This document shows, in pieces, positions 1 to 64,000 of a stretch of DNA of 64,000 nt. The position numbers and the translations under genes are program-made. The stretch spans positions 1,054,001 through 1,118,000 of the forward strand of contig MU006095.1 of NCBI GenBank assembly GCA_010093705.1, given 5' to 3'. Numbering within the stretch: position 1 is the stretch's first letter; each line of letters opens with the position of its first letter. The DNA is from Patellaria atrata CBS 101060. Lineage: Eukaryota. The notes beneath the pieces were generated by a model. That model was not told where the DNA came from. It saw only the letters and a list, made by a program, of their open reading frames with translations, and made no database searches.

Positions 1-718
1 AGAGACTTTTCGATATTCGTCCCATTTCTACCTTCTTCTACAGTAGAGGACTCTATATCAGATATATCTCGCATCTGTTCACCTCGGGGTCTATTACTAT
101 GGCTTCGTGGTGTTGGTGTAGAGTTGTTGGAATGTCTCGGCTGATCCAAAGACGTTCTTTGACTCGATATCTCCTTAATTGTGTTCAAAACAGGTCTACT
201 GGGGGTCTGCAGATGTGATCGAGACCGAGATCGAGACCGTGTTCTCGAAAGAGATATCGAAAGTGAAGGACCGGGCGCTCTCTTACGTGTTTCTTCGAGG
301 ATGTGCTCGAATTTGGACTCAAATGCTTTCTTTCTGACGTGAACGACGAATGCAGAAACGAATATGGCAGACCCAAGCATTATAAGTACAAAAAGGACTA
401 TCTGCTGGAATGTATTGAGGGTGGATAGATTTATTGTGTTCAAGCCCCTGGATGCTCTCAGCAAATGACATTTTGAAGAGACTATTCTTCTTACGCTAAT
501 GTCATAGCACTCGTGGTCAAGAATAATGCATCAGTAAAGCTAACACTTCTAAATGGAGTTGAAGCTCTCCAAAATATAACCGCTGATGCGAGACAAGTAC
601 CGAGGAAATACGCATAATGGATTGTTATGAAGTTCAGGGGTGGTAAGGGACGACGAACAAAACGGAAAAGACGTCGTAGAGGGATTTTCAAGAACATATT
701 TTTGAAATGAATACCCAT
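1..718 (-). CDS. Trk-family potassium transporter, 5' part; runs off the left edge; intron ~494-448
   Basis: Translation LNFITIHYAYFLGTCL...SFTDALFLTTSAMTLA|GLNTINLSTLNTFQQIVLFVLIMLGSAIFVSAFVVHVRKKAFE is the first M1-P-M2 unit of fungal Trk/HKT transporters. After splicing (gtaag...cag) the frame stays open to base 1. Confidence 0.9.
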
Positions 719-1753
719 TGTAGTGCACCCTCAGTGGGTGAGGTAGTGATACAAGTGTAGTCAATCTAAGGTACGATGCTGAGAAAGGTGGATACTCTTC
801 GCAAAGGACTAAGGTATTGACTCTCTCCCGCAGCAGGAACGACACAAATAATGCGATATTGTGGTCATCTAATATTCAGGCGTCAGATGATTGAAAATAA
901 CTCTTCTCCAGACGTTAAATAGTAGACTCGGTATTTAGATGGCTGGTGGATAATTTGCTGTTTTGGAACCGGTCGAAGACTACGTACCTTACTGCAGTTC
1001 TAGGGTGAGATTTAGCCTCATCCCCATGATGACTTATAGTAGTTCTACAGTATAACAATTGTCATTTATCTCTCTGAATGTCCTTATTCACTATACCTAT
1101 CTCATTGCTGTATCTATGTTTGATCGCCCTCTTTTTCTAGTATTATCGAGAATTTTATGTGTCTGAAACTGACGAAAGCAGCTGAAACCCAGTTCAATAG
1201 AATAAATACCTCAACTAGTTTCTCACCCGGAAGGCATGGTTTTATCACTTTGTCAAACAATTATCGACTAAGCACTCAAAGAAGAGAAATCATTTGGACA
1301 ACGGAACTAACGGCCCGATGGCATGTAAAGGTATCATTATTAACTGAAGTGAACACTGATAATTTGATTTCTACTGAGCCACGGGTCTAGAATCTTACGA
1401 TGTGGATGGTTTGAAAAAGGGGGGTTTCTCTGAGGCTGTGCAGAATGGAAGCTGGATTAAGGTTGGTAGCACGGGTGGCTAGTGATTGACGTAGCCGCCG
1501 AAAAGGGCAAGGGGGAGATCGCAACGAGGAGACCTGGTGGGGGGTGAACAGAAGAAACCAAGCTTGTCATTGATACGATATTTCTAAGTCTCATCTCCAA
1601 CCTGTTTCAGCTGCCGCTCTCTACAAAACCCTTCTTCTCTCTACCTAACTTTTCTCTACGAACAAACTATCCCATCTGTAATACACAATATCATTCTTCC
1701 TGATCCGTCAACGACACCGACCATAGTCCTTCTCCTCATACACTATAAACACA

Positions 1754-3405
1754 ATGGCAGGACACAACGATCCTCGTCTTCTCTATTCCATATCAGGGAT
1801 CAAGGCCTATCATATTCAGAATGGTGAGGAGCACGACTTGACACCGTCGGGACCACAGACGCTCTCCCTTCTTATGGTTCCAACTAACAGTCCTTTCGCT
1901 GATCTAAGGTATGATTTCATATCTTAAAATAGATTAGACAATAATAACTTATGGTCTAGCAATACTCTTGGTCAGAATGAAGCACCAGAAGAAGACTTTT
2001 ATCTCCATCTCCATCTCCCACCTGAGTTAGACCTACCAATGCCAGCCACAACTCAAATATATCACCAACCTCCACGAAGTTACCTTGTCCCTCGATGGGA
2101 CCTTGGGCCTGAAAATGCGGCATTCACTCGTATTGAGTTTCCAACGATAGGAAAAGGAGCGAATCAAGTCACACAAGAGGATGTAGATACATTCGAGACT
2201 ATCTTGGCTCAATGCACGGCTTTCCTGGAACGCGCAAGCCCTCCAAATGTGGAGAAGGGCTTATCGAGTACTACTAAGCCTTACAATCCGGCAGATTATG
2301 CTCCGGGAGAAGGCTACGCATCGAAAAATGAGAAGGGACATCCAGGCCAGATCGTTTTGGTAGATGAAGATAATGGAAGCGTGGTTGGAGAGCTTGCTGA
2401 AGGTGCACAAGTTGTAGAGGATCCAAAGTTGAAATATGGATCTAAAGGTACTCTTTACTGATATACCGTGCGCCATCATACCGTTACTGACGAAACATAG
2501 ACCCCGTTGAAGTCACAATATCCGCAGACGGAAACCGTGTCGATATCAAGCCTGTATCTGAGGATTATTTGCGCATGGCTAGACACCCAGCATACAAAAA
2601 TTCCTCAATGGTCCAAAATGCAGCAGCAGCTTCGAGGCTTATTGTCACGGGATCGTCGATGCTTAGCAATATTCTTACACAGGGAGCTGAAAATTTCACT
2701 CGAAAGACACAACCAACGCAGAAACCCCTAACGTTTGCGCCGGTCACGCATCAACGAGTCCGGAAGATGACAACATTTACCACGGGCGCTGCAGGCCTGT
2801 CTGCAAAGACAGTAGGCCAGGCCACGAAATTCGCTCAAAATCTGGGTGCTTCGCTCGCAGGACGGAAGGCGAAGAATCCTAAAGGATATGATAAAGATGG
2901 AAATCCGATTACAGACTATAAACCCGGTTTGCTCAACAAGTCCATGATCGCATTCTCGACCATTGCAGATGGTATTGAATATTCTGGGAAGAATCTCTTG
3001 ACGTCTAGCGGAGCTGCTGCGACCACGGTGGTTGGTCATCGATATGGTGAGGATGCGCGGTCTCTTGCCGCAGATCTTGCTGGTGGTATGAAGAATGTTG
3101 GTCTGGTCTATATCGATGTGACAGGTGTTTCGAGACGAGCAGTAATCAAATCAGTTGCAAAGGGCATGGTCGTTGGAAGAGTAAAGGGGGGTGGAGAGAT
3201 CGTAGTTGGAGGTGGTGATGGAGGTGTTGTCACCGCCCAAGATCTCCAGACTGCTGGTGGTGTCTCCAATAATAATCTTGGTCAAGGTCAGATCGCCGGT
3301 CCATCTGATCCCAGTGTGGTGGGTTTTGGCATGCAGTCAAATCCACAGGGATATCAACCTGGCATTGGTGATCCTCTTCACGGACAGCCAGCTCCTAAGA
3401 AGTGA
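1754..3405 (+). CDS. Spartin/senescence-domain protein (SPG20-like); exons ~1754-1908, 1960-2447, 2501-3405
   Basis: MAGHNDPRLLYSISGIKAYHIQNGEE...; the C-terminal amphipathic region (KSMIAFSTIADGIEYSGKNLLTSSGAAATTVVGHRYGEDA...KNVGLVYIDVTGVSRRAVIK) matches the senescence domain. Canonical GT-AG introns join the ORFs. Confidence 0.8.
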
Positions 3406-3881
3406 TGAGATAATTGATCTGGTGGTCTCACTGAGCAGTCGGATTCCGAGAAATGGTAGAGGGGTTTGGGCTGGTGGGTTTGTGAATGATGAATTGATCA
3501 CGGGTCATGAACATGCGGTTGAGAATTTCCTGTTTGGTCGACTGGAGGTTTGCTAGTAATTTCTTCAGTTAAATTCGCACCTACCTTCTTTGTGTTGCTA
3601 CAACTTCTTATTTCGAAAATACATTTTTCGATTATTCTGAACCTTGGTTCGGCTGCCATTGGCAAAAGACTCAAATCCATTCGATCCAAGCTCTTTTCCT
3701 TCCTGACATTTCTTACGTCTCCACTGAAACCTAAGCCTAAACTCTCTCGCACCCACCAGCTTTTTTCTTATTTTATTCGTGCTGCGAATAAAATCTTCTC
3801 ACAACGACACCTCTGTTGCACGGGAACCTAGCAACTCATCTCCAGCAAACTTAGCACATACTCGAATCGACTCAAAGCAAG

Positions 3882-4622
3882 ATGTCTGGACCGATACGCC
3901 CTCAGTTGAAGCACATCACGACCACCTTCACACGCGTGCTTCACGCGCCAAAAACCTCGATGTCACATGTAGAGCTCAATGCTATCGCCGCACTTCATCG
4001 TCATTCCATCTCGACTCCGGTATGTCGCCCGTCTCTCGTAGCCCGAGGATCGAAGTCGGAATCCGATATCAACAAGCACGTGATAGGAGCTCGCTTCTCT
4101 TCAACTATTTTCGACACCACCGAAGGTACGGGTATCCATAACTTCTTATGGGCTCGTTTTCATAGTGTAGCGTGCGTTAACGGCGAACTCCAAATCTATG
4201 GCCGCCCACCTCTCACCATGGAGCCAGTTGTTGCCGCTACTCTAGACCAAGCTGAAGGTGCCGAGGACGAGAAGGCTATGAACCAGGGTCTATTGGACAA
4301 GTACAGACGAGAATTGCTCCTCTACAGGACCTACCAGGTCGCTACGTGGGGATGATCGCTAAGAGAAGCCCACGGAGTCATGTCGGGTTGGACAAGGCTG
4401 TCGAGAGGGATCAAAAAGTATGGGATTAGCACGGAGTTCCGGAGCTTCAAGAAGGAAGCTATTATTCCAGATCATGATGATATGGGGGTCTGCTATGGTC
4501 CCTTTGCTTTTATTTCACAACACCGTCGCTATGGTATGCAACTGCGAGTTATGGAGGCGGCATTGACTAGGCAAATAGGTCTTATGTGGTGTAGGATAAT
4601 ATCAATGGACCCTGCATCTTGA
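3882..4622 (+). CDS. Hypothetical or orphan gene, possibly a pseudogene; a 157-aa ORF followed in frame, past one TGA, by about 88 more codons
   Basis: ATG-initiated ORF 3882-4355; ORF 4380-4622 is in the same frame; an intron-like gtatgc...ttgac...aaatag lies at ~4534-4578. No recognisable family. Confidence 0.3.
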
Positions 4623-5872
4623 TCTATCTGTTTCCTAAATCATCTCATGGTGCGCGTGAAACGGGCTGATATACTTGACGTGAGCTGAGAATATAAACAT
4701 AAAGTAATTCCAACGTGCTGTACGGTACTACCTAATCTTTTAGCAAGAAGATAAGGTAGGATCAACAGTAGAAATAACTTACAGATATAAAAGGAATAAT
4801 AAACACAAACCCTGAAAAGATTTTAAGGAAGTAGCAGTTATATCAGGTCCGGGCGTACCATCTTTCCTCTTCATCACGTCAGGTTTCCCTCAAGCTCTTG
4901 TCTGTTCGACACTATGAACATTAGAACCCATTTAGCTCTCAATTCCGGCTCACGCTCATACTTGTTTTCTGTTCATTTGGCCATACGTCTTACAGTGAGT
5001 AGTTCTGCAGCGCATTTTCAAGTACAGCGTAATCAAATGACGATTTTGCTTTCTCTGCACCCAAAGACCAAGATTTTGACAAGCAACACTAGGTAGAAAT
5101 ATTCTCTGACCGCCATGAGCTCTTCATGAAAGAACCAAAGTGCCAAAATTATATCCATCTCATCTTGGCAACCGCGGGAAAATCAGCGAGATCAGTAATC
5201 CTAAAACTCCATGGTTTTATGTTACCAACCGAGGCTAGATAGACCACCAATGAGACTTAGGTTGTCAAGTGAAGAGCTTAATTTTGCGTCTTTCATAAGG
5301 CGTGCATGAGATGGAAGCTCAACCAAAATGGCGGACTTTAGATGAAAGTACCTTGGAGGTATGCTCCGTGAAAGCAACAGTTGCGAGCAAGCCTCAAAAA
5401 GCGAATCGTAAGCACCGCCAAGGGCTAGTGGCTTATTCAACAAATATCCATTCCCGCTGACCTCTCCTCGTCCATTGAAAGTTGTCATCTATTCCAGACT
5501 ATCATTTCTTCAGGTTTATCTATGCTGTGAGACTTTTGACCGGATTCAGTTAGTTCTGGAGTTTACCTTACGCTTAAGGTACGCGTGCATGTTGATTAGC
5601 AAGCTGGTATCCTGAACCACCCCTTCTACAAGTTCTCTATAAGCAGATCATCCTCTCCCCAGATGGTCCGCTAAGAAATCAGATGGATTCATAATAGCAA
5701 GTTTTCATCTGTCTACATTGAAGATATATGTGTTCTGATTCCGAGCCTCTTTTGATTGTGATTAAGACATAAGAGCCTGGGTATCGGTTGTAGGAGTTCT
5801 GATTACATATCAGGTACTTGGAACAGTAATCACGTCTGCTTCCCTAGTTCTTCACTACGGATCTCGATCCGA

Positions 5873-7919
5873 ATGAGTACCATGCCGAGTCCGGATACGG
5901 ATGAAAACGTGCCGAGAAAGAGGGCTAGGACTGCGACAAAGAGTGGAAAGGACAGTGGCAGCGACGATGCGAATAGCGGAAGCAAGAAGCAAAGAGGTCG
6001 ACCAAGAGTGGATACTCGGGATGAAACGGCTGCAGATGTAAGTTGTAATCTTTCCGTTAGACGAATCTCTTCTACATTAGGTTGTGATTTGGTCTGCTGT
6101 TCAGTTTCACAATACTGAGACGTCTACTTATAGCGTCGACGGACGCAGATTCGGCTCGCTCAACGAGCATATCGGCTCCGCAAGGAAACCACCATTTCGT
6201 CCTTGAAGAAGCGGGTGGCTGGTTTGCAAGACACGATCGATCAGATGCACAATGCCTTCTTACAGTTCAACGATAAAGTAATTGACTCTGGAGAAATTAA
6301 GGCGAATACTATTCTGGCTCATAGTCTCAAAGAAACGACACAGATTTTCATCTCATTAGCCAGAGCGAATGCTGCTGCTAACGAAGAGTTTGAATGTGAA
6401 GATTTACAAGAAGAGGAAGAACCGAAAGGACAGAGAAACAGAAAAGGGGCCCCAATTGCTTCAACGAAAGAAACCCATGAAACTACCCCTTTGCAAAGAC
6501 CAGAGCCAGTAACGGTATGGGGATATACTCAGACATTCTCAGAACCAACATCACCATCTCCCTCTGTGGAGCGGCTCGAAGAAACCACTTCTGTGTCAAA
6601 GACCATAAATCACGTCGAAGACTCTGAACGTCAATATCCTCAATTCTTCACTCAAAAAAGCCTTATCGAAGCACTGGATGACGCCAGTGCAAATCCCCGT
6701 AATTCTATGGCCAACATGAATACATTCAACGTTCAAATATCAAATGACCCACCTTACGATCCGATTAAGACAATGAGCCCGACTAAGTCTAAATATATAG
6801 CACCGTTTTCAATCCCGTACCCACTGACTAGATCCCCTAGCGTACCTTATACGTATTCTTTCCATGAGATGACTTTTGCTCGTCGCCTTCAAAGGGCCGC
6901 TCTTGAGTCTGGATTCTATCTAGTCGCACAATCTAACATCAGACCTGAACGCTTCCGCCATGTTTTCAAACTCTCTTTACTTCACACTACTCCTGAACAA
7001 CTTCTCCAAAGATTTCGATATCTACTCACTCAGACCACGGCAGAAAGCCTAGAATTCTACGGAGCGCCTTTCTTTCACCTTGGTGGTGCAGGTACTCACT
7101 ATCCTCAAAGGGACGCTAGCGGCAATATACTACCTAGACCGAACAGCTATAATGTTCGTGCCGTAGGGCCATGGCCGATATCTCTGGCCCGTCTTGAGAG
7201 AACAGACCGTATGGAAAAGGATCCCGATATTGTCGTTGATATTGCGGGTCTCGAGGGTGAATGGTTCGACGCTCACGATGTTGAGGGCTATCTCCGTGAA
7301 GAGAAGGGCATAATCATCAACCCACAATCCAGTTTCGCCCAGGCCGAAATACAATATAGTGAGCCTTGGGTGCCAGAATCTCTTGTGATTGACGAGGGCA
7401 GGAGACGTTCCTCGTATAGTGAAATCGATTTTTCGACGACTAGCTCTGCTAGTCAAAGTGTACCGGGAACGCCGGGCTTCGGGGTCGGCCAGCAACAGCC
7501 GCAGGGGATAGATTCGCGGATGGGACCGAGCGGAGCACTGGAGGTCCAGCCGTGGGATGCGTTCGCCCAGCCATTTGATATCAGTAAGATCATGGAGATG
7601 GATTCGGCTGCTCCATTCGAAACTTTTCCACCTGAGACGCAAGCCGGTTATGCCAGTGGAACGAGTCCGATGCCCTTCTTCGGGCAGAACGAGGGTGGTA
7701 TAAATATGCAGGGGCTGGTACCAGTTCAGAAAAAGACCGTGACCATTGACGTTGGGAAGATGATTAATGGTATGTGTATGCACTATAAGTTGATATTGGA
7801 CAATTGCTAATATTCAACCAGAACTTATCAAGCGAGGCGTTTGTCTTGGTCGTGCTCCTGGTTTTAGGAGAAAGGATGTTGATAAGGCGTTTCGTGCCGC
7901 CATTATACCCGCTTTCTAA
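5873..7919 (+). CDS. Fungal bZIP transcription factor; exons ~5873-6037, 6134-7769, 7822-7919
   Basis: Spliced basic region KKQRGRPRVDTRDETAAD|RRRTQIRLAQRAYRLRKETTISSLKKRVAGLQDTIDQM; conserved C-terminal blocks YTYSFHEMTFARRLQRAALE, GEWFDAHDVEGYL and VCLGRAPGFRRKDVD. Confidence 0.9.
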
Positions 7920-8222
7920 TTTTCTTAGAGTCAAAAATCTCTCTTCTCTTACAAAAGCTCTTTTCTCCCCTCAATCGGACTTCAAAGCTTCGTATGCCTT
8001 CTTGGTAGGAGTCTGTATCAAGGTGTTGATTCACAATAATACCCCAATCTAAAGCACGTATTGAGAATTACGGAGCAGGTTCAAGCTTGTGTGCTATTCT
8101 TAAGGTAAATATTTCATCGGTTATTCTATCAGTACCGCTACCAAATTGTGCGTTTTCTTCCATCCCGAAGACCGAAGCGCAACCCTTATTACTCCTTTCC
8201 ACAATATTCTGCCTCAGATCTA

Positions 8223-9577
<1,355 letters not shown>

Positions 9578-10849
9578 GATTTCAAGTTGCAGGTATCAGG
9601 ATAGTATGTCGACGTGAAGAAAAGAAGTCGATATGGACAAAGGTAGCGGAGGGTGCAGAGACGAAAGTAAATCAAACAGCAACCATATGGACCAATCTAT
9701 GTACAGTACTGAATTATGAACCCGGCGTTTGAGTATCGACGTTGGCGAATGTGAATTTCACTCAACACGTGAACACGGCGAAAGATAAGATGTATTCTGA
9801 CGTTCACGGCTCGGCCGAAAATGGTGAGGATGAAGAATGCTTGGGCGACGTCAAGGAATGTGAACGTGGGAATTCTGAAAACGAATGTGATACGCCACGA
9901 AAGCAATCGCAGTGGAACGAATGAAGGCCTCGGAGGATGAGATCCAAGGAGAACTGCGAGCATTCAGGTTTTTCTCCCTTTTCTTTTCTTTGCTTTTGAG
10001 GTTGTTGAACACCCTTGTGGTGATCAAACTGTGAATCTGCTCGTCACACCGCGTTTGCCGGCCTGAGAGATGAACTGCCGAGGTGTTTGTAGAAGGATCA
10101 TCTCTTTCAGAAATAGACTCCTATGTGTTTACTGTATCTATTGTATCTACTGTATGAAGGATGGCTGATCGTGGTGTTGAGTCTCATCACTGTGACTGGG
10201 TCGAGTGTTGGTGTTCGGACGACTCTACAAGGAGATGTCTCACCACGCTCGTGTTCAATACGAATTGCGGAATAAAATAAGCAAAGAACAATTCATTGAT
10301 AACAAGACGTTATTTCCATAGAAGTGTTCGAAGCTGGTGTGGTGTAGTCCTAGGATTCTAATGGAAAGGGGTTGCATCTCGCTTCATCCTTACGAACTCC
10401 AAGATACCAAATTGGCAATTCAAGGATTAGGGTCAAAGTACATGTTTCTATTACTGCTAAGCTTGATATGAGGTGTAAGCATGTACCTTAGATGATAATT
10501 CTAGCTACTGATAAATCTTCTACTATCCCATCCTAGATGATATGCACTTCAAATTGAACCCTCTTGAACTAAATTTGCAGTCCCCTCGATAGTCTTTATG
10601 ACTTCGTAAGCTCCAGTGTACTCTTCCCGCTTCAACGCTACGAAATACAAGAAAGAGAGATTCGAGTGCAGAAATTAAACCTAAGTCAAGAAAAAAGGTA
10701 AAATTCTAAAGTGGTGCATCGGCGACCGGTCAGTGCGTGTAGAGGTACAATACTGCCCTGAGAATGCCTCAAATCCGATAGATTAATGATGAGGAAACCC
10801 TAGGACGGAAATCTTAAGCAGCTTCGGTCCACTAGCCACATACATTCCC

Positions 10850-12535
10850 TCAACATTCCGAATGATTGATCATATGCCGAATAGCCTCATACGCACCGAT
10901 CTCCTCCAACGTCGGCCTTGCCTCCTCGCCTTCAAACCTAATCGGATCCTGACCCTCTCTTCTCTTCATATGAAACCTATGCACCTGTTTCGCCGCGTCC
11001 AAAATCTGGAACCCAACGACATCGTACAAGCCATCGTACCTAAACCCTTTCTGCGGACGGTACTTATTCCCCTTATGCAGACCATGGCTCCTCAGCACTC
11101 TGACGGGTTCCAAGCCCTTCGCGCTCTCAACCATACGCTTCGTGTTTTCCGTACTTTCGCCGTTGCCGGTACCATCTGTACCACAGTACCAGACCTCCTC
11201 GCCCTCGTCGCGGTCCTGGTACTGAGAACCGCCTGATATAACGATAGAATATGCGCCCACCCCGCTCTTCCCCGCAATGCCACCTTGTGAGCTACCGTGC
11301 GCGCCGTCGCGTACGGCGCAGAGCTGGGTGGGCCACCATTGACCGTTAATCAGGCCGTTGTGGCCAAAGACGTCGGCGCGGACTTTGCCAGCGTAGCCCT
11401 TCGCGATGCTATCAGAGTTTCTGCCGACGGATTTCTTAGTCTCAATTCTGCCGGTGGATTTCTTGGTCTCGATTCCGCGCAGAAGATCGACGTCGACGAC
11501 TTTCAGATAGGCGAGTTGGGAGCACCATTTGTTGTACAGCATCTCCGCATCCGCTTTGATGTCCCATGGGAACTCGCAGCCTTTGTTGAATTCCTTGTCG
11601 AAGATTTGTGGGAGCCCGTCCTCGTTGTGGAGGATGCGGGCTTTGCGTAGCTGCCAACTGCTCGCGGCTTGGAATTCAAGGTAGTGAAGTTCCTTACGTA
11701 CGCGACCGAACTTGCTCTGAAGTGTGTCTGGGTGGCGTTCGGCTTGGCATTCGCGGATGAGTTCGCGGATGGCTCTAATGCGCTCGGCTAACTGACGGTT
11801 ACCCTGAGGCGGACGGGAGAGTTCTTTTGGGGTAAACGCAGTGTACCATTGGGGTGGTTCGCGTTTTGAGGAAGAGGCGGAGCCAATAGCATTTGGCGGG
11901 GAAGGATTCTGCGGTTTGTCTGAGGATGCGCTCTGTGGTACGATTTTCGGGCGTTTGGGAATGTTTGGTAAACTGCTGAAAGTTCGACTAGTTGACGTGG
12001 GATTCGATGATGCTGAAGTTGGTGAGTGCTCATTAGAGGAAGAGTGCTTTCTTTTGTGGGTCTCGGTGATTAGTTTTGCTAGAGATGCTGTTGGAGGTCG
12101 AGAATTAGTTACTCTCTTTGGGGCCTCTGTAGTTACAGCCGGAGTTGTTGTCTCGGAATTTGTCATTGTAGACTTAGCAACAATCGGAACAGAGTTTGTC
12201 GTTGTGGATCTACCAGCAGTTGCTGCTGGCCCCTTAGTTTTCGGAGGAACAGATGTTGTCTTTGGTCGGGAAGTGGAGGTTTCTTTGGTATCTGTCACCT
12301 CACGCTTGATGTCTGGTGTAGTAGATCGTGGGCTATCACATCTTTCGCTTTGCTGGGGAGTTTGTTCGACAGTAGGCTTAGCTGATTCGACTGGGCTCGC
12401 TCTCTTTTTGCCCCATCCTTGATAACGTTGAGCGGCACGCTCACGCGCAAGCTTGATGCCATCTTGGTTGTTGATGGCAGGAAATGAGAAGATGTCATCA
12501 TCGTCCGAAACCCTATTATGCGGTGTCGTAGACAT
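10850..12535 (-). CDS. SRA/YDG (SAD_SRA) domain protein with a long S/T/P-rich disordered N-terminus; intronless; likely start MSTTPH at 12535
   Basis: C-terminal GHNGLINGQWW...RDGAHGSSQGGIAG...GAYSIVISGG.QYQDRDEGEEVWYCG...PVRVLRS...YRPQKGFRYDGLYDV is the SRA/YDG signature. Confidence 0.9.
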   Translation of the reverse strand: MSTTPHNRVSDDDDIFSFPAINNQDGIKLARERAAQRYQGWGKKRASPVESAKPTVEQTPQQSERCDSPRSTTPDIKREVTDTKETSTSRPKTTSVPPKTKGPAATAGRSTTTNSVPIVAKSTMTNSETTTPAVTTEAPKRVTNSRPPTASLAKLITETHKRKHSSSNEHSPTSASSNPTSTSRTFSSLPNIPKRPKIVPQSASSDKPQNPSPPNAIGSASSSKREPPQWYTAFTPKELSRPPQGNRQLAERIRAIRELIRECQAERHPDTLQSKFGRVRKELHYLEFQAASSWQLRKARILHNEDGLPQIFDKEFNKGCEFPWDIKADAEMLYNKWCSQLAYLKVVDVDLLRGIETKKSTGRIETKKSVGRNSDSIAKGYAGKVRADVFGHNGLINGQWWPTQLCAVRDGAHGSSQGGIAGKSGVGAYSIVISGGSQYQDRDEGEEVWYCGTDGTGNGESTENTKRMVESAKGLEPVRVLRSHGLHKGNKYRPQKGFRYDGLYDVVGFQILDAAKQVHRFHMKRREGQDPIRFEGEEARPTLEEIGAYEAIRHMINHSEC

Positions 12536-13330
12536 GATGGTGTAGGTCACCTGATGTATAGTAAGTACGTTGTTTGCTGCTGGAGTGGAAAGTGGAGAAG
12601 AGGGGCCGGTTAGATAGGAGTTGCTCGGGTAGGAAACGGACATGAGCAAACTTGTGAAGGTGAGTCAAAGTTAGGTGTAACACACACAAAGACTGATGGG
12701 TTGTGAGTGACGAGAGATATTCGATTCTAAGGCTTCCACTGAAACACGACTTTAAGCACCCGGTAACGAGGTGAATCGAACTTAAACTCAGGTCAGACGA
12801 TTTTTGAATACGGGCGTTTTCGAAAAGTTTCAAAAAAGCAATGCAGCTGTATAAGAGTTGATGTTTTAGGAAATAAGAAGGATGTTGGGGAAATATATAC
12901 GGACGAATGTGCTCAGAAGAGGTTTGAAATAGTTCTACCGCTGAAAGTTCCAAACGGAACTCGATCAGATGATGAGAGTGACGATGCTGTTCAAACGGAA
13001 CCACCTGACAGCACGCTTCTTGCTCCGTAGAAACTGAAATATGAGATAATGAAATGGTCTGATCTAGTCGTGAATAAATATGAGATATGTGTACAGTACC
13101 TACGTGGGAAAATCTAGATGACCAAAATCTATATGTGCTGAACCCAATCGTGCCAATCTAAAGAGGGAATATCATTCCAGACTCCACTCTGATCCTTTAT
13201 GTATTAATAACGATGTATCCCTCTTGAATATTCACTATTAAGTCTCGAGTCACTGTTTTTCCCGAGGGATTGGGATTTTTGGTTCGGACACGGGAAGCCG
13301 TCAACTTGACGCGGGTCGGGAAGAAATTTA

Positions 13331-13503
13331 CACGTGGTCACGTGATGTGAGCCATATGACATCACCTGCAGGATCATAAAGATCCCTTATTATTATCAAA
13401 TCATCAACCTATCATAGATTGGCACTGAAAGAGTTGTCAGACCTCTTATAGCCCATCATCCGGCTGAACACGCGTTGGTTGTAAGTTTCATTTGCACGTG
13501 ACT
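13331..13503. promoter_or_regulatory. Cluster of CACGTG E-boxes in the divergent intergenic region
   Basis: CACGTGGTCACGTGA at 13331-13345 and CACGTGAC at ~13496-13503 match bHLH (Cbf1-type GTCACGTG) sites. Function is inferred only. Confidence 0.35.
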
Positions 13504-14007
13504 TAAAATAAAGAATCCCCTCCCGCAAGTCAACCCCATGCTTCCTAAAGTTTTCCATCCATCGGGATAACTTTTGTAGACATTAGCGGACTATCGTTTC
13601 AAACACAAAGACATGCATGTATAGTATGATGCACTATACTTGCGTAGTTTAAAAGAGCTGAGGGAAATACGAGGATCATATATATTTCTCAGCTAAGATT
13701 TTTCACACCAACGCATGAAAATGGCTGATTTTCGTATGGCCTCACCTGTGTGGAATCTCAACACCAATGAAGGAACTGCGAAATTTCTCGACTCTAGAGA
13801 TATTCCTTCTACTTGCATAGGTCGACTACAGACCGCTTAGACGCCACGTCGTAAGAAAAGCCAGAGGCTTCAAAGAGACGAGATGGCGACCTTAACTCCT
13901 GCTGAAATTGCTAGGTTTACGAATGATGTTAACCTTTCCGAGGCATTGGACAAGACCTGCAGAAGCTTCCGTTGTATCAGGAGAAAGTGGATAGAATTCA
14001 TCTATCT

Positions 14008-14014
14008 ATATAAA
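14008..14014 (+). promoter_or_regulatory. Putative TATA box of the 14156 gene
   Basis: A TATAAA element about 145 nt upstream of the ATG, followed by a pyrimidine-rich tract near 14100-14120. Confidence 0.45.
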
Positions 14015-14155
14015 CTCTAACTTACAGCCGTCATTATGTTCGAGTGTACAGTACAGATCCAGCCCTAAGAATCAAGAATCTACACTTGCTCAAGTCATAT
14101 TTTCTTTCTTTCTTCCCAAAATTTTATCCAAAGTCGGTTTTTACTTAAATACAAG

Positions 14156-15525
14156 ATGCAAACTCCTCCTAAAGGTGAAGCACTAGCCCTGAACAACGAG
14201 CTTATGACCAAGGAATGGGGCAGAATTAATCCCTCAGACTTCCCCAATCTCCACCGAGAGCATTGCACCTTGACAGATTATCACATTGATACTTACAACT
14301 GTATTGCATGGTCAGTAGGAGAAAAACAATTCTGGATCTCTCCTCCCAAAACCAGGGATGAATTCGTGAAACTATGTAAGGCCAATACATTCTTCTGATT
14401 GCACCTACTAATAAAATCTAGATGAAATTTTTGGCGCGGAAGAGATTAAGAAGAAGGACGACCCACGTGTGTTCGCTGCTGGCTATCTCAAAAATGGAGT
14501 ACCAACCCATGCTGCTCGCGTCTATAATGAGCTATGGGAAAGCAAATTTGGTGAAGGTCCAAGACTGACCCATCCTCCAACTGGTCTTGATGGAAGCAAT
14601 TCATATGGAAGCGCTACTATCTACTTTTCTACACCCTATGATCCCGCAGGAAAGCTCAACCAACTGCGCGAGCTTGTTGCGAATAGAAAGCCCAAGACTG
14701 ATCTTACGCCAATCCGACAAAATTTGGAACAGCATTGTCAACCTTTATTTAAAGCATTCGACGATCATCTCAAGGCCTGGGAAGCAGCATGTAAGAAAAT
14801 GTCAAAAGATACTCTGTATGGCATGGCTCCAGTACTGCGTCAAAAGATTGCCTACTTTGCTGACACAGATTTGTAGCCCGGCTGAATATGCACAGATTCA
14901 GGAATGCAACCCACTTCTCGCGCTGGGGCCAAAGATTTTGCCGTTACTCGTAGAGAAATTTCCCTCTGGCGACTTTGGCTTCGCTGCGGGACTCTGTACG
15001 TTCAGCCATAACAAACACAATGTCAAGAGCTACCAAAACTTACTAATCCTCTGAGCAGATGATAAACTCCAAAGCGATCACAGGTATACAGTGCCTGCAG
15101 ACCGGGTTGATATAAAATGCACGCTGAAAGCAGAATCCTTGAAGATCGTTGACCTCTATGTCGAGGACTTTTTCAACGTCATCGTACGCACAGCTCTACA
15201 GAATTTTGAAAAACCGAAAAAGCCCTTTGCAAATCGTCAGGAACTCTTAAAGTCAAATGAATTCCTAGACATTGCGCAACAGGGATGGAAAGTTATTCCC
15301 TTCATGTTGGACTCCTATATCAAGCAGCATCGTGAAGGCAAAGCAAGTTTGTGGCATATCGTGTTAGAAGAATTCAATAATCCGAAGGGACAAACGGACA
15401 AACCGATCGCTGCGAGCACGAAGGCAGATTTCGACAAATGGATCGACTGGTTCAACAAAGTCACACCTCAGCAATGGAGTGATGGCGATCACAAGCTCTA
15501 CGAAAAATATCAAAACGATATCTAG
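14156..15525 (+). CDS. 399-aa protein: N-terminal Cys-His papain-like (DUF7689-like) domain plus two helical repeats; exons 14156-14375, 14422-14815, 14877-14995, 15059-15525
   Basis: Three GT-AG introns with CTAAT/CTGAC branch points join four ORF pieces into 1200 nt with no internal stop. Motifs FPNL...YNCIAWSVG...W...PTHAAR...WESKFG...H...LDG..YG; repeats LLALGPKILPLLVEK and DIAQQGWKVIPFMLDS. Confidence 0.8.
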
Positions 15526-17141
15526 GAAATCACAGCTATAGTTTCGTAGATCTCCCTCTGCACGGTTCTTATTCCATTACATATATCTTTCTCATTGCAC
15601 TGTTGTTTTCTTCCAAAGACTGTCCTTATAGCTTAATACATTCTATTCATCCCCTACCGTGGTTCTCCTCACCCGATGTATACTCCACTCCAGGGGAATC
15701 TCCGGCTCCTATATACATGAATTGACACAACGTACGGGTGCGTTCCAACAGAACAGACAATCCAATCGTGTGAATACGTTTAGCGGATACCTAGCTGTCG
15801 AGGCGCCCCTAAGTCTACTGTACAAAAAAGGGAGTGCATTTGAGAAATGTGCAGCCATACAATTCAACCTCCCGTCCATCCACCTCACATACGCCGACCT
15901 ACCTATCCGTCTACCCCCCTGTGAGCGGTCTCTAGTAATTGTGTTCCAACTATCTAGTCCAGATGCTATCTACAATCAAGATAAAGGAGAAAAGAAGAGT
16001 CTGAGGGCAGATTTGAGGAAAATATTACTGGCTGATCTTCGGATGCAGGGCGCGCCCATACCACTAGGCTCTAGCCTGTTACACCCCCCACACCACACAG
16101 ATGCCCAATATCCCACATCCCATTTTTACACCTCACCACTGGTATACTTAGTATACGGGACACAGGCCAAGAAATATCTACCAGATGCTGTAGTTGAATC
16201 TTCACCCCGGTCTTATATACCCTATGATGCTACCGTGGGTCTAGCTCTGGATGATTGCTATTACGTTGTAGTGTTGTGCTCCGTCGTACAGTGGCGGTTA
16301 TTGGATGTACTGGGGTGATGTAGTGTAGTGTAGTATAGTGTACTATATTGTACTGTGGAGGTTGCGCATCCAGTAGGGAGACTAGAGTTACTACAATCTA
16401 AATTCAGTGAGGCTGTGTGTTATCATACCTCGGGTTCGATTACTGTTAGGACTGGACCGTTTACCGTGTTCTCGCCTGACAAAGTGACTCTGTACCAGCC
16501 CCGGAGGAAATATGCTATGTACAATACAATCTTTCCAAGCCATCGTCTGCTTGTTAATATTCGGGAAGAACGATTGTCAAGTGGGAAGTTGTAGGCTCTG
16601 TCATGGTCGCAAACTTGGAGTTGGGTCCACGCCTCAACCCTTTAGAGTTAAGAGATACTTTGATTATGTAACAAGCTAACCTCAAACGATAACTTGACCT
16701 CATCTCTTTCATTCTTTCATTTCCAAAACCAACTACCCAATTTTGTGATTCAGGTCTATAGAATGTCGCTTCTTCCTCTAGCCCGTGTACCACATTAAAT
16801 GTGTTCCTCAGATATCTATATGGTTGTCTAAGAGTCTGGACCGATGGGAGGCTTTCTATGGCAAGAACAAAGTCCAAACAATGACTACAGAAGCTTATTA
16901 CGATGACTTAGACTGCTCGAGTATAATAACCAAAAATTATTAGGAAATATCCTCAACAGCTCTTCCTAAGACGGTTAAACCACTACCTACCTGTTATATT
17001 AGATGTATCTTTCTAATTTTGATACCTCCTCTTCCTCCTCTTCCTCTTCTTCAAAAAAAGAACTAGGTAGATACCTAAAGTATACGAAATTATATTAAGT
17101 CCGCTTTAATAGAAAGTCTAAGTAGGAAAGAAAAAATTGGC

Positions 17142-17347
17142 AAAAAAATTACACGTCCGTGCAATCTCTCTGCTAGGGCCCTCCCCTCCCTAACCCCCAG
17201 GCAACTTCACTTCGGAGTGAACCCTGGGACCCCTCCCGCCATCACCGAAGATGGAGCCGCCGGGAATCGAACCCAAGACGTCGGGAGACCTTCGCGCTGG
17301 TTATCGAGTTGCGGAATGAAGCCATTACTAACTCGGCCACACAAGGA
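17142..17347 (-). ncRNA. tRNA-related RNA polymerase III unit (tRNA-derived SINE or structured ncRNA), ~200 nt
   Basis: Minus strand: A box TGGCCGAGTTAG (17339-17328), B box GGTTCGATTCC (17273-17263) in a T-arm-like hairpin, several further hairpins, then T7 (17148-17142). No acceptor-stem pairing. Confidence 0.55.
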
Positions 17348-18803
17348 TTTAGTGATTGCTTTCCATACCTAAGTCACAATACATAGTGAAAGTCTGGTCT
17401 AATCTTCTATTACGTAAATTTTGGCTTGCAGGAGTGATTGTCAGCATTCATAGCTACACGCATAGTTCCGGTCTATCCCATCCCGCTACCACAATGGTAT
17501 AGGCCATCTAGCTTCAATATCATAGTAAGGAAAGGAAAATGAGACTTTAGTCTTACGATCACCATTGCACCAGCATGGTCACTCTCTTGAAACTTTTCCA
17601 TTTCTATCATCTATGGACCATCTCAATTAAGCACACATTGAACCTCCACTCTCCTCTTTACATTTCCTTACCCCATCGAAAAGCATACATGCCGAAACAA
17701 TCCTTCTGCTTCCCTTCCACATCAAAACACAGATAAAGCACCAAGAACCTACTTCATAAGCCAGATAAACCAGGCAAGAGCCGAAAACCTTCCTTCCTAA
17801 TCCCATACCACACCTTCCCTCTCATACCGCGATCCCACCCCCCGCAGAACAGTCAAAGAAGCCTCTCTTATCCCGCCATCCCGCTCTCAGCCCTACCGGC
17901 TTTGCGGTATCACCGACAACCGACACAACCCCCCAACATGATTGGCCGTCCCAACGTCAAAGAACCGTAGACATTCGACGAAAAGTACAATTGCCTGTTC
18001 CGGTATGGTCGCTCTGTGAATTTCTATCGCGATATCTGAGGGATATCTGCGCTGTGATAGGGGGTCTGTAACGATGCTTTTGGTGTACGTGAAGTGGATT
18101 TTGGGTTGTGTGTCTACGGTAAGTTTCAGGTGGTTATCGTTTATTGTTATATTTTCTATTCATTATGGTTTGCGGTTTGGGGAGGTCTGTGGAGGGTATG
18201 GAGGGTATGAGCAACAACGTCGACGGACGTGCGCAACTTTTCGCCCTTATTCAATCGGCTAAGATCGGGTTTTGGAGTGTCTTTTTTCCACTTTTGAGGG
18301 CAGGGTAAAGTTTTGAGGCTTGTTGATTCCGCTTCAATATTCAAAGGGGTTATGAAGGTGAAAAGAAAGCAGGAGATTTATAACGGTCCCATACCTCGTT
18401 GTTCTTATCCTTCAATTGGACGGACTCGTTGCAGATACTTAACCACTACCATTGTGTAATTATTTGATTAATGCAACGGAGTAAGCCATAAGATAGAATC
18501 TGAATATCATAGAATATGTCAAAGTGGGTAAAGCGATCGCTTCACCTGCAAATAATGCTCTGCCTCACGACCGACTTCATCCCCACAGCGACACGCTCAT
18601 CCCGCTATCTCCCCAAAGCCAAAGCCATTCCTCGACACCCATCCTCAACAACAGCTTTCATTCATCTCGCGGAGAACGAAGCTTGAGTCTCTCCTTCCAC
18701 CACGAATACGAATCATTACACTCCTACGAATACTCTGATCCGCCATCATCCAACAATAGCAGTATCCACCTGAATACCAACGAGGCACATCCCGCTCCAC
18801 ACC

Positions 18804-19849
18804 TCAACCCAACCTCTTCCTCCTCATCTCCACAACCCTCTCCCGATCCCTCTCAAAACTATCCCTCAACCTCCTCTCCTCCTCCTTCCTCCTATCGCGA
18901 CCCTGAAACTTATAAAACCCAAAGCCAGCCCGTTTCTTCTCCCTCTCCTCCATCTTCGCCTTCGCAGCCAGCGCCTCCTCCACCCTCGCCGGCCCGGTCC
19001 GCGCGCCGCGAGTCACAGTAACGAAGCCATCCTTATCAGGTACACGAGACTGCGTGCGCGTGCGCGCGACGTGTTGCTCGTACGCCTGGAAAGTAGAGAG
19101 GTAGGCGTTCGTGAGTGCGAGAAGGGTGGATTTCGGGGGGTACGTGAGACGATGATTCGTCTCATAGCCTGTCCTCATTAGCCCCAAAACACCAACCCCA
19201 CAGGTATGATCCCGTCGGGCATAAGTGAAAAAAAAAACATACGTCGCACACCTAAAGGCGGATCCCTATTCCCCTCTCCCCTTCCATCCTCGTCTGTCGT
19301 GCACGCCGACCCCGTCCATTCCACCCCCTTTCCCCGACCAGCCCTCCTGGCGCCTTTAAAACCCCTCTCCGCACCCGCGCGATCGAGGAAAACAACAACG
19401 CCGCAACTCCCGCTTTTCAGGATCTCGCGATCCCATACCCGGGGCAACTGTAACTGCCCCCAAAGCTCCTTATCAACGACAATCCCCTTCTCCTTCTCTT
19501 TCCCCTGCCCATCCCCCCGCTTCCGTTTCTTCCCTCGTTCCTCTTTCTCCTCTTCTCCGTCGACCTCAAGGTTGTCGAGCACACCCAGACTTCCCCGCCC
19601 GCAACGCAGACCCTCGAACTCGACTCTCTCCACGACGGCGGCTGAGTCGAGCGTTTTAAAGAGGCGCCGGAGATTGTGCTCCGTGGCGTCGATGGGGAGG
19701 TTGGCGAGGAAGAGGGAGCGCGCGGAGGAGCGTGTGGGTGTCGAGGGAGCGTGTGGGCGGACGTAGATGTGGTGGGTTGAGGGGTGTGGGTAGGAAGGGA
19801 GGGGTGGGAGGAGGATGGGGAGAATTGTGTAGTCGGATAAGGGCGACAT
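18804..19849 (-). CDS. RRP7: Ribosomal RNA processing protein 7; intron ~19242-19169
   Basis: HHIYVRPH...RSLFLANLPIDATEHNLRRLF (RRM-like N-domain) and PDKDGFVTVTRG...FYKFQ.RDRRKEE...FERDRERV (RRP7 C-domain). Confidence 0.9.
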
Positions 19850-20440
19850 TATGGGGGAAGACGGACGTGAGAATGGAATGAGGTGATTTCGCTGCCGCTG
19901 TGATTTATTATAGTTATCGATGGGAGCTTTAGGAAAAGTTAGTCTGCGGTCGCAGTAAAGCTATGGTGGAGGGAAATTTTACGCGAGTGGACCTTGGCAA
20001 AGGATTTTAGGATGGTCAGGTTGGGTTGTCCTGTCAAATCCTCACTATTTTCATCGATTTCGGGATTTAGACACTTTGGAGAGCATGAAGATTCATTTGA
20101 AATGTGTATAATTGATCTTGACTAGAACATATCATATCGTGAACCCAAGCAGACGGCACCCATGAAACCACAACCGTCCCCAGTTGAGCACCCAATCCGT
20201 ATATGTCATTAACGAGTTCCGAGTAGATGTCCCACATACCCAAATGAAGGTACTTACCCAACTTACCGATCCTGTTGGTGTCGCTTTCCGTTTCCTCCGA
20301 GAGATGGTGTGCGTTGTGTTTGGCTTGATACAGTGGTATAGAATGAACATCCTGTAGTATCATGGCAAAATATTTCCAACACCAACACACTAGCCCTCCA
20401 TTGCGCAAAAGCTCCCATCAAATTTACTTCAATGACCCCT

Positions 20441-22317
20441 TTAGCGAATAGTCATTTGCTTCACCATGCTAGCCTTCGCGGTGCTGCTTCCGTCCCTAGT
20501 GACGCCGGCAGACCCAGGCTTCTTTTCGAACAACTTCCAGAACTTTAGAGATTCGTCGGCAGCTAGTAGAAAGTTAGCAATATGTACAGGACTATATACG
20601 TCATATTAAGTAGAGGGAACATACCAGCAGTAGCAAGCATCTGTCCATCCGGACTCAGGCAGCTATGCAACACCCTGCTCTCATGCGCTGGGATCTCCAC
20701 ATTCTTGACCAAGGTAGGATAGCTCCAAATGCTGAGACTGTTATCCGGGAAACCGGAACTGCTGACGATCTCCTTATATCCTGTGCTCCATCTCAAGCTG
20801 GTAACCTGGCTGCCGGTATCAATGCTGTTAGTTCTGGCACCAGTGGTGGAGTTCCAGAAATGGATGTGACGGTCATGACTACCACCTCCAGTTGCTAAAA
20901 GGTTTGATTGCCAGGGGCACCAGGCGAGCGCTTTGACGGCAGCACGGTGGTTCGTCTTGGTGAACTTGGGAGCGCCGAGGCTGCGCGCGTCCCAAATGCA
21001 GACGAGATTGTCGTTGGCGCCAGTTGCAAGCTGGGCGCCGTCAGCTCTCCATTCCAAGCCGCAAACCTCGCCGGTGTGGGAAACCAGTTCCGCAACCTTG
21101 TGCTCAGCGATGCGGACATCGTGGTTAAAGACGAGACCGCTGCGAGCGCCGGTGGAGAGGATGTGCTTGTTCCATCCCATGACGCCAACCCGTGTGTCAT
21201 GACCATACATGCTCCGAAGCTTGGTACCCTCTTCGACATCCCAGATTTGGACTTCACCAGTGCCGAGACCGACGCCAACGTATGCACCATCACCACTCCA
21301 CTTGACAGACGAGATGTATGTATCAGCACTGCACTCAAGGAGACTTGCAACGGTGCCAGATTCTGCTGACCATACGTAGACGGAACGCTCGAGTCCGATA
21401 GCGACTTGATTGCCAGAGGACCAATCCAATAAGTTGAGATAGTAGTCATCGACAAGACCTGGAGCATCAAGAACACGCTCTGGTGTAGAAAGAACCTTGC
21501 GGCGGAACTGGGCTGATTGACCGGCAGGTTTAAGAGGGCGGTTGTATTGGGACCTTAAGTCGATTGGTTTTGACGACTCCGGAGGAGCGGGCTTGAACGC
21601 AAGGATACGAGTATTGAGAGAGATGTTGCAAGCTGAAGCTAATGATGTTTGGTAAGCTACAGCATCTGGTGCTGGCTTCTTGGTGATTGTATTGTCATCA
21701 TCATCATTCAAAGAAAGACTCTCTAATGCAAGAGTGGCCTCGTCTTCAGCACCACGACCAATTTCGAACGCACTAGCAGAGGCAGCGTTGGCGAGGACGG
21801 TTGAACCTTCACCTGATGATGAGCTTGAGCTGGACTTTGGTCGAGTCTCCATGTCTAGCTTGCCTACACCAACATTGCAGATAGCCTCACTCGCAGCACG
21901 ATTTGGAATGAATCGGTCAGCAGCGTTATATGCAATGCGTGTGCTTGTCTTGGTTGGTCGAGCGCGCACCGAGCCATCCTTTCGTGCTCTTGATGGTGTT
22001 TGCTTTGTGTTTCCAGTTCCCGTCAAGGTCCATTCGGATACACCAAGTTCTAGGCGCTTGGGTGTGTGTGATGGTCGAGCAATGTTTGACTTTGGTGAAT
22101 CCCGGACATTTGTCTTTGATACCGATCGGGAGAATCGGGACGTGAAGTTATTGTGTATTGACTCATCCTTCGACACATTGATATCTTGGAATTGACGGGA
22201 TGGTGTGCGTGGGGATGGAGTTGATGGTGATAGAGCTATCCGACCGCCGGCGGTACGGGTAGAGAACAGACCTCCATGGCGACTCTTGACCGGAGTCAAG
22301 ACTGCTGGGCTAGCCAT
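20441..22317 (-). CDS. CDC20: APC/C activator CDC20 (Slp1/Fizzy), WD40 protein; one intron ~20624-20565
   Basis: C-box DRFIP; PERVLDAPGLVDDYYLNLLDWS; WD40 repeats; the last exon ADESLKFWKLF...QMTIR* supplies the IR tail. Confidence 0.93.
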
Positions 22318-23411
22318 TGCTGTTCAATGCTGTAGTAGTATGTAAGTCTAGAGCGCATTGAAGGTTGGTTTGGTGTATTCTTTACTGATATGATTTTTTA
22401 ATGTTTCCTGTAAAAGACGCTGTAATTAAAGATTAGTAGAAGATGCTCGCTGTAATAACCGCTGGAAAGAGTTCGCTGTACAAATGCACAATGGCTTTGA
22501 TAAAGGTTTTCGGATTGAAGAATGATTTTAGTCTTGTGGAGAGAGGAAGAGTGTTGGGAGAAGATGTGATGAGAGAGAGGAAGTTGAAAAAGTGAGTACA
22601 CAAGTTGCGTTTTAAGGAAGTCTGTTGATCGTGTTGGCCAGGAGACGCACAGACGGCCAAGGGAGGGGGACCGAGCACCAAGCGGCCGGGCCGAGTTGGG
22701 CCGACTTTTCGGAGCTCGGACGGATGCACATACCACCAGCACGAGCCATATCCGAGAGCCTTGGCATGAAATTATCATTGAGGTTATTCTTCAAAAGGGC
22801 GTGAATTTTTTAGGTCATTTGCTTAGCGGCTAGGAATAAAAGAAAACTATATAATTATCTGAGATCTCCTCGAAAATTCTTCCAGATTGATGTGCGATGT
22901 GATATTCTTTTTTGATATGGTGGTGGAAGTTCAGTTTCTGATGGAAGAACAGAAATGTGAACAAGCGGCGGAAATCTTCCGCGAAATGGGTGAGAACGTG
23001 ATCTGTCTTGCTTCTTACCGATGTCAGTTGTCAGTTAGCAAAAGACATAGTCCATTACAGTAATACCGGTTGTTTTAATACCTGAAATCAATTTTCGTTT
23101 AAGCTGTCTGAGCCTGTCTCCCATCCCAAGTGAAGGGTTCCGTCTGTTGCCAACTTTAACAGACAGCACGTGAGTCGGCGCTTTCCCGTGTTTGGCCCTG
23201 AGCAGGAACAGGAAATTCCCAGCCTCATCCACCGTAACCGACCACCTCAGTGACAACGACCTTTCAGCATTTGGTACCCTTTCGCTCATTTTGCTTTGCT
23301 ATGATACAATTGCAATCCTCCTGCGTGCTCTTATGTGAAATTCACCGTGATCGTGAATCTCACGTCATTCACTCATTTCAGCTGATCTAAAAGATAGTCT
23401 CAGCCCTACCA

Positions 23412-25674
23412 ATGGCACAGACCTCCACACCGTCTCACCCTAATTCCGTTCCTTACATATCTCATCCAGCATCTTCTTCTTCCACACCCCAGTCCTCTTC
23501 CTCCACGCACACGTATCTAATGTCAACGAGTCCTGTTCGTCATCGAAGGCCCAGAAATGAGCTTGGCTACAAACCTTCAATCATCACTACCGTTGGGGCA
23601 CGTCCAGCGTGTCTTGTCAATGCCTCGGTAACCTACGTCGGCAATGACCAGATATATGCCTTCGGAGGCTTTGATCAATTCACAGATGAAGGTAGATCTG
23701 CTCATTCTTCGTGCTCCTCTGCATTTGCTAACTGGCCGTAGTGTACAACCATGTCCTTCGTCTCAATTTGCAAACGAGACAATGGAGTCTCGTGGACAAT
23801 TTTGGGGACATCCCTGGAGTCCGAATGGGTACGAGAGTTTTGGGGGAGCTAGAATCTTGGTCGAGATGCTGATAAATACAGGACACACCGCAAACCTTTG
23901 GCAGGGCGACAAACTGCTCATCTACGGCGGGGAAAATGAACATCGCACGTACCTCTCAGACGTCATAATCTTCGATCTCAAAACCGCCCACTGGACACAA
24001 CCAGAGCTTAGCGGACCATTACCTAGAGGAAGAGCCCGCCATGCTACAGTAATCCATGATGAAAAATTGTACGTTTTAGGTGGAATGACAGGACAAGAAA
24101 GCTACGTCTTAGATGATATCTGCTATCTAGATCTGAGAACTTGGACTTGGTCGAGGACTTGGAGGTTCGTCCCTAGGTATGATCACACATGCTGGATCTG
24201 GGATGGTAGAATTTGGGTGTTTGGTGGCCTGGGAGAGGACATGGAACGATCAAGCGAAATTTGGTGGTTGGACTTGAGAAATAGCCCAACCTCTGAAAGT
24301 CCATTATCATTTGGTACGGCAGATCGCACTGCCATGACCCATAGACCTCCCCGATCTTCCTACAATCAGCTTATACAATACCAATCATCCACTGGGTACA
24401 CTGCGAACTCTAGTAGTGTGCAGGCGAACTCAAATCAGCTCGTCACACGTAATCCTCCGATTGCTCCTGGCTCGATCTCTTCGTTGAAATTTGTCTCCAG
24501 CCCTAACCTCCCAATCCAGTCCCTAGGTACTCATTTTCATGTATTCTCTTCTGGTTGTCTGCTTGACTTTGTCACTCCCGCCACGGTAATAAGTTCATTT
24601 GAGACCAGTCTATCAGCTCTGGATCTCGATACTTTGCGGTGGTCTAAGCTCGCGGATGGAAGGGATCTCTTTGCACCTTCCTATCGTTGGCATTACTGTG
24701 CAATGGACGAGGATTGTACAAGAGCTTGGCTTTTAGGTTGTGGAGAACCCAATGCAGGAACTGCTGCTGGATCGGAAGAATTCCTGAGCGATGTCTTACC
24801 GATCGATCTTCGGAAGTTGGGTCTTCTCGGAAACAAGCTCACTGCAGAATCCCGCCAAAGCAATCCGAAGCTACCTTCATCGGATGCACAACCTAGCTCA
24901 CATCTTGCTGGTATTGGAGCAGACTTGGCGCAGACCTTTGATCATCCCCCAGAAACTGGTAGTGGAGCAGACTTTATAGTTACGGCCGAAATGGAAGATA
25001 ACGGGGATAATCAGGACACCAACAGCGAGATTCAAGAGTCGAGGCCGATTCACGTACACAAGTTGATCTTGCAGGCGCGCTGGCCGCATTTTGCTCGATT
25101 ATACTCTTCTCAGATGTTGGAATTTCACACGAAAAAGTTGCATATTCCGGAACCATATAGTGCAGTTAAGTGGTTCTTGTACTATCTGTACACCGATAGT
25201 ATCGCTTCTCACCCAATCAACGGCCCATCCCTAGCAGACGTTGCTGGTATGCTAGTGATGGCCAACATCTACGACATGCAACGCCTTCGACTATTGTGTG
25301 TCAATAGACTCGGTAAAGAGCTCGATGTTGAGCATGCAGCCATCATCTGGGAAAGAGCTTCGACGGCTGGTGAAGAATGGCTCAAGAAGCGAGCTGCCAG
25401 CTTCGCAATGATATACTGGGGTCGTGTAGTCCGGACCAAGGGCTTCAAGAACTTATCGAAACCGAGTCTACTTGAATTCTGCGAGGAAGTAGACTCGGAA
25501 GGTAGGGTAGTAACGGGAGAAGAGCTGGAAGCAATTGGCGGACTCGGTGGAAGCAAACTTGGCTGCACACCAAACAGGCTCCGCAAACGTAGCGCAAGTA
25601 ATGCTGGCGTTTTGACGATTGACGATAATGATGAGCTGGAAGACATGGAGGATGACGGAATGGAGTTGAATTAA
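23412..25674 (+). CDS. Kelch-repeat plus BTB/POZ protein (LZTR1-like); introns ~23692-23741 and 23829-23881
   Basis: Kelch repeats (IYAFGGFD, LLIYGGE, LYVLGG, IWVFGG) and a BTB domain (IHVHKLILQARWPHF...FLYYLYTD...MANIY). Confidence 0.88.
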
Positions 25675-26566
25675 TGGGTTGACGGTTTTTTCAAAAGCAT
25701 TTTCGAGGCGTCATGAGCAAGCATGGGATTAAGGGTCAGCATTAACGTGTAGGGTTTAACATGGAGTTCTGTCGACGTTCACAACATGACCATGGGGTTT
25801 CTGGAAGCTATGAGAATGACTTTTTCGGTGAGAGGAGGTTTGGTATGGCATCCGACGACTTGTTATGCACGCTCCATGCCTCGGAGAGCGTTTGCTTAGC
25901 AATCTGGAGAATTCGAAATAAACAGTACCTGATATCCTACGGCTTATCTGACAAGCATAATGCTGCTTTGGTATATTTGAACTCTATTCAGGGGTTATAC
26001 TTTTTGAATATATGGTGGATTACGATGGCCGAGCTAATAGGATACATTGCAATATAGGAACTAGACAACACTTTGTTAGACGAGCTCAAGCCACTATATG
26101 AGGGTAGTTCGGTAGTAAGGGAAAGATAAAAAATAGAGAGAAAATATAAAGGATCAAGGTCGGAAACGTGGTGTTAAGGTAGGGGTAGCTTCACACCGAA
26201 TATCCCGTCATTCTCTCCCGTCGTCCCCGCTTCACATCCCACTTCAAGACTTGACAACAGACGGAAAAATCACAATACTGCATAACACAACCTTCTCTTA
26301 TTAGTTACCCATGTAGTAAGTATCCCCGTCTTTTGGACAAACTTCGGAACATCAACACATGTTTGCTATCTCGGTATGGTATGGAATAGGGAAATTCTTC
26401 CGCTCCGCGGTAGGCTTCCTACAAAAGTACTTTTAACTTTTTCCTTCTTCCTTTTTATAATTCAACTTTCACTTCACTCTTCAAGACTTCCTTTTCATAT
26501 TATAGTCTTTCCTCTTTAACTTAAGCAAGCGTTCTTCGAGACTCCTTTGGTATTCATTGAACGGCC

Positions 26567-27743
26567 ATGTCAACAACAGTAACAACCATTACCAAGCCCA
26601 CCAAGGCAAACATTGGTGTCTACACAAACCCAGAACATGACCTCTGGATCGCGCCCGCGGAACCGAGTCTTGAGACTCTAAGTAGTCCAGAGAACCTCAA
26701 ACCCGGAGAAGTCACAATCGCCATCAAAAGCACCGGGATCTGCGGGTACGCCCAAGTCCCCTCCCCAAACCACCTTCCGCAGCATAACTGAACCCATCCC
26801 CCACAGCTCAGACATCCACTTCTGGCACGCCGGCTGCATAGGCCCCATGGTCGTCGAATCGACCCACATCCTCGGCCACGAATCCTCCGGCACGATCCTC
26901 GCCGCGCACCCCTCCGTCACCTCCCTCAAACCCGGCGACCGCGTCGCAATCGAACCCAACATCCCCTGCTTCACCTGTGAACCCTGCCTCACCGGCCGCT
27001 ACAACGGCTGCGAAAACGTCGAGTTCCTCTCCACCCCGCCTGTCCCAGGCTTGCTGCGGCGCTACGTCAATCACCCCGCTGTCTGGTGCCACAAGATGCC
27101 GGCCAGCATGAGCTTCGAGGAAGGCGCGCTCCTGGAACCTCTGAGCGTCGCGCTCGCCGGCCTACAAAGAGCCAAAATGACCCTCGGCGACCCCGTACTC
27201 GTCTGCGGCGCCGGCCCCATCGGCCTCATCACACTCATCTGCTGCAAAGCCGCCGGCGCCGAACCGCTCGCCGTAACCGACATCGACGAAGGCCGCCTCA
27301 AGTTCGCCGCCTCCCTCGTCCCCGGCCTCCGAACCCACAAGGTCGACCCCACGCACAGCGCGCAGGCCTTCGCGTCCGCGATCTCCGCGCTCATGGAAGC
27401 CGTCGAGCCCGCGCTCGCGATGGAGTGCACTGGTGTCGAGAGCTCTATCGCTGGCGCCATCGAAGCCGTCAAGTTCGGCGGTAAGGTCTTCGTCATCGGC
27501 GTCGGCAAGAACGAGATCAAAATCCCCTTCATGCGGTGCAGTACCCGCGAGGTCGATCTGCAGTTTCAGTACCGCTATGCCAATACGTGGCCTAGGGCCA
27601 TCAGGCTCGTTGCGGGCGGTGTGCTCGATTTGAAACCGCTGGTCACGCATCGATTTGGGTTGGAGGAGGCGGTCGAGGCGTTCAAGACCGCGGCGGATCC
27701 GAGGACGGGCGCGATTAAGGTGCAGATACAGAGTTTGGATTAA
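26567..27743 (+). CDS. lad1: L-arabinitol 4-dehydrogenase (Zn-dependent MDR); intron 26746-26806
   Basis: [17 protein letters not shown]...[20 protein letters not shown]...GHES; structural-Zn cysteines C..C..C.......[37 protein letters not shown]. Confidence 0.92.
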
Positions 27744-28157
27744 ACGAGGGCGTGGATAAAGAACTGGGTATTAGTTGCAAGGGGAAAGATTAGGGGAGGG
27801 GGGTTTACTTAAATCGGACATAACGATGCGAAATAGTCACGACGAGTCACCTAAGACGAATATAGACGCAACAAACATACATTAGAATTCCATTATCAAA
27901 GTATCTACTTGCACACATCTATGCTACTTGTACCTGAAAGCAGAAAACCTCAACACCACCCCCGTATCCGTAATCCGAAGCAGAATGTATCATTAAGCCC
28001 GTACGATCCACATCACACCCGATCCCTCCGTGACCGGAACACCATGCACAGAAGGGAGGAGATATCAGACCGATCAAAGTAGCAAAGCACGCCGCGTACA
28101 AAACTCCTCTCAGTCCAGAAAGAAGTTCCTACTCCCAAGAAACGACCGATTACGCAC

Positions 28158-31100
28158 CTACCTCAACGTCCCCGCCATACGTCCACCACCCGCATTCAAA
28201 CTCTGCCTCACAATCATCTCCGCGGCCGCGGCAGCAGCAAGCCTCTCCTTCTGCCTGCTGCGATCCTTCAAATACCGCTCGGCCTCTGGCCTCATCCTCA
28301 AAATCCTGAGGATAACATCGTCGTTGGGATCAGCCTGGGCTTCCTTGCGCTTATCCTCTTTCGCCTTGCGCATGGTGCCGAGATTCCTGCTGAGCATGAC
28401 GGTCTTGTGTTTGCGGGTGGGCAAGCCCATGAGGCCCGCGGCGCCGCCAAAACCCATGCCATGTGGGTTGCCGGGGGCGGCGAGACGGGAGTGGTGGCGG
28501 GCGGCGGTGGCGGCAGCCATGGACTCCGAGGTGCGGATGAGGTCCTCGGTGCTCTCGTTATAGAAGAAATTGAGGGTCTGGAGTTCGAAGAACTTGGGGC
28601 TCTTGAGCACCTCGGTAGGTACGCCGTTGGCGAAGCCTGTATCCTCGTCGATGGCGTTGAAGAACTCGAAGAGCATTTGGAGCCATTTGAATACAATGTC
28701 AAGTTCGTGCTGGGTGAGGGGGCGCTGCTGGGAGGGCTTGTCAGAGAGAGGGGGGATGAGGAGGGATTCGATGGTTACGAGGACTTCTTTCCAGAGACGC
28801 GTCATCACCATTACCATTGCGGAGTCGGTGAGGGTTTGTTTCATGATGGCGAAGTTGTCGTCGAAGTAGTTGAAGAGGGGTTTGAGGGCGTTGGCGACGT
28901 CTAGTTGGGTTGGACCTTGGACGACGGATTGGGGACGATTGCGTTGGAAGTAGCTTGAGACAGAGGAGATTGAGATGCCCTTTGAGAGAATGGCTTTTAA
29001 GGCGCGGCGTGAGAGACAGTGGTGGATATAGGCGGAAAGCTAATGAGTTAGAATATTTGTGGAGTAATTTGAGGGCATGTCCTTACCTTGTCCGTAATCT
29101 TCCTCGTCATGTCTCGCTCCGTTCTCTTTAGTGTACGGAAAGCCTTTCCAAAGTAGAATTGGATATCGTCTCTTTCACCCTCCATGCTTACCCTCAAAAG
29201 AAGCCTACCCTGAGTGTCGAGATCCAACCAGTACTCCCGAGGCATGAAGTCTCGGAAATGGGATGGGTCGAGTTTCAGCGAAGTGCGACCAACACAATCG
29301 TGATCACCCAAAGTATCCCAATCCCAAATTGTCGCAATGATATTGAGAGGGCCTTGTGTCGTGATATCAATCGTCTCGTCCCACCGAGGATTCAGATTAC
29401 CGTAAATGACTCTTGTCTTGGCCAATCGTTTCTGGTATTCATCTCCAAGAACGACATAGGGATCGCTGAGTCCATTGATATCACAAGCTTTGAGATCTTC
29501 CGCCTCAATTATCTTGATAGTGAAGACGTAGTTATCAGCTTTCCGTTGTCGATGAGCCACTGGCGGTTCATTCTTCTTTAAGACGTCCGCACACGCATCG
29601 ACATTGATCTCTTTTTCGAGTTTGTCGAGTTGAAGCATAACATATTCTATGTTGTTAAGTTTTACAAATGACTAGTAGATATCAGCTTAAAGTTCAAGAG
29701 CGTCATATCGGAGAACATGTACTCACCTCTGGTAAGAACTGGAAGGGCTCGATTTTGTCCTTATTCGACCAGGTCTCCTTGGCTAGTTGCATCCACTTTT
29801 CTTGACGAGTCTGCCTTGCAGCAGCTTCTTGCTCCGGGGTTACTCGGTCCATTTCTTTTGTGAACCTTTGTTCTATAAGTTCACAGTATCTTGCCACACC
29901 AGCACCAATACTTTTTGACAGAGCTGTCATGAATTTGGCGTATTGAACGTCATCATCCCAATTCAGCTGAACGATTTGTTCGATACTTTGATTGAAAGAG
30001 CGGAATATGTCAATTGCTGAAACACTGTGCCGTTCATCGTCTGTAGGAATGTTGTTAGGATGTTCAGTACGGACCCTGAAGTCGTCCTGTTTCACGGCAT
30101 TTTCGATCCATCCAATAAGGTTCGCATCAGTTGATGCAATCCATCTCCAGACGAAGGCTTGCAATTGCTCTTCGATGTGGAAACCGAATTTTTGGCTACA
30201 GTAAATATTAGTGCAATTCTCGCTGTGAGGCATGGGTTAGGCACGTACTCAGGTAGAGCATCTGCATGAACTCTGCGAATCTCTACAAGTTCTCGATATA
30301 GATCAAATCCATCCTGTATTGGTACTTCTTCACCTCGACTTTGAGCGAGATCCATGATGCGTGCGACTAGGTCTCTAGCATCGGCTGCATATGCTGGAAG
30401 CATCTCTTCCACAAGCACGCTTAGTGGGCTCACACTATTTAGAATGATTAGATCATGTATGGTGTGGGAAGAGAGAAGTTGAACTTACCCCATGATTTCT
30501 GGGTTCTTGCGATAACGCTTCTGAATTCTTTCACATAGTTTAACAACAGCTTTTCCAAGTTCTATGACGTGAAAAAATTCCCACTGTTCCGAATCACTGG
30601 GTAACACCTTAGCTAGGTGCTCTTGATATACTTCTCGAGCCCTATGCCGTAACGCATCGCGTAGCTCCTCAGTGAATGCATCAAGGTCTTCGGGAGCTTT
30701 TGAAAATAGGGGATCATCGTAAACGTGCTCCGTGAGAATGTACATAACAGGACCAATAGGCGGTGGTTTGGAATCATATACTAGAAGCATAAGCTCGAAC
30801 AAATCGCGCAATAATGCATCGTGAAGAGTAGAGAGAATATTTTGATTGAGCGCGTAGTCGGCAATTGTCCATTTCGTACGATCAAATAGAGAAATCTGAA
30901 CACTTGTTCTAGATCCCTTCTTGCCGTCAACTGGTGGCTCCTTAATATAATTAAATGCGGCATCTAGTGTTTCCAATTCAATTTCTCGACGTTCGTACTT
31001 TTCCCTGATAACGTCTAAGAACAACACCATTCTTGAAAATTGAGGGACACGCCATCGAACAGCCACTTCGTTCAGCAATTCAGCAGATTCTTTAGAAAGT

Positions 31101-32449
31101 AGCTTGATGGGTGGAACGTCTGCAGTTGCTTCAGACGGTTGCAAATCTTGATCTTTGAGGTCATACATGAGAGCTTCTTTCAGGACTGCTCGATAGTATG
31201 ACCGTGGATCGGGAGGAATAAAAGTGTATGGTGCATCTTGTTCTTCAGATTTATGGTTGAGACTCAGTCCACTCATGTCAACTGGCTGATCAATCACGTA
31301 AGAACCAGCCTCTGATTGCTCTGATAGTTTCCGCGAGTTATCAGAATAGCTCGAATAACCTGAATCGGAAGTTGGACCACTAGGTTTGAACTGAGGAAGG
31401 TTTATACCTCCAGACGTGCTCTTGGCCAATTCAGGGTTCGACTGCATGATTGCAAGCATCATTTGAGAAAGATCAGGAATCTCAGTCTTCTTCCAGCTCT
31501 CGAAAGCTTCCTCCGTATCAAAGTCTTCGTTGTTGAGCGTCTTACCTGTGTTCAAGCTCAGATTGGTCTGGTATGCTTTGAGATCCTGCAACGCAGTTTT
31601 CTCCGTCCAGACGCTTTTGTAGGCATTGACGTCCGACTGAACTTGGCTGTACGAGACATTGAATATCCGCGAAACTACCAATGCGAGCGGCATATCTTTG
31701 ATTTCATAACTTCGTGGGACTTCTACTTCTATAGTAGATCCGCCTGCACCCCCATTTCGTTGGGAGTCGGCCGCTAGATCCTGATCATGAACAAGAAGTT
31801 TCTTTTCCATTGTCTGAAGCCTATGGCTCAGTTCTGGCCTGTCGGTTACCCAACCATGATCTTTTAGGGTTGAGCTCACCAAGCGGATGAAGAGAGCAAC
31901 ATGTCGATCGACCATGAGTTTCCAGCTATCATCGTCATGAGCTTTACCCTTCTGTAGCTCTTTAGTAGCATTCGAGAAGAATATTAGAAGTAAATCCTCT
32001 ACTCTCCTATCCTTCTCCATTGACTTGCGAAATTTTGTCTCCTTGAACTCGTTCAAAAATACAGCAAACGTTCTCTTAACTAGGGCGTCACTATACTCCG
32101 GCATCTTCTCTTTTCCAATTAGAACACCTGTTATACGTTTGTCCAACTCTCCCATAAAGCCATGAGGGAATTTTGTGCTTTTTGAATCTCTGATCAGCGA
32201 GAAATCCTTCATCAAGTCATTCATAGAGGTGGTAGATCTCTGGATCGGTTTCGCGGGTGCGGGGATATGTTGCACGCGTCGAGCTCGGGGCTGAAGGAGG
32301 TATGAGAGAAATGCTACTCGTAGAGCCCAAAGGTAAGCATCTTGCGAGCTGACCACTCGCTTCCTGTTGGAAGATGCCTTCCTCTGGAGGCGCTCATCTT
32401 GTTGTATAGCGTTGACTCTTCGACCTTTTCCAAGGGATCTGGTAGACAT
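28158..32449 (-). CDS. C2-domain / Munc13-homology protein (S. pombe Git1 / YOR296W-like); 5 exons (~32449-30489, 30434-30249, 30195-29727, 29671-29087, 29039-28158)
   Basis: C2 domain YVFTIKIIEAEDLKACDINGLSDPYVVL...KTRVIYGNLNPRWDE...IWDWD is flanked by MHD-like helical regions; canonical introns join the ORFs. Confidence 0.88.
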
Positions 32450-33126
32450 ATCACCAAAGGCCTCTTGTAAGTGTAAAAGATTCAGATGTACAGTCGTCTA
32501 CTGTACGGCGCATATCCTTCGCGCAAGGGAGTGTTGGTGTAACGGTGGAACACTGTTGATTGAACGAGAGAGGTTATTGACCTTATGTTTACGAAAGGAC
32601 GCGCAGAAAGAACTACACGTAGAGTCCGGAAGGTACGACTATACCCGCAGCCTTCAGAAACTTTTAGTTAGCAGGAGTAAAGTGGTGAATTGAATTTCTA
32701 GAGGTGTGTAAGGTGTAAGGTATTGTCGTGGAAAGCTAGGACTTGGCGAGTCGTCACATCTTGTGAAACAAGCTACAGATCGTATTTTGTCACGAGCCGG
32801 TTCGCACTTGCTATTAATAACTTTACCGCACTGTTTACATTAGTTCTCAGCCTTATTAGTATAAGTTATATGCTTTGTCCTACAGTCTGAGACCCTCTAC
32901 GTCTATTTGTCTGATAAACAATAGTGTTGGGTTGCTCTAGCTCCAACCTCACCGCATCTGCCCGTTCCCCTCTTTGAAACTAATAGAAACCAACCTGACG
33001 TTCGCAACTCCCGTCCGTTCGAGCAACCTTTAGGCACATGAAGAATCCCGAGGATATAAATACTCAGGGAGGGCACGAGAAGTCAATGTTAGAGATTCGC
33101 AAGAATTGTTATCCAACGTCCTCGCA

Positions 33127-33468
33127 ATGACGTCCTCGGATTCCAAAGCAAGCGCGGACAAACCACGTCTTACGGAACAGGAGAAGAAAAACAATCACAT
33201 CGCCTCTGAGCAGAAACGTCGTCAAGCAATCCGAGAAGGTTTCGACCGTCTAGCAAACATTGTACCCGGAATGGAAGGTCAAGGACGCAGTGAAGCAGTT
33301 GTTCTGCAGGCAACTATTGAGTTTATGAAACAGCAACTAGAAGAGCGAGAAGAGCTGATGAAAAGCTGTAAAGACAAGGGAATAGACGTTAATCAGTTTG
33401 GCCTGAACAGTACATACGATGGGGATAGAATACAGAGTAATGGCGCGAATGGCTCAGCAGGAGGATGA
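33127..33468 (+). CDS. Small bHLH transcription factor, INO4-like
   Basis: KPRLTEQEKKNNHIASEQKRRQAIREGFDRLANIVPGMEGQGRSEAVVLQATIEFM is a bHLH of the Ino4/Mlx type. Confidence 0.85.
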   Translation: MTSSDSKASADKPRLTEQEKKNNHIASEQKRRQAIREGFDRLANIVPGMEGQGRSEAVVLQATIEFMKQQLEEREELMKSCKDKGIDVNQFGLNSTYDGDRIQSNGANGSAGG

Positions 33469-36396
33469 AGTCGGAATCACCACGCCCGCGGATAAGAGTC
33501 CAATATCCCCGTCAAAAGGCACTTTACGACCCAAAAATCACTCAGATGCAACAGTGTAGAACTTATATGGATGTATTCATACAATTGTCTCGGCTACCTT
33601 GACCAACACTTGCCATTAAACAGAACGGGTACTAGCAAAAGGAAGGGGGCATACAAGGACTATATAATTTGAAGATGTATCTGGTTTCTAGAAAAAGCCA
33701 TAAGCATGATGTAAAATGTACCATCCAATTTCCTTGTCCATACAGACAAAGGATATGGTGGTCTTCATTGCGTTCTTCCTATCTGAAAATCTTCCCATCC
33801 CGTCCTACCACCAAGGCAATCACATCCTCATCATATTGGTTTGTGCTCCGGAGTACTTCAAATACGCCATCGCACTGAAGTATGGACTTTTAGAGCGGAG
33901 GCCGAAAAGATGGTTATATATCCAAAAACACATAGCGCGTGGTGTCACGCAACGAGAATTGAATATTTGACAATCAATGTTGAACATATCTTCTTTATCA
34001 ATGTCGTGTCATGATTCAGAATACTTAATGATCCCATACCGCTCTACTTGTACACGTAAGGGTACCTTTTCAATGCCAGACTTCAATGTCGATAGCCTTA
34101 CCTACAGAATCTTCGGGATGGCCGTTAGTGTAATCCGATTATGAATTATCATCATGCCGATGCAGCGGTGAGACTGGGATGACTTAGTACTGGACCCTGA
34201 AGTTTGAGCATTTCCGTCTTTATAAGTTGCTAACCTTAACCGCAACATAGAAGCACCATTAAGTATTAACCATGTCTGCTACAATGGATTAGAATGGCAT
34301 AAGGCTAATAGTTACCCCACGCTAGCAACAAGAAAGTATGGGACGGAAAATTTGATGTATTCCGTATATCCCCGTTATGTGAGTGGTGAGGGGATGAGGT
34401 GAAGTTCAATTTGATAGTTCTAGCCAAGAGATATCCCATCTGAATGGAAATTTCGATACACACTCACGACACTGCGTATGCAATGATGTAGATCTTCCCC
34501 GCCCCTGACTTGTCCCATCAGACCATGACTGAGATTCTAGTCATTTTATACGACCAAAGGATCCCGACCCATCAGGCCAGAACAAGTTGAACAACAGCGC
34601 CTGATACTGTAGTATCAGGACAGTGAGACCCAGAGGCGTGGACAGCCAGTGAGAGTCCTTGTCTCTCCATTCCATACTGTACAATACTGTACATCTTCAT
34701 TTAATACCGTTGCCCTAACACGATCGTCATTGAGTGTGGCAGATACCGTAGTCACCGTACGACTCTCATTGGCCCATTAGTTAACAGTCGTAACACCCTC
34801 AAGTGACCCCTCAATCTCTACAGTACGAAACACGTTCTGTACGCCGCATCGTCATCAGAATCCTCGCAAAGGATCCTTGTGGAAATTTCTCCTGACGATG
34901 GTTGCTTAGACCCTTTGAGGTGTATCACTAAGATGAGACAAGGGGTTTTACGGATTTCATCAGTTACTTGTACGTCTAACTGTACTATGACACAATGGGG
35001 GAGGGGGGTAATATGGGAATATCAAATGTATCTCTGTGTATGTAGTTGAAAGGGACTTTGATCTCTTTGGCCTAAGGAAATGCCAGGGCTTTCAGACTTG
35101 GATACTGAACTTTATAAAGAGAGTGATAACTTAGCAGGCATGGCAGTTCGGCACAACGATAGCCACTTGCAGAATGTTCAAAGACTCGACTGGGCCCAAG
35201 GAGTCAGAATGTCCCGGCATAGCTTGCTTTGAACTGCAAGAATGCATGTAGCCGACGTGGCATGCCAAAAAAAAAAAAAACCCGCCACCGTACTAATCCG
35301 AATGGTCATTTAGCCTCTTGTATCGCTGCTGTATGCTGAATAGAAGCCGCTTCTAAAGCAGCTGCACCACCGAACATCGTGATCTTTGACCATTCAGAAC
35401 TTGCTTCCCGCAGAGTTCCGCTGCATGTTTACTACTTTGGATGAGTTTTGAACTTGGAAGTGTGGGAGAGTTCTGATTATCAAAGCTTCCCTCAGTTCCT
35501 CTACGTTTCAAGTCCCATCGTTTCGTGGCACTTGGTCGATGATTGTTCCCCAGACGTAAATCGATCAGATCGATTGGCGAAAAATTTCTCGTCAGAGGGA
35601 GTTTGGGCAGCCTTGTGGACAAGGCAATCCTGATTGAAAGCAAGCTCGAGGGAAGTGCTGGATGCAAACTACCGCGGTGTACATTTTCTTTACGAAGAAG
35701 GCTATATCTCGCTCGAACTCTTGCTAAACAGCTAGATATTCCCGACGCTTGGGTTTTAAAATCTTTTTGTAAACGCGACCTGAAAGTGAAGGTCCACTCT
35801 CTTCCTGTCATCTGTGAACTCGGGATCTGCGGCCTCTAGCTCTTGAAAGATTTTGGCAACTCGACCTTCTTGGGGGCTAGTTACTGATAGTCACATCTCT
35901 CATAGGTTCATGCGAATCCTGTCTTGCCGTAATTCTCGCTACCTACAGCCTCTTTAACCCAGCTTAGGACTAGGATTCCTGTTCTTCTGAAGCCGCACTC
36001 GCCCAACGGACCCTTAGGGAGCCTCGCTATAACGTGCTGGCACTCTGGGAGGGTCTTTTACTCGTTTAAGAAACTAACTATACGAACGACCATCTGGGTC
36101 CCCTAAACTTCTCACCCTCCTCTCCACACTCCATCTTATCAAGATATTTTCTTCTCTTCACGACTTCGAACCTTAGCTGGTTACGTTTGTACTTGTGTCT
36201 TCGAAGGCGACGTTAACCACGTACCTTAAGCACCTGACTACTCCAACGCCACCTCTCAGGAGTTGGGTGTAACTACACCCGAGACTTTACCCCCCTTCCC
36301 ACCTTCCCTCACCAAAGCTCCCCACAACTCGAACACACGAGCGGCAAACCACCCAAATGCCAGCGTAGACCAATATTTGGTCAACCGCTCATCATA

Positions 36397-39300
36397 ATGC
36401 TCAACGAAGAAACATCAGCAGCCGTTGCTGGTATCATCTCCAACCTTGCGAAGCAATACGACCCTGTTACAGACTCCTCCTTTCCAGGCCAGATTGCTGT
36501 AAATGGCACTAAAGGCGCTCATATCCATTTACCGGGTCCCGACACGATAGAAAAGAAGACTTACGAGCGTGAACTATCTGCTTTAGCCGCACGAATTCAA
36601 TTTCTTGAAGCTAAAGCCAACATCGTCAACCACGAGAGCTTTCCCATCACTCCTAGCGAACCAGGTCTCAGCTCCCCCTTCACGTCAGATTCTGCAAATG
36701 GATCACCGCGAAATGGAATACCCTCTAGCTTAAGAGCTCACCCACCAAGTAAAGAGCAGAGATCAACATGGGTTAGCAATTGGCTGGCTTCCAAAGATAG
36801 TGGTGACATCAATAAGCAGCTACCTGCCACCCAACCCACTGAGGAGCAACTGGGATACCTTAGAGACCATGTGAACATGCAAGCTGATCAAATCAAGGCT
36901 CAACGGGAGGAGATAGAGAATTTGAGCGCTCAAGTGTCACAAACATTGAATGATCATGATAAAGCTTTTGGTCATGGCATTGAGGATATTACACATCTCA
37001 AGAGGGAATTAGGCAAACATCAACAGGCGAATTTGGCTTTCCAGAAAGCTCTTCGTGAGATTGGAAGTATCGTTACTGCTGTCGCTAATGGTGATTTGAG
37101 CAAGAAGGTTCTCATCCATGTTAAAGAGATGGATCCTGAGATTGCCACATTCAAGCGGACAATCAATCGCATGGTGGATCAACTACAAGATTTTGCCAGT
37201 CAAGTTACTTTCCTCGCCAGAGAAGTCGGTACAGAAGGTCGACTTGGTGGACAAGCAGTGCTACCAGGTGTGGATGGTATCTGGGCAGAGCTTACTGATA
37301 GCGGTAAGAAAGAACCTCATAATTCGAATATAAATACCGGATTGCTAATTATCAATAGTCAATGTAATGGCGAAGAATCTTACCGACCAAGTGCGAGAAA
37401 TCGCTGTTGTCACTACAGCGGTCGCACACGGTGATTTGAGCCGAAAAATCGAACGTCCAGCTCGCGGTGAAATTCTTCAATTACAACAAACTATCAATGT
37501 CATGGTGGACCAACTGCGATCTTTTGCAACAGAAGTCTCCCGTGTCGCTCGTGAAGTCGGTACCGATGGCTTACTAGGTGGTCAAGCTCAAATCGAAGGT
37601 GTCCAAGGCATGTGGAGCGAACTAACAGTTAACGTCAATGCTATGGCCATGAACCTTACTACCCAAGTACGAGATATTGCCGAGGTTACAACTGCTGTAG
37701 CAAAAGGTGATCTTACTCGTAAGGTCAAAGCGGACTGTAAGGGCGAAATTCTTATGCTTAAGTCGACGATAAATTCCATGGTGGACCAACTGCAACAATT
37801 TGCACATGAAGTAACGAAGATAGCTCGCGAAGTCGGTAGTGAGGGAAGACTTGGCGGTCAAGCGACGGTGCATGGTGTTGAAGGAACATGGAAAGATCTA
37901 ACAGAAAACGTCAATGGTATGGCCATGAATCTAACGACACAAGTGCGAGAAATCGCAGAAGTTACTACTGCTGTCGCGAATGGTGATTTGAGCAAGAAGG
38001 TCACTGCAGAAGTTAAGGGTGAGATCTTGTTGCTCAAGAACACTATCAACGCCATGGTGGACCGTCTAAATGCGTTCGCATACGAAGTCAGCAAAGTTGC
38101 CCGGGAAGTCGGTACAGAAGGCAGATTAGGAGGTCAAGCTGAAGTTGAGGCAGTTGAAGGCAAATGGAAAGATTTGACGGACAATGTCAACATCATGGCA
38201 CAGAATCTGACGATGCAGGTGCGGAGTATCTCAGACGTGACTCAGGCTATTGCAGCCGGAGACATGAGTCGTAGAGTTCACGTGCACGCAAAGGGCGAGA
38301 TTCTCCTTCTGAAAGACACTATTAACAACATGGTGGCCCGTCTGGATGACTGGTCCCTTGCACTCAAACGAGTCGCGAGAGATGTCGGCGTGGACGGTAA
38401 GATGGGAGGTCAAGCTGAAGTGGATGGCATCTCCGGACGATGGAGAGAAATCACAACAGACGTCAACACCATGGCGTCCAACTTGACATCACAAGTGCGC
38501 GCTTTCGGCGATATTACGAACGCAGCTATCGAGGGCAAATTCGCTCAAATCACCATTGAAGCTTCTGGAGAGATGGACGAGCTCAAGAGGAAGATCAATG
38601 AGATGGTGTTCAAACTTGGTGAAAGTATCCAGAAGAACAACCAAGCCAGAGAAGCTGCCGAACTTGCCAATAAGACGAAGTCCGAGTTCCTAGCCAACAT
38701 GTCCCATGAGATTCGAACACCTATGAACGGTATTATCGGCATGACACAGTTGACACTCGACACGGACCTAAATCACAGTCAACGTGAGATGCTTACAATC
38801 GTCTCCAACCTTGCACAGCAGCTTTTGACGATCATTGATGATATCCTTGATATTTCGAAGATCGAGGCCAACCGCATGACGATGGAAGAAATCCCATTCT
38901 CGTTGCGTAGCACTATCTTCAATGCTTTGAAATCGTTGACTTCAAGGGCAAATGAGCGCAGCTTGAACCTTGCCTATGTGGTGGATAGCGGTGTCCCGGA
39001 CTACGTGATAGGCGACTCGTTTAGGCTGAGACAGATCATCCTTAATCTTGTGGGTAACGCTATCAAGTTCACCGAGCACGGAGAGGTCAAGGTGGCTATC
39101 TCAAAAGCAGAACAGGGATGTCGACAGGACGAGTACATCTTCAAATTTGCCGTTTCCGACACCGGTATTGGAATCCACGGCGACAAGCTCAACCTTATCT
39201 TCGATACGTTCCAACAAGCGGATGGCTCCACCACTAGAAGATTCGGCGGCACTGGACTTGGCCTTTCCATCTCCAAACGTCTGGTCACCTTGATGGGTGG

Positions 39301-40602
39301 TAGGATGTGGGTTGAATCAGAATTCGGCAGTGGAAGTGTCTTCTACTTCACTTGCAAAGTCAAGCTGGGAAGTCATGATCTCGGTCAAATCACATCCTCA
39401 CTTAAACCATACCTCAGACATAACGTTCTATTCATTGACCAAGGTCATACTGGATGCGCTGAGGAGATTGTTACTCACGTACGAGCGCTCGATCTAGTAC
39501 CTCATGTCATCAAATCTCATGGAGCGAAACCGCCGACACATCTACCTAATGTCACCGGACACGTCTACGATTGTGTAATTGTAGATTGTGACAAGACGGC
39601 GCGCATGCTTCGAGCCTTGGAAAAGTTCAAGTATATCCCTGTTGTGATGGTAACGCCTAAGATTTCTGTCAGCTTGAGGACAGCACTTGAAGATGGCATC
39701 TCAAGCTATATGACTACACCATGCCTTGCTATCGACTTAGGAAATGCCTTAATCCCCGCACTGGATGGAAGAGGTGCTCCTTCGGTTTCGGATCACTCCA
39801 GATCATTCCACATTCTTCTTGCGGAAGACAATGCAGTCAATCAACGATTGGCTGTTAAGATTCTTCAGAAATACAACCACACTGTATCTGTGGCTAACAA
39901 CGGTGCCGAAGCATTGGAAGCCATCAAAAACCAAAGGTTTGATGTTGTCCTTATGGACGTGCAAATGCCGATCATGGTCAGTCTTCAAATGGGCTATCAG
40001 TGTGCAAGTTCCTACTAATCTTGTTCTAGGGTGGTTTCGAGGCCACTGGTAGGATTCGAGAATGGGAGAGGGAAATGGGCTTGACCCGAACGCCCGTCAT
40101 CGCATTGACGGCCCACGCTATGGTTGGTGACCGTGAGAAGTGTCTCCAAGCACAGATGGATGTATGTCACCCTAATCCAAATAATCAAAGACGACATTAC
40201 TAACAGACATGACAGGACTACCTTTCGAAACCGTTGAAACAGAACCAACTGATTCAAACAATTCTCAAGTGCGCAACCCTTGGTGGTGCGCTCTTAGGCA
40301 GCGATGGAGGAAGCAGCAGTGAGCATTTATCATCCGCAGTCGAAGATCAACAACCAAGAATAGTAGTCCAAGACCCAGAGTGCAACAGTCCCGCTGGCAC
40401 CCCGTCGAAATCGTCACTCCGTAGACCTCACCTCGAGGCTAGAGGAATGACGGAAAGCGCCCGTGTGGGCGCCGAGAGCCCTTCTCTGCTTGCAGTAGAT
40501 CAATCCGATCCTGTTGATAGAGTGAGTTTATATCGTCCCTTCCACGCTAATTCTGAAATACTAATGGCGAAATAGCTCCTCATCCGATCACACAGTCAAT
40601 GA
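36397..40602 (+). CDS. NIK1: Group III hybrid histidine kinase (NIK1/OS-1); 5 exons (~36397-37303, 37359-39976, 40030-40161, 40216-40521, 40576-40602)
   Basis: Six HAMP repeats (five full ~92-aa units plus one short); H box [18 protein letters not shown]1 and G2 boxes; receiver ILLAEDN...LMDVQMP. Confidence 0.96.
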
Positions 40603-40665
40603 ACGAGCCTCTTTCCCCCTGCTAAAGTATATCCTCCATAGCTTATGCGATATGAGCCTTTTTTC

Positions 40666-40667
<2 letters not shown>

Positions 40668-40697
<30 letters not shown>

Positions 40698-40710
40698 CTT
40701 CTTCTTCTTC
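40668..40710. repeat. (CTT)n microsatellite, about 14 units, downstream of the NIK1 stop codon
   Basis: A perfect cttcttctt... tract is directly visible. Confidence 0.95.
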
Positions 40711-41364
40711 TCCTTCTTCCTCCGGGGCTGAGCCTTCAGGTCGTGCTTTTTACTCTGTGCTTTACACTCCGGTGGTGGATCTTCTTGTTTCATTTTGATT
40801 CAAACCTCTTTTCGAAAGGGTTGGGGGGTTTGAGCATGGATTTTTCTTGTTCATCGGTTTGGAGTGGGGCGTGGTTTCATCTTCCGGGACTCTTTTCTCA
40901 CGATGAGGTTGAGGAATGATCTTTTTTTTCTCGTTCTTGGCGTCGGGGAGAGGGATTCTACCGAGGGGAACGAAGGGCTTTGATTGATGTGAGGGTACTC
41001 TCTATCTACTTCTACCTTCTCGAGATGTGGAGAGGGTGGGTGAAGTGTGTTCATAGCTGAGCGGTAGAATGGATACCTGCTTTTGTAGGATTTTTCTTTT
41101 CATCATGATTGATTGATTGGTGTTGTGTTCTCTCCTATCACGATGACAGCGCCGTTGTTCTGTACGCTAGATACGATTAAGGCTTCCGTTAACGTCTATC
41201 TCGCTCGAACTTTCTACTCTCGCTCTGAATGGTCAACGATATCACACATGCGGCCCCTTTCACTTTCTACAAGAGCACGTGTCTTTTGAAAAACTCCTCA
41301 TGTTTCTCCTACGGTACATTTCCCCCATCCCCGCTCTCTCCTCTAGATACCTAAACCCCCTTAC

Positions 41365-44300
41365 CTAACTCTCCTCTCCCTCCACCCACGCCCTCCCAAC
41401 CTCCCTCGCAACGCCCAACCTCAACAACCTGATAACCTCATCCACATCCCCCCTCGCGACGCCCTGGCGCCAATCCCAGCCCCGCCTCACCTGCGCCATC
41501 TCCTTCTCCCCCGTGCCTTCACCCGAATTACTAACACTAACCAAAACACCACTACCCTCGCTGCCGCCGATACTATACGCACTAGCCCCCATCCCCCCCA
41601 CAGCCGCGGAAGTAGAGCTATTATACGCCTTCATACACGCACCAAGCAGTCCCCTACCCCCCTCTGCCACGGCGGCCGATACGGTCTGCAGATCCTCCGC
41701 CACGCGCAGGAGGGCCATGAGCTGCTGCAGACTCAGCACCCGAGGGGTACGATCGATAAACGGCAGCGCTTCGCCTAGAAGCGTCGGGAGCGCGTCGACG
41801 GGAACGACGGAGAGGTCCGCGGGGTCGTATAACCCGCCTCTGATAGAGCTGGCGGCGGAAAGGATGGCGGTGAGGAGGGTGTGGGAGGCTTTTTTCTTCT
41901 GCTGTGTTGGGGTAAGGGGTTGAGGTGCAGAGGTTGAGGTGGTATGTGTGTCGTCGCGGAGGTCGTAGAACTCGCGTATCGTGGCGTAGCCGCTGAGGTA
42001 TTTTGCCAGCGACTCCGCGGCGGTGGGGTCTGTGTCTGCGAGGGCGGTGAGGGAGGACGGGGTGTGTTTGATGAGGGATTTGAGTCGGGTGTCGAGAGAG
42101 GAGAGGGGCGGGAAAGAGGTCGAGTGCGTGAGGCAGAGGGTTATGAGGAGGTCTGTTGTCTCTTTTATTTTGTGGGGTCGGTGGGCCAGGGCGAAGTAGT
42201 AGAGGGCTGAGCCGTAGGATTTGGTGGTCGAGGAGAGGGTTGTGGCGTATTTCTGTTTGAGGGTTAGATATAGATAGGGAGAGTTGGTTTGGGTTTGGGA
42301 TTTGGGGGGAGGGGTGCTTACTTCTGCTATTGTCTCTGCTTGGTGACTTAGGTCTAAAGTGTGACATATATGAAGGATCTTGTCGACGCGGTCTTCGGAG
42401 GTGAGGGAGAGACGGTCGAGAAGCGCGTCGATTCTGCTGGTCGCGAGATCGGGGTTGTCCAAACGGCTGAGGATCTGTATGGCCAGTTCCCAGCCCTCCT
42501 TTTTGATCATCGATTTCGAGCTCTGGAGGGTGTCTTTGCTAGCGATTAAGTCCGCGTACTCGGATAATAGGTCGTCCCTCTTGATGCCGCTAGATTCTTG
42601 TTGTCCGTAACTCAACACCATCAGGTCACTTTGATCGAAACCGCGCATAACGGATTTTGACGTCGTGATACCATCGTTCAGCCAATCGCCCGCGCTTGCC
42701 ATCTCCACGAGTGCTATGCTGTATGGCATCGACCAGCGCTGTATGATGCTCAGAGCACCTTCCACGGAATCGAATACCGCACACGCCAGACCCACTTCTA
42801 CGGGGCTTGCCTTGTTAAGAGGTTGTAGGACTTCATATCCATCCATCACGAGAGCCAACGACGAAGCAAGTCTTTGTCTGTACGCGACCAACGGCGTGAC
42901 ATCCGCCAATCTAATCTGCTTGGACCGTAGCAGGGACATCCTACTCTGGGCCAGACTACCTGCACCGGGGGGGATGACCTCATCTTCTCCATCCCACCAG
43001 ACCGTAAGGGTGATTACCGCTTCCAACCAATCCATACAGGAGTTTAGGATATCATCCGGATCGCCTCTGAGGATCTTATAGAGATCGGTTAAGTTCTCGA
43101 CGACCGCCAGAGGGACCTGACTCTCAGCTCTCCGATCCGCGGCACTGAGACCGAATCCATTGCTTCGATTTGAGATTCCAAAATTCGACGCTTCGAACGC
43201 CTGTGTTTCGTCCTCTTGGAAATTCTCCCCGGACGCTTTGCGCAAAGACCTCAGCGCGTCTTCTACCTCGCGTCGATACAAGCTCCATTCCGTGTTCTTG
43301 ACGTCCCAGTCATTCGACCGTACAGCTGGGCACCGCTGTATCAGCTCGATGGCGCGGTCGATACACTTATTCGCGCTTTCCAGTTGTCTCCCGTGGTAAC
43401 CGTCTTCCATGCCGTCCTCGAACGCTATAGCTGCCACGCTCAAATCGGCACCTTTGAGCAGTTTCAAGGCGTTTTGGAAGTTTCCCCGGAGTACTGAGCT
43501 GTAGATGGAATCCCAGAACATCTCGTGTGCGGAGAAGCCTTCTTCCTGTTTGAGTATGTCTTCGATATCCGAGCGTCCGGGGTTATGGTACGTGTTTAGC
43601 CAGTCGAGCAGCACCTTTGGAATACAACTTTCGGTTTTGACACCTTGTGACTGTCTGTATAGGTCTAGGGTAGATGGACGCGGTCGTGTCTGTATTTTCG
43701 GAGTCGATGGGTGGTGAAGTTGTAAGAGTAGGCTTCCAACGAAATTTGCCTTTGTGATGCCATCCGCTTGATTGTCGGGCCCAATCCTGCTATTGATCTC
43801 GAAATTTCTATCCCACAGGTGATGTATCTTCTGTGCCACTTTCTTCAAAGACTCCTCGTCCGGACGTTCCAGTTCAGCTAGCTCACTCACAACGCGATCA
43901 GTTTCGAGAATAAGGTCGTCCGATTCACGTAACTGCGCTCGCGGGGCGGATGCAACCAGTCCCTTCGCAACAGCTGTAATATCTTGTCTCACCATATCCA
44001 ATTCCTGCGCTGATTTGCCCTCCAAAGCCGTTGACCTTCTCAAGGAGCTGCCTAGTCTCGACCGCTTCAATGACCTGGGAGTCGAATATATCGATTCATT
44101 TCCCCCTCTACTTTGGATGCTTCGTCGTGATTGCTGTGTATAATCCTCCTCATATTCATCCTCTTCCATCGCATCTCCACTATCTCCCTCCTCCCCTTCA
44201 TCTTCATACTCAACATCGTCCTCCTCCTCCGCATCCCCATCCGCTTCAAATCTTGGCGGACTGCTACCCGGCGCCCTATACCCAGTCCTTCCCCTACTCA

Positions 44301-44598
44301 CTTCTTCACCTCCATTCTGACCGCGCTCGAACGGATCAAAACTCAGAGGCCTACGCTGCAACGCGCCAGAGGGACGGTTGACAGGATTGAAAATTGGCTG
44401 TTTATTTGTACTTGAGAAAGTAGGGAGCTGTGAGCTTCCGAATGCTGAGCTCGGTGGTAGACCGGCCGGTGTGAAGGAGTTGTTTGTAAGGAATGTAGGT
44501 GGAGGACCGGCGGGAGTTGTGGACGGATGTTGACTACGGGCTGAACGGCGCGCATCGGGCGTTGAGGGAGGTGTGGAAGATGGTACGCGGAAAGACAT
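41365..44598 (-). CDS. NUP85: Nucleoporin Nup85; probable 69-nt in-frame intron 42321-42253
   Basis: Disordered, acidic N-terminus followed by PKVLLDWLNTYH...FWDSIYSSVLRGNF...DWLEAVITLTVWWDG...WELAIQILSRLD...YGSALYYFALAH, typical of Pezizomycotina Nup85. Confidence 0.82.
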   Translation of the reverse strand: MSFRVPSSTPPSTPDARRSARSQHPSTTPAGPPPTFLTNNSFTPAGLPPSSAFGSSQLPTFSSTNKQPIFNPVNRPSGALQRRPLSFDPFERGQNGGEEVSRGRTGYRAPGSSPPRFEADGDAEEEDDVEYEDEGEEGDSGDAMEEDEYEEDYTQQSRRSIQSRGGNESIYSTPRSLKRSRLGSSLRRSTALEGKSAQELDMVRQDITAVAKGLVASAPRAQLRESDDLILETDRVVSELAELERPDEESLKKVAQKIHHLWDRNFEINSRIGPDNQADGITKANFVGSLLLQLHHPSTPKIQTRPRPSTLDLYRQSQGVKTESCIPKVLLDWLNTYHNPGRSDIEDILKQEEGFSAHEMFWDSIYSSVLRGNFQNALKLLKGADLSVAAIAFEDGMEDGYHGRQLESANKCIDRAIELIQRCPAVRSNDWDVKNTEWSLYRREVEDALRSLRKASGENFQEDETQAFEASNFGISNRSNGFGLSAADRRAESQVPLAVVENLTDLYKILRGDPDDILNSCMDWLEAVITLTVWWDGEDEVIPPGAGSLAQSRMSLLRSKQIRLADVTPLVAYRQRLASSLALVMDGYEVLQPLNKASPVEVGLACAVFDSVEGALSIIQRWSMPYSIALVEMASAGDWLNDGITTSKSVMRGFDQSDLMVLSYGQQESSGIKRDDLLSEYADLIASKDTLQSSKSMIKKEGWELAIQILSRLDNPDLATSRIDALLDRLSLTSEDRVDKILHICHTLDLSHQAETIAEVSTPPPKSQTQTNSPYLYLTLKQKYATTLSSTTKSYGSALYYFALAHRPHKIKETTDLLITLCLTHSTSFPPLSSLDTRLKSLIKHTPSSLTALADTDPTAAESLAKYLSGYATIREFYDLRDDTHTTSTSAPQPLTPTQQKKKASHTLLTAILSAASSIRGGLYDPADLSVVPVDALPTLLGEALPFIDRTPRVLSLQQLMALLRVAEDLQTVSAAVAEGGRGLLGACMKAYNSSTSAAVGGMGASAYSIGGSEGSGVLVSVSNSGEGTGEKEMAQVRRGWDWRQGVARGDVDEVIRLLRLGVAREVGRAWVEGEES

Positions 44599-45188
44599 GT
44601 TCGGAGGTGTTGTTGATGGTATGGAGCACTATTTACTCTCTGAAGGTATGGTTTGCTCAAGCTTGAGATGTGAAGGTTGTTGGAGTCATCGATCTGAATA
44701 TAGCTCGATGAAAGGTTCAGCTTATCAGGGTCAATTTCACCGAGAAATCTGTTGCGGTGATGTTGTACGCGGGGGGGGGGGGGAAAATGGTGCTAGGTGT
44801 AATAACTTTCTTCGCGAAGCTGGCGTTGAGCGACGCGCGAAATGCCAAGACATATTCTATGAGGTACCGCAAGTAAATATTCTGTACAGATACTGTATTA
44901 TACCGCCAATGTTAACCTCAACTGGGATCATAATTCAAATTATTGAAAGCTATGTACACATAAAGCCTCTCGCTTTACCAATTCCCCAGTAAAACCCTTC
45001 CATGATTAATGCTGCGCCAAACGTACCGAAAACTCAAATGCCCACAATCAGGCTCAGTTGATAGAGCAACCGTATTATTCCCCCCGAAGAAAGGTCATTA
45101 CCATCCATTAAACGCCTAGCTAATATGCAGTCATAACGCAAACAAATGCCTTGGAAGATGTTGAGAGCGTTGTTCGAAGTTGAAAGAT

Positions 45189-46013
45189 CTACGAGAACGC
45201 AGCGCTCATAGTTCCTGACCCAGCTTCATTCACAGGACGAGGTATCAATCCTAACCCTAACAATGTACTTGCTGGAAGAATACCCCGTTCTGCCTGCTCT
45301 TTAAGATATTGTTCGAATTCTGGATCATCAAGGCCGAGGTCGATGCCTTGTTCACGAGCTGCCGCGGCGGCAATGAGTCGATTATTCAAGGCGAGTCCAA
45401 CGGAGGAGAGTGGTGTATCTTCATCTTCCTCATCCTCATCTTCGTCCATTGACTCTGGAAGAGCAGGACGCTGCTGTATCGATGCTGAAACGTTTGCTGT
45501 TTGACTGGCAATGTCGTTCACATCTTCCATGTCTGAGTTTGATCCTTCCATAGGTGGTACAACTTTGAATTCAACTTCAATATCCGTTTTAACCTGAATC
45601 TTCGCCTCTCGTTTTCTTCTATCGACCCAGGGTCCAATTTCATCGCCTGTTGTATCTCTCACCACGGTGTTCTCGTCCCTTTCGTACCTCTGCCGCGCCC
45701 ACAGCGTTCCTTCCCAACGGCAGAATCGTTGAATTTCGCTCTCCGTAACACCTAAGTCATTGAAAGCTTGAAAGAGACGAGCATGATGTGGGAAACGACC
45801 AAGACGCTTTCTGTGCGGAGGATGCGAATAGTTTAGACCTGGATACCGTGCTTCGACTGTCTCGAGGGATCCGTAAAAGGTTGACGTTTCGATGCGGACT
45901 TCAGCGACGAGATGCTTTTGGAGGAATTGAGTGAAGTTTTGGGGATCGGAAGGTTTGGGATTCGGGTATAGGTGACTATAGATTGTCTCGTCTAAACGAT
46001 ATTTTGGCTGCAT
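45189..46013 (-). CDS. Fungal protein of unknown function (274 aa, intronless)
   Basis: Protein-like N-terminal block (LVAEVRIETSTFYGSLETVEARYPGLNYSHPPHRKRLGRFPHHARLF...CRWEGTLWARQRYERDE) that I recall from Pezizomycotina hypothetical proteins; acidic C-terminal half. Confidence 0.8.
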   Translation of the reverse strand: MQPKYRLDETIYSHLYPNPKPSDPQNFTQFLQKHLVAEVRIETSTFYGSLETVEARYPGLNYSHPPHRKRLGRFPHHARLFQAFNDLGVTESEIQRFCRWEGTLWARQRYERDENTVVRDTTGDEIGPWVDRRKREAKIQVKTDIEVEFKVVPPMEGSNSDMEDVNDIASQTANVSASIQQRPALPESMDEDEDEEDEDTPLSSVGLALNNRLIAAAAAREQGIDLGLDDPEFEQYLKEQAERGILPASTLLGLGLIPRPVNEAGSGTMSAAFS

Positions 46014-48309
46014 GGCTGCTTAAGATGGTTTACCGAAACTGCTGATGGATTTGAAGAAAGTTCGTTCGTCGAGTGGAGGGGCGCTACGCGGTGTAAATCG
46101 ATATACGTGTCTTCTGCGACGGCGCTGACTCTTTACAGAAAATTCTAGAGGACTAGCTTGAAGCAACGGGTGGCGTTTCTTCAAGTATGCAGAGAACAGT
46201 CACACAGTAAGGCCTTGTAGAACCGGAAAATCCTGAGCTGAAGAGTCGTTGTGCGAAATCCAGGAAGGATCGATAGTAAGAGGAAGGCGCGTAATTAAAT
46301 GTTTCCTTAGTGAGGCAACCGTGATGGGAATTATGTGAGTTGAACTGTTTCAGGTCTATGCGCTGGCCCCGTCCCGTTGTACTCTTGTTGTACCTTTCAA
46401 GGGCACCTAGCAGTCTCTGGTGCTGACACGCTCCGATCTACGATTGATTGAGATGCACTTGTCGGACTATTGACGAAATCTAATGCAGAATGGCTTGCAG
46501 TAAGTTGAAGTCCGTCCGGCCGAGAGAGTTGAAATCCTTAGTTGGCGATGTTGTGCATTTGATCATGGGAAACAGAAACAACAACGGTCTTGACCACTTG
46601 TCGGCTACGCAATTTCTAGAAAATTGTCGCAACCAGACGATGGCGCTCCTAAAAAGGGTTTGCAGGACGGATGATGGTGTACGGGAGTTAATAGGACAGG
46701 GAGTTTCGTGGGCTACGGGCTATCCTTTGCACTGCAGAAGTGAAGCGCGTGGGATCGGATAGTCCTGAATTCGAATCAATATAACGCGCAGGGATGCGAT
46801 ATGACTACAAACGTCAACGTTTGTGTTTGCACAACAAGAAGTCGAGCAAGAGTCAGAAGAGCAGGCAAGCAAAGAGGAGGTTCACCGCTATACTTATATA
46901 AGTGTCGTTATGTATGTAAGGTGTGAAAAAGGCCCTGATAGACTTTTCATCGCTGCAAGGGTCGACGGCTTTTAACTTACGCTTGTTCTGGCCGAGAATC
47001 CACCTGCGCGGAGAGGCAGCATAGGCACACTTTAGCTTGATGCCATGCGGTATGACACTGACTGGTAGCCAGTGGTCCTCCGCTGTACTGGTCGCTCTCT
47101 GCAGCAGCATATCGAGTCCACCAACTATGGTCATCCTTTGGATGAGATCGTTTGAAGCACGACTAGGGTTGGATGTTGAATGCTTCCGTTATGCATTGGC
47201 AGACGAGACACATCAAACCCGATTGATTACATGCACACCGAGCGAAGCGCAACTTCGCAAGTGGCTAAGAATGCTTTCGGTGCCAATCCCGAAGAGCGAA
47301 GTGAGGTCCAAGGTCTCATCAGTTCCCATCTCAAGGTCTCCTCAACTTAAACATCGGCAGCGCCGTCGCATGCATGGAACCATAGAGCCTATCAATGAAG
47401 CGAATGCTCCGCTGAACCAAAGGGGACCAAGGGGAGAAGTAAGGTATCTATGGCTGATCGGCATCTTTGCTTTACAAGCTTATTATGCACCAGCGCATTC
47501 GAGAGAGAGAAAAGGGTTGGATCATCCTTTTTTGCGGTGAGATGGATAGGTGCGTACTCCCTACAGTACAATACTGTACAAGCACATTCCTGTAGTGTAC
47601 AGAAGATGGGGCATCACCAAGTTCGGGATGATCTAGCCATATGACCTAGAAATTGCCCATCTCGTTATTACCGTCAGGCTTTGAAGATGCCTTGATGTGC
47701 TATCAAGATCGAACCCCGGTTATTGGCAATAGCGAACTCAGATAATGAGCTCCAAGACGGAGGTTAGGCAATATCTGATTTGCCCCTTGAAGTCGTATTC
47801 GTCGTGCTCTCAACCAAGGGAACTGCTTTCAAAGGTCTGGTTGCGTACAGCCGATGACAGACACCAGGTCAGGAGTTCACCCGTAGAAGATTGATTATTG
47901 ACCTGGGCAACATCCCTTCTTCCACTCTCTCCCAATTTTGTCTCTCTCAAAACGCCACCTCTCCAAAATCCTCTATCTGTGATAATTCTCGACTACCATT
48001 GGAATCGTGAAAATAACCGCTGCTGGGAGGACAAAGAATAGCACATGACTTGGCGAGAAACGCGTAAAAATTGGGTCCCTTTCCGTCCTGTGAGATCTGA
48101 GATCTGGGGCAATTTAGCGGCCTCGGCTTTGACCCTGTGAACTTCACCTTCCGTCGACATAGCTACGCGATCTGAGGGTCATTGATTGTTCTCTTAACAC
48201 CACTCGGAATCCACAACTCGTTCAGCCATTTCCTTTCCTTTTCTTTTTTTTTTTTTTTCACACTTTCTTCTTCCTGCTTCTTCTATTTCCACTATGGGAA
48301 TACCTCACA

Positions 48310-50531
48310 ATGTCCACTTTCAATGGTATCGTGAAAGAGTTCCCAGAGATACGGATTGATTATTTTCGTATCGTTGAAGGACAGCCTCCTCCTTTGGCTT
48401 GCTTCCTCAGTCATGTACATTCCGATCATCTCCAGGGCTTGGAAAGCTTCAAGTCACCTTTCCTATACTGTTCTCCAGCTACAAAGGAGGTAAGTCTGCA
48501 AAAGGATACCGTATCTAACCTATCCACTCAAATGCATATCTGAGAATAGCCTGAACAATGAGGCCTATACACCGTGTTTAGTCTTCTTACAATATATAGA
48601 TATTATTACGATTAGAGAAATATCCTCATCGTATGAACTTTGTCAAAGGGATCCTAGAAGCAAAAAAGGTGACTTATTCCAAACTCAAAAGGCTTCTGAA
48701 GACGATACCTTTGGAAACACCAACAACGATTGAGTTGTCTCCAAGCAAAAAGTTGCGTGTAACGCTTTTCGATGCAAACCACTGCGTTGGTAGTGTCATG
48801 TTCCTCATTCAAGATGGTAGGAAAGCAATTCTTTACACTGGAGATGTCAGGTCCGAGACTTGGTGGGTTAACTCGCTAGTACGCAATCCCATTCTCCTAC
48901 CATTTGCTTTAGGTTCCCGACGATTGGATTGTATTTACCTTGATACAACCTTCGCGACGAGATCGGAATATTACACCAACTTTCCGTCCAAGGCTGAAGG
49001 GATTCACGAACTACTTCGAAAGGTTGAAAAATACCCAAAAGATACCATCTTTCACCTTGAAGCATGGACATTTGGCTATGAAGATGTCTGGATTGCGCTT
49101 TCAGAAGCTCTGAGATCCCAGATCCACCTTGATCGATATAGATATAGTTTATATACTTCCATTTCATCCAAAACTGGCGAGCTACAAGCTGCGGAAGGTT
49201 CCATTTTCTGCGGATTTCAGTGTGGCAATCATTTCAATCCAGGTTGTCTAACCAACAATACCAGCGTTCGTCTTCACAGCTGTGAGCATGGAAACCCTTG
49301 CCCTGTTTTTACCGATGGAAAGCCGGTGGTTTGGATTCGTCCAATCGTCACCCGTACGCGAAACGGAGAAGATATTCCAGAGCTAGGAGCAGGCGGTGGA
49401 AAGGGTGATCTAGATGAGTTTCACGAATTAGAAGTCAACGATGATAGAATCAAAGCCCTACTCTCAAATTTATACCGCACCAAATATGAGGATGATCCGG
49501 AAACAAAAGTCAAACTTGAAGATTTCCTATCGTCGTTCGATAGTGCAAGACAAAGCACAATCCGATTAAACGAGGACGATGTTAAAGGATCGTTACTTGA
49601 AAAAGATGCCATGGGTGATTTGAATATCGAGGAGCTTGCTGAGCTCATCGCAAATGTTGCTAATAACCGAAAGGTTGGGCATTCAGATCATGCACTATCA
49701 TGCTCGCAGCGCAAAAGTGAAGTAGTGAAAGATTTCCCAGACGAAATCACATTCCCATATTCTCGGCATTCTTCTTATTCCGAGCTCTGCGAATTAATCC
49801 AAGCTTTCAACCCTCGCGATATATACCCTTGCGTGGTCGATTATCATCAATGGAACAACTCCCTAAGTATGAAAGCTTTATTTGGGCATCTATGTCCGAC
49901 GGCTTCCTTTGTCAATGATAGTACTATAATGGAGATGGTTGCGAATCGTACAAGGTCAAAACTTGCCCCTGAGACAGGGTCACAAGTCGAGACACAAGAC
50001 ACTACGAGAGACGAAGAGACTCAGAAGTCGATGGGCCTAAATTTAAAAAGCCTAGTTTTCAAACATTTACAAGGGTGTGAGCGATCAACATCTGTACAGG
50101 TCCCTAGGGAATCTCCACGGCCGTTCTCGATATCCGGAACCGTGCGTATAGTTTCAGAAGAAGACCAACGATTGTTTAAACGACGTAAACTAATTTCATC
50201 AATTGCTGGTACCTCAGATAAAACCACACCAAGCGAGGTTATTTCAACGCTGCACGAGGAACAGTATGAGGCCAAGGCGATATCTCAATCCATACCCTCC
50301 ACAGTCCCTTTGCCAAGCAAAACTACTATCCACCATCCGAGAAATGGGATTTTAGCTGTCTCTTCAACGGCTCTATCATGGTCAGGTCCATGTGTAGATG
50401 TTGAAAGGCGTAAAGCAAGAGCTATACGACTTGCCCATGATGCAGCGCTTGGGCTTGACGGACTCAATTGGTTCGAATACGGAGGTCTGGTGAGCGTCAA
50501 TAACCATTCAGTAGAAGAACAAGAGCTATGA
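48310..50531 (+). CDS. Artemis/SNM1-family metallo-beta-lactamase/beta-CASP nuclease; intron 48490-48599
   Basis: MSTFNG...FLSHVHSDHLQGL (HxHxDH), DANHCVGSVMF, LYTGD, IYLDTTF and FPYSRHSSYSEL. Confidence 0.92.
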
Positions 50532-51519
50532 GCACATGGTAGCAGTCAGGAGGCAACTATATGCTAAGACCTGGTAGACTGGGACTTCTGGTGGGCTGAG
50601 AATATTGCTCTTCTTCCTCGGATTTTGGACCCATCTAGCCAATGGAGAGAGACTGCATGTCGCTCTCCATCATTTCTTCCGATCGGTTTCACTTCTAATA
50701 CCTCGACGGTCCCGCGAGCCACGACCCTGGGTACAGAGGATCCCGTTATAGCGTAGGCTAAGTTCAAGTATATAGAAACTACGCCTCACAACTCGCTTAA
50801 ATGCAGCATTGGAACTATCCGGTTACCAGATCTATCCTAATATGGACAGTAACTCGAAATTGGAATTCGCCCTGAATAACTCGTTACTTTCCAATTCAGT
50901 CGTCCGTTTCACGCACCTTCTAGCATCAGTATTCCCTGTAATCCCCGCATTTTGAAGTATTCCTGGTACGCTTGACTATCCCACCAGCGAGATCGAGAGC
51001 ATACCGTCCAATTACAGAAAAGGTTTCTGACGGATATTCTAATTAGACGCTAATGAATCATCACTTCATATGATGACTCGCTGCTTTATTCAAGAATTAT
51101 GTCCACCTGAATCACCAGCAACTCTCAAGAGGTTGAGACAAATGGTGGCTGGTATAATTAGTCCTCCCTTACCATTGTGTTAGACTAAAAAGCGTTCTTG
51201 CCTCTTTTCTCAAGTGACGGTCTATGGCCAGTTCAGGTCGAGAACACTTTTCTAGACAAACGAGGATTAGAGATAAGCTGATCATTCTGCTCACCTATCG
51301 AAATAAGCTTCACAATACAGATTCCAGCAAGAAATAGTCAAATAGGCGAACCTTTCACTCGGTTGTCTGCGGCTATGGCCACCCGGTCGTCTACCCCATG
51401 GGGTAGACCCCAAAGCGTTTAAGAGCTTGCATGGACCCTAACATTCATTCCTAGATACTCTCGAAATCGACAGTTCGATATTCACTTCTCCAATCTCACC
51501 AACATATCCCGAACGCAAG

Positions 51520-53442
51520 ATGACTACTCAGTATCCTAATAATCACGATGAGAAACACGAACATACCGTTGATGTTGGATCTGATACTGGAGAAAAAGAA
51601 CATCTACCTACATTAACGGTCACCAACTTTGAGACGGACGAAGATGATCTACCCAGAGGTTACTTCAAAAGTAGCTTTTTCATTGGGACGATGGTAGCAA
51701 TTGGTCTAAGTCTGATGGCTGGTGTTGCTGGATTTGGTTATGCCGCTCCTATTCTTGTAATCATCAACGCAGATATCGGACCAGTAAGTGTTCCTCCTGC
51801 TAACGTCAGCAAATCCTTTTAACACCATGATAGGATCCGAATGTAGTCTGGGTTTCGCTCTCTTATACCTTGGTTCAAGCTGTGACATTTACCATCGTAG
51901 GACGAGTGTCAGACATATTCGGACGCCGATGGGTCTTCATTGGTGGAGCGGTCCTTGGAGTCATTGGGAGCATTATCTGTGCTACAGCTCAAAGTATCAA
52001 CACTTTGATCGGAGGTACCGCGATAATTGGCATTGCTGCTGCCACTCAACTGTCCTACTACTACGTCATGGGAGAACTCGTACCTATGAAATATCGTCTT
52101 GCCGGAAACGGGTTCTGCTACATCTGGACCATCCCAGGATCTGGTATTGCACCCGCAGTTGCGTATTCTCTGATATACTACAGCCCAAATGTTGGGTGGC
52201 GCGGCTGCTACTACATTCTAATTGCAATCAACAGTACCGCGCTCCTTTGTTGGGTCTTGTTTTACCATCCGCCAACGTTTCACATGAAACATCGCAACGA
52301 AAGGATGATTACGTATGTCAAAAACTTCGACTACTTCGGCACCGTCCTCTACACTGGAGGCCTCTTGATCCTACTGATGGGCCTTAGTTGGGGCGGCGGA
52401 GTGTACCCGTGGAATTCGTCACATGTCATCGCTACTATAGTCGTCGGCTTCGTTGCACTGGTCGCTTTCGTCGTATGGGAGAGTTTTGCGGGACTTACCG
52501 AGCCTCTCGTGCCGATGCACCTCTTCCGGAATATTCCTTGGGATGCATCAGTCATCGTGTCCGGTTTAGGAGCCAGTATATACTATGCATTTGCAATCAT
52601 CTGGCCTTCTATGGTGTCGATAATGTACTCCGATCCTAATAACCGAATGTCTGGACCCTGGTTGTCAAGTTTAACGGGTTTGCTCATCGTTATTGGAGAG
52701 ATCGCTGCGGGATTCTGTGCGAAATCCATCGGAAAGGTGAAATATCAATGCATCGCCACACTCTTCGTAGGCGGCATATTTTTTGCCTGTAAGTCATTTT
52801 TTCTTCCGAACACGTTCATATTGCACTCGCTTCGCTCCCAGACGCACGCTATTTGTATCTGTTTAACGCTAACGATGGTCTATTCTAGGTATGGCAACCT
52901 GTGGTCCCGACGATCGAGGTCGAGCTGCAGCCTTCATGTCAATTGGTGTCTTTCTCATGGGATGGACGGAAAGCATAGCAATCACGATGATTACCATCTG
53001 CACAACCGATCAACAAGAACTCGGTAGTGCTAGCGGAGTTGCCGGATCCATCCGCTTTTTGATTTCAAGTATCGCAGCGACTGTGTACACTGCAATACTT
53101 AGCAATCGGCTCGCAGTGGAAATACCTTCCCACGTTGCACCCGCCGTACAGAGTGCCGGCTTACCTGCATCGAGTGTAGCAGCTTTTATTACGGCTTTCT
53201 CAACCGGGCCGGCAGCATTTGAGCAAGTGCCTGGGATCACAACGGATATTCTGGCTGCAGGGGCAAGGGCCTACCAGGAAGGAAACGCAGCAGCGTACAG
53301 CACAGTATTCCTTTCGACAATAGCATTTACAGCGGTTGGTATTGCTGCTAGCTTTTTCATGCCAAATGGAGATGACTTGATGACTGGAAAGATTGCGGCA
53401 ACACTTCACAAGAGAGACAAGGAGGATGTGGTAGGTTCATAG
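51520..53442 (+). CDS. TRI12-family (fungal trichothecene efflux pump-like) MFS transporter; introns 51784-51833 and 52789-52888
   Basis: DDLPRGYFKSSFFIG...INADIGP|D; GRVSDIFGRRW; GELVPMKYR; GWRGCYY; FYHPPTFHMKH; many TM segments. The substrate is not predictable. Confidence 0.9.
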
Positions 53443-54086
53443 ACACGGCAGGCGTAAGTTAAGTAATGAGATAAGCAGATTGGAAGATGATAAGAAATGA
53501 AGCAGGAAAAATATTCAATTACTTTCAGACAGACCATGTCCCTTGATTCATATAAGAGATTATCACGGCATTGCTGTATTGGGTTACAATAGGAGGAAAA
53601 TCGTGTCTTTTGCTAGGTGTATGAGGTGTATCACACATATCGTTAAGCTACGTAAACTAATAGACCCCGCAGACCGTAAGAGAAGCCAAAGAGTTCCGGC
53701 TTGGCTACAAAATAACTTCGGGTGTCGGATGTGACTTCTCCAATTGCCCCGTCTCTTCCCTGCCTTCCCTGCCTAACCTGTCTTCGCCCGCTTTCCTCCT
53801 TCGGCCTTGACCACCTCTCGTGCCTTCCCTTCTTTCCCTGGGGTCCTGCCACGCCTGCCCTTTTTTTTTTTCACAACACCGTCCGCTTTGCCCACAACCT
53901 AATTGCATTCCCTCTTTCGTGCATATCTACTTTTCTCTCTCTTCTCTTTCTCCCTCTATCGCTTGATTCCATTCAATTGAACGCGATGGTGATGCTTTCT
54001 CTGTGTTCCCATAAGATAATCGTTTTCGCCTCGCTTCCGATAGGTTACCAAGGATCTTTTTAAAGACGAATTCGACCGAGAACAGG

Positions 54087-56543
54087 ATGGCGCATGTCAA
54101 GGTTCCCATGAGCTTATCCCCGCCACCACCACAACCTCCTCAACCTCAACCTCAACCTCAGTCAGCATCTGTCTCTTCATCTTCTCCAGCTCCGTCTCGT
54201 TCAGCTCATCCAACACCCCCTGCGCCCCCGTCTGGTAAACCTATTCCCTTTTCTGGTCCTCATAAGAGAGCTAGAGAAGAGGAAGATGAGCCTTCATTTC
54301 GTGCCGTACCCCAGAGGTAAGATATCAGACGCCTATTCTTGGTATCCATTCTTGTCCTGAACGACCAGTAGTAGGAAACGCGCGTCAATCGCGTGTGAGA
54401 TCTGTCGGCTTCGTAAGACGAGATGTGACACAGGAAAACCAAGTTGTTCTTTTTGTACCCAGCTAGGGGTCGAATGTGTTTATAGAAAACCAGTCATTGA
54501 AAGAAAGTATGTCTTCCAATTCTTGCCATAACCCTCGTAGCAACTTTCCTATCCAATTGTGCGTGCTTTCTGTCTGTCTCATATGGAATATTGTAAAAGT
54601 TAGCGGCACAGTTATATGAGTTTCTCAGGGGCTGTGGCGCCTTGCAGCTTTGAGTAACTCGACCGGCATGAAATTAGCCCTATCCCCGTATCCCCTTTCA
54701 ATTGAGTCTGCTATAGCCTTTTCCTACTCTCTCCATTCATCTAAACCCTCTATATCCGGAGAAGCCAAAAGTAACCCGTTTATCTTAAGATCTGACCTCG
54801 ACAGAATCGAGCAGGAGTCAGCTGAAAATCCCTTGGGGAAGATTGGCAACCGCTTAGATCGTATCGAACAACTACTGTTGGACGCTTCCTTTAGATCGCA
54901 ACCGTTTCCGGGACAACAAGTTGCTCCACCGCCACCTCCACCACCTCAATTTGCTCATGGAAATGGTGTGATATCACATTCAAGACCAGTCTCTCAAGCT
55001 CAACATATCATTCCCGAGTCGATCTATCAGGCACCGAGGATTGGGCCACAGACCGTCACTTTCAATGCAACTGCACCATTTAAGGGGTTAGGTCGTCTAC
55101 CTAACCAAAACAGTCCTCCGGAATTAAGTCCGCTGGAGCAAGATGATAGCGAAGGTTTCTTAGAACGTGAATTACAACAGGGTGAAATTTTGACACATGC
55201 CGGGAATCCCGATGATCTAGATCTATCTCAACGAACTTGTTTAAGATTGGAACAGTCTTTTGCTAGATTTGTTCTTCCGTGGTTTCCCTTATTCGACCCT
55301 GATACCTGTGTCGAACAAATCACTCAGACCATTAATCAGGGGTTTGGACTTCCGACTTTATATACAAGCTTTACCCTATTCGTCCTTGCTCTTGGCGCTC
55401 TAGCAAAGGCGGATCACCATACCTCGGATGCTGCTCATGAACTACCTGGTTTAAATTATTATCTAGCCGCTTGTCGAGGGATGAAACAAAATTCGGGCCA
55501 GTATACAATTGTCGCCGTTCAGGGTATGATACTAAAATCGTAAGTAGACCGATCACGTGTCGCTTCCGTACAGGATTGTGTTATATACCCCTATTCGGTT
55601 GTCGAGTTGCAAGCTAAGACTCTACAGCTTGTACTTACTCCTGGCTTTGCGGACATTCCACGCCCGAGAAACAGTCAACACCGCTTTACAAACCCTAATC
55701 CCCATCCTACACCTCAAAGCCCGACTCCAAGCCGATGTCCGACTGCGCGAAGCATGCCACCGCGCCTTCTGGGCCTGCTACATCATCATCCGCGAACTCG
55801 ACTTCAGCATCTTCTCCGCCATCGACTCTCCCTTCCTCCTCGAAGACGCCCTCCCCCTCCCCTACAGCGACCGCGACGAACCCGGCCTAGCCAAATTCCT
55901 CAACCTGATCGAATTCAACCGCAAAACGACCAGAGCGGCACTGACGCGCCTAACGCAGGATAACTCGGGTGTCGAAGACCTGCTCGAGGAGTACAAGGAG
56001 TGGTACCGCAATTTGACGCCCAGCGTTGCGTTTCCCCTAGGTACGAGTCTCATCCTCGATCCGCAGAAGGCGTATATGCGCACGCGGTATGATTCCGTCG
56101 GTGTCATGATTTCTTGGACCGCGGTGTTGAGGTATGCGACGCCGGGGCTTGAGAGCGAGAGTGAGAGGGAGAGGACCCTCAGGGATGCGCAGCAGGCGCT
56201 TGATTTTGCCGTTTTGTATATTTATGCCTCCGAGAGCTTGGTGTTGGAGAGACATGTTATGCTTTTTGCCAATTTGACTGGGTGGGTTTATATTTCTTTA
56301 AGACAATATCTTGGCGGGGGGTATCCAAGTGCTGACTGAATTTATAGGTTGTTCGTCGTGTCCATGTGTCTCCTAACCACCTTCGCCATCCCGGCCCTCA
56401 AGGCCCCGGATCACAGAGGCGCCATCCCCGCCATCCATAAGGCGCATTCTTTACTCAGTGTCTGGGCCGCGAATCCGAGCGTTGCGGCGAATTTGAGGCG
56501 TATGGAGGACTTTATGGCGAAGGCGAGATTGAGTCCGGAGTAA
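54087..56543 (+). CDS. Zn(II)2Cys6 transcription factor, 5 exons
   Basis: Exon 2 encodes RKRASIACEICRLRKTRCDTGKPSCSFCTQLGVECVY; the middle homology region contains RAFWACYII; introns at ~54317, 54507-54789, 55540-55627 and 56282-56347. Confidence 0.9.
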
Positions 56544-57067
56544 CTGGGGGTTTGTTGGGCTTTTTGGAGTTGGGGAGCGTGCTGGGTTTGAGATGAGGTA
56601 TGATTGTTCTTTTGACTTTGGGGGCAGGTGGGCGTGAGAGGGAGATATAGGAGATATAGGATTTGATGGAATGGGTAGGATATGCTGGGATAAGTTAGGA
56701 ATATACATATATACACTTCAGACATGTTTTAAATAAATCTCGAATGGGATTCTTCCATCCGTCTCCTCTCTGTTTTTAAGCGACACTTGTTTCTGATGGA
56801 AAGCTAACACAGTTCTATCCGCTTAGGGGGGTTACGGTGTTGGATCATCGTGTTTGCGAGGGGATATGCACACGTGGTAGGAAAGGGGGGGTATCAAGTG
56901 GGTATGCAATCGATTCTATCCCATTCTATCCGATTCGGTTTAATTCAATTCAAGTTAAGATAAGATGGATAACAACAGCCGGCCTTGCTCCAACTTGATC
57001 CGAACCACCCCCATCCGATCCGCGCAGAATCGACTACTCGAAGACACCATATTGGCAGTCCACAGCG

Positions 57068-58857
57068 TCAAGGTGTCCTCCCCGTCAAGATCCACGCCCG
57101 TTCCTCCCAAAACGCAGAACCGATGATATCGACGTGTTCGACCACTATCCGCGCTCTCTGCCGCCTTTTTAAGTCTTTTTGCGCGGCGGTTTTGGAGGGC
57201 GCTGGGGTTTCTGCTTCGTGCTCGTTCCCTTCAACACCCGCGACGGAGGGTATAGGAGCGGAAGGAGAGGTGGAGGGGGCAGGTGCTCCGGGTATGTCTC
57301 CTTGCTTTTCTGTGGGTTCGAGAGGGGCGGGGCATGCTGGGGGAAAGTCTCTAGAGGTGGGAGGAGGGGGCGCGCTGGATTTGGTGTTGAAGGAGGGATT
57401 GTTTGGGAAGTTAGGGAGGTTGAGGTCTGCGAGCACGGTTGCGAGGAGGGATGATGGGGTTAGGGATTCTGCTGTCGATTTGGGGGGAGGGGTTGGCGTT
57501 GGGTACTGGATGTGTTAGATTGGGGCATTACGGGCCGAAGAGGGGAGGGAAAGGGGGGGGATTAAAGGCAAGGGATTAGGTAAGGGAAATAGGGAGGCAA
57601 ACATACAGATCTAAACACCACGCTTCCTTTCCGGAAAATCTCGGGTTCGTTGTTGTAGTTTATCCCGAAGCGGGAGAAGAGGATTTCGTTCTTGTCTTTG
57701 GCGAGCGTGCCCTTTTGGGGAGGGGTTTGTCAGTTTCATCACACGCCAGAAGCAAACAAAAAAAATAGAGGTTGGGAAGGGGATGACGAAGGGATGGAGT
57801 AGAAGAATAAGGGGGGGATGATACGTACCGCAAGCTCCCGTTCCGCATCCTCGTTATCCAAGCCTCCTTTCTTGATGAGGGCCCAGAAGGTGGTATTATA
57901 GAGATTATTCACATGGCCTTCGCACACACAACATCAGTCCAATACCCAACACAAACTAAACGACCGACAGTAGAGACACGTACAATCGACCTGCCTCCAA
58001 CTCATGTAATCCCGCAAGTTCTGCAGACTGGGATACACGACCGCGCGGCCGTCGAAGGTGGGAAGTGGGGGTTCGAGCGGCGAGGAGGGGAAGAAAGAGA
58101 GCCAGTGGTGGATGTAGTAGGCACTGAATGTTGAGACTATTGTGGAAACTAGTTTGCTGGGTGGGGTGTTAGATGGGTCTTTTCTTGTATAAAAGGAGCC
58201 GGGGGTTAAGGTCTGGAAAAGGGTTTTTTTCTTTTTACCTCTTTCGACGCTCGAAGAGGGTGCAAGATTTGTGGAAGACGAAACTGCGGTATATCAGTTT
58301 TCTACCTTCATGAAATTATATAGGAATTGGGCATATATTCGATACGCGATATTTTAGACCTGAATGTTTTTATGTCAGGTTGAAGGAAAACGCACCTGTA
58401 CTCATCGCTAACACCATACGCAACAACGATATCGGGAAGCTCCTTCATCACTGATTTGGCGGACTCGTTCATCAGGTCGAGTGCCCGTCGATCATTAGGT
58501 TTTCCGAAGTTATATTTCTTTGCGAATCTAGTAACCGAAATTTATTCAGAAGGGATATTGATAAATCGTCACGTGGGATATCGGACACCATGACTGAGTG
58601 AAGGAATTATAGAGTATAGAAAGAGAATGAGAGCAGAGACTGTGAATGAAGAAAAGTAATGATGGAGAATATCTTTAAATGCGAATAGAGATCGAGCAGA
58701 CGCACTTTGTGAAGCTTCTGCCATCGATGCGGACAACGATCCACGTATTTGGGAGTAAGTTGTCGGGCTGTTCGAAAAAGCGTACATATTCATATCTGTA
58801 GTTAACTTAGTATTCTGTTATCTTAACTTTTTGTATTACGGACTTTGAGTTTGCCAT
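57068..58857 (-). CDS. THG1: tRNA(His) guanylyltransferase, about 8 exons (largely missed by the ORF track)
   Basis: Spliced [55 protein letters not shown]...[12 protein letters not shown]...[11 protein letters not shown]...[21 protein letters not shown]...[15 protein letters not shown]...HVDII..FW. Confidence 0.96.
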
Positions 58858-59101
58858 TGATTATTTGGGTTGCGGTTCATTCTGTGAGAGAGAATGTAGA
58901 GAAGAGTGCATGTAGGTTGGTCAGATTAGGCGAGTGTTTAGGAAAGGACATAACGTATAGTCAGGGTACGGAAGTTGAAATTTATATAACACGTCACGAT
59001 CAATCGTGAAATACTCCGTGGTATTAAAGTATGGTAGTAATGTTTAGCTATAGTAGAGCAAGCCCAACACTGTCATCTTAGGAATGCATCAACAGCACCT
59101 A

Positions 59102-62100
59102 TCAATTCCCTACCGCCAAGCGCTCTTTATTACCCTCATTATCAGATTCATCATCCGTCACCTCACTAGCAACGCTCTCATTGACACTGGGAGCCTTTTC
59201 ACCCTTCTTCCCAATTCTCTTCAAGCTGCCCCAACTGAGGCCACTACTTCTATTCCCACTACTCCCCGTAGCGCTAATCTGCGGGCTACCAGTTCCACTA
59301 TCCGTGCTTTGTTTGTGCGCTGGATTACCTCCATCCTCATCCGTCTCATCTGGAGTACCAACCTCACTCGCCTTCTTCGAGAACAACCCTCCCTTTGCAT
59401 TGAATTTGAATTTGCTTGAACTGGACTTGCGTGAAAGTTTTTGCATGAGGGATTCCTTACCACTATTTGACGCAAACGGAGTTAGGGATTCTGAAGGAGT
59501 GTTGGAGACTGAACGTTCTAGAGAGTCGCGCGATTCATTTATGGAATCGGCAGTGGAGATAGAACGACCATCTTTGGATTGCCGAGAATGCGGCGGAGAT
59601 ACGTCTTCCTCCTTATCTTTGTCCTCCTCTTTTTCTTTCTTACTCTTCTTATCCCGGGAGAAGAAGCTTTTGCTCTTGAAATTAGGAGCAGCAGGATTAA
59701 GCTTGGGAGGAGTAGGCGGAACATTGGCGGAAGAAGACGATGGGCGAGTGCCGATAGGTGCTTGTGTTGGAGATGCCTTGACTTGATCCAAAACTTCATC
59801 ATCGCCTTCAACGAACGAAGCTTCGTGAACAAGGTTAGTTGACGAACCGTATTGAATTGATGGACGGCGGGAAGGGTGGCGGGACCATGAGTTAGTTGTT
59901 GTTGTGGCCCAATCAGGGCCTAAAGGGCTATTCCTTTGCTGTAAACCTTCAATTGGCCAACCGAAACGTGTTTGGCTCTCTGTAGATGGCCGAGGTAAAA
60001 CGTTTTCGAAAGAGCTCGTCGAAGCTGGACGGGGTGAAGAAGGTCTTCCGAAACCGAGAGAAGATGGAAGCCAAGGACCGTCCTTAGTGGCGAACATATT
60101 GAAAGGTCTCCGTCGTGGAACTATCTGTTTTGGACTGGCTGTGGAAACTACTTCTCTGGCCCTGCTAGAGGAGTCCGCACCACGTGAAAATGCATTCGAC
60201 ATCTGACCCAGTTTGTAGTCCATCCAGCTCCCCGAATAGCTACCCCTGCGGAGTTGAGCATCAATAGCTTCTTGCGGGTCTTGTCTAGGCAGCGATTGAC
60301 TCTGGGTGCCCTTTAGTGACCCAAGAGGAGGACCATCGTCAGATGTTGTCTTGCCCCTAGGCCGAATACCCAACATACTAGCAAACCTTGATGTTCCTGT
60401 TGTAGTACCCAGATTACGAAAGGAGCCACTGGCGGACCTAATAGACCTCCGATCACTCTCCGTAAATCCAGCAGAAGGTTCAAAATTAGCTAGATTATTC
60501 GAGCTTTCCCTTGGACTTGCAAATGGTGAAGGACTGTGTACAGATATCGGCGAACTAGGTCCATGTGCCGTTTGCTCCCAAGCTTCTCGCGCTCCAAGGC
60601 CGGGTAATGCACCAAGACCTGGAAACACATTTGGTTGATTTGTGGCCATCGGCGGAGATCCCGAGCTTTTGGAGGATACCTCACCGCCTAACTGAGGGTC
60701 TTCATTCTCCTCAGGACCACTGTGATCGTTTTCATCGCCAAACAACCCGGATGGGAGTAGTGCGCCTGCAGCAGGACTCATGGGTGCACCACCAGTCAAA
60801 CTCTCGATCTCCGCATGGGACATGGAAGTCACCGGAGTCAGACCATGTAAGGCCGACCCATTATTGATATTGAAGAACGGGGTAGTGGATTGGAAATTTG
60901 GAGAGATACTTGATATACTGGAATTGAACGGAGCCACAGAAGACATCGCGAATCCCATAGAAACCGCATCATCGCGGATGTTCGTAGTTCGACGTCGTTG
61001 GCTGGTCCTTCTCTCAGGGGGGATTTTCATGGCCGATGCACGGTTGAACATGTGGGGTTGGCTACCGCGTCTGGTGGTCAAGTAATCTAGCTGTTGCTGG
61101 GCTCCCTCATGAATAGCCTGAGCTTGCTGTAATCCAGTCCATGTAGCCGCATAACGCTGTTGAAGATCTTGAAGTCTTGTCTCCCATTGTCGCTGCTCGA
61201 GGATAGGATTGGGTTCCACGTTCTTCAGCGCTGGACTACCATCTTCTTCGCCCTCTACCCTCTTTCTCTCCTCCTCTAGTTCCTTGATTTGCATTCCTTT
61301 TTCGCGAATCTCATCTTCCAACTGTTTATTGATGCGTTGCTCTTCAGTATGCTTCTCGCGAAGCTCCTGAATTCTGTCTTCTGTAGAGTGCTGTAACTCC
61401 TCCTTGGCCTCTTGTAAACGCTCAACTTCAGCTCTTAATTCGGTCATTTCACGTTCCCAACGTTCCATATCATCATGCATCTTTTTCCTCTCATTTTGTT
61501 TCTGGATCAATATCCTCTCCTTATTGTTCCTCTTCGTTTGTGCAGCAGCAATCTGTCTCTCCAATGCGGCGACCTGTTTTCTGAGATCCTTGCTATTGTC
61601 TTCCCGAACTTTAAGCTGCTCCCTCAACTCATCTCGTTCTTTTAACAGATTGGCCCTCCCTTCTTGGAATTCCTCTTCATCATCGGCGATCTGAGTTTCC
61701 AGCTCATCATTTTCACGACGCAAATTCTCTAGCTTTTCAGTTAACTGCTGGACAGTTCCTCCCCCTTCAATGGAATCTTCCCGTGATTCACCGACTCCAA
61801 TAGCGGCTGGCGAAGAGCGTCTGAGACCGGTACGTCGGCCTGGAATTTGGTTGTTACTATGCTCTCGTACCATCGCGGGAGGTGATACTATTGAGAGTGA
61901 TGTCTCAAACATAGGTTTGTACGGCTGAACCTGGGGCGGCGAGGAACAATCACTATGCTCGGTTCCTGATATTTCTCCACTCTGCGTTATTGGATTAAAA
62001 TGATCATTGGAAGAATGTGGACATGTCTTTACGCGTAATGGAGCGCTTGCGGCCTGGAAATTTGTGGAGTTGATGGCAGCAACCCGCACCACATACGAGT

Positions 62101-62610
62101 GATTGGGTTTTAAACCTGTTACAGTAATCCAATTATGTTGTTTAGATACCTCTCCGACTGTATTACGATTTTATTAGCAAGAGAATGTGTTAACATGTTC
62201 GCTTCCAGATAGCGTACCGACAATCCCGTTAAGCCGCACCTGGTACTTTACAACACCACTTCGTCCATCGGGGGCCTTCCAGTGCAGTATTATACCGTCC
62301 GCTTTTATACCAGCAAGAGCAACTTCTGGGGTAACAGGGACTTCGAGACCAAGGAGTGTGATAAGCTCGTCAACAGGCTTCACAAGGACAAGATAAGAGC
62401 GATAGAATAGCCTAGGATATTGAAGAGTCAGCAGGGTATGTTTACAGGAAGGTATGGGGATTCCACGAGCAAGAAGGGTATTCAAACTCACCAGAGTAAA
62501 GCGGCAATGGTGCATATTGTTCGAAGCCATGAAGAAGTGAAATAAGTGAGAGTCTCCATGCTGTCGATGCCATCAGCACGCCAATGGACGAACTGCGAAG
62601 TGGAGGTCAT
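59102..62610 (-). CDS. Fibronectin type III and coiled-coil protein with an N-terminal hydrophobic segment; two 5' introns
   Basis: Spliced TICTIAALLW|LFYRSY...LHWKAP...KYQVRLNGIV|VGEV...ITVTGLKPNHSYVVRVAAINS (FN3), then a long E/K/Q/R coiled coil and an S/P-rich tail. The start could instead be ATG 62559. Confidence 0.82.
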
Positions 62611-63390
62611 GGATGGCCTTTGTTGTCTTTTTATGTCATCTTGAAGTTTGAAGTTTATGATCGAGTGGTGACAAGCGGATGTAGTCTGCTAACCGTGGTA
62701 CTCGGTTTGTTGTTCGAAAGACTGGAGGTCGATGAAGTGTATTTGGTGTAGTTTGAATATTAGCAAAGGCGGTGGCACTTTTTTTGGTGGGCGTTGAAAG
62801 CTTTCTCGTGGCCGATCTGCCGCATGCATGAGACGATGAGCTGCCCGCTTTCCGCCCATGCATAAGGCCAGAATAAGGGCGCCGTATGACCAAAATCGCC
62901 GGACCAAACCCCCCAGCCTAAAGAGCATAAAGTGCATTCCAACAACTCAACAATCTGTTCACCAACCTCCTCCCTCTTCTGAGAAACTGCCTGTATTTCT
63001 ATTTTCTTCAAATTGTTCACATAGTTACCATCAATTGACACTTACATTTGACACTTTGACAGCAGAATTCGGACACCTCCGAGTATCCCTGCGCCAATTC
63101 TGATACCTTGCACTGTTCTTGGGTGACGGCATAATACTGCAAGGGCACAAGGGCACCTCGGCCCACCAAACTATCTCATCATCCCATGACCTTCAGCTGA
63201 ACTCCGTGATATCTCTATAAACTATCCTACAAGTCCCAGGAGGCCTCCTTGACTTACCACATACCCAACCAACACCTCCTGTCCACATTCTGCGCATACA
63301 CATCTTCCGACTAGCACATATCCCGATTACCTTCGGGGCCCTGCACCCACCCCATTCCTGTCTGCCTTAAGACACATCTTCTTCGGGGAT

Positions 63391-64000
63391 ATGAACTACG
63401 TGCGCTCCACCTTTGGCTCAGTCTCGAAGACATGGAATTCTATAAATCCAGCTACGCTCAGCGGTGCTGTCGATGTCATCGTTGTTGAGCATGAAGATGG
63501 TAGGCGAACCCGCATATCAAATCCCAGTCAGGCTGTGAGTTACTGACGAAATTACGTTCAGGTACACTAGCATGCTCTCCCTTCCACGTACGATTCGGCA
63601 AGATCTCTCTCCTACGACCGTACGATAAGAAGGTCGAGTTTACGGTCAATGATGTAAAACAGGATTTTCCCATGAAACTTGGGGAAGGTGGAGAGGCCTT
63701 TTTTGTCTTCGAGACATCTGCCAGCATCCCGGAGGATTTACAGACATCTCCTCTCGTTTCCCCAGCTTCCAGTCCTGAACCACGGCCAGTTGAGGTTGTA
63801 ACTCCCACACAAGAGCTTCCAGAGCCAGATCTTCTGGACATAACATCTGAGAACAGGCTACCTAGTTTGCGAAGGAACACCACATCACTCAATGCGGAGT
63901 CGATTCTTGCATTGGACAGTAGTGCTAAGAGCAGATTCGATCTTCCTAGGCCAGTTTCCGGTGACTGGTCTGGCCATATACCTTCGCATTTTGAACGTTC
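63391..64000 (+). CDS. PAH1: Lipin / phosphatidate phosphatase (Pah1/Ned1/Smp2), 5' part; intron 63500-63561; runs off the right edge
   Basis: N-LIP domain MNYV...WNSINPATLSGAVDVIVVEHED|GTLACSPFHVRFGK...MKLGEGGEAFFVFET. Confidence 0.95.

Follow-up and report, generated by a model that had tools for sequence, protein, structure and literature searches.

A fungal gene joining a DUF7689 domain with a likely papain-like fold to two helical modules related to a bacterial partner protein

The closest described system to the gene analyzed here is the pair of Tox-PL1 and Imm35. In the relevant part of Zhang et al. (2012, PMC3482391), Tox-PL1 is a papain-fold domain with NC and His motifs located at the C-termini of polymorphic toxins, and Imm35 is a dedicated immunity protein, which is proposed to inhibit peptidases and in some cases forms one protein with the toxin. 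The same part treats the transfer of bacterial toxin domains to fungi as a known theme, so a gene of this kind is not new.

We analyzed a 64-kb stretch of DNA from Patellaria atrata (the window), in which a gene on the forward strand (14156..15525) encodes an N-terminal domain of the Pfam family DUF7689 (PF24738), a family without a described function, followed by two helical modules related to a bacterial partner protein that has no Pfam family. The combination appears to work like Tox-PL1 and Imm35 without belonging to them, since both the signature and the partner fold differ: the Tox-PL1 signature given in the cited part of the paper is NC-H-DxQ, whereas DUF7689 has NC-H-(E/T/S)SK with an additional invariant His and YG and lacks a conserved DxQ; and Imm35 is described there as alpha+beta, whereas the DUF7689 partner is all-helical with six helices. 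A Pfam match to Tox-PL1 or Imm35 was found neither for the Patellaria atrata protein nor for 37 partner proteins.

Type II toxin-antitoxin operons consist of two genes, one of them for a small partner, and the two proteins bind each other directly. Relatives of the Patellaria atrata gene, though not this gene itself, resemble such operons in the small partner gene located upstream (45 of 80 GTDB loci and 19 of 19 viral loci) and in the predicted direct binding, but differ from them in that no DNA-binding domain was detected in the last 100 residues of the partners, that the partner is also found downstream or fused, and that toxicity is putative. In polymorphic toxin-immunity systems a cognate small gene lies directly downstream; this order was seen in 23 of 23 long Myxococcota forms, no RHS or eCIS_core locus with DUF7689 having been recovered for comparison. 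EAT14, a DUF4157-linked transglutaminase-like eCIS toxin, is described in part of PMC11297309 as a papain-fold enzyme toxic to bacteria and yeast; DUF7689 takes the same position behind DUF4157/eCIS_core in other proteins, but the tested residues of EAT14 run Cys-Asp-His, unlike the DUF7689 pattern, a comparison made by description and not by sequence.

A literature search (titles and beginnings of abstracts) found the term DUF7689 in no paper and nothing on the function, the partner or the single-gene architecture of this family, which the supplements of PMC3482391 could hold under another name; literature linking NlpC/P60, fungi, horizontal gene transfer, toxin and immunity protein was not found either. 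With the analysis below this unnamed family gains a likely fold and a candidate triad, as well as a dedicated partner whose mode of inhibition is predicted, and one pair of proteins is found in three arrangements: an operon with the partner upstream, a downstream immunity-type gene, and a fusion.

Gene structure and the enzyme domain

The gene consists of four exons joined through three canonical introns, all on the forward strand. Exon 1 (14156..14375) encodes residues 1-73 including Tyr47-Asn48-Cys49 and matches DUF7689 by itself (E 1.5e-5); exon 2 (14422..14815) encodes His103, Ser114-Lys115, His124, Tyr135-Gly136, the linker and the start of module 1, and also matches DUF7689 (E 1.8e-7); exon 3 (14877..14995) encodes the core of module 1; and exon 4 (15059..15525) its end, module 2 and the stop codon. 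Intron 1 (14376..14421, 46 nt, GTAAGG...TAG), intron 2 (14816..14876, 61 nt, GTATGG...TAG) and intron 3 (14996..15058, 63 nt, GTACGT...CAG) all have a CTRAY branch motif 13-16 nt 5' of the acceptor; intron 3 is in frame yet contains a stop (frame end 15054). The coding sequence of 1200 nt, corresponding to 399 amino acids, has no internal stops. One database entry of 399 aa, P0001 (labeled as a hypothetical protein of Patellaria atrata), contains the same four exon translations in the same order, which is an independent annotation and not RNA evidence; two sequencing runs, probably of DNA, showed no splice junctions.

The exon assembly and this record bear out the four-exon, 399-aa gene given in the preliminary description, and the motifs quoted there are all present in the spliced protein: FPNL at position 29, YNCIAWSVG at 47, PTHAAR at 101, WESKFG at 112 and SYG at 134, followed in the C-terminal part by LLALGPKILPLLVEK at 218, IAQQGWKVIPFMLDS at 316, LWHIVL at 342 and WIDWF at 372. 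The TATA box mentioned in it corresponds to the TATA-like sequence TATATAAA at 14007..14014 (forward strand), 149 nt 5' of the ATG, which is a consensus match only. The lack of a signal peptide agrees with our finding no hydrophobic N-terminus, the highest 11-residue hydropathy within the first 40 aa being 0.23 by a simple window score, which is not a signal-peptide predictor.

Residues 40-142 match DUF7689 with 65.7 bits at a cut-off of 22.6 (E 8e-18), so the family assignment of the preliminary description is correct. Besides DUF7689, no other Pfam family was reported for the protein at E up to 10 (the filters drop weak matches), and no NlpC/P60, CHAP or amidase match was found in this search. 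Among 297 distinct N-terminal domains the characteristic residues are almost always retained: Tyr47 in 291, Asn48 in 290, Cys49 in 288, His103 in 291, Ser114 in 294, Lys115 in 296, Gly117 in 293, His124 in 291, Tyr135 in 290 and Gly136 in 293. The Patellaria atrata copy keeps all ten, and the conservation of the Cys and the His, on which the proposed enzymatic nature depended, is thereby established.

The AlphaFold model of the full-length protein, based on a 90-row alignment, has pLDDT 89.7 and pTM 0.85. In this model Cys49 (codon 14300..14302), the predicted nucleophile, opens a helix of residues 49-53, and strands 90-97, 100-108 and 111-115 follow, with His103 (codon 14508..14510), the predicted catalytic base, and Ser114 on successive strands; the papain-like order of a Cys at the start of a helix and then a beta-sheet with the His is thus present in the model. 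In a wide structural search, 20 of the 21 top rows align to the N-terminal domain, and most of them are NlpC/P60, CHAP-type endolysin, autolysin or endopeptidase entries. The best match, 6bim, has Z 6.3 and rmsd 3.6 over 95 residues (query residues 37-147), below the caution line of 8 of the tool; Josephin, AvrPphB and Tae3 (Z 4.4) rank lower. Foldseek against PDB and viral models gave zero matches for the full model at E 0.001, and a search of solved structures by sequence yielded E 0.12 at best. A Z below 8 is weak alone, but the agreement of the fold rows together with the Cys/His pattern makes a papain-like fold of the domain likely, in line with the preliminary description.

The best fold matches for residues 37-147 are NlpC/P60, CHAP and Tae3-type amidases (6bim, 3h41, 8tw1, 4hz9), from which DUF7689 differs by an identity of only 3-13%, by the absence of Pfam matches and by many members without export signals. 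In particular, the domain does not belong to NlpC/P60 (PF00877): in the text consulted from PMC10318531 the third residue of NlpC/P60 is a His, whereas the matching strand of DUF7689, which follows His103, bears E/T-S-K. Ser114 (Ser114-Lys115 codons, 14541..14546) may be the third residue of a candidate Cys49/His103/Ser114 triad; Cys-His-Ser triads are known, according to the same text, in Tae3, RavD and vasohibin.

The partner module in bacteria and viruses

The small helical protein that the preliminary description named as a bacterial neighbor of such enzymes was found at most loci. In a GTDB scan 143 stretches matched, 100 were confirmed and 80 loci were kept: 46 have a separate abutting partner gene (45 upstream and one downstream), 21 are enzyme-module fusions (from Actinomycetota, Bacteroidota, Bacillota, Chloroflexota, Spirochaetota and Pseudomonadota), four carry the module in a frame of its own immediately downstream, and nine have no partner. 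The partner consensus, F..L...W..ET...S......HP....I..MG..AVP.IL..L...P..W..AL..ITG..PV......WL.W, is the pattern given in the preliminary description. Upstream partner genes often overlap the enzyme gene, and the enzymes of these operons mostly start straight with the DUF7689 domain. The partner profile was built from 42 seeds located by fused-module profiles; its matches among 5663 frames are confined to DUF7689 neighbors, the profile being trained on the same GTDB loci. An independent set, the viral loci, has the upstream partner in 19 of 19 (about 13 distinct). The partner is dedicated to DUF7689 and is encoded upstream of it, downstream of it or fused to its C-terminus; the C-terminal units of the fungal protein accordingly have bacterial homologs beside or fused to DUF7689, as had been supposed.

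PF24738 was found in Myxococcota (33/401 genomes), Bacteroidota (16/401) and Pseudomonadota (3/401), with 0/14 in controls. At 23 of 30 Myxococcota loci, which have closely related sequences, DUF7689 ends a frame of at least 430 aa and the partner lies directly downstream in all 23; five other loci have it upstream and two have none. In one protein of this long form Pfam identified an N-terminal DUF6209. Nineteen Bacteroidota loci (two represent one place) comprise ten with the partner upstream, three fusions and six without a partner, and three Pseudomonadota loci comprise two with the partner upstream and one without.

The partner is modeled with six helices and zero strands. Its fold search returned only generic helical-solenoid rows (best Z 5.6) and Foldseek against PDB and viral models gave nothing at E 0.001; as the structural matches are generic, we leave the partner without a fold name. 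No consistent Pfam family was found for 37 partners, and neither enzyme nor partner matched PHROGs (14 proteins) or PADLOC (13 proteins). The neighbors of 30 upstream-partner loci (up to two per side, 109 frames) are mixed, many being metabolic and many unknown, with mobile or defence-type domains (integrase, IS240, HNH, TIR, Cas1, AAA_21) at some loci. A DUF6941 gene lies 5' of the partner at four of the upstream-partner loci; the literature search found this term in no paper.

Some DUF7689 domains occupy a delivery-type C-terminal position, namely in the RHS protein P0110 and the eCIS_core proteins P0140 and P0154-P0168, including RHS and eCIS_core C-termini with no fused module, and some follow Hint domains. 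This position was seen in relatives only, and the fungal protein has no delivery domain. A metagenome scan for eCIS_core-DUF7689, dominated by eCIS_core alone, gave a weak enzyme-profile match at one of 73 loci. Signal-like N-termini are present in 15 of 94 one-module fusions, some of which have T9SS tails; a few viral partners also look signal-like. Eight of the nine partner-less GTDB enzymes are planctomycete; six of the nine have N-termini that are signal-like by eye, and one has a ricin-type lectin domain.

To the bacterial pair at locus L071 a complex prediction that did not use alignments assigned a score of 0.85, the best control reaching 0.02; three runs agree in 100% of contacts, and the partner has pLDDT 93. 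Of 78 solved complexes 51 reach the mark applied to such scores, as do two of 108 mismatched pairs; in an older run seven of 44 blind neighboring gene pairs also passed it. The score of this model supports a predicted direct binding of the partner. On the enzyme side the predicted interface comprises residues 27-29, 97-98, 112-115 and 129-130, corresponding to the YNC, His, post-SK and YG motifs, and includes Asn27, Cys28 and His98; on the partner side it comprises loop 21-28 between helices 1 and 2, where Ser25 contacts both Asn27, beside Cys28, and His98 (as contacts in the predicted complex). In this bacterial pair the conserved Ser loop of the partner is thus predicted to occupy the Cys/His cleft, which is the inhibitor-like docking on the catalytic site anticipated in the preliminary description.

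The Ser of this plug loop is kept in 68 of 72 upstream partners, 22 of 23 downstream partners and 91 of 108 fused modules. Among 18 fungal-type sequences it is kept in seven first modules, five others having Gln, and in 11 second modules. The equivalent loops in the full-length model of the Patellaria atrata protein are 199-205 and 296-303, and the Ser is replaced by Thr204 in module 1 (14811-14813) and by Ala302 in module 2 (15229-15231). Plugging of the active site is predicted for the family; we only infer it for the Patellaria atrata protein, because the modeled pair is bacterial and the plug positions hold Thr204 and Ala302.

Fungal proteins and the two modules

Among cluster representatives 222 matches were obtained at E 0.001, and the best 150 were listed. 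Profile sorting of 178 proteins distinguished the enzyme alone, the enzyme with one module, the enzyme with two modules, and two modules without the enzyme; the enzyme with one module is the commonest form among the best matches listed. Named three-part proteins, with the enzyme and two modules, come from nine genera: Patellaria, Pseudogymnoascus, Hypoxylon, Peziza, Rhodocollybia (three copies), Xylographa, Pyrenochaeta, Thozetella and Lambiella. Six of these were looked up and fall into six fungal classes of two phyla. The proteins are 22-29% identical to that of Patellaria atrata, among the matches listed. No named prokaryotic protein was found to have two modules, and the second module is absent from all fused prokaryotic loci.

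A quick unrooted tree was built from the enzyme and module 1 together; thinning at 50% identity reduced its 114 rows to 94, and the Thozetella protein was dropped on length. In this tree a branch with SH-aLRT 88 separates the 11 two-module rows from the rest, within a set supported at 98 that also contains nine GTDB prokaryote rows. The Patellaria atrata protein has the longest branch (1.73). The fungal three-part proteins thus group together among bacterial one-module fusions, as expected from the bacterial origin by horizontal transfer that had been proposed. The simplest reading would be a single old transfer from bacteria followed by loss or by fungus-to-fungus spread; a donor lineage could not be named from this unrooted 94-row tree.

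Helical module 1 of the Patellaria atrata protein (14718..15165, residues ~173-280) spans introns 2 and 3 and belongs to the class of modules fused to DUF7689 in bacteria; helical module 2 (15181..15462, residues ~286-379) is nearest by profile to free-standing bacterial partner genes. The two modules are homologous (profile comparison 95.6%, E 1e-8, with module-1 rows from one-module proteins only), which agrees with the two related units reported in the preliminary description. For fungal module 1 the profile match to the fused class of bacteria is 99.8% over 114 columns, and this is its top class in 18 of 18 fungal-type sequences. Module 2 matches downstream free partners, a class low in diversity, with 98.9% over 95 columns, fused modules with 98.1% over 60 columns and fungal module 1 with 96.9%; its top class is the free-standing partner in 16 of 18 sequences, with two near ties. 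A quick tree of 131 rows separates fungal module 1 and fused modules from fungal module 2 and free partners with SH-aLRT 98.

AU tests of a clade of modules 1 and 2 gave p 0.66 with 63 rows, where the tree with this clade is 10 log units above the free quick tree; p 0.24 in a second test, where it is 19 log units below the alternative; and p 0.31 with 75 rows, where it is four log units below the alternative. We therefore do not describe the second module as a shown capture, since the three AU tests leave fungal duplication standing, nor as a shown duplication, since module 2 resembles free partners by profile and the tree splits the modules with SH-aLRT 98. Profile and motif favor module 2 being a captured downstream partner gene. 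Of the fusion to a duplicated partner given in the preliminary description, the enzyme with two homologous modules stands; the fusion of enzyme and module 1 did not arise in the fungus but is bacterial and widespread (21 of 80 GTDB loci), and the AU tests neither show nor reject duplication.

Records of two modules without the enzyme (206-271 aa) were found in Parathielavia, Corynascus, Madurella, Chaetomium, Cladorrhinum, Podospora and Cytospora. Four of them have a common N-terminal sequence pattern, an argument for their start being genuine; the module 2 of the same four has W-x-E-H-C, with Y in place of H in one, as in the Myxococcota downstream partners. Annotation may have passed over an enzyme exon or gene upstream of these records.

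Possible function and genomic setting

With a probability of about 0.6, the Patellaria atrata gene encodes a cytosolic self-plugged thiol amide hydrolase that comes from a bacterial toxin-immunity family and is kept in fungi for conflict; its toxicity, inhibition and activity are putative. Module 1 would plug the active site in cis and keep the enzyme off, and module 2 would be a second inhibitor-type unit that binds another enzyme molecule or serves as a back-up. Once the plug is displaced or cut away, the enzyme could act, and the odds are about even that Cys then attacks an amide of a target protein, in the peptide bond or in a side chain. Such chemistry is suggested because an export signal is missing from many members and because what the partner presents to the cleft is a peptide loop. 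The role in the fungus is likely to be in conflict (microbial antagonism or self/non-self killing), not in core metabolism. Should the three-part genes of fungi prove to be latent effectors, fungal conflict biology would gain a toxin-antidote module with a papain fold.

Several observations speak against parts of this reading. A plain cytoplasmic toxin-antitoxin role fits poorly with the 15 signal-like one-module fusions among 94 and with Thr204 and Ala302 in place of the plug Ser, and for exported one-module fusions, some with T9SS tails, the need for self-protection is not obvious. Also counting against the reading are the absence of the partner at 6 of 19 Bacteroidota and 2 of 30 Myxococcota loci, the lack of PADLOC matches for the 13 proteins tried, the mixed neighbors and the fungal protein having no delivery signal. 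A rather speculative extension would make a fungal poison-antidote system of the bacterial toxin-immunity pair: the three-part genes would be killers in a latent state, restrained by a cis plug and provided with a second antidote unit acting in trans, the enzyme-less genes orphan antidotes against DUF7689 enzymes of other fungi or of bacteria, and divergence of the plug loop would set self/non-self specificity. If this holds, a eukaryote would possess orphan immunity genes in the form of these enzyme-less genes.

A substrate loop held in the cleft would yield the same interface as an inhibitor. The module may accordingly be the substrate or an obligate subunit of the enzyme, with the Ser loop being cut or modified or positioning the substrate, and the fusion would then be a self-processing two-part enzyme with a non-toxic role. 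That fusions are the commonest form among the best matches listed and that some are exported would fit, as would the Gln at the plug position of module 1 in five of 18 fungal sequences, Gln being the residue acted on by papain-fold deamidases. We nevertheless regard this explanation as unlikely: module-free enzymes exist (among them eCIS_core and RHS C-termini and nine GTDB loci), the small gene downstream in Myxococcota follows the usual toxin-immunity order, and fungi have two-module records without the enzyme.

The fold matches invite another view, in which the enzyme is a cell-envelope hydrolase acting on peptidoglycan or lipoprotein amide bonds, like NlpC/P60, CHAP and Tae3; fungi would have domesticated it for use against bacteria, lysis would release it, and the modules would form its cap. 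Of the 21 top rows 20 fall on the N-terminal domain, and most are titled NlpC/P60, endolysin, autolysin or endopeptidase; exported forms occur, one of them with a ricin-type lectin domain; and in the text consulted from PMC10318531 Tae3 has a Cys-His-Ser triad and ticks have domesticated a Tae2-like amidase. A hydrophobic N-terminus was seen in none of 11 three-part fungal-type proteins scored, however, the enzymes of the upstream-partner operons, which mostly begin with the domain, would not reach the wall, and Pfam gave no NlpC/P60, CHAP or amidase match, so that an envelope target seems quite improbable. That the Patellaria atrata copy drifts without current function, as the remnant of an old transfer, we consider very improbable in spite of its longest branch in the tree, its identity of at most 29% to other representatives among the matches listed, the missing plug Ser in both modules and a repeat insertion nearby, given the open frame of 399 codons with three clean introns and a TATA box, the retention of all ten conserved residues of the N-terminal domain and the confident model.

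The preliminary description placed the gene in the only accessory-looking interval of the window. This stands only in part, as the flanking genes are ordinary (GH5, SAD/SRA, RRP7 and CDC20) and the GC3 of the gene, 0.457, lies within the range of 17 neighboring frames (0.39-0.80). In this comparison the codon composition gave no sign of recent transfer, and an unremarkable GC3 is expected for an old, intron-bearing gene. The gene has a single locus in the Patellaria atrata genome, and about 400 nt downstream of it lies a solo-LTR-like repeat, the sole copy of that repeat within the window.

Gene neighbourhoods of the partner-enzyme pairs

A gene for a DUF6941 protein lies immediately 5' of the pair formed by the small helical partner and the DUF7689 enzyme in four prokaryotic loci, L039, L066, L070 (about 3190-3576, numbered, like all locus coordinates here, within the locus) and L078 (3176-3559). 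This direct upstream position in four loci suggests that DUF6941, the partner and the enzyme constitute a three-gene unit. A literature search for the term 'DUF6941' found no paper. The partner-enzyme pair is also adjoined by a ClpP-like SDH protease in two loci (L066 and L082). In the viral loci L090 (1827-2579) and L103 (1776-2531) a phrog_5464-like gene is located 5' of the partner. Two partner-enzyme pairs form a tandem array in L074 (3581-5478), and a planctomycete locus, L051, carries a signal-bearing DUF7689 paralogue that lacks the catalytic Cys and His (2777-3541) immediately 5' of an intact DUF7689 gene.

Fusions and variants of the enzyme and its modules

Proteins of more than 1000 aa containing Hint, SKICH, DUF7689 and module 1 are encoded in two Lachnospiraceae loci (L015, 1403-4810; L020, 1688-4819), and in the related protein P0128 a MACPF domain is joined to the enzyme and module 1. 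Three Rhodocollybia paralogues (P0012, P0099 and P0151) retain the Cys and His and have lost the plug Ser, the conserved partner-loop residue, from both modules. The Chaetothyriales protein P0107 combines three modules with an Es2 domain and has no enzyme domain; its link to Es2 is possibly an annotation fusion.

Surroundings of the Patellaria gene

At window 14811-14816, the codon of the plug-loop residue of module 1, Thr204, is followed one codon on by intron 2, a position that may be due to chance. Window 15920-16083 is a solo-LTR-like repeat of 164 nt that is bounded by TG...CA and flanked by a target duplication of 5 nt, CCCCC. The genome holds 40 scored copies of this repeat, 91-99% identical to the copy in the window, and two of the others have 5-nt target duplications of their own (CTGTT and AAAAC); the family is solo-LTR-like and recent. 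The upstream neighbour of the gene is a 604-aa frame on the minus strand (window 10853-12664); it encodes a SAD/SRA domain, and its N-terminal part is long and of low complexity.
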